A stretch of DNA of 64,000 nucleotides from Macrostomum lignano (taxonomy: Eukaryota): NCBI GenBank assembly GCA_002269645.1, contig NIVC01000186.1, forward strand, positions 558,001 through 622,000. The letters run 5' to 3'. The notes beneath the pieces were generated by a model. That model did not search any database, had not been told where the DNA came from, and worked only from the letters and a program-made list of their open reading frames with translations. This document shows positions 1 to 64,000 of this stretch, piece by piece. Every line of letters begins with the position of its first letter. Positions within the stretch are counted from its first letter, which is position 1. The translations under genes and the position numbers were made by a program.

Positions 1-249
1 TTAGGCATGCGAAGCTGGAATTTAATTGCACTGGTCTGGTCCCCCGATCTCTCGCTAGTATCCGGATTGCTCACTTCTAATAGCGCAACGCTAATAATTC
101 ATTTATTAATGTTGTGTGCGTGCGAACGTGTTCCTTTTTTAACTGGTTCCAAGCAATTCCATTGGGATACTAAAGCTCTGGCTATGGGATTATTTTAATA
201 CTCTACTTGTTCAATGCTTAATGCGGCCTGTCCCTGCTCAGTATACTGC

Positions 250-830
250 TGAGTCTGATAGCTGAATCTGATAGCTGAGTCTGATAGCTGAATCCGATAG
301 CTGAATCTGATAGCTGAGTCTGATAGCTGAATCCGATAGCTGAATCTGATAGCTGAGTCTGATAGCTGAATCCGATAGCTGAATCTGATAGCTGAGTCTG
401 ATAGCTGAGTCTGATAGCTGAGTCTGATAGCTGAGTCTGATAGCTGAGTCTGATAGCTGAGTCTGATAGCTGAGTCTGATAGCTGAATCCGATAGCTGAA
501 TCTGATAGCTGAGTCTGATAGCTGAGTCTGATAGCTGAGTCTGATAGCTGAATCCGATAGCTGAATCTGATAGCTGAATCTGATAGCTGAGTCTGATAGC
601 TGAGTCTGATAGCTGAGTCTGATAGCTGAGTCTGATAGCTGAGTCTGATAGCTGAGTCTGATAGCTGAGTCTGATAGTTGAATCTGATAGCTGAGTAGGG
701 ATTGGCTGCTGAGTCTGTATAGCTGAATCTGATAGCTGAGTAGGGAGTGGCTGCTTAGTCTGTATAGCTGAGTAGGTAATGGTTGCTGAGTCTGTATAGC
801 TGAGTAGGGAATGGTTGCTGAGTCTGTATA
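250..830. repeat. 13-bp minisatellite (ATAGCTGAGTCTG)n in par-3 intron 3, degenerating toward 830
   Basis: Directly visible tandem units with GAGT/GAAT variants. Confidence 0.95.
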
Positions 831-928
831 GCTGATTTGCTGAGCAGGTTTCATGGTGAATCTGATTGTGGTCCCTGTCAGTTTAATCACCAATAAATTC
901 GTTACCATGCATACCGACAGCAACTTAC

Positions 929-2292
929 ATCGTGTCCATACGGCTGCCAGTAGAGCTGTTGCTGCTGCTGTTGTTGCTGCTGCTGTTGTTGCTGCTTCTG
1001 TTGTTGTTGCTTCTGTTGTTGCTGCTTCTGCGAAGGCGGCTCGCCTTGTCGCGACACCAGGAGCCGGACTGTGGCACCCACCGGGATGGATCGCAGCAGC
1101 GACACAACGTCAGTTTGAGTTCGGCCGCACAGACGAAATCCGTCCACTTCAAGTAGGCGATCGCCTGTCCGAAGCCGGCCATCTCGGACAGCGGAGCCGC
1201 GGCCAAGAATGGTCTTGACGAATATCGGACTCTCGACATTGGCCGCGTCGGTTAAGTCGGTCGGTTCGGCTGCCGACGCTGCGGCCGCCGACATGAGGGC
1301 GTAATCCCTGGCAGCGACAGAGAATCCCAGGCCGTCGGGAGATTTCAATAGGTCAACGGAAAACACCTGGCCAAGGGTGCGCACGTTCAGAGAGTTCGGA
1401 CCTGCCACGGTGGTCGTCGGAGGCGGCGCCTGTGGCGGCGGCGGCGGAGGAGGAAGCGGAGGCGACGGTACAGCAGCGGCCGCCGCTCCGTTCAAGCAGT
1501 CTAAGCTGTACTCATTATTCTCTGAGCTCGACAGTCGCCGTCGGGGCAGCGGAGGCGGAGGCGACGGCGGCGGCGGCAGCGGCGGAGACTGGCGTCGATC
1601 CTGCAGGATCGCCCGAGCGACGCCGTCCAGCGTGTTCACGGGCGGCGGCGGCGGCGGCGGCGATGCGAGCGGCGACGGAGGCGGAGACGGGAGGCGCCTG
1701 TGGCGATGAAGGAGTCTGGAAGAGTTGGGAAATAAGTTGGGATAAGGTTTACCAGCTACTACAGGTAAGTGAGCAGTGCCGGAGACCCAGTGCAATATAA
1801 GCTGCCACTCACTCAGCGGCATTCTCCATTCTGTGGCGCGGCAAGCCGCTGCCGCCACTCGCGCCGCCGCCTCCATTGACAAGAGGCTTGGCCGGCAGCG
1901 GCTGCCTCTGCCTCTCATCACTGTCTGCAGGCATCGCCATCATGAAGGCCGGAGGCGGCGGCGGCAGGTCTTCGGTGCAGCAGCAGTCGGAGTCGTACGC
2001 GGCCGCTCCGCCGCTGCTGCTGCCGCCGCCTCCGCCACCGCCGCCGCTGCCCAGTCCGCCGCAGGTGGGAGGCAACGGAGGACAGGTGTGCGCAATCAGC
2101 TGCAAGGGGGCGGGTGGAAGTTAATTAGCGCGTATTTTTTCAAGAAAATATCAATCATCGGAGCATTAAATATTCAATAGAATTCGCTTTTGCAGAATTG
2201 GCCTGGCTGGTGAAAGATAAGACGGCTAAGCGCTAAGAACAGACAGACAGACAGACAGACAGACAGAAAGACACACAGACAGACACAGACAC

Positions 2293-2371
<79 letters not shown>

Positions 2372-2448
2372 CACAGACAGACAGACACACAGACAGACAG
2401 ACACACAGACAGGCAGACAGACAGACATACAGACAGACAAACAGACAT

Positions 2449-2479
<31 letters not shown>

Positions 2480-2768
2480 CACAGACAGACACACAGACAG
2501 ACAGACAGACAGACAGACACACAGACACACAGACAGACACACAGACAGACAGACACACAGACACACAGACAGACACACAGACAGACAGACACACAGACAG
2601 ACAGACACACAGACAGACACAGACAGACAGACACACAGACACACAGACAGACACACAGACAGACACACAGACACACAGACAGACACACAGACACACAGAC
2701 AGACACACAGACAGACAGACACACAGACACACAGACAGACACACAGACAGACAGACACACAGACAGAC

Positions 2769-2811
<43 letters not shown>

Positions 2812-2910
2812 CACAGACACACAGACAGACACACAGACAGACAGACACACAGACAGACAGACACACAGACACACAGACAGACACACAGACAGACAGACAC
2901 ACAGACAGAC

Positions 2911-2953
<43 letters not shown>

Positions 2954-5900
2954 CACAGACACACAGACAGACACACAGACAGACAGACACACAGACAGAC
3001 AGACACACAGACACACAGACAGACAGACACACAGACACACAGACAGACAGACACACAGACACACAGACAGACAGACACACAGACACACAGACACTCACAT
3101 GAGCACAGGCAGTCAGCCAAGCCTGCTGAAGATCATAGGAGGCGGAGCGGCCTCCCAGTGACACAGAGTGCACTGGCCGCTCAACAGCGCAGGCCATGGC
3201 AAGGCAAAAGCAGCCCCAGGACTGGCTCCTGCCTCTTGCATAGCCTGGCATTTTGCTAAGGCTAAGCCGATATTTGGTTGCCTCTTCTGAGAAATGCTTT
3301 CTCAATTGCAATTTGTCTGGCTTTAAAATGAGCCGCAACTACTGCTGGCATGTAATAACCTTTCGCTTATTAATACAGATTGCTAAAAATGCTAAATATG
3401 CAAATTTTATGCTAATCACAGCGGCCTCGCGTGATTCCGAGTTTGCAATTTCTGTCTCGCACAGAGTCACTGTTGGTATAATTAGAGAAACAGCCTACTG
3501 TAAGTAGAAATGCAGGCATTTTGCTATGAAAAATGAACCGGATGATGCGAGAAATTTTAGAAACAAATCTGTTTTGTTTTGCTTTGCTTTAAAAATGATA
3601 AATCATAACTATCTCAGTAGTCTTCAGACAGGTTTCATTCTGCGGGACATTTCAACACGACAGTTGTTGCTGTTTTTTCTATTTCTCTTTAGCCGCTAAA
3701 GCTTTCTTTTGCAGGCAAAACCGCTTTCATCACAATTAATTTTCTTGTCAAACCAATTTCTTCAACGATGACGGGCCGAGAAAGTGCAAACACAAGCGCG
3801 TGTTTGGGAAGGAAAAAGAGGGGAAAGACCACTTTCGACTTTCTTCTTTAGACCAAAGTCCTTCGTCAGTCTCGCGACTTACTAAAAGCGGATTAACTGT
3901 CACCCTGCTGCTGCTGGGATCTTCCGGGAAGGGGTAGGGGTATTACTACACTATATAGTACTAAGCTTTTTTACTAGAAGCTTATCCGGCGTGACACAAA
4001 TGCACTTAGAAACCTTAAATCCGAGAGGGAGAGTCTCCATAAAGCATCTGGCTATAGTTTGAGATGCCAAATAGCTAATTAGTTGGCTGAATAAAAGAGT
4101 ATTAGCCAACTTGGCAATACTAGTGCAGTCTGTACTTACCTAGCTATTACATAGGAACAACCTGCTAGCTAGAGGTTTTGCAATCATGATCGGCATAGAG
4201 AGTCTCTGATCTCTGGCAAGCACCGATCCCACTCACCAGTTCCCGATCCCACTTCAGTAGTTCCCGATCCCACTTCAGTAGTTCCCGATCCCACTCACCA
4301 GTTCCCGATCCCACTCACCAGCTCCCGATCCTACTCACCAGTTCCCGATCCCACTTCAGTAGTTCCCGATCCCACTTCAGTAGTTCCCGATCCCACTCAC
4401 CAGTTCCCGATCCCACTCACCAGTTCCCGATCCCACTTCGGTAGTTCCCGATCCCACTCAATAGTTCCCGATCCCACTCAATAGTTCCCGATCCCACTCA
4501 ATAGTTCCCGATCCCACTCACCAGTTCCCGATCCCACTCACCAGTTCCCGATCCCACTTCGGTAGTTCCCGATCCCACTCAATAGTTCCCGATCCCACTT
4601 CGGTAGTTCCCGATCCCACTTCGGTAGTTCCCGATCCCACTCAATAGTTCCCGATCCCACTCAATAGTTCCCGATCCCACTCAATAGTTCCCGATCCCAC
4701 TCACCAGTTCCCGATCCCACTCAATAGTTCCCGATCCCACTCACCAGTTCCCGATCCCACTCAATAGTTCCCGATCCCACTCACCAGTTCCCGATCCCAC
4801 TCACCAGTTCCCGATCCCACTTCGGTAGTTCCCGATCCCACTCACCAGTTCCCGATCCCACTCACCAGTTCCCGATCCCACTCACCAGTTCCCGATCCCA
4901 CTCAATAGTTCCCGATCCCACTCACCAGTTCCCGATCCCACTCAATAGTTCCCGATCCCACTCACCAGTTCCCGATCCCACTTCGGTAGTTCCCGATCCC
5001 ACTCAATAGTTCCCGATCCCACTTCGGTAGTTCCCGATCCCACTCAATAGTTCCCGATCCCACTCAATAGTTCCCGATCCCACTCACCAGTTCCCGATCC
5101 CACTCAATAGTTCCCGATCCCACTCACCAGTTCCCGATCCCACTCACCAGTTCCCGATCCCACTCACCAGTTCCCGATCCCACTTCGGTAGTTCCCGATC
5201 CCACTCAATAGTTCCCGATCCCACTTCGGTAGTTCCCGATCCCACTCAATAGTTCCCGATCCCACTCACCAGTTCCCGATCCCACTCAATAGTTCCCGAT
5301 CCCACTCAATAGTTCCCGATCCCACTCAATAGTTCCCGATCCCACTCACCAGTTCCCGATCCCACTCAATAGTTCCCGATCCCACTCTCCAGTTCCCGAT
5401 CCCACTCACCAGTTCCCGATCCCACTCACCAGTTCCCGATCCCACTCACCAGTTCCCGATCCCACTCACCAGTTCCCGATCCCACTCTCCAGTTCCCGAT
5501 CCCACTCACCAGTTCCCGATCCCACTCACCAGTTCCCGATCTCACTCACCAGTTCCCGATCTCACTCACCAGTTCCCGATCTCACTCACCAGTTCCCGAT
5601 CCCACTCACCAGTTCCCGATCCCACTCACCAGTTCCCGATCCCACTCACCAGTTCCCGATCCCACTCACCAGTTCCCGATCCCACTTTAGTAGTTCCTGA
5701 TCCCACTCACCAGTTCCCGATCCCACTTCAGTAGTTCCCGATCCCACTCACCAGTTCCCGATCCCACTTCAGTAGTTCCTGATCCCACTTCAGTAGTTCC
5801 TGATCCCACTCACCAGTTCCCGATCCCACTCACCAGTTCCCGATCCCACTCTCCAGTTCCCGATCCCACTCACCAGTTCCCGATCCCACTCACCAGTTCC

Positions 5901-6552
5901 CGATCTCACTCACCAGTTCCCGATCTCACTCACCAGTTCCCGATCTCACTCACCAGTTCCCGATCCCACTCACCAGTTCCCGATCCCACTCACCAGTTAC
6001 CGATCCCACTCACCAGTTCCCGATCCCACTCACCAGTTCCCGATCCCACTTCAGTAGTTCCCGATCCCACTTTAGTAGTTCCTGATCCCACTCACCAGTT
6101 CCCGATCCCACTTCAGTAGTTCCCGATCCCACTCACCAGTTCCCGATCCCACTTCAGTAGTTCCTGATCCCACTTCAGTAGTTCCTGATCCTACTCACCA
6201 GTTCCCGATCCCACTCACCAGTTCCCGATCCCACTCACCAGTTCCCGATCCCACTTCAGTAGTTCCTGATCCCACTTCAGTAGTTCCTGATCCCACTCAC
6301 CAGTTCCCGATCGTCCAGGACGTCTGCCACTCTGTCGCCCCAGTCCAGAATGCCACCGTCCCTGGCCAGAACAACCCTGGACACGGTGAAGGATGGAGAT
6401 GAGGAGGCTGGCGATGACGAGGCGGGAGAAGACGTGACCGCAGCGGTCAGGTAACGCCTGGCGGCCTTGTCAACCAGACTGCGGATTGTCAGGTCGCCGC
6501 TGCCGCACGGGACAACCAGCTTGGTGTCGCCGAAGCTCACCGTCACCTTCAT
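929..6552 (-). CDS. par-3: Par-3/Bazooka-like polarity protein, 3'-partial; exons 6552-6301, 2099-1813, 1715-929; continues beyond the window start
   Basis: Exon 1 [17 protein letters not shown]...[20 protein letters not shown] matches the Par3 N-terminal PB1-like oligomerisation domain. It joins in phase 0 (CTG|gtgagt ... ttgcag|CTG) to LIAH. Exon 2 ends GA|gtgagt and exon 3 starts ttccag|A (phase 2). Exon 3 carries a PDZ ([14 protein letters not shown]...[30 protein letters not shown]...[11 protein letters not shown]) resembling Par3 PDZ2 and ends GAT|gtaagt. Confidence 0.88.
2240..3095. repeat. (GACA)n/(CACA) compound microsatellite in par-3 intron 1
   Basis: Directly visible. Confidence 0.97.
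4223..6312. repeat. 20/21-bp minisatellite, about 100 units, whose monomer equals the par-3 exon 1/intron 1 junction
   Basis: Unit CCACTCACCAGTTCCCGATC; its reverse complement GATCGGGAACTG|GTGAGTGG is the last 12 exon nt plus first 8 intron nt. Confidence 0.95.
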
Positions 6553-7221
6553 TGCGGCTTAGCGCTGCTGAGCGGTGGCAATTTGGCTAGAAGATTCTGC
6601 TTCTGCCGCGCTTCTGCTGTCTGCTTTTTCTGGGGACTTCTGCAATTGAAAAATTCTATTTTTTAAATTTCCTTTAATTTTTATAACCTTTCTTAAAATT
6701 TAATTAGTGTTGACAATAGGAAAAATTAGGAAAAAATATATTATTATTCCCAGATATTTTGATTTTCAAAATTGACAATAGAGTAATTCTTGCTTCGAAT
6801 ATGACAACTATATAAAAATTTATTTGCAAAAAATTCTGGACAAACAGAAATAAATTTATTAAAACATAATCAAGATATACATGAATTTTAAACAATGGGG
6901 CAAGACATCTTTAAAAAATTATAGCATTATATAATGAAATCTACTGCTAGCATAATACCATTGATAATATTTTTGACTCCTATCTCAGTGAGTCACTATA
7001 ACTAGCTTTATCTTAAGCTATAAAAGTTCTCTAGCTATATTTATATGAACAACCTATTACTTTGTGGCAAAATGGCATTTTTTAATCTTCCTTATATCTC
7101 AAGCAGGCTAGCTAATTTTCTTAAAAATCAATTTAAAAAATTATATATAAACTAAAGCATTGCATGATCTACATGATTGCTCTTTCTAGGATTGGCAATG
7201 ATTCTGTCCACTAAGTTTTGT

Positions 7222-7523
7222 CCATACATACGCAACCTCCAAAATTCGGTCGGCCATGCGACTTAGTTTTAACAAAAATGCGACGTAGTTTTTGGTCAAA
7301 AATGCGACTTACATGTAAAAAAAAACCCTGAAGCAAAATTAACGAAATTTTGGGTAAACGGCAGGAGTAACTATAACTGTCTTTTAAGCCAAAAATGCCT
7401 CGTCAGCTACTTAGTACTACTACTTTGGTGCTTTTTCGGGTGGGCATTTTTGTGACTTCCTTGGTTGGCCACCAAATCGGTCGGCTGGATCGGCCGACTC
7501 GGCCGACTTTTGCGCATGTATGG
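7222..7523. mobile_element. MITE-like non-autonomous element with 14-bp TIRs and a 6-bp flanking direct repeat, carrying a 28S rRNA fragment
   Basis: Left end CCATACATACGCAA (7222-7235); right end TTGCGCATGTATGG (7510-7523), 13/14 inverted match. TTTTGT lies directly outside both ends (7216-7221, 7524-7529). Subterminal TCGGTCGGCC/GGCCGAC motifs. Confidence 0.7.
7329..7415 (+). pseudogene. Degenerate fragment of eukaryotic 28S rRNA (R2/I-PpoI target region), not a functional rRNA gene
   Basis: GGGTAAACGGCAGGAGTAACTATAACTGTCTTTTAAGCCAAAAATGCCTCGTCAGCTACTTAGT versus conserved 28S GGGTAAACGGCGGGAGTAACTATGACTCTCTTAAGGTAGCCAAATGCCTCGTCATCTAATTAGT. Confidence 0.85.
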
Positions 7524-7770
7524 TTTTGTCTATTACCTTTTCAAGGGTAATCATTATAGTGAATAATTTATTTGGCCATGAAAATATTCAGGCCTACAAG
7601 CTATATATTATTTATAGTCTGTTAGAACTCTAAATCAAGAGTAAGTCAATAGTATACCTATAATTTATTAATGCATATTTATTAAAATGGTATCCTGGGT
7701 TCAAAAAGAATATTTTCAAATGATGCCCTATGGCCTATATGTGATTTTTTATACAAGTACTGGAAGCATA

Positions 7771-8063
7771 AGAATTGCCCACAGACTAAATTGCCTACCA
7801 AGATTTGCCTGTCAAGCTTTCCCTGCCAAGATTTGCCCATGGTACATTATGCATATGAGCAAATTGCCCATCAAGATTTGCCTGCTAAGATTTGCCAACA
7901 AGACAAAATCTGCTATGTGGCTAAATGCATTATAATAAAAAAGCATTGCAAACAAAATTTGGTGGAAAAAACTTGGCAGGCAATTTGCTTGCAGGTAATT
8001 TATTTGTAGGAAAATTGCACTTTGCAAAATGTTGATAGGCAATTTGTCTGTATAGGCAATTCT
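7771..8063. mobile_element. Old MITE-like foldback element
   Basis: Left AGAATTGCCCACAGACTAAATTGCCTACC versus reverse complement of right end AGAATTGCCTATACAGACAAATTGCCTATC; internal AATTTGCC/GGCAATT subrepeats in opposite orientation; no TSD recognised. Confidence 0.5.
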
Positions 8064-10128
8064 CATAGACCCACTAGTACTAGAGAAAAACTTATATATC
8101 TGGCTTATAGGCTATATATAACCCACAAAGCCTCTGTATCTAGACTAGCTTGGCTCTTAAAACTTTACAATAGCAATCTAGCCTAGAATCTATTTACAAT
8201 AGAATATTATTTTTGCTTTTGTTTATTTTTGTTCAAAGAAATTAAGGATAAGGATATTTTTGTCCTTTATTATTAATTTGAAATGAAAGTGCTTCCATAT
8301 TTTAAACTTGCTTGCAGCAGTGCAGTTTGCTACCTTCAGAAATTTGACTTATATTTATTTCTCTATGAGTATGAATGGGTGTTAAAACAAAGGAAAGATA
8401 AATTTATATCCAGCTTCCAGCATAGCAGTACAAACTTAGTGGACTCGACTGGCATGGTACAAAATGATAGTATTTTAATTTTTAGTATATGGATTTTTGG
8501 AACTGTTGTGCTTTAAATGCTAATTCAATTGTTTATAGCAGCAGGATATGAAATTAAAATAAAGATAAGCTAAACATATTGTTTCCGTTTATATATATCA
8601 ATAATAATAATATTGCAAAGTTACTTAAACGGCCTGAGTAAACTGTAAACTTAGAGTTTTAATTTTTTAAGGTATTGGTATTCCTAGAAGTGACATCTTT
8701 GAATTGTTGGAACGAAACAAATATCGAACACAGTAATGTTGCTTAACAGTAAGCAAAACTTTGTAAAGATTAGTATATTTGTTTTTTATAAGCTATTAAA
8801 ATATGAAACGCCTTTTTGTTTAAAAGCTGTATAAATTTTTGTTTTAAATAGGTTGTGTTTCTGAATTATTTACGCAAAATATGATCAATTGGCTTCTCTG
8901 TCACAATACGTTTTTTCGTTTTTTTCAATGCTTTGTCAACTTATTTTAGTTTTGAAGCTTCTTTAAACTTCAACTTAAAACTCTCTTCAAATGAAATTTT
9001 ACTTCTTGGTAGGTGATGGCTGGACTACAAGATTTAAATCCCGTTTTTGTTCCCCATGCTAAATTCATGCTAAATTTACACTGATTTTGTGAATTTTATT
9101 TTACCCAACACTTTCCAATGTACAATTACTATCTTTCGCTTACGAACTGCCATAGTTATAACTAAAATCAAGGAATATTGAATACTAAAGTTACAAATTT
9201 AGGACTCCAAGCACAAAAATACAATTTTGATAAGAATATGAAAATCGATATGATATTTATAAAGACAAAAGGCTTCAAAGGCGTACAAGATTGATATGAT
9301 GCACATGTACATGCATCTGATCGAGTTATACTAAAGTTCCGCTTTACAAAAGTTACATAATAATGTTGTGCCGCGTCCTCTATACATGTAAGATGTTCAT
9401 TAGACTACTGGATCCGTTTCGATTATTTTCAGATGATTTTCACATTAAAATCTTTTTGGTGGTGTAAAACGACACTTAATTGTTCAAATACGATTCAAAT
9501 TACCGATAACGAGTGCAAGGACTAGATGTACATGTACATTTATATGTACAATAGTCGCAATGTACAAAAGTATATTTGTATATAGCTAGTGTTCGTTGGT
9601 GTGTTTGTAAATGTACGCTCACGTGTTACTTCATGCTATAATTCAGTCGTCATTTTAGCTTTGAGAAGATACATGAAATATTATATTTATGTAGGTATAA
9701 ATAATTGTTTAATATTGTTAAGTATTGTTTACTTAATATTAAGAAAATTAAGTTAAAAAAGCATGCCGAATTGAGTTTTGCATTTGCCGAGTTTACCTGG
9801 ACCGATCTTTGTATTTTTTTGTTAAGCCGAGGCGACAAAAAGCTGGACTGTTTTGGGCAATCTTATTGAGACGATCCGTCAGAAAAAAGAATTCCTCAGA
9901 GAAGCGAACACTTATCGAAACAGCTGGTCATTGCACAGAGAATGCTCTGACTTAGAGATCGAGTTGCAAGCTTAAAAAATAAGAGCTCGAGAAAACTGTG
10001 GAGGGGAAAAATAATATAGACTTTGTTCGATCCCTAATTCTCATTCAGCTGCTCTCGATTATTTGATTGGGACTCCGGACATCAGACCTTACGAGTACTC
10101 TGTGCTGTTTCCGAGCAGTTGATTTCGA

Positions 10129-14091
<3,963 letters not shown>

Positions 14092-14672
14092 TGCAGTCTG
14101 AATGTGGTACTGAAAGCAGCGGACCTGCCCGAGCAGAGTTGGTTAGGCCTAGTAAACTGGTGCAATGGCAATGTTAACCTGCCGTGCGAGAAATTGCTCG
14201 GAGTAGCTGGCTGGAAGGGCGGGCAGGAGAGCAGAAGACTAAAATCAAAGCGAACAGCCTTATCGAAGAGGCGCAGTGTACTCGCCCCACCCCTCCCTCC
14301 GCCTTATTTCCGCTTTCCGCACCTCCTTCTCCCCCCCTCTCTCCCCGCCGTATCTCCACTGTGTATCTCGTCCCCCGACCTTCCAAGACTAAACTGCAGA
14401 AGCGGTAGAGCTTGAGAGAGAGAGACCATGAGCTCTCCAGAATCCCCGTTCTATCCCCCTACACCCTACTCCCCAAAATCGGGATGCAAAGAAAGAGCGG
14501 CTGCACTGTACTCATTTACTCCAAGCTCGGTGGCAGCTCAGAGAGGTGAACGCTATCTCGCAATTCTTTCCAATGCAGTCAGTTGAGAGAGTCAACACAG
14601 AGTTACCCAGCGCGTACAGAGAGGCAGAGTCTTGCAAAGTAATCAACATACAGGCAAGAGAAGTCCAAGGAG

Positions 14673-14688
14673 AGAGAGAGAGAGAGAG

Positions 14689-14786
<98 letters not shown>
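14673..14786. repeat. (AG)n(TG)n dinucleotide microsatellite
   Basis: Directly visible. Confidence 0.97.
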
Positions 14787-14787
<1 letters not shown>

Positions 14788-15299
14788 AAGGAAGGATGGA
14801 AGGGATGAAAAATGGGGAGAAAGGGAAGATGGGCGAGAAGGCTGAGTACGGTGATGGAGAAAGCTATCAGTTAGGGAGATGTACTTTCTTCTCATGCAGG
14901 CAGCACCCAAATCCATGGCAGTGAAGCCGTGTGAGCTGACACCATTTGTTTAACTAGGTAACCATGGCAAAAAACTGTGTCTATAGGAGAGGATTTATTA
15001 AGACAGAGTGATCTATTTTAAGATGAGAAGTTACGAAATGCGAACCCGTTAAAAGTATAAAATCTGTAGTTTTAATTTACGTAATTTATAATCAACCAAG
15101 CATAATTGTGTAGACTAAAATTTAAAAAAAATATTAAAACTTTTTTGTCTGGTTTTTTCCTGGCGACTAGCTTACGTAATATTCGAAGGAAGACAGCTAG
15201 TCGAAGCAAGAAATGGGAAGAACAGGGAGGGAGGAAGAAGGAAGGGAGAGTGGAAGAGAGGCATAGGCCGAACGAGAGAAGGAGACAGAAAGGAAATGA

Positions 15300-15785
15300 G
15301 GGAGAGGGAGAGAGGCAGAGAGGGAGCGGCAGAGAGGGAGAGGCAGAGAGGGAGAGGCAGAGAGGGAGAGGCAGAGAGGGAGAGGCAGAGAGGGAGAGGC
15401 AGAGAGGGAGAGGCAGAGAGGGAGAGGCAGAGAGGGAGAGGCAGAGAGGGAGAGGCAGAGAGGGAGAGGCAGAGAGGGAGAGGCAGAGAGGGAGAGGCAG
15501 AGACGGAGAGGCAGAGAAGGAGAGGCAGAGAGGGAGAGGCAGAGAGGGAGAGGCAGAGAGGGAGAGACAGAGAGGGAGAGGCAGAGAGGGAGAGGCAGAG
15601 AAGGAGAGGCAGAGAGGGAGAGGCAGAGAGGGAGAGGCAGAGAGGGAGAGGCAGAGAGGGAGAGGCAGAGAGGGAGAGGCAGAGAGGGAGAGGCAGAGAG
15701 GGAGAGGCAGAGAGGGAGAGGCAGAGAGGGAGAGGCAGAGAGGGAGAGGCAGAGAGGGAGAGGCAGAGAGGGAGAGGCAGAGAGA
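15300..15785. repeat. 14-bp purine minisatellite (AGAGAGGGAGAGGC)n
   Basis: Directly visible. Confidence 0.95.
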
Positions 15786-15992
15786 AGGGGAAAGTGCTAA
15801 CATTGACAGCATAAGCCGTGTTCGCATACAAAGCAGACGACTTTAATATAACAATGATTGAAGATTGCACACATACCATGCCTATTGCCATGTCAAATGA
15901 ATAGCAATAATAATATTTAATATTAATAATAATAATAATGATAATAATCCGCAATACAACAAAGAAGACAATGAAATTTCAGAGCACGCAGC

Positions 15993-16613
15993 TCAGACCG
16001 AGCAGCTCTGGTCATAGCTGGGCGGCCGAGCCGCTGCCACAGCCGTTTCGTACGACGGCGGCGGCGTCACGTGATGATTCACTCCGTCAGAATGCGGACA
16101 GTCGCCGGGGCAAATTTCTGTCAATCTCAACTGCTGTTGTTGCAGTCGCTGCCGCCGGGCTGGTGGAGGCCTGCTGGCGCGCCACTGTCGCTGAGTTGAT
16201 GCAGTCGATCTTTCCAGCGCAATCAGCGAGGCCAGGTTGGTGCAGCAGAGCAGCACGGAGAGGCAGGCGGTGACGCTGAGGCCAATCAGATCGAAGCCAA
16301 CTGGCCGCAGGGACAGGCGGATGGCCAGCAGCGCCGACACGAACAGGCAGACGGTGCTGAATGCGACGCTGAGCCACAGCTTGGTTGACTGACAGACGGA
16401 CAGCAGAGGCGAGGCCGCCAGCAGGCCGACACAGCCGGCCGCGGCCAGCAGCATTCGTTGGCCAAGCTCGGGTCTGGCCGCCGCTGGTGCCACTGCGCCG
16501 CCGCTCGAGTTGGAGGCGTGGCGAATGGCGCTGACAGCAATTTGAAGTGCACCGGCTAGGAGCAGCAGGCTGCTGAACACCAGGGACAGGACGAGCAGAG
16601 CTCGGGACAGCAT
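15993..16613 (-). CDS. Intronless 206-aa protein with four predicted hydrophobic segments and two C-terminal PPxY motifs
   Basis: ATG-to-stop GC-rich ORF between two repeat blocks; hydrophobic stretches by eye; tail PPPSY and PPSY. Confidence 0.72.
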   Translation of the reverse strand: MLSRALLVLSLVFSSLLLLAGALQIAVSAIRHASNSSGGAVAPAAARPELGQRMLLAAAGCVGLLAASPLLSVCQSTKLWLSVAFSTVCLFVSALLAIRLSLRPVGFDLIGLSVTACLSVLLCCTNLASLIALERSTASTQRQWRASRPPPARRQRLQQQQLRLTEICPGDCPHSDGVNHHVTPPPSYETAVAAARPPSYDQSCSV

Positions 16614-16813
16614 GCCGGTTTGAGTGGCCGCCCCTCTCAGATGCTAATAATAATAACGCGAGTTTATTCTGTGATAACATGGAATTTTCCACTGTAGATC
16701 CCCGTTTGGGCCATAGAAGTGAAAAGCAAGTCTTCAATAGATTGATTATTCCACTGGGAATTGAACTGCTTGATCTCAGGCTCAATTGAAGCCTGTAGTA
16801 TACTAAATTAATC

Positions 16814-17285
16814 CCTTCTCCCTTCTCCCTTCTCCCTTCTCCCTTCTCCCTCTCCCCTTCTCCCTTCTCCCTCTCCCCTTCTCCCTTCTCCCTTTTCCCT
16901 TCCCCCTTCTCCCTTCTCCCTTCTCCTTTCTCCTTTCTCCCTTCTCCTTTCCCCCTTCTCCCTTCTCCCTTTTCCCTCTCCCCTTCTCCCTTCTCCCTTC
17001 TCCTTTCTCCCTTCTCCCTTCTCCCTTTTCTCTTCTCCCTTCCCCCTTCCCCCTTCTCCCTTCTCCCTTCCTCCTTCTCCCTCTCCCCTTCTCCCTTCTC
17101 CCTTCTCCTTTCTCCCTTCCCCCTTCTCCCTTCTCCCTTCTCCCTTCCCCCTTCTCCCTCTCCCCTTCTCCCTTCTCCCTTCTTCCTTCTCACTTCTCCT
17201 TTCTTTCTTTTCACTTTTCCATTCTCCCTTCTCTCTTCTCCCTTTCCCTTCTTCCTTCTCCCTTCTCCCTTCTCCCTTCTCCACC
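16814..17285. repeat. (CCCTTCT)n heptamer repeat
   Basis: Directly visible. Confidence 0.95.
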
Positions 17286-17465
17286 TACCCTTCTCAATAT
17301 TCCTAATCGAAGTCAGATAACCAGAAAATGTGTATTTTCACAAATAACAACTGCAATGTAGGTTATATTTTTCATTATATTATTTAAGTGTACGAATTTG
17401 ATTTTCAAAACTTTTAAGCTACTCACATCAATATTTGACATAATTGGAGCCATAGTTGGAGATTA

Positions 17466-17593
17466 GGTTCTGGGACAGGGTTCTGGGACAGGGTTCTGGG
17501 ACAGGGTTCTGGGACAGGGTTCTGGGACAGGGTTCTGGGACAGGGTTCTGGGACAGGGTTCTTGGAAAGGGTTCTGGGACAGGGTTCTGGGAC
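17466..17593. repeat. 13-bp minisatellite (GGGACAGGGTTCT)n
   Basis: Directly visible, about 10 units. Confidence 0.93.
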
Positions 17594-17880
17594 ATTTTAT
17601 GTAGTGAAACGACACCTTAATGTTTAATTCCACCAGTCAGTCAGATGTTGGTTCTGTGTTCAAAAAAGCAAAAAAAAATCAATCCAATAAGTGACTTATG
17701 GTACATTTTCATGTTTTGTACATATAAGTGACTTTTTTCACCTTTTTAGTGTGCAAAGAAAGCAAAAATAAAATAAAGCTTGTCCGACTCGAAACATCCT
17801 ACTGATAAGCTCCTCTAACAGTAGTGCAATATTAGCTAAATGTTAAATTAGATTTTTATGCGCAATTTAGCATGCTGGGC

Positions 17881-20800
17881 CTAGCAGTTGCTGTCGCTGC
17901 TCTCGCTGTCCCACCGACTGTGGGCGCCGAACTTTCCAATTGCGCCTGCAGCCTCGCCCATGCCGCCGCCACCGCCGCCGCCGCCGTTGGGCAGGTGGAC
18001 CTTCATGTGCCGGTTGAGGTTGCCGCTCTGTGAGAACCGCAGCAAGCACAGCTGGCATTGGTAGGGCTTTTCGCCGCTGTGAACCCGCAGGTGCTTGGTC
18101 AGGGTGCTGCTGTCTGAGAAGGCCTTGCCGCACAGCGGACAGGCGTAGGGCCGTTCGCCGCTGTGCGTCCTCATGTGAGTTGTGACTGACGAGCTCTGTG
18201 AGAAGCGCCGGTCGCAGATGCCGCAGCGGAACGGTTTTTCTCCCGAATGGGTGCGCAGGTGGGCGGTGAGGTTGGCGGCCTGTGCGGGGTTTTTGGTGGA
18301 AAATTTATGCATGCATTTAAGCTACTTTCAGTTAAGTAGTAGAATAGCATAATAATGCAAAATTAATATAGTAAGTTGACAATTTTATAATCTCAATGGA
18401 CGCTTTCCTGTCTATGGCTAAAAGTAAGGAACTGAGTCAAAACTCAAGCAAACTAGGCAAGACTAAATTATTTCTTAGAATCCTTACTATTGGACCGGCT
18501 GGAAAGGATAAGGATGAAAAAAGAAACTTTATTTAATAGTTGAGAACTGCCGTTTGGCAGCAGTAGATTCGGTCTTGCCCATAGACATAGACGGAAAAAG
18601 GCAAGCAGGTTTGGCCATAGACAGCGGCACAATAAAAAAGGATGCCAGTAGTTACCAACCTCTTGCGTAGAAATCATCGACTTCCATGCAGTAGAGATCA
18701 TGGAAGCTGGGGTTGGCAAACCATTTATCTTGACTGCGGGCCAGAGGAGGGAAGAGAGGAGATGGAATAGAAAAAAGAGGATAGGAGAGAAGATAAGGGG
18801 GAGGAGGAAAGGGGCAGGAGTAAAGGGGGAGAAGAGGAGAGAAGAAAGAAGAGAGGAGAGAGGAGAGGATAGGAGAAGAGAGGAGAGGAGAAGAGAGGAG
18901 AGGAGAGGAGAGGAGAGGAGAGGAGAGGAGAGGACAGGACAGGAGAGGAGAGGAGAGGACAGGAGAGGAGAGGAGAGGAGAGGAGAGGAGAGGAGAGGAG
19001 AGGAGAGGAGAGGACAGGAGAGGAGAGGAGAGGAGAGGAGAGGAGAGGAGAGGAGAGGAGAGGAGAGGAGAGGAGAGGAGAGGAGAGGAGAGGAGAGGAG
19101 AGGAGAGGACAGGAGAGGAGAGGAGAAGAGAGGAGAGGACAGGAGAGGAGAGGAGAGGAGAGGAAAGGAAAGGAGAGGAGAGGAGGGAAGAGGAGAGGAG
19201 ATTAGAGACTCCTGGTCTAAAGGCAATAAAAGCAATCCTATACATTCCTACCTAGATACAAAGCAGGATTTAACAAAGTTTCAAAATTTCAAATTTTCCT
19301 CACCTGCGAGAAAGTTTTGTCGCAAACGTGACAGCGGAACGGCCGCTCTCCGCTGTGTGTTCTCATGTGCGTCTTGAGCGTTGAGCTTCGCGCATAGGCC
19401 TTGCCGCACACCGGACACACGTTCAGCTTCTCGGACTCCGCCTCTGCACCGCTGCTGCCGCCGCCGCTGCCACCGCCGCCGCCGCCTCCGCTGGTGGCGC
19501 CTGGGAGCTCATGGAAGCTGTTCAGCATTCCTGAGCTGCCGACGCCGCCGCCGAGGGCACCTCCTCCGCCGCTACCATCGAGGCCGTAGCCGCCGCAGTA
19601 GCCGACAAAGTTGAACGCTGACGGCTGCGACTGCTGATGCGGCATCGCGGAAGCGGCTGCGCCGCTGCCACCGACTATTCCCGCGCCTCCTCCCAGGTAG
19701 TCATGGTAGCCGCCTCTGCCACTGTGGTGGTGATGGTGATGGTGATGGTGGTGGCTGTGCCTTGCGGTGGCTGCCGCTGCCGCCGCCGCAGCAGCAGCCG
19801 CAGCAGCCGCAGCCGCCTGTGACGAACTAGGTTGATGCGATTGCTGTTGTTGTTGCTGCTGCAAGTGCGGCTGATTGCTGGGTGCAAGAGGCTGCTGGTG
19901 CTGCAGTTGCTGCAGACTTGAATGTTGCTGCGGCGGCGAATTGATCGCCTGCAACTGGTATTGATGCGGCTGCTGCGGCTGCTGCGGCTGCGGCTGCTGT
20001 CCCAGCTGGTGCTCGGACTCCGGGCACAGTCCCGCAGCGGCAGCGGCGGCGGCAGCAGCGGCAGCAGCGGCTGTGGCCGTATCCTCATACGAGTAATACT
20101 CGTAGGAGTGCCAGGCCTGACCGCTTCCGCCGCCGCCGCCGTCGCCGCCAGCAGCGTAGCGCAGACTCGGCTGAGGCGGATGCTGCATCGCTTCGTGCCT
20201 CGCTGCGACACTGCCGCCGACTCCACTGCTGCCGCTGGCAACTGCTGAGCCACCGCCGTGGCAGGTAATGGCCGCGGTGGCTGCTAAGCCCAGGTTCATG
20301 TTCATGTTCAAGTTGATGTTCATCGCTGCCGGATAGAACCCGCCACCGCCGCTGCCGCCGCCAGGGCCAACGCCAGCGCTGCCGCCACCGTAGTCGTGAT
20401 AGGCGGTTGAAGACATGAGCGTCAGGTCGTGGTCGGCGTGGAATAGCGAAGCAGTCAGCTCGTGCGGGTGATGGCCCGGATGGGGATGATGATGGTGTAG
20501 GCTTGGCTGATGAAGCTGCTGCTGCTGCTGATGCTGGTGCAGGTGATGCTGGGCGAGTCCGAAGTCCGACGACTTCTCTCGTCTGCGCAGGTCAACAGCA
20601 GGCGGCTGGAATGCCGTCTGCGGCCTGCGGGTTCAAAAAAGGCGAATTCCAAGTTTCCAAGCTGGAAACTTCCCAAACTAGAATCTTCTCAAGCTGGAAA
20701 CTTCCCAAACTAGAATCTTCTCAAGCTGGAAACTCCATAAACTGGAAACTTTTCAAACTGGCAACCTCCTAAACTGGAAGCCTCCTAAACTGGAAGCCTC

Positions 20801-21701
20801 CTAAACTGGCAGCCTCCTAAACTGGAAACCTTCTAAACTGGCAGCCTCCTAAACTGGAAACCTCCTAAACTGGAAGCCTCCTAAACTGGCAGCCTCCTAA
20901 ACTGGAAACCTCCTAAACTGGAAGCCTCCTAAACTGGCAGCCTCCTAAACTGGAAACCTCCTAAACTGGAAGCCTCCTAAACTGGCAGCCTCCTAAACTG
21001 GAAACCTTCTAAACTGGAAGCCTCCTAAACTGGCAGCCTCCTAAACTGGAAACCTTCTAAACTGGAAACTTCCTAAACTGGAAACCTCCTAAACTGGAAG
21101 CCTCCTAAACTGGAAACTTCATAGACTGGAAACTTCATAGACTGGAAACTTCCCAAACTGGAAACTTCCCAAATTGGAAACTTCAGACTGACTTCAGTCT
21201 GTCGGCATCAACTGGAGTTCTAGTTGATCAGCAGTTCGACAAAATTAGAATTTTTTCTCACCGATAACCTGGCGAAGCTGCAGCCATGGCGCTGTAAAAA
21301 GAAGTCTGCTGGTGCAGGTACTGCGCCGACTGTTGCTGCTGCAGCAGCACCTGATGCTGCTCGTGATCATTCGCTGTCTGCGGCGTCAGCGGAGATCGAG
21401 GCGACGGTGAAGACGACGGAGGCGGCGGCGGCTGATGCTGAGGGAGTCTGCAAGTGGCGCCGTTAGCCGTTGGCTGATGATGCTGCTGATGATGGTGCTG
21501 CTGCTGATGCTGGGCAAAATGCCCGGTTGCTGTGGCCGCCGCTGCGGCTGCCGCGGCTACGGCGGTTGCTGCAACCGCAGCCGCTGCCGATGTGGCGGCG
21601 GTGGCTGCCGTGCTGTGCTGCCCGACGCCTCTCCCGACGCTCCCGTTTCCTCCACTGACGCCGCCGCCCCGCTTGAACGCCGCATCGAAGCAGCACTCCA
21701 T
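17881..21701 (-). CDS. gl: Glass C2H2 zinc-finger transcription factor; exons 21701-21262, 20624-19304, 18279-17881 (about 719 aa)
   Basis: Five fingers [21 protein letters not shown] / [14 protein letters not shown] / [16 protein letters not shown] / [14 protein letters not shown] / [18 protein letters not shown] are characteristic of Glass. Splice phases are consistent (440+1321+399 = 2160 nt). Confidence 0.93.
18830..19200. repeat. (GAGGA)n pentamer, glass intron 2
   Basis: Directly visible. Confidence 0.96.
20655..21185. repeat. 16-bp minisatellite (CCTCCTAAACTGGAAG)n, glass intron 1
   Basis: Directly visible. Confidence 0.92.
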
Positions 21702-22249
21702 CTTCAGCTGCGGATTGATAAGAAATGGAAACTGATGTCGATTGATTTGGCTGCAGCTCTCTAGGCCTGTCGAGGTGAGTTTTCAACGAAGCGCGGAGGC
21801 TGAGGAGGATGATGAGGCGGCGAATGATTTCAAGTCGAATAAACTAGAGAGAGAGAGAGAGTTGATGAGGCGAGGGGTGGGGGCTGATGAAGCCTCTCAA
21901 AGTGAAAATGGATAGATGAAAAATTAGTAATAAAAACTGATGTCAAAAAAGCATTTGCTTCTTTTTCAATTTCTTTGCTGCTTTCCAGCGCCTCCCCGCT
22001 GCCTCAGTTAGAGGGATTCCCTCACCGAATAGCCGCCCGCTGCCGGCCTGTGCATCCGCGTTCGAAAGCTGAGCTTGAGTTCGCTGCTCGTTGCCACTCA
22101 CTCCGGCGGGGGGTCTCGTGTTTTGGAACCAAATTAAAAAGGCTTTTATATATGCTAATATCCTGTAGGTATGGGCAGAGATACACGCCTGTCGAGCAGT
22201 AAATAAATTGGTTAATTTTTTTGAAGAGTTAAAAGCAATCGTTGCGGCC

Positions 22250-22510
22250 CTTTATAGGCCTGCAGCCTCGCGAAGGTAAAAAGGGCCACAGAATTTGGCG
22301 GGCTTCATCCTGGGGCTCCTCCTTCGAGCTCCCCTTTCACCCCCACCCCCCACCACCTGATGGAGGCCGCGCCTACCCGACCGAATGTGCCAAAACTGGG
22401 ATTGGGCGTGGGCACTCCGAGCCGGGATGAAGCTCCACAAGTGCCTCTCCTCTCCGCCTCAGCCTCCCCTCCCCAGGGCTCGAGCGCTCCGCCATTGGTT
22501 GGCCGCCACC
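22250..22510 (-). promoter_or_regulatory. Candidate glass proximal promoter
   Basis: TATAAAG on the minus strand at 22256-22250, with GC-rich sequence and CCAAT-like motifs near 22490-22500; position only, no TSS data. Confidence 0.3.
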
Positions 22511-23139
22511 CGCCCTTAGTAGGTCTTCCCAAAATTTTCCCCCCGAATCGAGCAAAAATCTCACAGGGAGAAATTGTTTCTTTGTTTCTCAGTTCAGCGA
22601 GCGCCCAGTCTCCTTCATCAGGGTCTCTCCTGTTCGTGGCTGTTTCGCCATCCCTCTCGGGTCGAAGCAGTCATGCGCGATCGCCCGCCTACCGTATTTT
22701 TGGGATCGGGGATTATCTTCCCCGTTCAACTGCAGAGAGAGAGAGGGGATTAACTTGCTTAAAGTGACTTTTTGAGGTTGTTGGTCCTCTTGCAGCTGTC
22801 GTGTGTGACCTTCGGTTCTTCATGCCCCGGGCTAATTTAGCGTGAAATTTGCGGAATAAATACAGTTTCAATTTGGGTGCAACAGGTGCGGTTTAGTGAA
22901 GTTTCTTATGCAATTGCATTTGTTAGTTTTTTGTGATGAAGTGTTTAATAATTGTATCAGACGGCCCTTTATTGTTCGTTTGATAAATTGTGTTCCAGAC
23001 ATTGCTTTTAGCAAGTCGTTTTTTATGGAAATATAAAAGATTGAGTAGGGATAGACTAGAAAGGAATATACTAAATTGACTGCTACAGAGGGTTAGAGTA
23101 GACAGTAGACAGATAGAATAGAGTGAAAAAAAGTCGATA

Positions 23140-26100
23140 GATGATAGACCATAGACTAGAATAGAGTAGACAGATGATAGACCATAGAGTAGAATAGAGT
23201 GGATAGATGATAGACCATAGAGTGGAATAGAGTGGACAGATGATAGACCATAGAGTAGAATAGAGTGGATAGATGATAGACCATAGAGTGGAATAGAGTG
23301 GACAGATGATAGACCATAGAGTAGAATAGAGTGGATAGATGATAGACCATAGAGTAGAATAGAGTGGATAGATGATAGACCATAGAGTAGAATGGAGTGG
23401 ATAGATGATAGACCATAGAGTAGAATAGAGTGGATAGATGATAGACCATAGAGTAGAATGGAGTGGATAGATGATAGACCATAGAGTAGAATAGAGTGGA
23501 TAGATGATAGAACATAGAGTAGAATAGAGTGGATAGATGCTAGACCATAAAGTAGAATAGAGTGGATAGATGCTAGACCATAGAGTAGAATAGAGTGGAT
23601 AGATGCTAGACCATAAAGTAGAATAGAGTGGATAGATGCTAGACCATAGAGTAGAATAGAGTGGATAGATGCTAGACCATAAAGTAGAATAGAGTGGATA
23701 GATGCTAGACCATAGAGTAGAATAGAGTGGATAGATGCTAGACCATAGAGTAGAATAGAGTGGACAGATAATAGACCATAGAGTAGAATAGAGTGGACAG
23801 ATAATAGACCATAGAGTAGAATAGAGTGGACAGATAATAGACCATAGAGTAGAATAGAGTGGATAGATGCTAGACCATAGAGTAGAATAGAGTGGACAGA
23901 TAATAGACCATAGAGTAGAATAGAGTGGATAGATGATAGACCATAGAGTAGAATAGAGTGGACAGATAATAGACCATAGACTAGAATAGAGTAGACAGAT
24001 GATAGACCATAGAGTAGAATAGAGTGGATAGATGATAGACCATAGAGTGGAATAGAGTGGACAGATGATAGACCATAGAGTAGAATAGAGTGGATAGATT
24101 ATAGACCATAGAGTAGAATAGAGTGGATAGATGATAGACCATAGAGTAGAATGGAGTGGATAGATGATAGACCATAGAGTAGAATAGAGTGGATAGATGA
24201 TAGACCATAGAGTAGAATGGAGTGGATAGATGATAGACCATAGAGTAGAATAGAGTGGATAGATGATAGAACATAGAGTAGAATAGAGTGGATAGATGCT
24301 AGACCATATAGAGTAGAATAGAGTGGATAGATGCTAGACCATAGAGTAGAATAGAGTGGATAGATGCTAGACCATAAAGTAGAATAGAGTGGATAGATGC
24401 TAGACCATAGAGTAGAATAGAGTGGATAGATGCTAGACCATAAAGTAGAATAGAGTGGATAGATGCTAGACCATAGAGTAGAATAGAGTGGATAGATGCT
24501 AGACCATAGAGTAGAATAGAGTGGACAGATAATAGACCATAGAGTAGAATAGAGTGGACAGATAATAGACCATAGAGTAGAATAGAGTGGACAGATAATA
24601 GACCATAGAGTAGAATAGAGTGGATAGATGCTAGACCATAGAGTAGAATAGAGTGGACAGATAATAGACCATAGAGTAGAATAGAGTGGATAGATGATAG
24701 ACCATAGAGTAGAATAGAGTGGACAGATAATAGACCATAGAGTAGAATAGAGTGGATAGATGCTAGACCATAGAGTAGAATAGAGTGGACAGATAATAGA
24801 CCATAGAGTAGAATAGAGTGGATAGATGCTAGACCATAAAGTAGAATAGAGTGGATAGATGCTAGACCATAGAGTAGAATAGAGTGGATAGATGCTAGAC
24901 CATAGAGTAGAATAGAGTGGATAGATGATAGACCATAGAGTAGAATAGAGTGGATAAATGCTAGACCATAAAGTAGAATAGAGTGGATAGATGCTAGACC
25001 ATAGAGTAGAATAGAGTGGATAGATGCTAGACCATAGAGTAGAATAGAGTGGACAGATAATAGACCATAGAGTAGAATAGAGTGGACAGATAATAGACCA
25101 TAGAGTAGAATAGAGTGGATAGATGCTAGACCATAGAGTAGAATAGAGTGGACAGATAATAGACCATAGAGTAGAATAGAGTGGATAGATGATAGAACAT
25201 AGAGTAGAATAGAGTGGATAGATGCTAGACCATATAGAGTAGAATAGAGTGGATAGATGCTAGACCATAGAGTAGAATAGAGCGGATAGATGCTAGACCA
25301 TAAAGTAGAATAGAGTGGATAGATGCTAGACCATAGAGTAGAATAGAGTGGACAGATAATAGACCATAGAGTAGAATAGAGTGGATAGATGCTAGACCAT
25401 AGAGTAGAATAGAGTGGACAGATAATAGACCATAGAGTAGAATAGAGTGGATAGATGATAGACCATAGAGTAGAATAGAGTGGACAGATAATAGACCATA
25501 GAGTAGAATAGAGTGGATAGATGCTAGACCATAGAGTAGAATAGAGTGGACAGATAATAGACCATAGAGTAGAATAGAGTGGATAGATGCTAGACCATAG
25601 AGTAGAATAGAGTGGACAGATAATAGACCATAGAGTAGAATAGAGTGGATAGATGCTAGACCATAGAGTAGAATAGAGTGGACAGATAATAGACCATAGA
25701 GTAGAATAGAGTGGATAAATGATAGACCATAGAGTAGAATAGAGTGGACAGATAATAGACCATAGAGTAGAATAGAGTGGATAAATGATAGACCATAGAG
25801 TAGAATAGAGTGGACAGATAATAGACCATAGAGTAGAATAGAGTGGATAGATGCTAGACCATAGAGTAGAATAGAGTGGACAGATAATAGACCATAGAGT
25901 AGAATAGAGTGGATAGATGCTAGACCATAGAGTAGAATAGAGTGGACAGATAATAGACCATAGAGTAGAATAGAGTGGATAGATGCTAGACCATAGAGTA
26001 GAATAGAGTGGATAGATGATAGACCATAGAGTAGAATAGAGTGGATAGATGCTAGACCATAGAGTAGAATAGAGTGGATAGATGCTAGACCATAGAGTAG

Positions 26101-26165
26101 AATAGAGTGGATAGATGCTAGACCATAGAGTAGAATAGATTGGATAGATGCTAGACCATAGAGTA
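23140..26165. repeat. 33-bp satellite (ATAGAGTAGAATAGAGTGGATAGATGATAGACC)n, about 90 units, with higher-order blocks
   Basis: Directly visible; 11-aa periodic pseudo-ORFs. Confidence 0.97.
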
Positions 26166-26664
26166 GAGCAAGTAGGAGAATTTCGATTGCCTCCAGATGG
26201 CGAAAGCTTCAACAAAAACCGAGAAGGAGAAAAAGTATTTACAAAACAGACGGTCTCATGTTGTCAACAGCAACCCCCCCCCCACTCATCAAAGCTCGCG
26301 AGACAAAAACAACTGACTATAGACTGTGAAACCAGGTTGAAATTATCAGCTCAACAAGGTGCAGTCTCGATATTAATCTTGACAAAATTTATATATAACG
26401 CCGAGCATTGATTGGCGAGGTCATTTGACAGGTGAGATAAAAATCGTTGAGGGGACAGACAGGCTAACAAAGCCCATTCCGTGTTCGCTGCGGATACAGC
26501 TGTGTGCATCTGTTTGACTATTTCAATCAACCCTAGCTTGGCAACAAATCTATATTCTACAAGGAGAGCCGGTGACAGAAGATTTCCGCAGATAAGTGCC
26601 TAAATAATGGTCGAATTTTGGCGACAAGTTTTTTATTTACTATGAATAACTGACACGAGATAAA

Positions 26665-26930
26665 ATCTCCTTCCATGAGAATCTCCTTCCATGAGAATCT
26701 CCTTTCATGAGAATCTCCTTTCATGAGAATCTCCTTCCATGAGAATCTCCTTCCATGAGAATCTCCTTCCATGAGAATCTCCTTCCATGAGAATCTCCTT
26801 CCATGAGAATCTCCTTCCATGAGAATCTCCTTCCATGAGAATCTCCTTCCATGAGAATCTCCTTCCATGAGAATCTCCTTCCATGAGAATCTCCTTCCAT
26901 GAGAATCTCCTTCCATGAAAATCTCCTTCC
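26665..26930. repeat. 16-bp minisatellite (GAGAATCTCCTTCCAT)n
   Basis: Directly visible. Confidence 0.95.
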
Positions 26931-26931
26931 T

Positions 26932-27352
26932 TCATCTAGAGACAGAGCTGGATTCATCTAGAGACAGAGCTGGAGTCATCTAGAGACAGAGCTGGAGTCA
27001 TCTAGAGACAGAGCTGGAGTCATCTAGAGACAGAGCTGGAGTCATCTAGAGACAGAGCTGGAGTCATCTAGAGACAGAGCTGGAGTCATCTAGAGACAGA
27101 GCTGGAGTCATCTAGAGACAGAGCTGGAGTCATCTAGAGACAGAGCTGGAGTCATCTAGAGACAGAGCTGGAGTCATCTAAAGACAGAGCTGGAGTCATC
27201 TAGAGACAGAGCTGGAGTCATCTAGAGACAGAGCTGGAGTCATCTAGAGACTGAGCTGGAGTCATCTAGAGACAGAGCTGGAGTCATCTAGAGACAGAGC
27301 TGGAGTCATCTAGAGACAGAGCTGGAGTCATCTAGAGACAGAGCTGGATTCA
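26932..27352. repeat. 22-bp minisatellite (CATCTAGAGACAGAGCTGGAGT)n abutting the previous array
   Basis: Directly visible. Confidence 0.95.
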
Positions 27353-27761
27353 TCTGCACAATCCAGAGACATTGCTTTCCAAAATAAAAGCCAACAGCAG
27401 ACCAGGCGCACCGCTTCCGTGACCCAGATTAATTCCCTTTTGCTCGGCTAATCTCCATGGGGATTTATTATTGAGAAATTCGGGCAAGCAAGGCTTCCCT
27501 ATGCGCTGTGCTCGTTGCCGAGCGCTGGAGGCGAGACGGGACGGTCGGGGAAGCGCGCAGAGGCCGCAGCGCACGCAAAGACAACCAGAGGCAGATGGAC
27601 ACAGGGGGGGGGGGGGGGGGGGGGTATCTAAGGGGGCGATGAAGCATAAAAGAGCTACTTGGGTTTTGGAATATATTTGAATCCGTTCGGCTTTTCTATC
27701 TGCCGCTGTTCATGGACCCCTTCACGAGCCCCTAGACTGGAGAGCGGAGCCGAGGCATTAG

Positions 27762-28028
27762 CGAGCGTGACATATATGCACATGACATAAGCGAGCGAGA
27801 CATATATGCACATGACATAAGCGAGCGAGACATATATGCACATGACATAAGCGAGCGAGACATATATGCACATGACATATATGCACATGACATAAGCGAG
27901 CGAGACATATATGCACATGACATATATGCACATGACATAAGCGAGCGAGACATATATGCACATGACATAAGCGAGCGAGACATATATGCACATGACATAA
28001 GCGAGCATGACATAAGCGAGCATGACAT
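27762..28028. repeat. 30-bp minisatellite (GCGAGCGAGACATATATGCACATGACATAA)n
   Basis: Directly visible. Confidence 0.93.
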
Positions 28029-29147
28029 ATAAGGACTTCAATATATTCGAATGTTTAAACTGAGACGATCTTCTTGCAAAAAAGGAAGCAAAAGTGCTTT
28101 TCTCTGTCAATAAATTTCAAGCATTCATTTTGACCAATATTTCTCGGCTCGTTCCAGTCCAACGACACATTTTGAGGGGTCCATGACGTTACCCCAGCCC
28201 GGCAGTGGCTCAGCAGTTAGTCCGCCAGCCAACTGTCCACTTTACTGTATAGGATGACAGCCCTGTCCAGTCTTATCTTAACTTTCTCTCTCCCCTCGGA
28301 GTGATTAGCCTAAACTGGGGATTCGCTTATCGCGTGACCAGCGGCGCTACGTTAAAGAGAAAAAATCTTTAAGCGGAAATTCACAAAGGTAAAAATTAAC
28401 GGCCGGGGGAGAGGCAACGGCCGGGGATTTTTCGGCTGGAGAGAGACGGTAAGCCTTCGGTTTCTAAGAAGCCAGCTATCTGTCGCCCGAGGCAGTGTGA
28501 CAGGGGGATGCGACTGCTAATTCCTTGAAATCTGGCTCCACAGGTGAACAAAGAGAGAGAGGGGGCGCTGTTTGATGTACCGGAAAAGAGAAAGTCAAGT
28601 GGACGCCCACAGTTAACAACGACTTTTGTTAGCGGCTAATTGTAAATAAGTGAGTGAACTTAGTGAATGCTCACAATGTTTCAATGGGCTGGTTGCGCTA
28701 TGGACAGCATATATAATATAAATATACCAATATACATGTACCTGTGAATAATTAGAAAGGTTTTTGTTTGTGCGTTTGTGCAACCAAGTCAAAGACGGTT
28801 GCAAAAAACAACCTTTAGCTGTTTCACTCTAATCGCAGTACATGCTAATATCATTATTAATCATAAATGACACATGGGTGCTTCCGCAACAACAGTGCAG
28901 ACGCGTGAGTTTATCATTATATTTATTTTATATAATAAGCGCATACAGTACAATATTGGATGCAAGAGTACTTTAATCAACAAAAAATATCTGATATTTG
29001 AGACACATCTATAGATTACAGAGTGGTATTTGTGATAAACGGTAGATAGCTGAAGGATATACGTACACGTAACTATCGCAAACTTATTAAGCAATAAAAT
29101 TCTCTTATCTACATTTTTATGGTTACTACAATTTTTTGGGCCACCAA

Positions 29148-29548
29148 ATCGTTTGATTTGCCGCCCGCCAGCACCCGATTCCCTAATCGTTTGATGTGCC
29201 GCCAGCACCCGATTCTCTAATCGTTTGTTGTGACGACAGCACTCGATTCTCTAATCGTTTTTTGTGACGACAGCACCCGATTCTCTAATCGTTTTTTGTG
29301 ACGACAGCACCCGATTCTCTAATCGTTTTTTGTGACGACAGCACCCGATTCTCTAATCGTTTGTTGTGACGACAGCACCCGATTCTCTAATCGTTTGTTG
29401 TGACGACAGCACCCGATTCTCTAATCGTTTGATGTGCCGCCAGCACCCGATTATTTAATCGTTTGATTTGCCGCCAGCACCCGATTCTCTAATAGTTTGA
29501 TGTGCCGCCCGCCAGCACCCGATTCCCTAATCGTTTGATGTGCCGCCA
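29148..29548. repeat. 34-bp minisatellite (TCGTTTGATGTGCCGCCAGCACCCGATTCTCTAA)n
   Basis: Directly visible. Confidence 0.92.
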
Positions 29549-29620
29549 TCCCTTCAACCCTGCAAATAAGTTTTTGGTCAAGAAGCTTCAATAGAAACAA
29601 TATGACTAATACACGAAGCC

Positions 29621-31714
29621 TCAGTCGCACAGCTTCATCAAGTAGTCATGCTGCCCCACCGTCATCGGCTCCGTCAGCCATTCCCACACTTTCTGCCGCG
29701 TCGCCTCATCGCAGTAGCCGGCGCCCACGAAGTCTGGCAGCGGGTGGCGCCACTTCGCCGGAGTTTTTGCTCGAAAATCTTCGTAGCTGGCGTAACCGGA
29801 AGACGCTAGCGGAGTTCGCAGCGGCCTCGGACCGGAGGCGAATGCTTCCTCCTGGTTCTGCTGCCGCTGCTCGGGATGAAGCTGCCTAGACGGTGGAGGC
29901 TGGACAGACACGATCGCCTCCTCCTCCATCTCCGCCTGCGATCGGTAGGCATCTGACAGTCCCACCTGCCTGAGGATGCGCATCGCCTGGCCGCGCGCCT
30001 CCGCCTCGGTTCTCGAGTGCCACCGGCTCGCCTGCGACGCCAGCGGAGTCGCCAAGCTGCGACGTCGGGGATCCGCCGAAGTGGAGAGCAGAGTGGCTGG
30101 AGACCGCATCGGAGGCGGCGGCGGCGGCGTCTGCTGCGCCTGCTGAGGACGCTGCAGTCTGGACGACTGGGATCTGGAAGATAGAAGTTATTTAAAAATT
30201 GATTGAAATATATAAATTGTTTTAGCAAATATCTTAGCAAAAACAGTAGTAAGATATAGCACAACGCCACCTGCTTAACGATCCGTAGCTAACTCACTTT
30301 AACCGTGTCTTTGATGTGCCGCCAACTCCCCTTCCTGTGTGTTTGATATGCCGCAAACCCAACCTCTACGTGTTTGATGTGCCGCTAACACTCATTTCCC
30401 GTGTGTTTGATGTGCCGCCAACACTTCTTTCCCGTGTGTTTGATGTGCCGCCAACACTCATTTCCCGGGTCTTTGATGTGCCGCCAACACTCATTTCCCG
30501 TGTCTTTGATGTGCCGCCAACACTCCTTTCCCGTGTGTTTGATGTGCCGCCAACTCCCCTTCCTGTGTGTTTGATATGCCGCAAACCCACCTCCACGTGT
30601 TTGATGTGCCGCCAACACTCCTTTCCCGTGTGTTTGATGTGCCGCCAACACTCCTTTCCCGTGTGTTTGATGTGCCGCCAACACTCCTTTCCCGTGTGTT
30701 TGATGTGCCGCCAACACGGATCATTTCCCGTGTGTTTGATGTGCCGCCAACACTCATTTCCCGTGTGTTTGATGTGCCGCCAACACTCATTTCCCGTGTG
30801 TTTGATGTGCCGCCAACACTCATTTCCCGTGTGTTTGATGTGCCGCCAACTCCCCTTCCTGTGTGTTTGATATGCCGCAAACCCACCTCCACGTGTTTGA
30901 TGTGCCGCCAACACTCCTTTCCCGTGTGTTTGATGTGCCGCCAACACGGATCATTTCCCGTGTGTTTGATGTGCCGCCAACACTCATTTCCCATGTTTTT
31001 GATATGCCGTCAACTCCACTTCCTGTGTGTTTGATGTGCTGCCAACTCCACTTCAAGTGCCGCCAACTCCGTTAACTCCACTTCTTGTGTGTCTGATGTG
31101 CCGCCAATCCAACCTCCCCGTGTTTGATGTGCCGCAAGCACCCTTTTCTCAGCAGATTTGATCACATAAAAATTTTGTCAAGACGCAATAAGAACTAATT
31201 ATCTTTTGGAAAAAATATTTCACCTGGCCAGGGTCCACCTTGACCTCCGCTGGCTGCCAGCATCGCCTACGTTGCTATCAACGACGAACTCCTCGTCGTC
31301 TTCGAACGCTTCGGGCGCTGTCCGTGGCGCCACCCGACGCGCCGATTGAAGGCTGCGCCTTGTGGGCGCATCTGTGGGCCACCGGCCGGCCAAGGTTCGC
31401 TCCCTGTACTTGTCAACAATGCGCTGCGCCTCGGCGATGACCTCGCGAGTGCCCGCCGAGCTAAACGGCCTCAGGTTGAGCCGCCCCAACTCGTTGGCGG
31501 CGTCGCCGTCCAGGTCGCGCTGGGCCACGCTGAACGGGCGCTGGAACCGCTGGCGCTGGTCCGGCCGGTGCGGACCTCCGCTAGCCAGCAGGTGCCGATC
31601 TGCTGGCAGGTTGAACTCGCTGCTCACCGCCACCGAGGACCGAGACAGGGCCGCCCGGTAGCCGCGAAGGTCGGGCAAGTCGCGGCCAAGTCGGCCGAAA
31701 TCGACGGCGGCCAT
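29621..31714 (-). CDS. Uncharacterised protein, about 347 aa; exons 31714-31224 and 30173-29621
   Basis: AAAATGGCC start; AG|gtgaaa donor and cttccag|A acceptor are phase-consistent (491+553 = 1044 nt); GC-rich coding composition; non-repetitive C-terminus KVWEWLTEPMTVGQHDYLMKLCD. Confidence 0.75.
30305..31140. repeat. 33-bp minisatellite (TGTGTTTGATGTGCCGCCAACACTCATTTCCCG)n in the intron of the 347-aa gene
   Basis: Directly visible. Confidence 0.93.
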
Positions 31715-32504
31715 TTTGATTGAGCAATTTTGTTTTCGTCCGGAACTGTCCGCTTCTATAATTGTAAAAATAAAGCACACTATTATAAAATGGCGAATGA
31801 GAGACCAGTTGAAAAGAGAGATTCTGCCCCGCGTCATTTATGGAACTTTGCGCTGAGAGCCGAGCGTAGGATGACAGAGATTTCGCTTCGAATAGAGAGA
31901 GAGAGAGAGAGAGAGTAGAAAGCTCTGTTAGCTGCAGATTGAGCAGCCTGTTAGTTGCCGTATAGTTTGCTTGCTTTCTGTACCTCTTACCTGTCTCTCG
32001 TCTCTTGTCGCCCAGTAATTGTACCTATAGAGCAGCATGGATTAAAATGAATAGTTGGTAGGTCATGTGACAATAGGCCACCTGCCTGCATGCGCCAAAG
32101 AAGGTTGCGTAGCTCATCAGATATCAAAATAAAGGCAGCTATAATATCTTGCTTCCTTTGAAAATTCATAGAAGATAGCAAGCGTATATTCCTCCGGTAA
32201 AGTGCGCGGCAAGGGCAGGACTCATGATGCAAACTATGCAAACTTTGCTCCAAACAAATGCCAAAACGAAAGGTTTGATACAATAATAAGGGCATCTACC
32301 GGGGGTGCAACCAGAGTAGAAGTATTTAAAAGAGCCATTCTCTTCTCACACAATCCAATTCAATTAGCAAAAAGACACAGAGGCCGCTCGCTTATTGATG
32401 ACGACGGCAGCCGTTTTGAAAGTGGCAGATTTTTTTGGCAGACTGAGATTAAGTGCAGACACTCGGAGCTAATGGCATTCCAAACAAGAATATGCAACAT
32501 CATT

Positions 32505-32690
32505 AGGATTCCCAACATTGGATATGCCTCATCAACAGCATTTCCAACATGGATATACCTCATCAACAGCATTCCCAACATGAATATGCCTCATCAGTAG
32601 CATTCCCAACATTAGATATGCCTCATCAGTATCATTCCCAACAAGGATATGCCTCATCAGTAGCATTCCCGACATGGATATGCCTCATTA
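32505..32690. repeat. 31-bp minisatellite (GGATATGCCTCATCAACAGCATTCCCAACAT)n, about 6 units
   Basis: Directly visible. Confidence 0.88.
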
Positions 32691-34083
32691 TTAGCACACC
32701 CATTGTTATACAAAGCTAAATCGCGGACTCCAAATTCATATACTACTAGAACCGGGAATAAAATATCCAGCTGCGTGAAATATGATGTACGAGCTATACT
32801 ACTGCAACAATCCAACAGTAGTCAGTAGCACACTTCAAAGCTCTGAGAGAGTAGAATTTATTCATCATACACAGAAAATGATACGTTTGTAGTCTTTAAA
32901 TTATAAACGGATAATTTTGGATTATGAAATTCGCATTCTCAACATGAGATGCTGAAATGTGAAACCAAAAAATTATGAATATGACGTGAAGGATTTTTTT
33001 ATTTAATTTTCTTTCCAACCCCCGGGGCAGGAAACGAGAAGTGTCGCTCCGTGGCAAAACCAATAAAATCTGTATTTGAATGAAATCCAATATGCCCTGG
33101 GGTAGGTCAGCTTCATTTTCACCAGAGAGCACCAGATTAGGAGTCTGGAGTGAAACGCTTTTTTTGCAACTTTGTAGCAGCTTTCAGGTTGAAAATAAAA
33201 ATCTTCACAATCTCTGAACTGTCCGCGAGCTCTGGAGAATGGAGATTCCTAATCCATAGTCAGAGCTCGGTTTCCATTCCAGACTTCTATAGATTTCATG
33301 CTGTCCATGATCCAGCACAGAGGGTGCACAATCTCAGCCTGGGGGGGGTAAAAGACCGGGCCACTTCCTGAGAAAAGGTGAGACGCATTTAGATAAATTG
33401 GCCAGACAGATAGCAGCTATAACAGATGGAGCGCGACCAGCCTCTCAATTCCGTTCTCTTTCCTTCTTCTTTTCTTCTTAATTTTCGGCTCATTTCAAAC
33501 TTCTACCCGACCCTGGCAGGAGAGGGGGGTTTGAACTGGGGAGGGGGTCGGGCCGGGGACTGCCTGGTTGCTTAGCAACGCTCAAGAGACGAGCGAGAAA
33601 GCAGAGAGGAGAGACGCGATGATTGTGCGCACCGAAGGAGAGTGACTGCGGAGAGCAAGAGAAGAGAGTCTAAATATGACCGAGGTGGAAAGGCCCGGTG
33701 TGCTCAAAAAGGCGTCCCCCGCCTCTGTCTCTTTATTGGTTGCCGTGCGTTTTCTACTATTCTATAACACAGCCAGGGAAATTTCAGTCATTTTATTTGA
33801 AAACAGCCATTGTCTGCTAGCAGCTGCAGCCAGTCGTGACGCGCATTTGCTCAGAAAAAATGAAAACGGACTGAATTGGCGCGCATCGCTGCGGGTTGTC
33901 CTTGAGCGTATATATATATATATTTATAATTGCTGTGTCTGTCAAAACTACAGCTCGAACGCTTCCTGTCCGACAGAGAAAAAAACTACAATCAAAACTT
34001 CTGAGCAGAGCTTTAATCTATGCTAGCCGACTAGCCACCGATTAAAGAACTTCTATAGCAACTAGCTCCAATCAGAGTTCGAA

Positions 34084-37000
34084 ATGGCCGAATCGCCAGA
34101 GCAGGACACCAACAGGAGCGGCCAGGCCGGCGAAGAGATCAACCCCGAAAGCTTAGGCGACCCCAGCGTCGGCTTCACCCTTGACGAGCTCCGTCGCGTG
34201 CAGATGACCCGCGGCCGCAAGCCGCCGAAATCGCCGCTCGAGCCGGGCACGCGGCCGCTGCCCTATCCTAGCAACCGTTGCCGGGCGGACCTGTACCGGC
34301 CGGAGGATCTGGCGCATATCGGCCCGCTGGCCAGACAGGTGCTGCCGACGGAGGAAGACACCTGGGAGTCGTTCACTCGCACACTGATGGACACCTGCAA
34401 GTGCCAGACTGACCTGGAGAAGGTGCGCGCCGCTTTCGAATGGGTCGGACAGGCGGACCCAGCCAGGGCCGGGCGGGATGCCGAGGGCAGGAAGAAGGAC
34501 TCGCCGCTGGACATTCTGGCGCGCTGCCGGCAGGAGAAACTTTTCTCAGCGCTCTTCCAGCGAATCATCGCGTGAGTTCGTCCGTCCCTGTCCTGTGTGC
34601 TTATCGGTGTGTGTCTGTCCTGTGTGCTTATCGGTGTGTGTCTGTCCTGTGTGCTTATCGGTGTGTGTCTGTCCTGTGTGCTTATCGGTGTGTCTGTCCT
34701 GTGTGCTTATCGGTGTGTGTCTGTCCTGTGTGCTTATCGGTGTCTGTCTGCCCTGTGTGCTTATCGGTTTGTGTCTGTCCTGTGTGCTTATCGGTGTGTG
34801 TCTGTCCTGTGTGCTTATCGGTGTGTGTCTGTCCTGTGTGCTTATCGGTGTGTGTCTGTCCTGTGTGCTTATCGGTTTGTGTCTGTCCTGTGTGCTTATG
34901 GGTTTGTGTATGTCCTGTGTGCTTATGGGTTTGTGTATGTCCTGTGTGCTTATCGGTGTGTGTCTGTCCTGTGTGCTTATCGGTGTGTGTCTGTCCTGTG
35001 TGCTTATCGGTGTGTGTCTGTCCGTGTCCTGTGTGCTTATCGGTGTGTGTCTGTCCTGTGTGCTTATGGGTTTGTGTCTGTCCTGTGTGCTTATGGGTTT
35101 GTGTCTGTCCTGTGTGCTTATGGGTTTGTGTCTGTCCTGTGTGCTTATCGGTGTGTGTCTGTCCTGTGTGCTTATCGGTGTGTGTCTGTCCTGTGTGCTT
35201 ATGGGTTTGTGTCTGTCCTGTGTGCTTATCGGTTTGTGTCTGTCCTGTGTGCTTATGGGTTTGTGTCTTTCCTGTGTGCTTATGGGTTTGTGTCTGTCCT
35301 GTGTGCTTATGGGTTTGTGTCTGTCCTGTGTGCTTATGGGTTTGTGTCTGTCCTGTGTGCTTATGGGTTTGTGTCTGTCCTGTGTGCTTATGGGTTTGTG
35401 TCTGTCCTGTGTGCTTATGGGTTTGTGTCTGTCCTGTGTGCTTATTGGTGTGTGTCTGTCCTGTGTGCTTATCGGTGTCTGTCTGTCCTGTGTGCTTATG
35501 GGTTTGTGTCTGTCCTGTGTGCTTATCGGTTTGTGTCTGTCCTGTGTGCTTATGGGTTTGTGTCTTTCCTGTGTGCTTATGGGTTTGTGTCTGTCCTGTG
35601 TGCTTATGGGTTTGTGTCTGTCCTGTGTGCTTATCGGTGTGTGTCTGTCCTGTGTGCTTATGGGTTTGTGTCTGTCCGTGTCCTGTGTGCTTATCGGTGT
35701 GTGGCTGTCCTGTGTGCTTATGGGTTTGTGTCTGTCCTGTGTGCTTATCGGTGTCTGTCTGTCCTGTGTGCTTATCGGTGTCTGTCTGTCCTGTGTGCTT
35801 ATCGGTTTGTGTCTGTCCTGTGTGCTTATCGGTTTGTGTCTGTCCGTGTCCTGTGTGCTTATCGGTGTGTGTCTGTCCTGTGTGCTTATGGGTTTGTGTC
35901 TGTCCTGTGTGCTTATCGGTGTGTGTCTGTCCTGTGTGCTTATCGGTTTGTGTCTGTCCTGTGTGCTTATCGGTTTGTGTCTGTCCGTGTCCTGTGTGCT
36001 TATCGGTGTGGGGCTGTCCTGTGTACTTATCGGTTTGTGTCTGTCCCTATCCTGTGTACTTATCGGTTGGTGTCTGTCCCTATCCTGTGTACTTATCGGT
36101 TGGTGTCTGTCCCTATCCTGTGTACTTATCGGTTGGTGTCTGTCCCTATCCTGTGTACTTATCGGTTAGTGTTTGTCAATGCTATTGAAATCGGATTCTA
36201 GCGCACTAAATGCACTGGTGCCACACCAAAGCAACCAACTGCAGCACTGTCTGTCTATCAGGCAAAGCCATAGGATGATAGGCTGTCATCTATTTCTCAG
36301 AGAGCTCTCTGCCGGTGCCACTTTAATATCAAAATGGAAAGCCAATTAATCGCTTTTTTGGAGTCCGTGGAAACAGCTCAGGATCTCCCAAAGCGCAGGA
36401 TATTTACCCTCAACTTTCCCTCTCTCATTTTTGCAACCTGACTTCTCCGATCCCCCAGCTCCTCCGTTCTCAGATCCCGGAAGCTGGCGATGGGGCTGGG
36501 GAAGAAAAATTTTGGCAACTCTCTCCTCCTCCCATCCCGTCTCACTGAATCGCCCATCGTTACCATTGACAACGCCACGTCGCTTTCCAAGAATGCAAAA
36601 CTGAAGAAGAAAAAGAAGAAGTAAGAAGCGAAAGAAAAAAACTAGGCAGGCAGGTGGCCGCCCGTCTCGGGTCGATTATTAACTGGTGGGGGGGGGTTGC
36701 CATCCGGGGTCCAGTTTGAAGTGGGAGAAGGGGCTCAATGACGAACTCCCACCCTCATCTGCTCTCTTTCTCGTTTCATCTTCTGAGTTTGAAGCCTCAT
36801 CCAACTTTGAAAAAAGCAATCTAAGTTGATGATGCCTGCCTGGCTTGGAGTATCGTTAATTAACTGAGCTTCATCGAACAGTTTCAGTAGCACATGGCTT
36901 AACGCAGACCTTTGAAGTTACTAGCAGGCATGGATGTCTGAAAATAAGTTCTGGACAGAGTAACGTAATAGAATCGAAAAACAGCTACATGTGTCGATGA

Positions 37001-40000
37001 ATCCCAAAATTAAATTCCAGAATCCCAAACCGCTCATCTCAGAATCCTAACCCGTAAATCCCCGAACCCCAACCTGTAAATCCCAGAATCTCAACACGAA
37101 AATCCAAGAATCCCAAACCGCTAATCCCAGAATCCCAACCCGCAAACCCCAGACCCCAACCCGTAAATCCCAGAATCCCAATCCGAAAATCCCAGAATCC
37201 CGACCCTTAAATCCCAGAATCCCAAACCGCAAATCCCAGAATCCCAAACAACTAATCCCAGAAACCCAAACAACTAATCCCAGAATCCCAACCCGATAAT
37301 CCCAGAATCCCAACCCGTGAATCCCAGAATCCCAACCCGCAAATCCCAGAATCCCTACCCATGAATCCCAGAATCCCAACCCGTGAATCCCAGAATCCCA
37401 GAATCCCAACCCGTGAATCCCAAAATCCCAACCCGTGAATCTCAGAATCCCAACCCGTGAATTCCAGAATCCCAACCCGCAAACCCCAGAACCCAAACCG
37501 CAAATCCCAGAAACCCAAACAACTAATCCCAGAATCCCAAACCGAAATCCCAGATTCCCAAAACCGCAAATCCCAGAATCCCAACCCGCAAATCCCAGAA
37601 TCCCAACCCACGAACTCCCCGAACCCGGCTCCCGCAGGTACGCAGACGTGGACTACGAGCTGGTTCGCGGCTACAAGAAGGGCACCTCCTATCGAGTCGG
37701 GCAGCGCATCGAGCCGAACCGCGACCGGGGCCTCTGGTTCGCCGTGCTAATCGACGGCGAATGGCGATTCGTCGACGCGCACTGGGGCTGCTGCCACGTG
37801 TCCGGGGAGAACAGCGGCGAGTGGAACAGGATCCAGGAAGACGGCGGAGTGCAGACGTCGACTAGGACTCAGGGCACCGTGGTGTACTCGTGCAACGAGA
37901 CCTACTTCCTCACCGACCCGTGGAAGATGATCTTCAAGCACTTCCCGGAGAGGCCGGAGTGGCAGCTGCTGCCGGAGCCGCTGACCAAGGATCAGTTCGA
38001 GCAGCTGCCCTACCTGTTCCCCGACCTGGTTGAGGCATTCGGCCTGAGACTGCTCAGCCACAAGAAGTCAGTAGCGCTGGTGCCGCACTCCGGACGGTTG
38101 AGCATCGAACTGGAGGAGTCCGGCGAGATTCACGAGTACATGGCGCTGCTGTACATCCACTCCAGCGACACCATCAACTTCCGGCAGAAGCAGATCAAGC
38201 TAGCCAGATTTTTGGCGGTGAAGCGGGCCGGAAATCAACTGCAAATCGAGGTTTACCCGCCAAAGCCGGGAAAGTACCTGTTGGTGCTGCAGGTGAGTGG
38301 CTTATGGTAGTTTCGGACAATGATTCCGGGTAGTTTCGGACAGCGATTCCGGGCAGTTCCGGACAGTGATTCCGGGCAGTTTCGAACAGGGATTCCGGGT
38401 TGTTTCAGAAGTCGGTAGTTTCGGACAGTGATTCCGAGTAGTTTCAGACAGGGATTCCGAGCAGTTTCGGACAGGGATGCTGGGTAGTTTCGGACAGTGA
38501 TTCCGGGTATTTTCGGACAGGGATCTGAGATAGCTTCGGACAGGGATTCTGGGTAGTTTCGGACAGGGATCCGAAATAGCTTTAGACAAGAGTTCGGAGT
38601 AGTTTCAGACAGGAGTTCGAAGTATCAATAGTTTCGGACAGGGGCTCTACGTAGGTTCAAGACGAGGGTTCCGGGTAGTTTCGGACAGATGTTCGGGGTA
38701 GTTTCGGACAGATGTTCGGAGTAGTTTCGGACAGGGATTCTAGGTAGTTCCGGACAGGGGTTTCTGGTAGTTTCGGACAGATATTCCGGGTAATTTGGAC
38801 TTCGGAGTAGTTTTGGACAGGAGTTCGGAGTAGTTTTGGACAGGAGTTCGGAGTAGTTTCGGACAGGAGTTCGGAGTTTCGGACAGGAGTTCGGAGTAGT
38901 TTCGGACAGGGGTTCCGGGCAGATTCAACCGTTGATTCTCCCACTCCGCAGGGCCACAGCGATGGTAGTCCGGCGGCGGGCGGCTCGGCGGCGGCCGGCC
39001 AGATGATGGACCTGGTGCACTACGTGCTGCACTGCCATCGGGCCAGCGACTTCGTCGAGCCAATGCCGGAGAACCAAGCGGACGAGTGGGGCCTCGGCGC
39101 CCGAGCGGAGAAGATCGGCGTGGAAGCGGTGAGCCACCCGGATGCGGAGATCCGGCTGCAGGACGGCGAGCAGACGATCCAGCTGCGGGCTAAGCAGGAC
39201 GAGCTGGAGTACCGCTGCGAGCTGCGCAGCCAGCTGGACACGGAGCCGCTGGCTGACTACGAGCCGCTTGTGTGGCATCAGGACGGCTTCGACCTCGTCC
39301 ATGTGGTGGCGCCCGGCGCCGGCCGGTTCGGCCTGGCGATCCGCGCCAGGCGCCGCTCGGACAAGGAAAGCCAATTCGAGCCGGTGTGCGACTACCTGCT
39401 GGAGTCGGAGGTCGGCGCCGACGGCTCGGAGGACCCGCTGCCGCCGATGCGCCTGATCGGCAGCCTGGCCTGCCCGGACGAGGCCGCCGCGGCCAGGCTG
39501 AAGGCTATGAACGCCAGGCCGGAGCCGAAGTCGCCGTACATCCGGGCCAGCGAGCCGGAGATCTGCCTGGCCTGGCAGCACCGGCCCACTGAGCGGCTGA
39601 GCGCCGAGCTGTACAAATTCGACGCCGGCTCGGCTTCGCTTCGCCGTCTGCCTGATGGCCAGCTGTTCAACCAGGGCGTTGACGTTGGAGACGGCACCGA
39701 GTTTCGGGTGCGCTTTGCCGAGAATGGCTGCCATCTGCTGAGGCTGTTCGCCGACGCCGATGACAGCAGCCGCGAGCTGGTGTACACCTACCTGATCCGC
39801 AGCTGCGCCCGTCTCGACGAACCGCTGGTTGCCTTCCCGACACGCGGACCGGCTTGGCGAGCCCCGGCCTGCCGTCTGGAGAGCGGCGGCCTGGACGGCG
39901 AATTGGCGCCGGGCTGCGCGGCGCCGATCCGACTGCGTGTCGGCGACCTCGGCGAGGTCAACGGTGAAAACGTTGGCGTGTTCGCGGGGGAGACGCCATT

Positions 40001-42411
40001 TCAACTGGATGGCGACTGCTGGACGGGCGACCTGCCGGCCGAGGCGGAGGGCAGTCGGTTTGAGCTTCGCTGCGGCGGCCAGGCGCTGCTGTCCTACCGA
40101 GTGCTCACCGAGGCGGAGCTGCGGCGCCGGGAGGAGGCCGGCGGGAAAGAGGCCGAGGCGCGGAATCGGCGCCGCGACGAACAGAGCGAGCAGCGGGAAG
40201 CCGAGCGTCAGGAGCGCCAGCGCCAGGAGGAGGGCCGGCGCAAGGAGGCCGCAGAGGAGGCCGCAGGCGGCGGCGCCAAGAAGCAGCATCGACCGGGCTC
40301 GGCAGCGTCCTCGAAGTCCAGCGGCGGCTCCAAGCACGACGGTGGAGCGGCGGCGGAAGAAAAATCGTCTTCGTCCAAGTCGGCATCGCCGGTCAAGAAG
40401 TCGGGTCAGTCGTCGCCGTCGAAAGCCCGAGAGTCTCGCTTCCGGTCTAGATCCCGATCCCGATCCCGATCCCACTCTAAATCCCAGTCCAGATCTCGAT
40501 CTCGGTCACGCAGCCGGTCGGAGTCCTCGGCCGACGAAACGGGCCGAAGGTCCGGCAAGGCTGTCGGTGGCCGCAAAGAAGCGGCTGGGGGCGGTGAGTC
40601 ACGTGACGAGCGAAAAGCCAGGAAGCGCGAAGAGCGGGAGAAACGTGAGTTCGATTTTCTATATAAAAAAATAAGTCCACATGTACGTCTGTTAGGCCCT
40701 TATAGCACGCTCCCATCATCCTCTCCGTTCCGATTCAGGCGAACTAAGGAAATACTGCCGCGGCCAACTGCTCGACGCCCTGCGCCGCAAGAAGATGAAG
40801 CCGCTGAAGCGAGCGATGGACGAGTGGGAGGAGAATAAATTCTCTCTGAATGACGATCTGTTTATATTCTCTAAGAGCTACTATCGGATGATGGAGCTGC
40901 GAGAGAGTGAGTGAATTGGGTTGCTAAAGGGTTGAAGCAGATGCCGAATTTGGGACGTATCTTGCACCTCCTTCAGTGGGCGAACGCACATAAAAATATT
41001 TTCGATTCCTCATCAAAATAGAGCTAAAAGACAGCATCCGAGAGGCCAAAGCCAAGCGAGACAAAGAGTACATCGGCAAAGTACTAGAAGAGATCAACAA
41101 TGAGTTCTTTATGGACGAAATTCTGACCGAACTGGACCCAGACGTGCGCCGCGCTTTGGAAGTCTATCGACGATTCGATCGAATCGACAAGATCACCATA
41201 AAGCCGCTGAATCTTGACGAGAAGTCAAAGCTGGAGCTGGCCTCCTATTCCAGCCCGGATAAGAGCGTGCACATCACCTGCATGTCCGTGCTGCTCCTCA
41301 TGGGATACTATGAGAAGCGGACTAGGGTAAGTGCAGTGCATACTAAGATAACGACCACCTAGAGGTATCAATGAAAAAAATAGAACTTTGGGGTTGTCTG
41401 GATGAGCGTGGGATGGAAGGGGCAGGGAATAAAGTGGGTGTTTGGCTGGGTGGAAAATCGGAAAGGCCTAGATGAGCGCGGGAGGGGAGGGGCAAGGAGT
41501 GAGGTGGGTGTTTGGTTGGATGGAAAATCGGAAAGGCCTAGATGAGCGCGGGAGGGGAGGGACAAGGAGTGAGGTGGGTGTTTGGTTGGATGGAAAATCG
41601 GAAAGGCCTAGATGAGCGCGGGAGGGGAGGGGCAAGGAGTGAGGTGGGTGTTTGGTTGGATGGAAAATCGGAAAGGCCTAGATGAGCGCGGGAGGGGAGG
41701 GACAAGGAGTGAGGTGGGTGTTTGGTTGGATGGAAAATCGGAAAGGCCTAGATGATCGCGGGAGGGGAGGGGCAGGGAGTGAGGTGGGTGTTTGGCTGGG
41801 TGAAAATCTGAAAGGCCTGGATGAGCGCGGGATAGGAGGGGCAAGGATTGGGGTGGGTGTTTAGCTGGGTAGAAAATCGGAAAGGAACGAGTAGTAGTGC
41901 TATCGCTATCTCTGTTCCTATTGCAGAAATGGCGCCGTTGTCAGCCCCTGATCCGTGCGCTGAAGGTTGCCGATTTTAACCGGCTAGATCCGGCAAGCGT
42001 TCACCCGGCGATTGCGGCCAGAGCGAGAGAGCTGGTGTCTAATCTGGACGTGAAGGAGGTGGCATTGAAGAGCGCCGCTGCGGCGGCCTTTTTTGACTGG
42101 GTAAGATTCTGAAAATGCAGAATCGGATTCGACAGCAGCGATTAAAGCTTCCGGTTGCAACAATATTATTTATTGCCTTCAACAATAAACACTCGCTTCC
42201 CATCCAGTCACTCAACGCTGTGACAGCGGTTGGCGACCTGAACGACGACAGCGACACGAAGCCGGCCAGCATCAAGAAGCAGAAGAAGCTGTTCAAAGTT
42301 TCGGCCGAGGAGGATGCCGACCTGGACTGGGAGGATAAGGGCAAGCGAGTTCAAACGGCAAATGCTAACTCTGCCGGCGGCAGGGGCCGCGGCCGACCGC
42401 CGAGGAGGTGA
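34084..42411 (+). CDS. Hillarin/KY-like transglutaminase-fold protein (about 1228 aa) with an RS-rich linker and a dynein-MTBD-like C-terminus; exons 34084-34571, 37638-38292, 38952-40644, 40739-40906, 41022-41326, 41927-42100, 42208-42411
   Basis: KY/hillarin motifs [62 protein letters not shown]. All six GT-AG introns are phase-consistent (3687 nt). Confidence 0.85.
34586..36170. repeat. 27-bp minisatellite (GTCTGTCCTGTGTGCTTATCGGTGTGT)n starting just after the intron 1 donor
   Basis: Directly visible. Confidence 0.96.
36995..37615. repeat. About 22-bp minisatellite (AATCCCAGAATCCCAACCCGCA)n ending just before the intron 1 acceptor
   Basis: Directly visible, degenerate. Confidence 0.9.
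38306..38925. repeat. 23-bp minisatellite (GGGTAGTTTCGGACAGTGATTCC)n filling intron 2
   Basis: Directly visible. Confidence 0.92.
41400..41885. repeat. 70-bp minisatellite, about 7 units, filling intron 5
   Basis: GAAAGGCCTA recurs at 41461, 41531, 41601, 41671, 41741. Confidence 0.93.
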
Positions 42412-43249
42412 TTCCCAACTGCGTCTGTCTCCGCCAGCGAGCAATAAATTGTTTTTTTTTAATAACATAAACGGCTTTTGTTAAGTCGAAATTGATTGTC
42501 GCGATTGCGTAGCAAATTAAATTGAGCTTTGTTATAAATCCAGTGCATTCCAGAGCCAATCAATGTAGGTTGACGAAGATGAGTGAGAAGGGTGAATGTA
42601 CATTCAAGCTGTACACTTTAGCAGAGGGGACACCAATTAGAAGCGCAGTAGTGTAATTTTTTATCGAATTGGGTTTTGTTATGCCCAGGAACAAGGCAGC
42701 CAGAAGAAGTTAATGGTAATGTGCATTAGAGCGAGTGTACATTCCTATCGCTTTCAAGTCAGAAAAAATCCAATCTACATTGAATAAGGATTGAACAAAA
42801 TACAGTCTGCAGCAACCTTTGATTTAATATTGGTATTAACTGATAAAGCTATCTTAATTAAAACAAAAACTTCTTCCCGTTTGAATGGCTCTATATCAAC
42901 CTAATGTATATTTTATGTTATCTAACACCTAGCTATTTGAGACAATAATCTCTACAACACGATACTGATACTCCCTCCTCTAGCATGCTACTTTCTTGTT
43001 TAAATTTAAAGTTCTTGTTATATTTTGATTCTTATTTACGCAAGATTGCACATTATTAATTTAACTTAATGAAATTAATAACTTTAAATTTTGAGAACTT
43101 GATATAAAGTCTCAAAAAAGATCTATACAGCTAATTCATTTTTGATTTATCTGTTTCCTCCTGATTGGAGCTGTTGCAGATGATTTGTCGGAAAGAAAGA
43201 TTTTTGTATATTCAATAAACGTTATAAACAAAAATATTGCTTAAATTTA

Positions 43250-43525
43250 GGGATCTGGCGGTCCCCAGATGTGCCAGCGGCCCAGGTTCGATTCCAAGCG
43301 CAGTGACATTAAAATTGGGGCTAAATTGGAATCTCGGTTTGGCTCTGCTCGTGCAATTAACGCCATTGAAGCCCAACCACAAAGGCACTGTGAAGTGTAC
43401 ATGCCTAACGATAAATAAAGGGCGTTGTACACTCGTGTGAGTGTGTGCCTGCTCAAGGGAGTCGGTGGAATGGGCAGCAATGCCTCTCGCGACATGGTGC
43501 ACACAGCTCCCTTGCCTGTAACAAA
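43250..43525 (+). mobile_element. Putative tRNA-derived SINE copy (5'-degenerate)
   Basis: B-box GGTTCGATTCC at about 43286-43296; shares GATGT.CCAGCGGCCC.GG.TCGATT.C.AG.GCAGT.ACAT and AAAATTGG..CTAAATT with the copy at 51665-51807; 3' end approximate. Confidence 0.55.
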
Positions 43526-44477
43526 AAATTGGTTATATTTGTTTTTTATTACTTCTCTAAAAAGAAATATATTGGATGCATTATGAATAATTTACACATT
43601 TGATTTGCGTACCTGCAGAGCAGCGGATTCAGGCCGACCCCTTTGAACCCCCTGAACGTGTTAGTTGCACTAAATTTACTAGATTACTCAATTAAAACAA
43701 AAATTATATCAATCCAAGCGAGGTTACTTTTTTGAGGTAAGACATGAAGCATCTTATTTCTGAAATCTAAGTGTCAACAGACAGTGTACATCCATATATT
43801 TTCTGGCGCACAACAAATACGATTAAAAAATATTGTTTTTGCAAATAGAAAATCCAAAACATGAAAAAGCAGTGCAAAGATAAACACAGAAAATGCCAGC
43901 AATAATTGACAAAAACAGTTAATTAAAGCTGACAGACACGCATATTCAATAGTGCATATTGTAATCTCTTATCCTAGCAGAAAAAATCCGTTTTCGCAAA
44001 AAGCTCATTCAATCCAGGCGCCAAGGAGCTATAGAGTTGAAAGTACCAGATTGGTAAATACAAAACATAGATTTATGATGATGATAGCAACTCCTGCCCC
44101 CTTAATCAGCTGTTCTAAATACACACTGTAAATCCAAATTATAGAACTGTTCTGCTTTTCTAGCTACTTTTAGTAAAAGGTGAAAAAAATTACATTTAAA
44201 ATATATTAGACACAGAAGTGAAAACTATAAACAAGAGAAATTTAATTAATAAATATTTAGGAGGCTAAATATTTATGAAGTAGACAATTTATATCTTTCT
44301 AATTATATGCTTCTTCGGAGAAAACAAAAGCACAACTAGAGAACAGACAATAAACACAGATTTGACTATAACTTTTACAAATTGAATCTGCATCTACACT
44401 CACTTCGATGTTGAAAAAGGTCTCTTATTACTGGAAGAGGGAGAAAGACTAGCTAACTCTGTAGCTAGCTAGACAGA

Positions 44478-44594
44478 CAGACAAATAAAGAAGGACAAAA
44501 AGACAGACAGACAGACAGAGACAAACAGACAGGCAGACAGAGACAGACAGGCAGGCAGACAGACAGACAGACAGACAGAGACAGACAGTCAGGC

Positions 44595-44633
<39 letters not shown>

Positions 44634-44816
44634 TACAGACACTAAGACAGACAGACAGACACACAGACACACAGACACAGACAGACACACAGACACACAG
44701 ACAGACAGACAGACAGACAGACATACAGACACTAAGACAGACAGACAGACAGACAGACAGGCAGACAGACAGACAGACACACAGACAGACAGGCAGACAG
44801 ACAGACAGAAAGACAC

Positions 44817-44847
<31 letters not shown>

Positions 44848-44882
44848 GGCAGACAGACAGACAGACAGACAGACAGACACAT

Positions 44883-44913
<31 letters not shown>

Positions 44914-44916
44914 GGC

Positions 44917-44957
<41 letters not shown>

Positions 44958-44960
44958 GGC

Positions 44961-45005
<45 letters not shown>

Positions 45006-45018
45006 CATACAGACAGGC

Positions 45019-45067
<49 letters not shown>

Positions 45068-45085
45068 CATACAGACAGACAGACA
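44478..45085. repeat. (GACA)n microsatellite downstream of the NT5DC stop
   Basis: Directly visible. Confidence 0.96.
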
Positions 45086-45294
45086 CGTGAACAGAGAGCG
45101 GCAGCAACACAAGCAAAAGTGCAGTTAAAAACGGCGTGAGGGAAAATAAGAAATGCTAATAAATAATAATTTACAGCTAGGAGAGCAGAGGACCAATGGA
45201 TGGCAAAAATCAGTCAGCGCTTGAGTCGGCCTGATGCCAAGCCAGCGCAATTTTATTAGAATTCCGCTCTCAATTGAGCAGCCGTCTCAACTGA

Positions 45295-48200
45295 TCACAG
45301 CACTTGCTCGTGCGGCAGTTTCACCCTAGGCGGATAGAACGTGTGGGTGAGCTTATAGTTGAGCAAGTTAGTGATGGAGGACATATAAACATCTGCGTAG
45401 CGGGCCAGACGCCTGCAAAAGAATGAAACGTGATTGTGCGTGCGAAATATTGAGCCAAAGTAAATGTTAGTCATGCCGGAGATGTCCTCTAGCAGGTTGC
45501 GCCGCTCCTCCAGCCACAGTTCGAGCAGGCCGCGACAGTCAGGGTGGCTGTCGTACACCTGAGGTGCGGTTTGGGGAACAGGTGAATTGATTCTGGCACA
45601 GGTGAATTGATTCTGGCACAGGTAAATTGATTCTGGCACAGGTGAATTGATTCTGGCACAGGTAAATTGATTCTGGCACAGGTGAATTGATTCTGGCACA
45701 GGTAAATTGATTCTGGCACAGGTGAATTGATTCTGGCACAGGTAAATTGATTCTGGCACAGGTGAATTGATTCTTGCACAGGTGAATTGATTCTGGCACA
45801 GGTAAATGGATTCTGGCACAGGTAATCAACCGAGGCAGGAACAGGTGATGAACAGAGACAGGAGCAAGTAATAAACGGAGACAGGAGCAGGTAATCAACC
45901 GAGACAGGAGCAGGTAATCAACCGAGACAGGAGCAGGTAATCAACCAAAACCGGAACAGGTAATAAACCGAGACAGGAGCAGGTAATAAACAAAAGAAGC
46001 CAATATAAACAAGCAATTCGCACCTGCATCTCTGAGATCAGCCTCTCCAGCTGATCCAGCCAATAGACATTCTCCCTGTATCGATCCGACGACATGGAAC
46101 GCAGCTCCTGGGCCAGTTCCGGTATGACAGCCCCGGTGCGCCAGCCGTGCTGCAACGAAGCGTCCAGTAAGTCGGACGAGACGTGATCGCCGCAGAACAG
46201 GGTCCTCTCGCCCTTCCACTGGGTGAGCTGGTGCAGGGCGGTCACGTTGCCCTCGCTATAGACGGAGTGCGGCTCCAGCGACTCAACAGAGTGCCATGAG
46301 GGCTGGCCGCCGATCGTGCACAAGTGACGGAAAGGCCTGGGACAAAAGTTAAGTTTATAGTGCCTATTACTGTACTGACAGTAGCAGGGCATGCTGCTAA
46401 ATTTGGTCTGTTTGAAACTTGGGATTTTTCATAATAAATATTTTCCATTGAATCCACAAGAGAATCGCCTTTCTGTCTTGTTTTTTTTCCCGAGAGAATC
46501 TCTCTTCCTTCCCATTCAATCCCCCAAGTGAATCGCTCTTCCCGTTCTATCCCCCAAGTGAATCGCTCTTCCCGTTCTATCCCCCAAGTGAATCAATCGC
46601 TCTTCCCGTTCTATCCCCCAAGTGAATAGCTCTTCCCGTTCTATCCCCCAAGTGAATCAATCGCTCTTCCCGTTCTATCCCCCAAGTGAATAGCTCTTTC
46701 CGTTCTATCCCCCAAGTGAATAGCTCTTCCCGTTCTATCCCCCAAGTGAATCGCTCTTCCCGTTCTATCCCCCAAGTGAATCAATCGCTCTTCCCGTTCT
46801 ATCCCCCAAGTGAATCAATCGCTCTTCCCGTTCTATCCCCCAAGTGAATAGCTCTTTCCGTTCTATCCCCCAAGTGAATAGCTCTTCCCGTTCTATCCCC
46901 CAAGTGAATAGCTCTTCCCGTTCTATCCCCCAAGTGAATAGCTCTTCCCGTTCTATCCCCCAAGTGAATAGCTCTTCCCGTTCTATCCCCCAAGTGAATC
47001 GCTCTTCCCGTTCTATCCCCCAAGTGAATCGCTCTTCCCGTTCTATCCCCCAAGTGAATCGCTCTTCCCGTTCTATCCCCCAAGTGAATAGCTCTTTCCG
47101 TTCTATCCCCCAAGTGAATAGCTCTTCCCGTTCTATCCCCCAAGAGAATCACTCTTCCCGTTCTATCCCCCAAGTGAATAGCTCTTCCCGTTCTATCCCC
47201 CAAGAGAATCACTCTTCCCGTTCTATCCCCCAAGTGAATAGCTCTTCCCGTTCTATCCCCAAGAGAATCACTCTTCCCGTTCTATCCCAAGTGAAATGAA
47301 CTCACTTAGACGTGCTAGTAAAGAAAAAAGGCTTCCTGGCTTGTACGATGACTAAATCGAAATATTGACGCCAATCTTTGCCAAGCAAATAGGTGAGGCC
47401 GCCGTCTCTGCAATTTTTTTCAAAAACAAAATTAGATTCTTAGCTTTCTACTATTAAAGCTACGATAAGTAGCATACGAAGCACATTAGTAGCTAGCTGG
47501 CTAGATGACAGCAGCTAACTTACATGAAGTTATAGTTGCTATTGGACACTAGGAACACTTTCTTGCCGTTGCGCTGCAGCCGGGATAGCAGCGGCTCCAG
47601 GCGCGAGTCCCGACGCAGGTAGCGCTCAGGATCGCGCACGATCTCGTCGTGAAGCTTGCCGGACCGGTGCAGCTGCTCCATGCTGGCGCGCACGTCCGCG
47701 TGCAGCTGCATCGGGTCGAATTGGATGTTGCGCATCTCCAGGTACTGGAGAGGGAGACAGAGATGGGGACGGGTGGGAACGTTTGGCTATTTTTAGTAAA
47801 TGCCAAATGGATAGAACAGTATACGGAAGCAAAGCGAGAATAGAAGACAAGCGCAAAGACCAAGAAGACAAGAACAAAGATTGAGAAGACAAGAACAAAG
47901 ATTGAGAAGACAAGAACAAAGACAAGAAAAAAGATTGAGAAGAGAAGAACAAAGACAAGAAAAAAGATTGAGAAGACAAGAACAAAGATTGAGAAGACAA
48001 GAACAAAGACAAGAAAAGACTAAGACGACAAACACTAGAAGAAAAATTATACAAAAAATTAAAATTAAAAGACAAGAAACAAAAACAGGACAAAATTTCC
48101 CAAAGAATGAAAAGCAACAAAAGAAGAGTATCTCTTACCTCGATAAGATAAGCCAGCAGGTTCATCTCGGGTGCAGCAAAGGAGTCGTACAGCTGCACCA

Positions 48201-50783
48201 TGTACTCGCTCTGTAGGGGGGGGGGGTGATTTTTTACAGCGGGACTGTAAAATTTGGTCATGATTCTCGGGATCTATTCGTGATGATTCACGGGATCAAT
48301 TCGGGATGATTCTCGGGACCAATTCGAGGTAATTTCTGGGATCTATTCGGGATGATTCACGGGATCAATTCGGGATGATTCTCGGGACCAATTCGGGGTG
48401 ATTTCTGGGATCAATTCGGGATGATTCTCGGGATCAATTCAAGATGATTGTCGGGATCAATTCGAGATTCTTGGTATCTATTCAAGATGATTCTCGGGAT
48501 CAATTCGAGATTTTCGGGATCTATTCGGGTCGATTATTGGGATCATTCAAGATAATTCTCGGGATCAATTCGAGATGATTCTTGGGATCAATTCGGGATG
48601 ATTCTTGGGATCAATTCGGGATGATTCTCTGAATGAATTCGAGATGATTCTCGGTATCAATTCGGGATGATTCTTGGGATCAATTCGGGATGATTCTTGG
48701 GATCAATTCGGGATGATTCTCGGGATCCATTCAGGATGATTCTCGGGATCAACTCGAGATGACTCTCGGGATCAATTCGGGATGCTTCTTGGGATTAATT
48801 AAGGATGATTCTCGGGATTAAATGGGGATGATTATCGGGATTAATTTGGGATGATTCTCGGGATCAGTTCCGGATGATTCTCGGGATCCATTCGGGATGA
48901 TTTTCGGGATCAATTCGGCATGATTCTCTGAATGAATTCGAGATTATTCTTGGAATCAATTCGACATGATTCTCGGGATCAACTCGAGATGACTCTCGGG
49001 ATCAATTTGAGATGATTCTTGGGATTAATTCGGGATGATTCTCGGGATTAATTCGGGATGATTCTCGGGATCAATTTGAGATGATTCTCGAGTTTAATTT
49101 GGGTTGATTCTCGGGATCAACTCGGGATGATTCTCGGGATTAATTTGGGATGATTCTCGGGTTTAATTTCGGTTGATTCTCGGGATCAATTCGGGTTGAT
49201 TCTCGGGATTAATTTGGGTTGATTCTCAGGATCAACTCGGGATGATTCTCGGGTTTAATTTGGGTTGATTCTCAGGATCAACTCGGGATGATTCTCGGGA
49301 TCAATTCGGGACACTTTTTAACTAAAAGACTGGGATAATAGTCCCATCATACAAATTCAAACCGACTCACATCGCCAAATTCTTTCAGATAGCTGTCAGG
49401 AATCCGAGTGCCCTTGTAGATTTTGGCAACCTGATCCGAGCTCAGCGGCCTAAGGCCTCGATAGACAGTTCCCGGCTGAATATTGTGCACAGCGTCAGTT
49501 TTCAAGAACAGGCCCCGTTTGATGTCGAAATGCATACCGCGAGCGGCGAAGCTCGGGTTATAGAGAAAGTGCATAATGTTGCGCGGATAGTTGTATCGCT
49601 GTACGAGGTGACGCTTAGCGGATTCGAACATGAAAGCGGCGACATTGTCGTTGTAGTTGGCCAGAGTGAAGTCGTAGTCAAAGCCGTACACATCGATGTC
49701 CTGCAGTGACATCTCCGTGTTGGTGAAGATCAGGGTGGTCCAATTGCGATAGTCTGTACGGGGTCGCTTGGATCTGTAAAATATATTTAGCATTATTTCT
49801 AAGAAAGGCGCTAGATAGCGAAATCTTAAATATATGATATGCTATAATCTTACTTTCCGAAATCTCAAAAATGGGATATTCACTCCCAATTCCCAAAAGT
49901 AACTTTCCAGTCCCGATTCCATAAGATCTAAAAAATATGGAATTCCATTCCTAATTTCCTAAGATTTAAAAATGGGATATTCCAGTCCTAATTTCCTAAG
50001 ATTTAACAATGGGGTATTCCACTCCCGGTTTCCTACGAGCGTAAAATATCAAATGGGATATACCAGTCCCGATTCCAAAAAATCACAAAATTTGGGATAT
50101 TCCAATCCCGATTCCCTAAAATCCTAAAAAATGGGATATTCGAGTCTCAATGACCAAAAAATCCCAACAATAAAATATTCCAGTCCCGATTTTTAAAATC
50201 CCAAAAATGGGACATACCACTCCCGATTCTTTAAAATCCCCAAAACGGAATATTCCAGTCCCGATTCCCTAAAATCCTTAAAAGGGGATATTTTAATAAA
50301 GATTCCCAAAGATCCCAATAATGGGATATTCCAGTCTCGAATTCCTAAAATCCCAAAAATGGGATATTCCACTTCTGGTTCCCAAAATCCAAAACGTTGT
50401 TTTTCAGTCTCAGCAATTCCAAAACTGGGATACATCAATAATTATCCACAGAATCTCGAGAATGAGGTATCTAAATTCACCCAAGGACAGTAAAAGATTA
50501 AGAGTAAACCTCACCTAAATTGAGCATACTGTTTAGCAGCCGAATACTTTTCCTGCATCAGTTCATACAGAGACATCTGCACTTCAATTGTGCGAGCGGG
50601 CGGCGGCGGCAAGGATTCGCCAGCTGAAGACGCCGACGGCGAGGATCTGGGTATGCGCAGGCCGGCCGGAGCGGCGGGCCTGGCTTTGGGCACGAAGTCG
50701 CTGGATAGTTGACGACGCCAACTCGCCAGCCGACTGAGCAGCCGGCTTGAGCTCGACATAGGCACAGAGCCGGAGCGATGCAT
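45295..50783 (-). CDS. NT5DC2/NT5DC3-like HAD-superfamily 5'-nucleotidase (about 547 aa); exons 50783-50515, 49773-49371, 48210-48139, 47744-47524, 47407-47306, 46336-46024, 45558-45295
   Basis: HAD motif [73 protein letters not shown]. Phase-consistent GT-AG introns (1644 nt). Arg/Ser-rich N-terminus may be a mitochondrial presequence. Confidence 0.92.
45579..45822. repeat. 20-bp minisatellite (CAGGTGAATTGATTCTGGCA)n, NT5DC intron 6
   Basis: Directly visible. Confidence 0.94.
45820..45990. repeat. 23-bp minisatellite (CAGGAGCAGGTAATCAACCGAGA)n, NT5DC intron 6
   Basis: Directly visible. Confidence 0.85.
46520..47295. repeat. 30-bp minisatellite (TTCTATCCCCCAAGTGAATAGCTCTTCCCG)n, NT5DC intron 5
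   Basis: Directly visible. Confidence 0.95.
47860..48020. repeat. 21-bp minisatellite (GAAGACAAGAACAAAGATTGA)n, NT5DC intron 3
   Basis: Directly visible. Confidence 0.85.
48258..49312. repeat. 23-bp minisatellite (GGGATGATTCTCGGGATCAATTC)n, NT5DC intron 2
   Basis: Directly visible. Confidence 0.94.
49860..50430. repeat. Degenerate ~35-bp tandem repeat (AAAATGGGATATTCCAGTCCCGATTCC...), NT5DC intron 1
   Basis: Recurrent GGGATATTCC.....CCGATT cores. Confidence 0.8.
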
Positions 50784-51664
50784 GCAGGCAGTTAGATATA
50801 TTTATAGCAGATAGTTAAACCACAGGCAAGGGAGGTAGTTGAACACGCGAACAACCGAGTGTCGTCTCACTGGACACAGGCTAGTAGAGGCTGGTGCTGA
50901 AAGTTTCAATAAATATTCACAAAACTGAGACTAGTAGATAGACACGTCTAAACAGCTAAGCTAAGTTTATTTAAAGCCAGCCAGAGCGTAAGCACTATGT
51001 ACATGTAGACTGTAGAGCATATAGTTGTATTTCACATTGCAACTGCACAGATTACCAAATTTGCATTGATGTACAAACTTACGAGCTAGAGAGGAGAGAC
51101 GGACAGGCTTCTAGCAAGTAAGGCTAAGAAAAAATAGCTACTATTGTGCGCGAATGGGGTACAGATATAGCTATGGGGAGCTGCTGAACAGATAACCTCT
51201 ATTGCTCTGCTATAAGAAACAAATGAACAGAGCCTACTTTCAGTCTATGGTAAAAACTAGGGTAATAAATCAAATCTAGTAAATGAGAATTTCAATCAAT
51301 GGAGGGTTGTATGGAAGTGAGAGTTTTCTCTTCCAGCTAACTTTATTGGTCAATTTGTCCATCAGGATCCGAGTGGGAAGGGGGAATGGGGGTGTTGGGG
51401 CGAAGCCCCCACTTACAACCATAGGCTCGTTCATTTTCTAAAATGATATCCCGGTAAATTGCTTGATTGTCAATTTCAAACAATGACCGGTCATTGCTTG
51501 AATGTCATTGCCTTACCGTAAATTACCATAGACTTTAAATTTTGAACAATGTCTGTAGCCGGGCCCAATGTGAGTTGCTTAATCGGTCATGAAGTTTTTA
51601 ACCATAGACATTTCGCACAATTGAATCCTATTGAGCAAGAATTTAAGCGTCAGCCACAAACCTC

Positions 51665-51807
51665 TGTAAAGCAAGACCGAAAAATTTAGGCCAATTTTAT
51701 GTTTCTATTTTCTATTTATGTTCGGTTTATGTGACTGCACTAGAAATCGAGCCAGGGCCGCTGGTACATCAGAGCGCCGTGCCAGACCACTGGGCTACGG
51801 CCCCGCT
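51665..51807 (-). mobile_element. Putative tRNA-derived SINE head
   Basis: Minus strand GCGGGGCCGTAGCCCAGTGGTCTGGCACGGCGCTCTGATGTACCAGCGGCCCTGGCTCGATTTCTAGTGCA has an A-box (TAGCCCAGTGG) and a B-box-like GGCTCGATTTC; homologous to 43250-43350; no clean cloverleaf recognised. Confidence 0.6.
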
Positions 51808-52723
51808 AAATTAAAAAAACTCTCGACTGACTACTAATGGAATTCTATAATTCGCATCTGAAGCGGAAACTAATCTTTATTGTTTAATCACATGGGGGGG
51901 TTAATTTGGCCTAGTAAAGTAACTCAAAAAAGGAAAAGTGCAACCAACAAGATGGATTTTTATGACATAGCGTGTATCATGACACGTCAACTTTAAATTA
52001 CGTATCCGTATCCTGATTATTGAATTTGGACCCTAAATACCAAATTGCCACCCTAAGCCCTTTGAATTATCTACATATTTCTGCAACTTGAGTGGGTCAG
52101 AGAGGTTCAGCAATGTAAAAGATAGAGTAAGAGATGTTGGTATTTCGCTCGTATTTGATTGCTCGTATCTCGTAAAAGATAGAGTAAGAGATGTTGGTAT
52201 TTCGCTCGTATTTGATTTCAAAAAAATTTGCCAGCTAGCATCCCAGTTTTAAAATTTGGCATCTTGAGTTCGAACCCAGGATGGAAGATGGCACTGTGAT
52301 TCTGACACTTTAAAGATCTAACCAATAAGCTGTAAGCTATCATAGGTTCATCTTTATAGGCACACGTCAGCATCCACTCCAAATGTCGTAATGTTTATAT
52401 TATAAAACTCCATGGGCTAGTGCTTGAACTCCGTGAATTACATGCCGTTTTTGTCAGAGATTTGACCATAGAAAATACGAAAATGCTCCAAATAAAATGA
52501 ATAAACGAAGTTCTATATTTAAATCTAACTGATAAACAACAGTGCAGAGCACTACTGACAAAAATAGCTTCAGCCTTTGCCCAATTCGGTCATAGACAAA
52601 GCTCAGAGAATCAATTTTTTAAACTGATTAGAAGCACAAGAGTAATTTTGCAGCGGGAGGCAAAGATTTTTAAATCAACAAATTACTGGACAGCATGCGT
52701 ATGCCGCGACATTGCTAGAAACA

Positions 52724-55117
52724 ATGGACACCGACAATCGGACGGGCCTGTCCGAGCATCGGAGCAAGCACAGGCGTAGACAAGCCTATCAGGACTACGA
52801 TAGACGACTAGCGGCCAAGGCCAAGGCACTGAAAGACAAACGCGAAGTGGTAAATAAGATCGCGTCAATTGATATCTGGGCCACTGAGCGGCTTTATAAA
52901 AAGTGGAAGCGTCAAGCGATAGCCGGGGCGCGGCACAAATCAGCGCACAGTCCAGACCGGGATCCGTCAATGTTTAACTACAGCGCCAAGCAGCAGCCGG
53001 CATGTGAAATGCATCGAAATCGGGACTTCGGCAGCGCTAGTAGAAAATATTTTGCTGCGAGCATGGCCGAACAGGTTAATAATAAAAGAATTCGTACAGC
53101 CACAATGGTGGACTTCTTCGACAGCAGTCTAGCCGGCGATGCGCCTTTGCCGTCCCACTTGCACAGGTGTCAAAATCGGCGCAGAGCTCACAGTCGGCCC
53201 AACGAATCGGGCCTGGAACAGGAGCATTTAAAGCATCGAAAGCACCAGCACCATCACGAGCATCGGCATAGCCGGCGGAACCTAAGCCTCTCTAACACGA
53301 TGCAACAGCACTCGCGTTGTCAGTGGGCAAAGGTAAAATGTCAGCAGCAGCAGGAGCAGCAGCAGCAGCAGAAACAAAAGAAAGTCGACTGCCACTCAGA
53401 GAGGACAAGTGAAATCGATTGGCCAGATAGTTGGCCCTCAATCTGGGGCTCCACTGCGCCTCAGTGCGCGCAAAGAGGTAGCAGCAACAGCGACTGTCTG
53501 CAAGAAGCGGCCGCGGCAGCCGACAGTCGCAAACCAGAACAGCGAAGCAAGGAAAAAAAGAATCTGCGACGACGCCAACAATCTGGGAATCTGGTTGACG
53601 CTGTAGCTGGCAAAGATACCTTTGAAGCCCTACTGACACTTAATATCAATGAAAAAGCCGGCGAAAAACAAGTGCAACAACAGCTGGCTGGCCGAGAAGA
53701 AAACGGAGCTGGCAGTCAAAATCTGACAATGCCTCATCTCACGAATTCGCAAATTCAGGAATCGGAAAACCAGGGATCCACAGTGTTGAATAAGGCAAAT
53801 TTGGAGGAAACAGTTCGGCCGCAAGTCAATGTAGCCAGTTATTGCAACAGTTTGGGCAAGAAAGCGCTTGGAAACGAGTTCAACGTGGTACGACTTATCA
53901 AGCCGGAAAAATGCCGATACGAGCAAGCTACTAATCTGCCAAAACCGGTCGTGTGGCTAATAGCCGATGAGCCGTCAGCATCGGAACAGAAGGTTCGCTC
54001 GGACGATGACAGAGCCAACTTTAACAATGAAGTGCAGTTTAGAGAAGCAACCGACAATGGACAGGCTTTCAATACCGCAAACAATTTAAAAACCGTAACC
54101 AGCAGCACCATCTCTTTTCAACAGCAGCAGGGGTTTGGGCTGCGCACCTTCACCTCGATCACCTGTCACAACAGCGCGGATTCTAAAACGCTAAAGATGC
54201 TATCGTCAGCAACAAACGAGCGCGAGGAGGAAGAAGAAGAGATACAGAGCCATATTAGTAGTCCGATTGTCCTAGCTCAAATATCCTACATCAAATCGGC
54301 CGTTTACTGGAGAACAGGCGCCATCAAACCGGAGATTAGGATGCATTCGAACAGAGAATTCAACAATTTATTAGATAGCGACGACGCTAGCGAAGACGGC
54401 GATGGCATTATTTACACTGCTCAAGAGGTTGGCGAGTCGAAATTCATGGAGCCACAGACCGGCATAGTTACTAGGCTAGTGCAGGTGGAAGTGCTTAAAG
54501 CGGCGCAGCTAATTAAGTCCAAAGGCTTCGCTGGCCTGGTTGGAACTCGGCCTAGCGAGCTGGACGCTGATATGCAGTCGACAACGGACACGTTGGCCTC
54601 AACCACAATAGATGACGACGAAGACTTCGAAATGGGGGACGATTTTAATATTGAAGGCGACAAGGATTCGCTTGGAGAACTAGACGACCTGGACCTGGAC
54701 GAGGAAGAGTACGAAGAGGCGCCAATCAGGTCAAGTAAGGTCAAGCCTAGCGCGGACACAGCGTCTTCATCGACATCATCGTCTAGCGACGAGACAGACA
54801 GAAGGCAATCACAGCGGGGGCGGCGGCTTGGACGGAGGAGCAGCAGCGCCGCTAGCAAAGGCAACTACAACAGGCAGAAAAGACTGCCGAAAGCGGCAGC
54901 GGCCGCGCCAGAAGCTAAGGCGCTCCCAATGACGCAGTGTCCAACAACGCGTCACCGAATAGAATGCTTTACTACTCGACCAGGCCAGGTGAAGTGCTAT
55001 ATGACGGCTAGGCATCCAGTCAAGTGTCGCGTTCAGGATGGTCGCATTGTGTGCAAGGCGACTGTGAGAGCCGAGTCAAGCAACCTGCCATATCCATGCA
55101 ATGCAGCCTGGCAATGA
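52724..55117 (+). CDS. Intronless orphan protein, about 797 aa, largely low-complexity/disordered with a short Cys-containing C-terminal segment
   Basis: 2.4-kb stop-free non-repetitive ORF; first ATG at 52724 (ACAATGG); no family recognised. Confidence 0.72.
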   Translation: MDTDNRTGLSEHRSKHRRRQAYQDYDRRLAAKAKALKDKREVVNKIASIDIWATERLYKKWKRQAIAGARHKSAHSPDRDPSMFNYSAKQQPACEMHRNRDFGSASRKYFAASMAEQVNNKRIRTATMVDFFDSSLAGDAPLPSHLHRCQNRRRAHSRPNESGLEQEHLKHRKHQHHHEHRHSRRNLSLSNTMQQHSRCQWAKVKCQQQQEQQQQQKQKKVDCHSERTSEIDWPDSWPSIWGSTAPQCAQRGSSNSDCLQEAAAAADSRKPEQRSKEKKNLRRRQQSGNLVDAVAGKDTFEALLTLNINEKAGEKQVQQQLAGREENGAGSQNLTMPHLTNSQIQESENQGSTVLNKANLEETVRPQVNVASYCNSLGKKALGNEFNVVRLIKPEKCRYEQATNLPKPVVWLIADEPSASEQKVRSDDDRANFNNEVQFREATDNGQAFNTANNLKTVTSSTISFQQQQGFGLRTFTSITCHNSADSKTLKMLSSATNEREEEEEEIQSHISSPIVLAQISYIKSAVYWRTGAIKPEIRMHSNREFNNLLDSDDASEDGDGIIYTAQEVGESKFMEPQTGIVTRLVQVEVLKAAQLIKSKGFAGLVGTRPSELDADMQSTTDTLASTTIDDDEDFEMGDDFNIEGDKDSLGELDDLDLDEEEYEEAPIRSSKVKPSADTASSSTSSSSDETDRRQSQRGRRLGRRSSSAASKGNYNRQKRLPKAAAAAPEAKALPMTQCPTTRHRIECFTTRPGQVKCYMTARHPVKCRVQDGRIVCKATVRAESSNLPYPCNAAWQ

Positions 55118-58099
55118 TACCTGGGCATTGCACTTATGAAATTTATAAAACTATAATACATATAAAATGAACAGGGACAGCAAAACCGACGCATCAGCTG
55201 CACAATTTTCAGTACACCACATGCACAATGTAAACAGAGAAAAAAACGATTATTCTTCATGAGTTCATTTTAAATACACGATTTTTCATTTAATTCCCTT
55301 AAAATATATCCTATTTGGCTTACTGACTTTATGACAATCAAAACGAAAGCATGCCATTTGATTGATATGCTAGGTAGAAGTATATTACTTAAATAGCTCA
55401 CCTGTAAATTAGTTGACATTGCAAACTACTTAAACTGTTTCCAATTAACATTAATTAGAGTTACACAACAAGCAGGACCTGCAATGTAAGATATTGATAT
55501 AGAGGTGTAAAATACTTCTTTGCCTTAAATAAAAAAATATGATTAAATACAAAAGTAAAAATCAATAGTTCACAGAAAGTTGGCATTTATTTAATAACCA
55601 TAAAGTTAAAAAGTTTAGTTTAGCAAAAAAGTTTAAAATTTTAAAGGTCTCCTTCAAAAGGGAGAAGAAATCAAATATGCTAGAATATTTTGGCTAATAT
55701 TTTTTACTAGAATCTTACTAGATTTGCTACTAGCTAAGTTTATACACTTGTAGTAAGATCATATTTTTTATTTTTAAAGGTTTAGGAGATGCTCATTTTA
55801 TATTTCTATTTAGTTTCAGCCTAGATCTATGTAGCATAAAACCAAACACTTAAGAGTATAGGGAGCAAATTTTTTATAACACAAGGATCTTCCTGGGGAT
55901 TGATTTTATAAGCCTTAAGTTCAATAGAGGCATAAAGCCTTACTTAAGTTTAGATATACCAATTCTTGACCCATTGGAAACCACCCACCTCATAGTCTCA
56001 AAGGTTAATAATCAACTACCAAGACATAGGAAATAAGCAAGTTCTTGATGGGGTTTTATTTTTACCTGATTAAAAATTATTTATCTGCAATGCATATATA
56101 TGAGCTTTATTAAAGCTTTAAGTATTGTTGGGTTGAAATTTTAGTTTATAGTTAAAGTGTGTATTGCATTTTAATTTTTTCTTTTTTTTGTTGAAGCACA
56201 TATTTTTTTATTTTGTAAGTACTCAACAGGTGTCTAGGATAAGAAAATATTGAAAAGAACAATGAAAAATATTTTGGGTACTTGCATAAGGTCAATTTTT
56301 TCTTTTACTATAGCTAAAAGGCAAACTTTTTATTGATATTTCATGTATATGGCAAGTACTCAAAAATATTTGACTATTATTATTAGAGTTTAAAAATTAA
56401 ATACAAATATACAACCAAAATATTAATATAAAAAGTACAGAGCATACAAAAATTGAAAAATCTTTAGTTTATTATGATTAAAATTATTAAAATATTAGTA
56501 AATATTTTATTATCTTTCTTCTTCTATATGCTAAATATAAAATCTTGAGGCCAATCTTGACAAAACTTATACTTTTAGCTTGCAAATTTTCCACCAATGG
56601 TGTGGCAGATTTTGCTAAGTTTTGTTAAGGCTGTTTAATTTGCAAAAAAACTGCTTTTTGCCACATTTTTCTATGCTCAGCTGAACAGGCTTTGTGACTG
56701 CCAGTTTGGCTAACTTTATTGAGGTTGCATCAGCATTCTAGCCTACCTATTTAGTCTATCAGTGTATTTAATTCAATTCAAGCCAGGCTGATTTGTATGC
56801 TGAAAGGAGTGGGGTTTATTGGCCTACTAAGCAATGTGCAAAGACATATATTCCTTTTGGCTGACTGATGTCAGAATGTACACTCTCTAAACTGGCTAGC
56901 TATTGATAGTGCTTGGTACTGAAATTGATTAAACTACTTTTTGTACATAGTTTAGCCAGCAGGGTTATATTATAGACACTAGACACACTCTTCTAATAAA
57001 CACTCCCAACTCTCTCTCTCAGAGCACAGTTTTTGGTTCAGAAATGATTATATAGCACTTTTACAACTCTAGCTGTGACAACCATAGAGGAAGTGTTGAA
57101 AATGATGCAAAGTATAAGAAGAATGCCAAATGCATATAAAATACTGGCTGTAACAATGACAAGCACCACAAGCTAGAGGGCAAGTGTGGCTCAATCTTCA
57201 GTATGTATCTTTTTGACACTGTCAGAATATGTCTATTGCTTTTACTTACTCAGTTGCTTTCTAGAGACACTTGCCCATGCAAAATCGTAAAATTTTTTAG
57301 GAGTTTAAAGCAGGTAAAAAAAGTAAGTAGAGTGAGAATGATAGAGGCAAAGATACAAAGGAGATAGAAGAAGAATTTACAAGTGGTCTTTCCCAAACAC
57401 CAATTTTTTTCTACATTTCAGAAAAAACCTGCTTCAATTGTGGCTAAGTGGGTCACAGGTGGCGCCAATATCACCAACTGGCACATATAATGGCCTACAG
57501 TGGGTGGCTGTTGGAAGGACTGTTGGAAGAACTGTGGTGGCAAATGTGAGGGCAGGCGCTTCAATGCAAATAAAGGAGAATACAGTTTTGGCAGCTTTTA
57601 AAGCAGCAATTCTTGCAGTGGCAGCACTGGCATTGTAGTGCAAATTCAAGGCAACCACTGTTGAGTCGTATAAGTAGATACAACAGGTGCTGCGGCTGGA
57701 GTTTTATTGTCAATTGGGGCAGGTGATCTTATCAGGCAGCAGGCTATGGTTGCTGCTATGGCAAAAATGAAAATAGATTGAGAGTCTAGTAAGAGACCAA
57801 TTGCAGATGTCTACTGAATTATAATTTGGTATTTGGAATTTAATTAAACAATTTGATCTTCATATTTATTGTTCATTACCAAGAATGGAGTGATGGTCAT
57901 ATTGAATGCTGCATGTATTCTTTATGTTTACAGTCCACAGTTATGTGCGGCTTACAAATAATAAGTCATTTTGAATGAAACTTTATTGTTACTTCTTTAT
58001 TTTTATGCAAGACTTGTACTGGCGATATACAAAGGCACCCACCTATTGCACAAGGTGCCCACCTATGGAACTGGGTGCCCATTCTGTTCAGATGGCGAT

Positions 58100-58620
58100 G
58101 ATAAAGAGAATAGAAAGATGAAGAGTGTGGTAGGTTAGGAGAGTGACTGATGGAGAGAGTGACAAGAGTGACTAAAGGAGAGAGTGACAGGTGCAAAGAA
58201 TGACAGATGGAGATAGAGAGTGGCAGGATAAGAGAGTAATAGAGTGGCAGATGGAGAGAGTGACAGATGGAGAGAATGATAGATGGAGAGAGTGAAAGGT
58301 AGAGAGAGTGACATATAAAGAGATGATAGATAGAGAGTGGCAGGATAAGAGATTTGCAGATGGAGAGAGTGACAAATAGTGTCAGATGGAGACATGACAG
58401 ATATGGAAGGTGACAAATGAGAGTGACAGATGCAGACTGACAGATGGAGAGTAGCAAGATAAGAGAGTGGCAGATTGAGAGAGTGATGGATGGAGAGAGT
58501 GGCAGATAGTGAGAGTGACAAATGGAGAGAGTGGCAGATAGAGAGTGACAGATAGAGAAAGTGGCAGATGGAGTGACAGATAGGGAGAATGACAGATAGA
58601 AAGTGGCAGGTTAAGAGAGT
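58100..58620. repeat. Degenerate GAGAGTG(A/G)CAGATG-type tandem repeat
   Basis: Directly visible, irregular period. Confidence 0.8.
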
Positions 58621-58624
58621 GCTT

Positions 58625-58900
58625 CTGGGCCACCATTGTCCACTTTGTATAATGGACAACACTATCCACCTTTTTGTGTCCAGAGACAGTTTGAATTGCT
58701 TTGGCACTGAATCCAGCAGATGACAAGCTTGTTATGGTTATTGCGCAGATCAAATGGTTAGTGTAGTCCTGCAAGAGCCTCAAGATTGTCCTGTGAACTG
58801 AGAAACAGCTTTTTCCTTGCATTGTCTAATACTAGCATGGTTACAAATTGAAGTTTGTCCAATGAGAGACCAGAAATTTCTTTCTCTGCAATTCCTTTGT
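58625..58900 (-). mobile_element. Decayed Crypton-type tyrosine-recombinase transposon fragment
   Basis: Translates YTNHLICAITITSLSSAGFSAKAIQTVSGHKKVDSVVHY, matching the tyrosine-recombinase HxxR...SGH.....Y box; the Arg position reads TGC; frameshift just upstream (EALAGL then YTNH). Confidence 0.7.
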
Positions 58901-59093
58901 AGTTCGGCATGGTTGATCTTGAATATGTATAGTCAGTCTTGCTAGTCTCACTTCTTTCTTTCATTTTTAGCTTCTCTTGGCTTCTTTTTTCTTTCTTTTA
59001 TAATTAAATTATATAGTTTCTCACTAAATCATTGTCTATGGTAAAAATGTGGAAGCTTTGCACCCATACCTCCATCATTTGCTGCCATACCCT

Positions 59094-59517
59094 TAGTGAT
59101 AGATCGAAATTATTTTTCAAATCGAAATTGAAATCGAAATTTAGATACGAGTAGCCTATATCCATTTCATTAAAATTTAGCCAATTAAAATCCACACCGA
59201 TGAGTTCAGCCAGTGGGCTTGTAGAGGCTGAGGTGGGTGCAGCACAAGGCCTTGAACAGTGTGTGCCCCGCACAATCTTTTCTTATAGAAAAGACGATTC
59301 TCACCTCCCCACTGAGTCTTTGAACCGCACTTCCTTTCACTTCCTATAGATTTTCTTACTCGTGTAGCATGATCATCAATGTCTAAATTGTTAAAATATA
59401 ACCAAAATTTCGAAATGATTTTTGATGAATGGTGTCGAAATTCGAAATTATTTCAATGCAAAACTAGTTTTGAAATTTGGAATATTGAAATCGAAATCGA
59501 ATTTCGATCCATCACTA
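59094..59517. mobile_element. hAT-type MITE
   Basis: TIRs TAGTGATAGATCGAAATT and (reverse complement) TAGTGATGGATCGAAATT, 17/18; perfect 8-bp TSD CATACCCT at 59086-59093 and 59518-59525. Confidence 0.9.
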
Positions 59518-59567
59518 CATACCCTCATGCCTATATTCATCAATACAGCTCATATGCTTGTATAACT

Positions 59568-59670
59568 TAGCCATATAGTCATGGTATAATCACAATAGCC
59601 CAAGGGATTTCTCATTATTGCCTGAAAAGCCTGGGTAATAATATACAATTTTACCATGACTATGTGGCTA
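59568..59670. mobile_element. Tiny foldback/MITE, 103 bp
   Basis: 19-bp inverted ends TAGCCA(T/C)ATAGTCATGGTA, 18/19; the outer TA could be a TSD. Confidence 0.55.
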
Positions 59671-59704
59671 TCAGGCAGGCTGATATTTGATTATTGCCAT
59701 AGAC

Positions 59705-59785
59705 TAGGGGTTGGCAACCTTTTTTCCACTTGAGGGCCAAATGAGGTTTTTGGTTCAAGACCATGGGCCACAGGTTGCACCGCCC
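59705..59785 (+). mobile_element. Isolated hAT (Charlie-like) left end
   Basis: TAGGGGTTGGCAACCTTTTT...GAGGGCC resembles hAT termini; no partner end found. Confidence 0.35.
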
Positions 59786-62700
59786 ACTTTATTACTTCCT
59801 TCCCCTCATTGGGTCTTTACCATCAATGTCAACGTCATGAACAATCAAACAACTGAATATTAATAGGATTATAACATTGCTAGTCTTGAGCAGTGTAAAA
59901 GATTGCTGCCTTCACCCCTCACTAAAACTTGCCCAAAAGTGCCTATGGCCTTTTTGGATGACGTGGCATGACAAGTCAGCACAAATTTAAACCCTCCGTG
60001 ACATGTTGGAGCATATTCAAAAGTAAAAATAATTACGTGTAACAAACTGCAACATTGCCTAATTTAGTTTATTACTTACTATTATTTAATTGCAGTATAA
60101 CAATATAACTTTGCTTGAACATTTGTTTTATAGAAATAGAAATTAAATAGCTTTTAAAGTAAATATATAGAAAATAAGGTAGCTATCTTACCTATATGCC
60201 ATGCAGATAAGCAGAAAATTATTCCTATAATACTATAGGAATAAGATAAAAATTATTCTTATAATACTTTACTAGGAATAACTTATATTATTTCTATGCC
60301 ATGGTATTATGGGGATAAGCATTGCCAACAAAAGAATAACCCTATTATCTTAAAAATATAGGGCCTAAGATATAAAAAGTGTAACAAAATTGCTTTTCTC
60401 AAATTAATTATATGATATACAAATCTCCTCAATAATCAATATAGATGGTACCAATAATTGCAATGAAAAGGATTTTTAAACATAAGTAGGCCCCCTAGGC
60501 CTTTTTTCAAGTTATTTTTTCTTTGTTAATGTTTTAATCAAATGATATAAGTCTAAATGGTAAGTTAATTTAAATAGGCCTAAAAATCATATAGGGCCTA
60601 GTCTATATTCTAGAATAGTCTAATAATAGCCTAATAGGCCCTAGGGGCCTAGTCATGTTAAATAATAGAAATAATATCTAGCTATAATATCTAGTAGGGC
60701 CTAAGCTAAATTCTTAGCCAATAAAAAATAACCTATACCTGACCTGGTTTGGCTGGTTAGGGCCTATAGGCCTAGAGTTTTAAACCAATCCTAGGCCCAA
60801 TTAGGACCTAACTAAAAATCAGCTGAAAAAATGCCTAAAATAAAGCAATTTATATTGTATTAATTGACTAATTTGACTTGATACTGCTTACTACCTATTG
60901 CTATACTGATTGTTTCTAGCCTCTCTAGGCCTACCTATGGCTATGCTATGCTAGCAACAGTTGGGAAAGATAGATGAATAAGGCTAAAATGTCATTATGA
61001 TTTTATTTAAAATTTAATTTTTCTAAGCCAAAAGCAAGGCAGGCAAGTTAGGCCTAGCCTAGCCCAGGCCTAAGTTAAGGAAGCCTACATTTACAAAAAT
61101 GGTGTCTTCTGCTTTTGAAATAAACTACCTACAGGCTACACTAGGCCTAAGTAAAAAGCCTGCAATAAAAAGGCAATTAGACAATAATAATAATAAAGGA
61201 CTAAGCATAGACGGCCATGCCCATGCCTCATGCATGGTCATGGAGTAGAATAATAGTCATAGCATAGGGCCTACTAAGCCATAATTTCACTATCAGTCTA
61301 ACAATTTTAGTAGTGGTAGAATTACTTCTTAAACACTTTTTCCACCAGGCCTATATATACTCACAAATAACACTTTTCTTAAGATTTGAAAATATATGCT
61401 AGGGCCTATGGGCCTACCTTGAAATGCTCACTATACCACGAAGTCAAATTTCTAAATGACCTTAAATGACCTTAAAACATTTAAACTATTGAATGGCGGA
61501 GCTTCTGATTGTGTTGTGAAATAATGTTTTGCTGACTGTCTGCTCTTCGATCAAAAAAGAAAACTTATAAAACCCAACGCACTCTTCACAAATAAAGCGA
61601 ATTTTTTATTTACAGGCCAGCGGATCAAAACCTTTTGTAGGGTCTTGATAGAAGTGGTTGGTTGCTCCCGGCACCCGTAAATTATAGCAATTGTATTGAA
61701 GAGTACTACATCCTAAAGATGTTAGTGAAACATAGTTGAGACTTGACTTTAAAATAAACAATGAAACTATGGTAGTGCGCGTATGCGACTTCGACTAAGG
61801 TTATCAGGCCGAAATTCTATTTAAATTATGTTTTAAATCTCTTCTTACTTGACTGACTCGCAATCTCTGACCAAATGACAAATCCATCAGGTATACAATA
61901 AATTCATTGTTTAGGCCCTACTCCCAACTGATAAAGAATTAGAATATTTTTTGCCAGCATATTCGCTGGCAAACCTCGTCTACTTTTTGTGTAACACAAT
62001 TGTACAATTATTCAATCATGAAAATCTATACCCAAAATGCATATTTAAAAATTCAACAATAGAGCCTTGAAATTCATCTGTTTGAGACCGAATGATACAT
62101 CGGGCAGCTATCTAAATATTTCAAGCTTAGTAAACCACAAATGTGAGTTTAGGGTAACTTTGAAGCATAATGCATATGATTACGACGTCGTTATGCGTTT
62201 TATCAACATTTCTTTGTTTTGGTCGCTGAATTGATCAGTAGTATGCGAAAGTAAAAATTTAAATTTTATTTCGCCCGTATTTTTACATTGTTCCTCTTCT
62301 ATCAGTAGACTAGTATGTAATAAGTAGTATAATTGGACTGTTTTTATTCAAATAGAATTTTAAAGCTAGTTCTATATGCCTCCATTTTATGCATTTTTGT
62401 GCTTTTATGCCTTTTGAATGCTTAGAATTTTTTTAGTATTGTGAATTGCATATTAGGCCTATCTTCGACTTCAATTAATGTCTTGGGAGCAATGGGAGGT
62501 TGATTAGGCCCCAGGTAAATGTCTGCGATTACCAGCCTGTTTGCTATTAGAGTTAGAGTTAGAGTTAGCAGAGTTCTTAACACGTGTTGTGCAATGCTAT
62601 TTTTATTTAGGCTTATGAGTTTATAAGTAAAGAAATTAGGAGTTATTATTCTATTAGAATGCTCACTAAAATACAACCTCACTAGGGTCTAGGCCTATTA

Positions 62701-64000
62701 CTGTGTGTATAAATATAAATATATAGCATTGGCCTAGGCTAGGCCTATCCAATGGCAATAGATTAATTGCCAAAACTCATCCTTGCCTTTAGATTTTTAA
62801 AACAATTAGCCAATAACCTGCCTAGGCCTAGACCCTATTTTAAAAAAATATTTATGTTACTGCAATTGGGCCCTGTTAGTTTCATTTTTGTTTAATTGTT
62901 TTTAATTGTAATTATTTATATTAGGGCCTATATTCCAAACCAAAAGCCATTTCTAACTTCCATTTTTATATGAAGGAAGGGACCAATTTTTTAAATAGAT
63001 TTGCAATAAGTTTTTTGTTCAGGTTATAATATAATAAAATAAGACATTTTTTTAATTAATTGAAATCTAGCCATACTCTGGAAGGCATACATCATGCCAA
63101 AAAATTCTGGTGGGCATTTGGTTTGGCCTAAAAATTGTGGCATGCATTGGCATATATTTGGGTATTGCATGCCAAAAGTGGCATGTTGATGTGCTATAGA
63201 ATGATATAGCTAGCATAGAATATGGCCTGGCATGATAGTAGGTCATGTTTTGTTGAGACAAAAGTTTGTGAAAAGATATGGTCTTATAAAGACAAGAAGT
63301 TATACTTATTTTTATTGCAAAATGACAAGTAAATTTTAATGTGTCAAAAGCAATGTTATATACTTGCATGCTACAAAAGTTTTTAAAAATGTTAAAGACT
63401 TAGTTTTTTGAAGTGAATTTTTTAAACATACAAAGTTGCATGTTTTTTTTGTAACATTATTTTGGCATGCATTTGCTTTGCTTGGCATTGGCATGCATCT
63501 ACTTAGCACTAGTGTGTATCTACTTAGCATTGGCATGCATCTACTTGGCACTGGCATGCATTGGTTCAGAGCATTTTAGCATGAATTCAACTAGAAATAT
63601 AGTAGGCTTGTATTATTTCAAATATTCCTTTTTATATTATATTTATAATCTAGCCTATTATTTCAGATTTTTGCTATTGCTATTTCTAATTTTTTATAGC
63701 CTTTTAGGCTTTTAATATTTGTATCTATCTAAGGGCCTATGCCCTGCTATAGCTTATTAATTTACTATCCCTCTTAGTGCCCCCTTTCAGGATAGCCAAG
63801 AAGCAAAGAAAAAAATTAAGGAATGAAGCCTTTTATCTATCAAAGTTTTTATGTATAAGCATTAGTTTTAATTTTTAATCCATTTTCAAAGCTAATATGT
63901 CAAAAGAGGTAATGTAAAAACAGAATAAATAGTCATTTATAATGCTTAGTTCAAGGTTATTAAGGTTATAAACATAGCAAAAATAGTCTATAGAAGCTTG

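Follow-up and report, generated by a model that had tools for sequence, protein, structure and literature searches.

The microtubule-binding domain (MTBD) of the dynein heavy chain is, to our knowledge, generally regarded as a part of the motor and of nothing else. It forms the central part of the Pfam family PF12777 ('MT') and lies between AAA4 and AAA5 of a protein of approximately 4000 aa, at the tip of an antiparallel coiled-coil stalk, the affinity for the microtubule being set by the register of the two stalk helices, CC1 and CC2. In the seryl-tRNA-synthetase-MTBD chimeras (3ERR, 3J1T) the domain, freed of the motor, has been joined to a helical base from another protein, which demonstrates that an MTBD can remain a folded microtubule-binding unit outside dynein, but these are artificial constructs in which CC1 and CC2 are both kept in a chosen register.

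The proteins of the KY / hillarin / LTD-1 family have been linked to muscle Z-discs, axon hillocks, and cytokinesis. We know of no MTBD-like C-terminal module in vertebrate KY, nor was such a C-terminus found described in the hillarin literature that was searched.

Here we describe a KY/hillarin-like gene of the flatworm Macrostomum lignano, found within a 64,000 nucleotide stretch of contig NIVC01000186.1 (the window), for which an earlier note had proposed a free-standing dynein-type module at the end of the protein.

The gene and its product

The seven exons of the gene (Table 1), spliced by eye and by script, give a CDS of 3687 nt with no internal stops, and all six introns are GT..AG with matching phases. 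The product is identical to the M. lignano 'hypothetical protein' BOX15_Mlig018951g2 (P0165) at 100% identity over 100% of the length, which means that the KY-type scaffold, the RS-rich charged linker, and the MTBD-like module are all part of one annotated protein, as the earlier note had supposed of exons 4-7 and the KY-like exons. A fusion artefact of the gene model is ruled out by the exact match to the deposited 1228 aa protein. The deposited entry itself is annotated with PF23265 only.

The peptides quoted in the earlier note are present on the forward strand, with a peptide of 26 residues ending exon 5 and KWRRCQPLI...AAAAAFFDW filling exon 6. The final V of its '...FFDWV', on the other hand, comes from reading through into the gta of the intron, the spliced junction being FFDW/SLNAV, which is confirmed by the equivalent FFDWTLNVV of the M. 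lignano paralogue P0001.

Table 1. Features of the KY/hillarin-like gene, by position in the window
Feature	Position	Strand	Content and basis
Whole CDS	34084..42411	+	7 exons, 1228 aa
Exon 1	34084..34571	+	N-terminus and first half of degenerate TGase-like region; Cys position non-Cys in paralogue alignment
Exon 2	37638..38292	+	second half of TGase-like region (His lost, Asp kept) and first Ig-like_KY; PF23265, tblastn with P0004
Exon 3	38952..40644	+	further Ig-like_KY (PF23265), then 179 aa low-complexity linker
E/R/Q-rich stretch of linker	40107-40265	+	exon 3
RS run of linker	40434-40529	+	exon 3
Exon 4	40739..40906	+	start of helical region ahead of MTBD; splice phases, helices H10-42 in paralogue AlphaFold model
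Exon 5	41022..41326	+	helical hairpins, CC1-like helix, MTBD H1 and H2; profile, paralogue model
MTBD-like module	41171-42237	+	spliced from exons 5-7
CC1-like helix	from about 41171	+	exon 5
H1	41219-41248	+	10 residues; invariant Glu at 41234-41236
H2	41261-41305	+	exon 5
Intron 5	41327..41926	+	600 bp, GT..AG, non-coding, between H2 and H3; junction agrees with P0001 and P0165
70 bp tandem repeat	41401-41885		inside intron 5, 6.9 copies
Exon 6	41927..42100	+	MTBD H3, H4, H5, and most of H6; profile, paralogue model
H3	exon 6	+	13 residues; near-invariant Trp
H6, most of it	exon 6	+	10 residues
Exon 7	42208..42411	+	short CC2-like stub, conserved tail motif, RG-rich end, TGA stop
CC2-like stub	exon 7, to 42237	+	10 residues
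Conserved tail motif	42259-42351	+	exon 7; 12 residues...DLDWED
AATAAA polyadenylation signal	42443..42448	+	32 nt past stop codon; direct reading

When the full 1228 aa were compared with Pfam, Ig-like_KY (PF23265) was matched in three stretches (E=4.8e-25) and no other family was found, so that there is no AAA+ ring in this protein. As in other members of the KY/hillarin family, the Ig-like_KY repeats follow a TGase-like region. Unlike in that family, this region is too degenerate for Pfam, the transglutaminase-like core PF01841 not being found in the protein at E<=0.1, although its N-terminal region can be aligned with the TGase-like core of those paralogues and orthologues in which PF01841 is matched. 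The triad positions in this alignment, which we take to be the canonical Cys-His-Asp, have the Cys and the His replaced and the Asp retained, both here and in the 7 aligned MTBD-bearing relatives. The inactive TGase/Ig-like scaffold proposed previously is therefore borne out, and the TGase-like part is, as judged from its sequence, a pseudo-enzyme.

Between the scaffold and the helical region lies the RS-rich charged linker that had been noted before, which occupies aa 767-945 and is of low complexity (S35 R34 E27 A22). It is probably disordered and could be open to phosphorylation. Since it shares exon 3 with the last Ig-like domain, the join between scaffold and linker is independent of any splice.

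Homology with the dynein MTBD

The sequence of the window is not in itself sufficient to establish homology with the dynein MTBD, and it is the evidence from the family that decides. Its C-terminal 291 aa have no match to PF12777 in Pfam even at E<=10, and the module compared alone with the PDB sequences has as its top match the MTBD of dynein DNAH10 (residues 3194-3266) at just E=0.14. This copy is divergent within its family, with one conserved Arg of H1 replaced by Ala, the equivalent of the H6 Arg displaced, and the second Pro after H1 now Asp, such that the 'P-P' of dynein, which the earlier note had read into the peptide, is 'P-D'. A word-indexed search for homologues with the C-terminus returned 1 match and exhaustive HMMER searching was needed to recover the family. 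A profile of 2 sequences (A1) was too shallow, retrieving from the PDB only the unrelated CheA (E=0.29).

A profile of 50 family modules with the window sequence as its first row (A4, 124 positions) was queried against all PDB sequences. The best match is yeast dynein (6kio/6kjn) at E=8.5e-12, over profile positions 8-120, which correspond to H1-H6. All of the matches listed are dynein heavy chains, and each is at the MTBD and nowhere else in these 4000 aa proteins. Taken one by one, 19 of the 50 modules match PF12777 (best 8.4e-7), and any other Pfam family is matched by a single one of them at most. The comparison with PF12777, which had been suggested as a check, therefore succeeds for these 19 members of the family but not for the window sequence alone. 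In the single sub-threshold full-length Pfam match, the alignment covers positions 97-211 of the 344 in the PF12777 model, which is the end of CC1 and the MTBD, excluding CC2.

The family and dynein share the signature E-[IL]-[RK]-S-[YLM]-x-x-P-P...L-L-G...W...S-x-A-A-x-x-[FYL]-x-x-W. The signature of the family, T-I-A-E-I-R-S-Y-x-x-P-P-x-x-V-H-x-V-M-x-A-T-x-L-L-L-G...W...S-A-G-A-A-x-F-[YF]-x-W, is much more dynein-like than the copy in the window.

For structure, models of P0001 and of P0018, a typical family member, serve as proxies for the exact sequence of the window. P0001 has 250 aa, is 67% identical to the C-terminus encoded in the window, and gives an AlphaFold model with a pLDDT of 87, rising above 96 over residues 90-230, in which the expected succession of helices is seen. 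In a Foldseek comparison of this model with the PDB, 21 of the 22 best matches are dynein stalk/MTBD structures, the exception being a radial-spoke entry at rank 9. The P0018 model (pLDDT 96.4, pTM 0.87) likewise has almost solely dynein stalk/MTBD structures at the top of its Foldseek matches. Its predicted fold superposes on the mouse dynein-1 MTBD on microtubules (6rzb_C) at 3.0 Å rmsd over 136 columns (TM 0.67), and on the yeast MTBD at 3.3 Å in the high-affinity state and 3.7 Å in the low-affinity state. The 3ERR and 3J1T chimera chains are among both the sequence and the structure matches of the family.

Upstream of the MTBD, where dynein has its long stalk, the models have three or four helices of shorter length, and the helix past H6 continues for only about 10 residues. 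In the subfamily to which the window belongs there is also a conserved tail (consensus KPAS-x3-QKK-x-LF...DLDWED), which presumably packs against the helical base, as it is modelled at very high confidence.

The likeness to the dynein MTBD that had been seen by eye is thus upheld by both profile and structure, and the module and its family are almost certainly true homologues of the dynein heavy-chain MTBD.

Residues that contact tubulin

In yeast, the MTBD residues that form salt bridges with tubulin are K3117, E3122, and R3124 of H1, R3152 and R3159 of H3, and R3201 of H6, with E3122 pairing with R402 of alpha-tubulin (Nishida et al., PMC7042235). These were mapped onto 97 family modules. 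The E3122 equivalent is Glu in 96 of the 97, including the window, where it is aa 1073 of the product. The R3124 equivalent is basic in 82%, although it is Ala in the window and Thr in P0001. The H3 positions are less often basic, R3152 in 45% and R3159 in 19%, both being Arg in the window, at aa 1106 and 1113. For K3117, 14% of the modules are basic at the column and 48% at the next, with the window having Glu followed by Lys one position on; for R3201, 9% are basic at the column and 53% at the preceding one, and the window has Leu, with a Lys one position on.

The Trp that opens H3 is present in 96 of the 97 modules, and the Pro, Gly, Trp, and Ser residues with structural roles hardly vary across the family. 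The module is basic, with a net charge of +6 and a pI of 9.6 in the window and a median pI of 9.4 in the family, compared with 9.0 for the yeast MTBD. On these grounds, microtubule binding by the family is considered likely. For the divergent copy in the window it would be somewhat less certain.

Distribution of the module

A small Macrostomum profile, searched exhaustively with HMMER (E<=1e-3), identified at least 106 cluster representatives, none of them dyneins, in which the module is present, nearly always at the C-terminus. The longest of the matching proteins is 2303 aa and none is of dynein length; most stop 5-40 aa past the module. The view that the MTBD is found only in dynein, which the earlier note had taken as known, is therefore too strong. 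UniRef already names one of the M. lignano paralogues automatically as 'MT domain-containing protein'.

The KY-type carriers are found in Platyhelminthes, including several M. lignano paralogues, in gastropods, bivalves, annelids (including a leech), and a brachiopod, and also in amphioxus. The full-length arrangement of TGase, Ig-like_KY, and module is repeated in the RefSeq models of many species, and relatives are named 'hillarin-like', 'HIL-like', 'kyphoscoliosis peptidase', and 'ltd-1-like' in the source records. One of the KY proteins of amphioxus has a CARD domain ahead of the module.

The module is also at the C-terminus of proteins of other kinds: amphioxus CLCA+VWA proteins, a VWA protein of the tunicate Styela, and an EGF-repeat protein of the hemichordate Saccoglossus. 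In these CLCA, VWA, and EGF carriers, one strong hydrophobic helix, a predicted transmembrane helix, separates the extracellular-type domains from the module, and the two CLCA carriers have a signal-like segment at the N-terminus as well. Neither a predicted transmembrane helix nor a signal-like segment was found in the KY carriers. The module is predicted to be cytosolic in every case, forming the free C-terminal end of a scaffold or a receptor tail, which fits with a role in docking to the cytoskeleton.

No account of an MTBD in KY/hillarin proteins, or in any protein other than dynein, was found in the literature that was searched, the coverage of which was incomplete.

Proposed role and alternative explanations

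The family shares with dynein the six-helix bundle that follows a CC1-like helix, together with a basic surface, and differs in its surroundings. The M. lignano protein, at 1228 aa, has none of AAA1-6, and the module is not inserted between two AAA+ domains. The return helix CC2 is reduced to the stub of about 10 residues, and there is no antiparallel CC1/CC2 stalk. With neither the insertion into a motor nor CC2, there would be no route for a register change driven by nucleotide. A basic insertion of 3 residues after H3 (GKTGKESLKRR) is likewise a feature of the family and not of dynein, and the copy in the window has the further differences at H1 and at the Pro pair. Compared with 3ERR and 3J1T, the natural module has its own upstream helices as a base.

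Taken together, the explanation that we favour, and which we consider reasonably probable, is that the C-terminal 180 or so aa are a relative of the MTBD carried on a cytosolic KY/hillarin-like pseudo-transglutaminase, acting as a passive anchor to microtubules, with no gating by nucleotide. The CC1-like helix, H1-H6, and the CC2 stub would make up a docking unit with neither AAA+ ring nor return coiled coil, which may dock on tubulin through H1, H3, and H6 in the manner of dynein. The helical bundle ahead of this unit would hold its helices in a fixed register, as would, in the subfamily of the window, the conserved C-terminal tail packing back onto it, and this may give a constitutive affinity. 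The charged linker would then join this anchor to the TGase-like/Ig-like scaffold, and the scaffold, in presumably binding other partners, would serve to tether a cargo, or some other part of the cytoskeleton, to microtubules. The microtubule cross-linker of cilia, muscle, or neurons that the earlier note had suggested is a candidate role.

A likeness due to chance or composition, between helical, coiled-coil-like sequences, might have been argued from the window sequence, which alone reaches only E=0.14 against the PDB and nothing in Pfam, and from the retrieval of CheA by the 2-sequence profile. This is effectively refuted by the 50-sequence profile, for which every listed match is at the dynein MTBD, by the 19 members that match PF12777 independently, and by the two high-confidence models that retrieve almost solely dynein stalk/MTBD structures. 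It is also improbable that exons 4-7 are additionally, or solely, a separate short transcript encoding a stand-alone MTBD protein of about 250 aa. The UniRef model of P0001, the closest paralogue, is of this length, starting at a Met equivalent to that in the ...RAMDEW of exon 4 in the window, and many of the database entries with the module are short, but such entries are commonly the product of gene models that are fragmentary. The locus has been deposited as the full fusion, introns 3 and 4 are only 94 bp and 115 bp with matching phases, and proteins with the full-length combination of TGase, Ig-like_KY, and module have been annotated across many species.

The main rival is that the MTBD fold persists but now serves a different ligand, which might be septins, some other filament system, or a partner in signalling, in which case the protein would not belong among the microtubule-associated proteins. 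Drosophila Hillarin reportedly interacts with the septin Pnut, which would be in keeping with this. Apart from E3122 and R3124, the yeast salt-bridge positions have a basic residue in about half of the family at best (9-45%), the window has lost the equivalent of R3124, and there are conserved features that belong to the family and not to dynein, these being the basic insertion after H3 and, in a subset, the tail PA-x3-Q[KR]. Against this, conservation in the family is highest at the Glu of H1, which contacts tubulin, at the Pro that follows H1, and at the Trp with which H3 begins. The basic charge overall has been retained, and the predicted structure of P0018 fits the MTBD as it is bound to microtubules. 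Re-use for another ligand is thus considered unlikely, although the least so of the alternatives, and the passive microtubule anchor is preferred. RNAi and transgenesis are established in M. lignano and therefore this hypothesis is directly testable.

With regard to the family as a whole, it is proposed tentatively, at slightly below even chances, that the dynein-derived MTBD is a mobile, motor-less microtubule-docking module of invertebrate bilaterians, which caps KY scaffolds and the tails of single-pass membrane proteins. If so, these proteins would form a class of microtubule-associated proteins not described before and would include direct tethers between membrane and microtubule, the membrane-protein carriers being direct links from receptor to microtubule. 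The module would add a new fold to the non-motor microtubule-binding domains and, in being uncoupled from control by the stalk register, would be a natural experiment on the MTBD, offering a test of its intrinsic affinity state. It would also suggest a function for the poorly understood KY/hillarin proteins.

The tail motif that lies C-terminal to the module in the protein of the KY-MTBD gene (a KY/hillarin-like gene whose product ends in a relative of the dynein heavy-chain microtubule-binding domain, MTBD) follows the pattern [KQ]-P-A-x3-Q-[KR]-[KRx]-x-[ILF]-[LF] and continues into an acidic stretch ending DLDWED. It is kept in a subset of the database proteins that carry the MTBD-like module (P0002-4, 6, 7, 10, 14, 15, 20, 23, 30, 36, 37), and is predicted with a pLDDT of 93-98. 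This motif may be a cap that stands in for CC2, the return helix of dynein.

Features in the window
Feature	Position	Strand	Details
Par3/HAL N-terminal oligomerisation domain exon	6280-6558	-	PF12053, E=7e-20
NHL-repeat exons	10978-11307, 12754-13008	-	PF01436
C2H2 zinc-finger gene exons	17884-18321, 19292-20632	-	Q/H-rich low-complexity regions
Intronic repeat block	34588-36046		27 bp x53
Intronic repeat block	37011-37609		22/44/66 bp
Intronic repeat block	38306-38926		23 bp x27
Intronic repeat block	41401-41885		70 bp x6.9
Tail motif	42259-42351	+	aa 1179-1209
Cytosolic 5'-nucleotidase family gene exons	47523-47786, 49350-49841	-	PF05761, E=7e-37 and 1e-19
Uninterrupted ORF	52646-55114	+	823 aa

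Most of introns 1, 2 and 5 of the KY-MTBD gene is occupied by satellite-like tandem repeats, from which spurious long ORFs arise, such as the 582-aa 'CVCPVCLSV' ORF at 34440-36188. Comparable repeat blocks are present in other parts of the window, including those at 2.2-3.3 kb, 13.2-13.8 kb, and 44.4-45.2 kb.

Elsewhere in the window, the exon encoding the Par3/HAL domain probably opens the coding sequence of a Par-3/Bazooka polarity gene. The cytosolic 5'-nucleotidase family gene is the immediate downstream neighbour of the KY-MTBD gene and is encoded on the other strand. There is no Pfam match at E<=0.001 for the 823-aa ORF.

The source names of two M. lignano UniRef paralogues appear to be misleading. 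P0001, a 250-aa model of the MTBD only, is named 'MAGE domain-containing protein', and P0166, which is 960 aa and 44% identical, is named 'Protein kinase domain-containing protein'; both names are probably artefacts from older gene models that were merged or fragmented. PDB chain 9fqr_Hl (4583 aa) carries the name 'Radial spoke head protein 9 homolog'. Its match is that of a dynein heavy chain, and it aligns just as the axonemal dynein DNAH10 does; the name appears to be a labelling mistake in the PDB entry.

Outside the window, a CARD domain immediately precedes the MTBD-like module in one KY protein of amphioxus (P0098). The module is also the C-terminus of P0085 and P0093 from Branchiostoma, P0065 from Styela clava, and P0090 from Saccoglossus kowalevskii, which have ectodomain-type regions of CLCA+VWA, VWA, or EGF-repeat type. 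In these carriers it is placed after one predicted transmembrane helix, which would make them candidate direct tethers between membrane proteins and microtubules.
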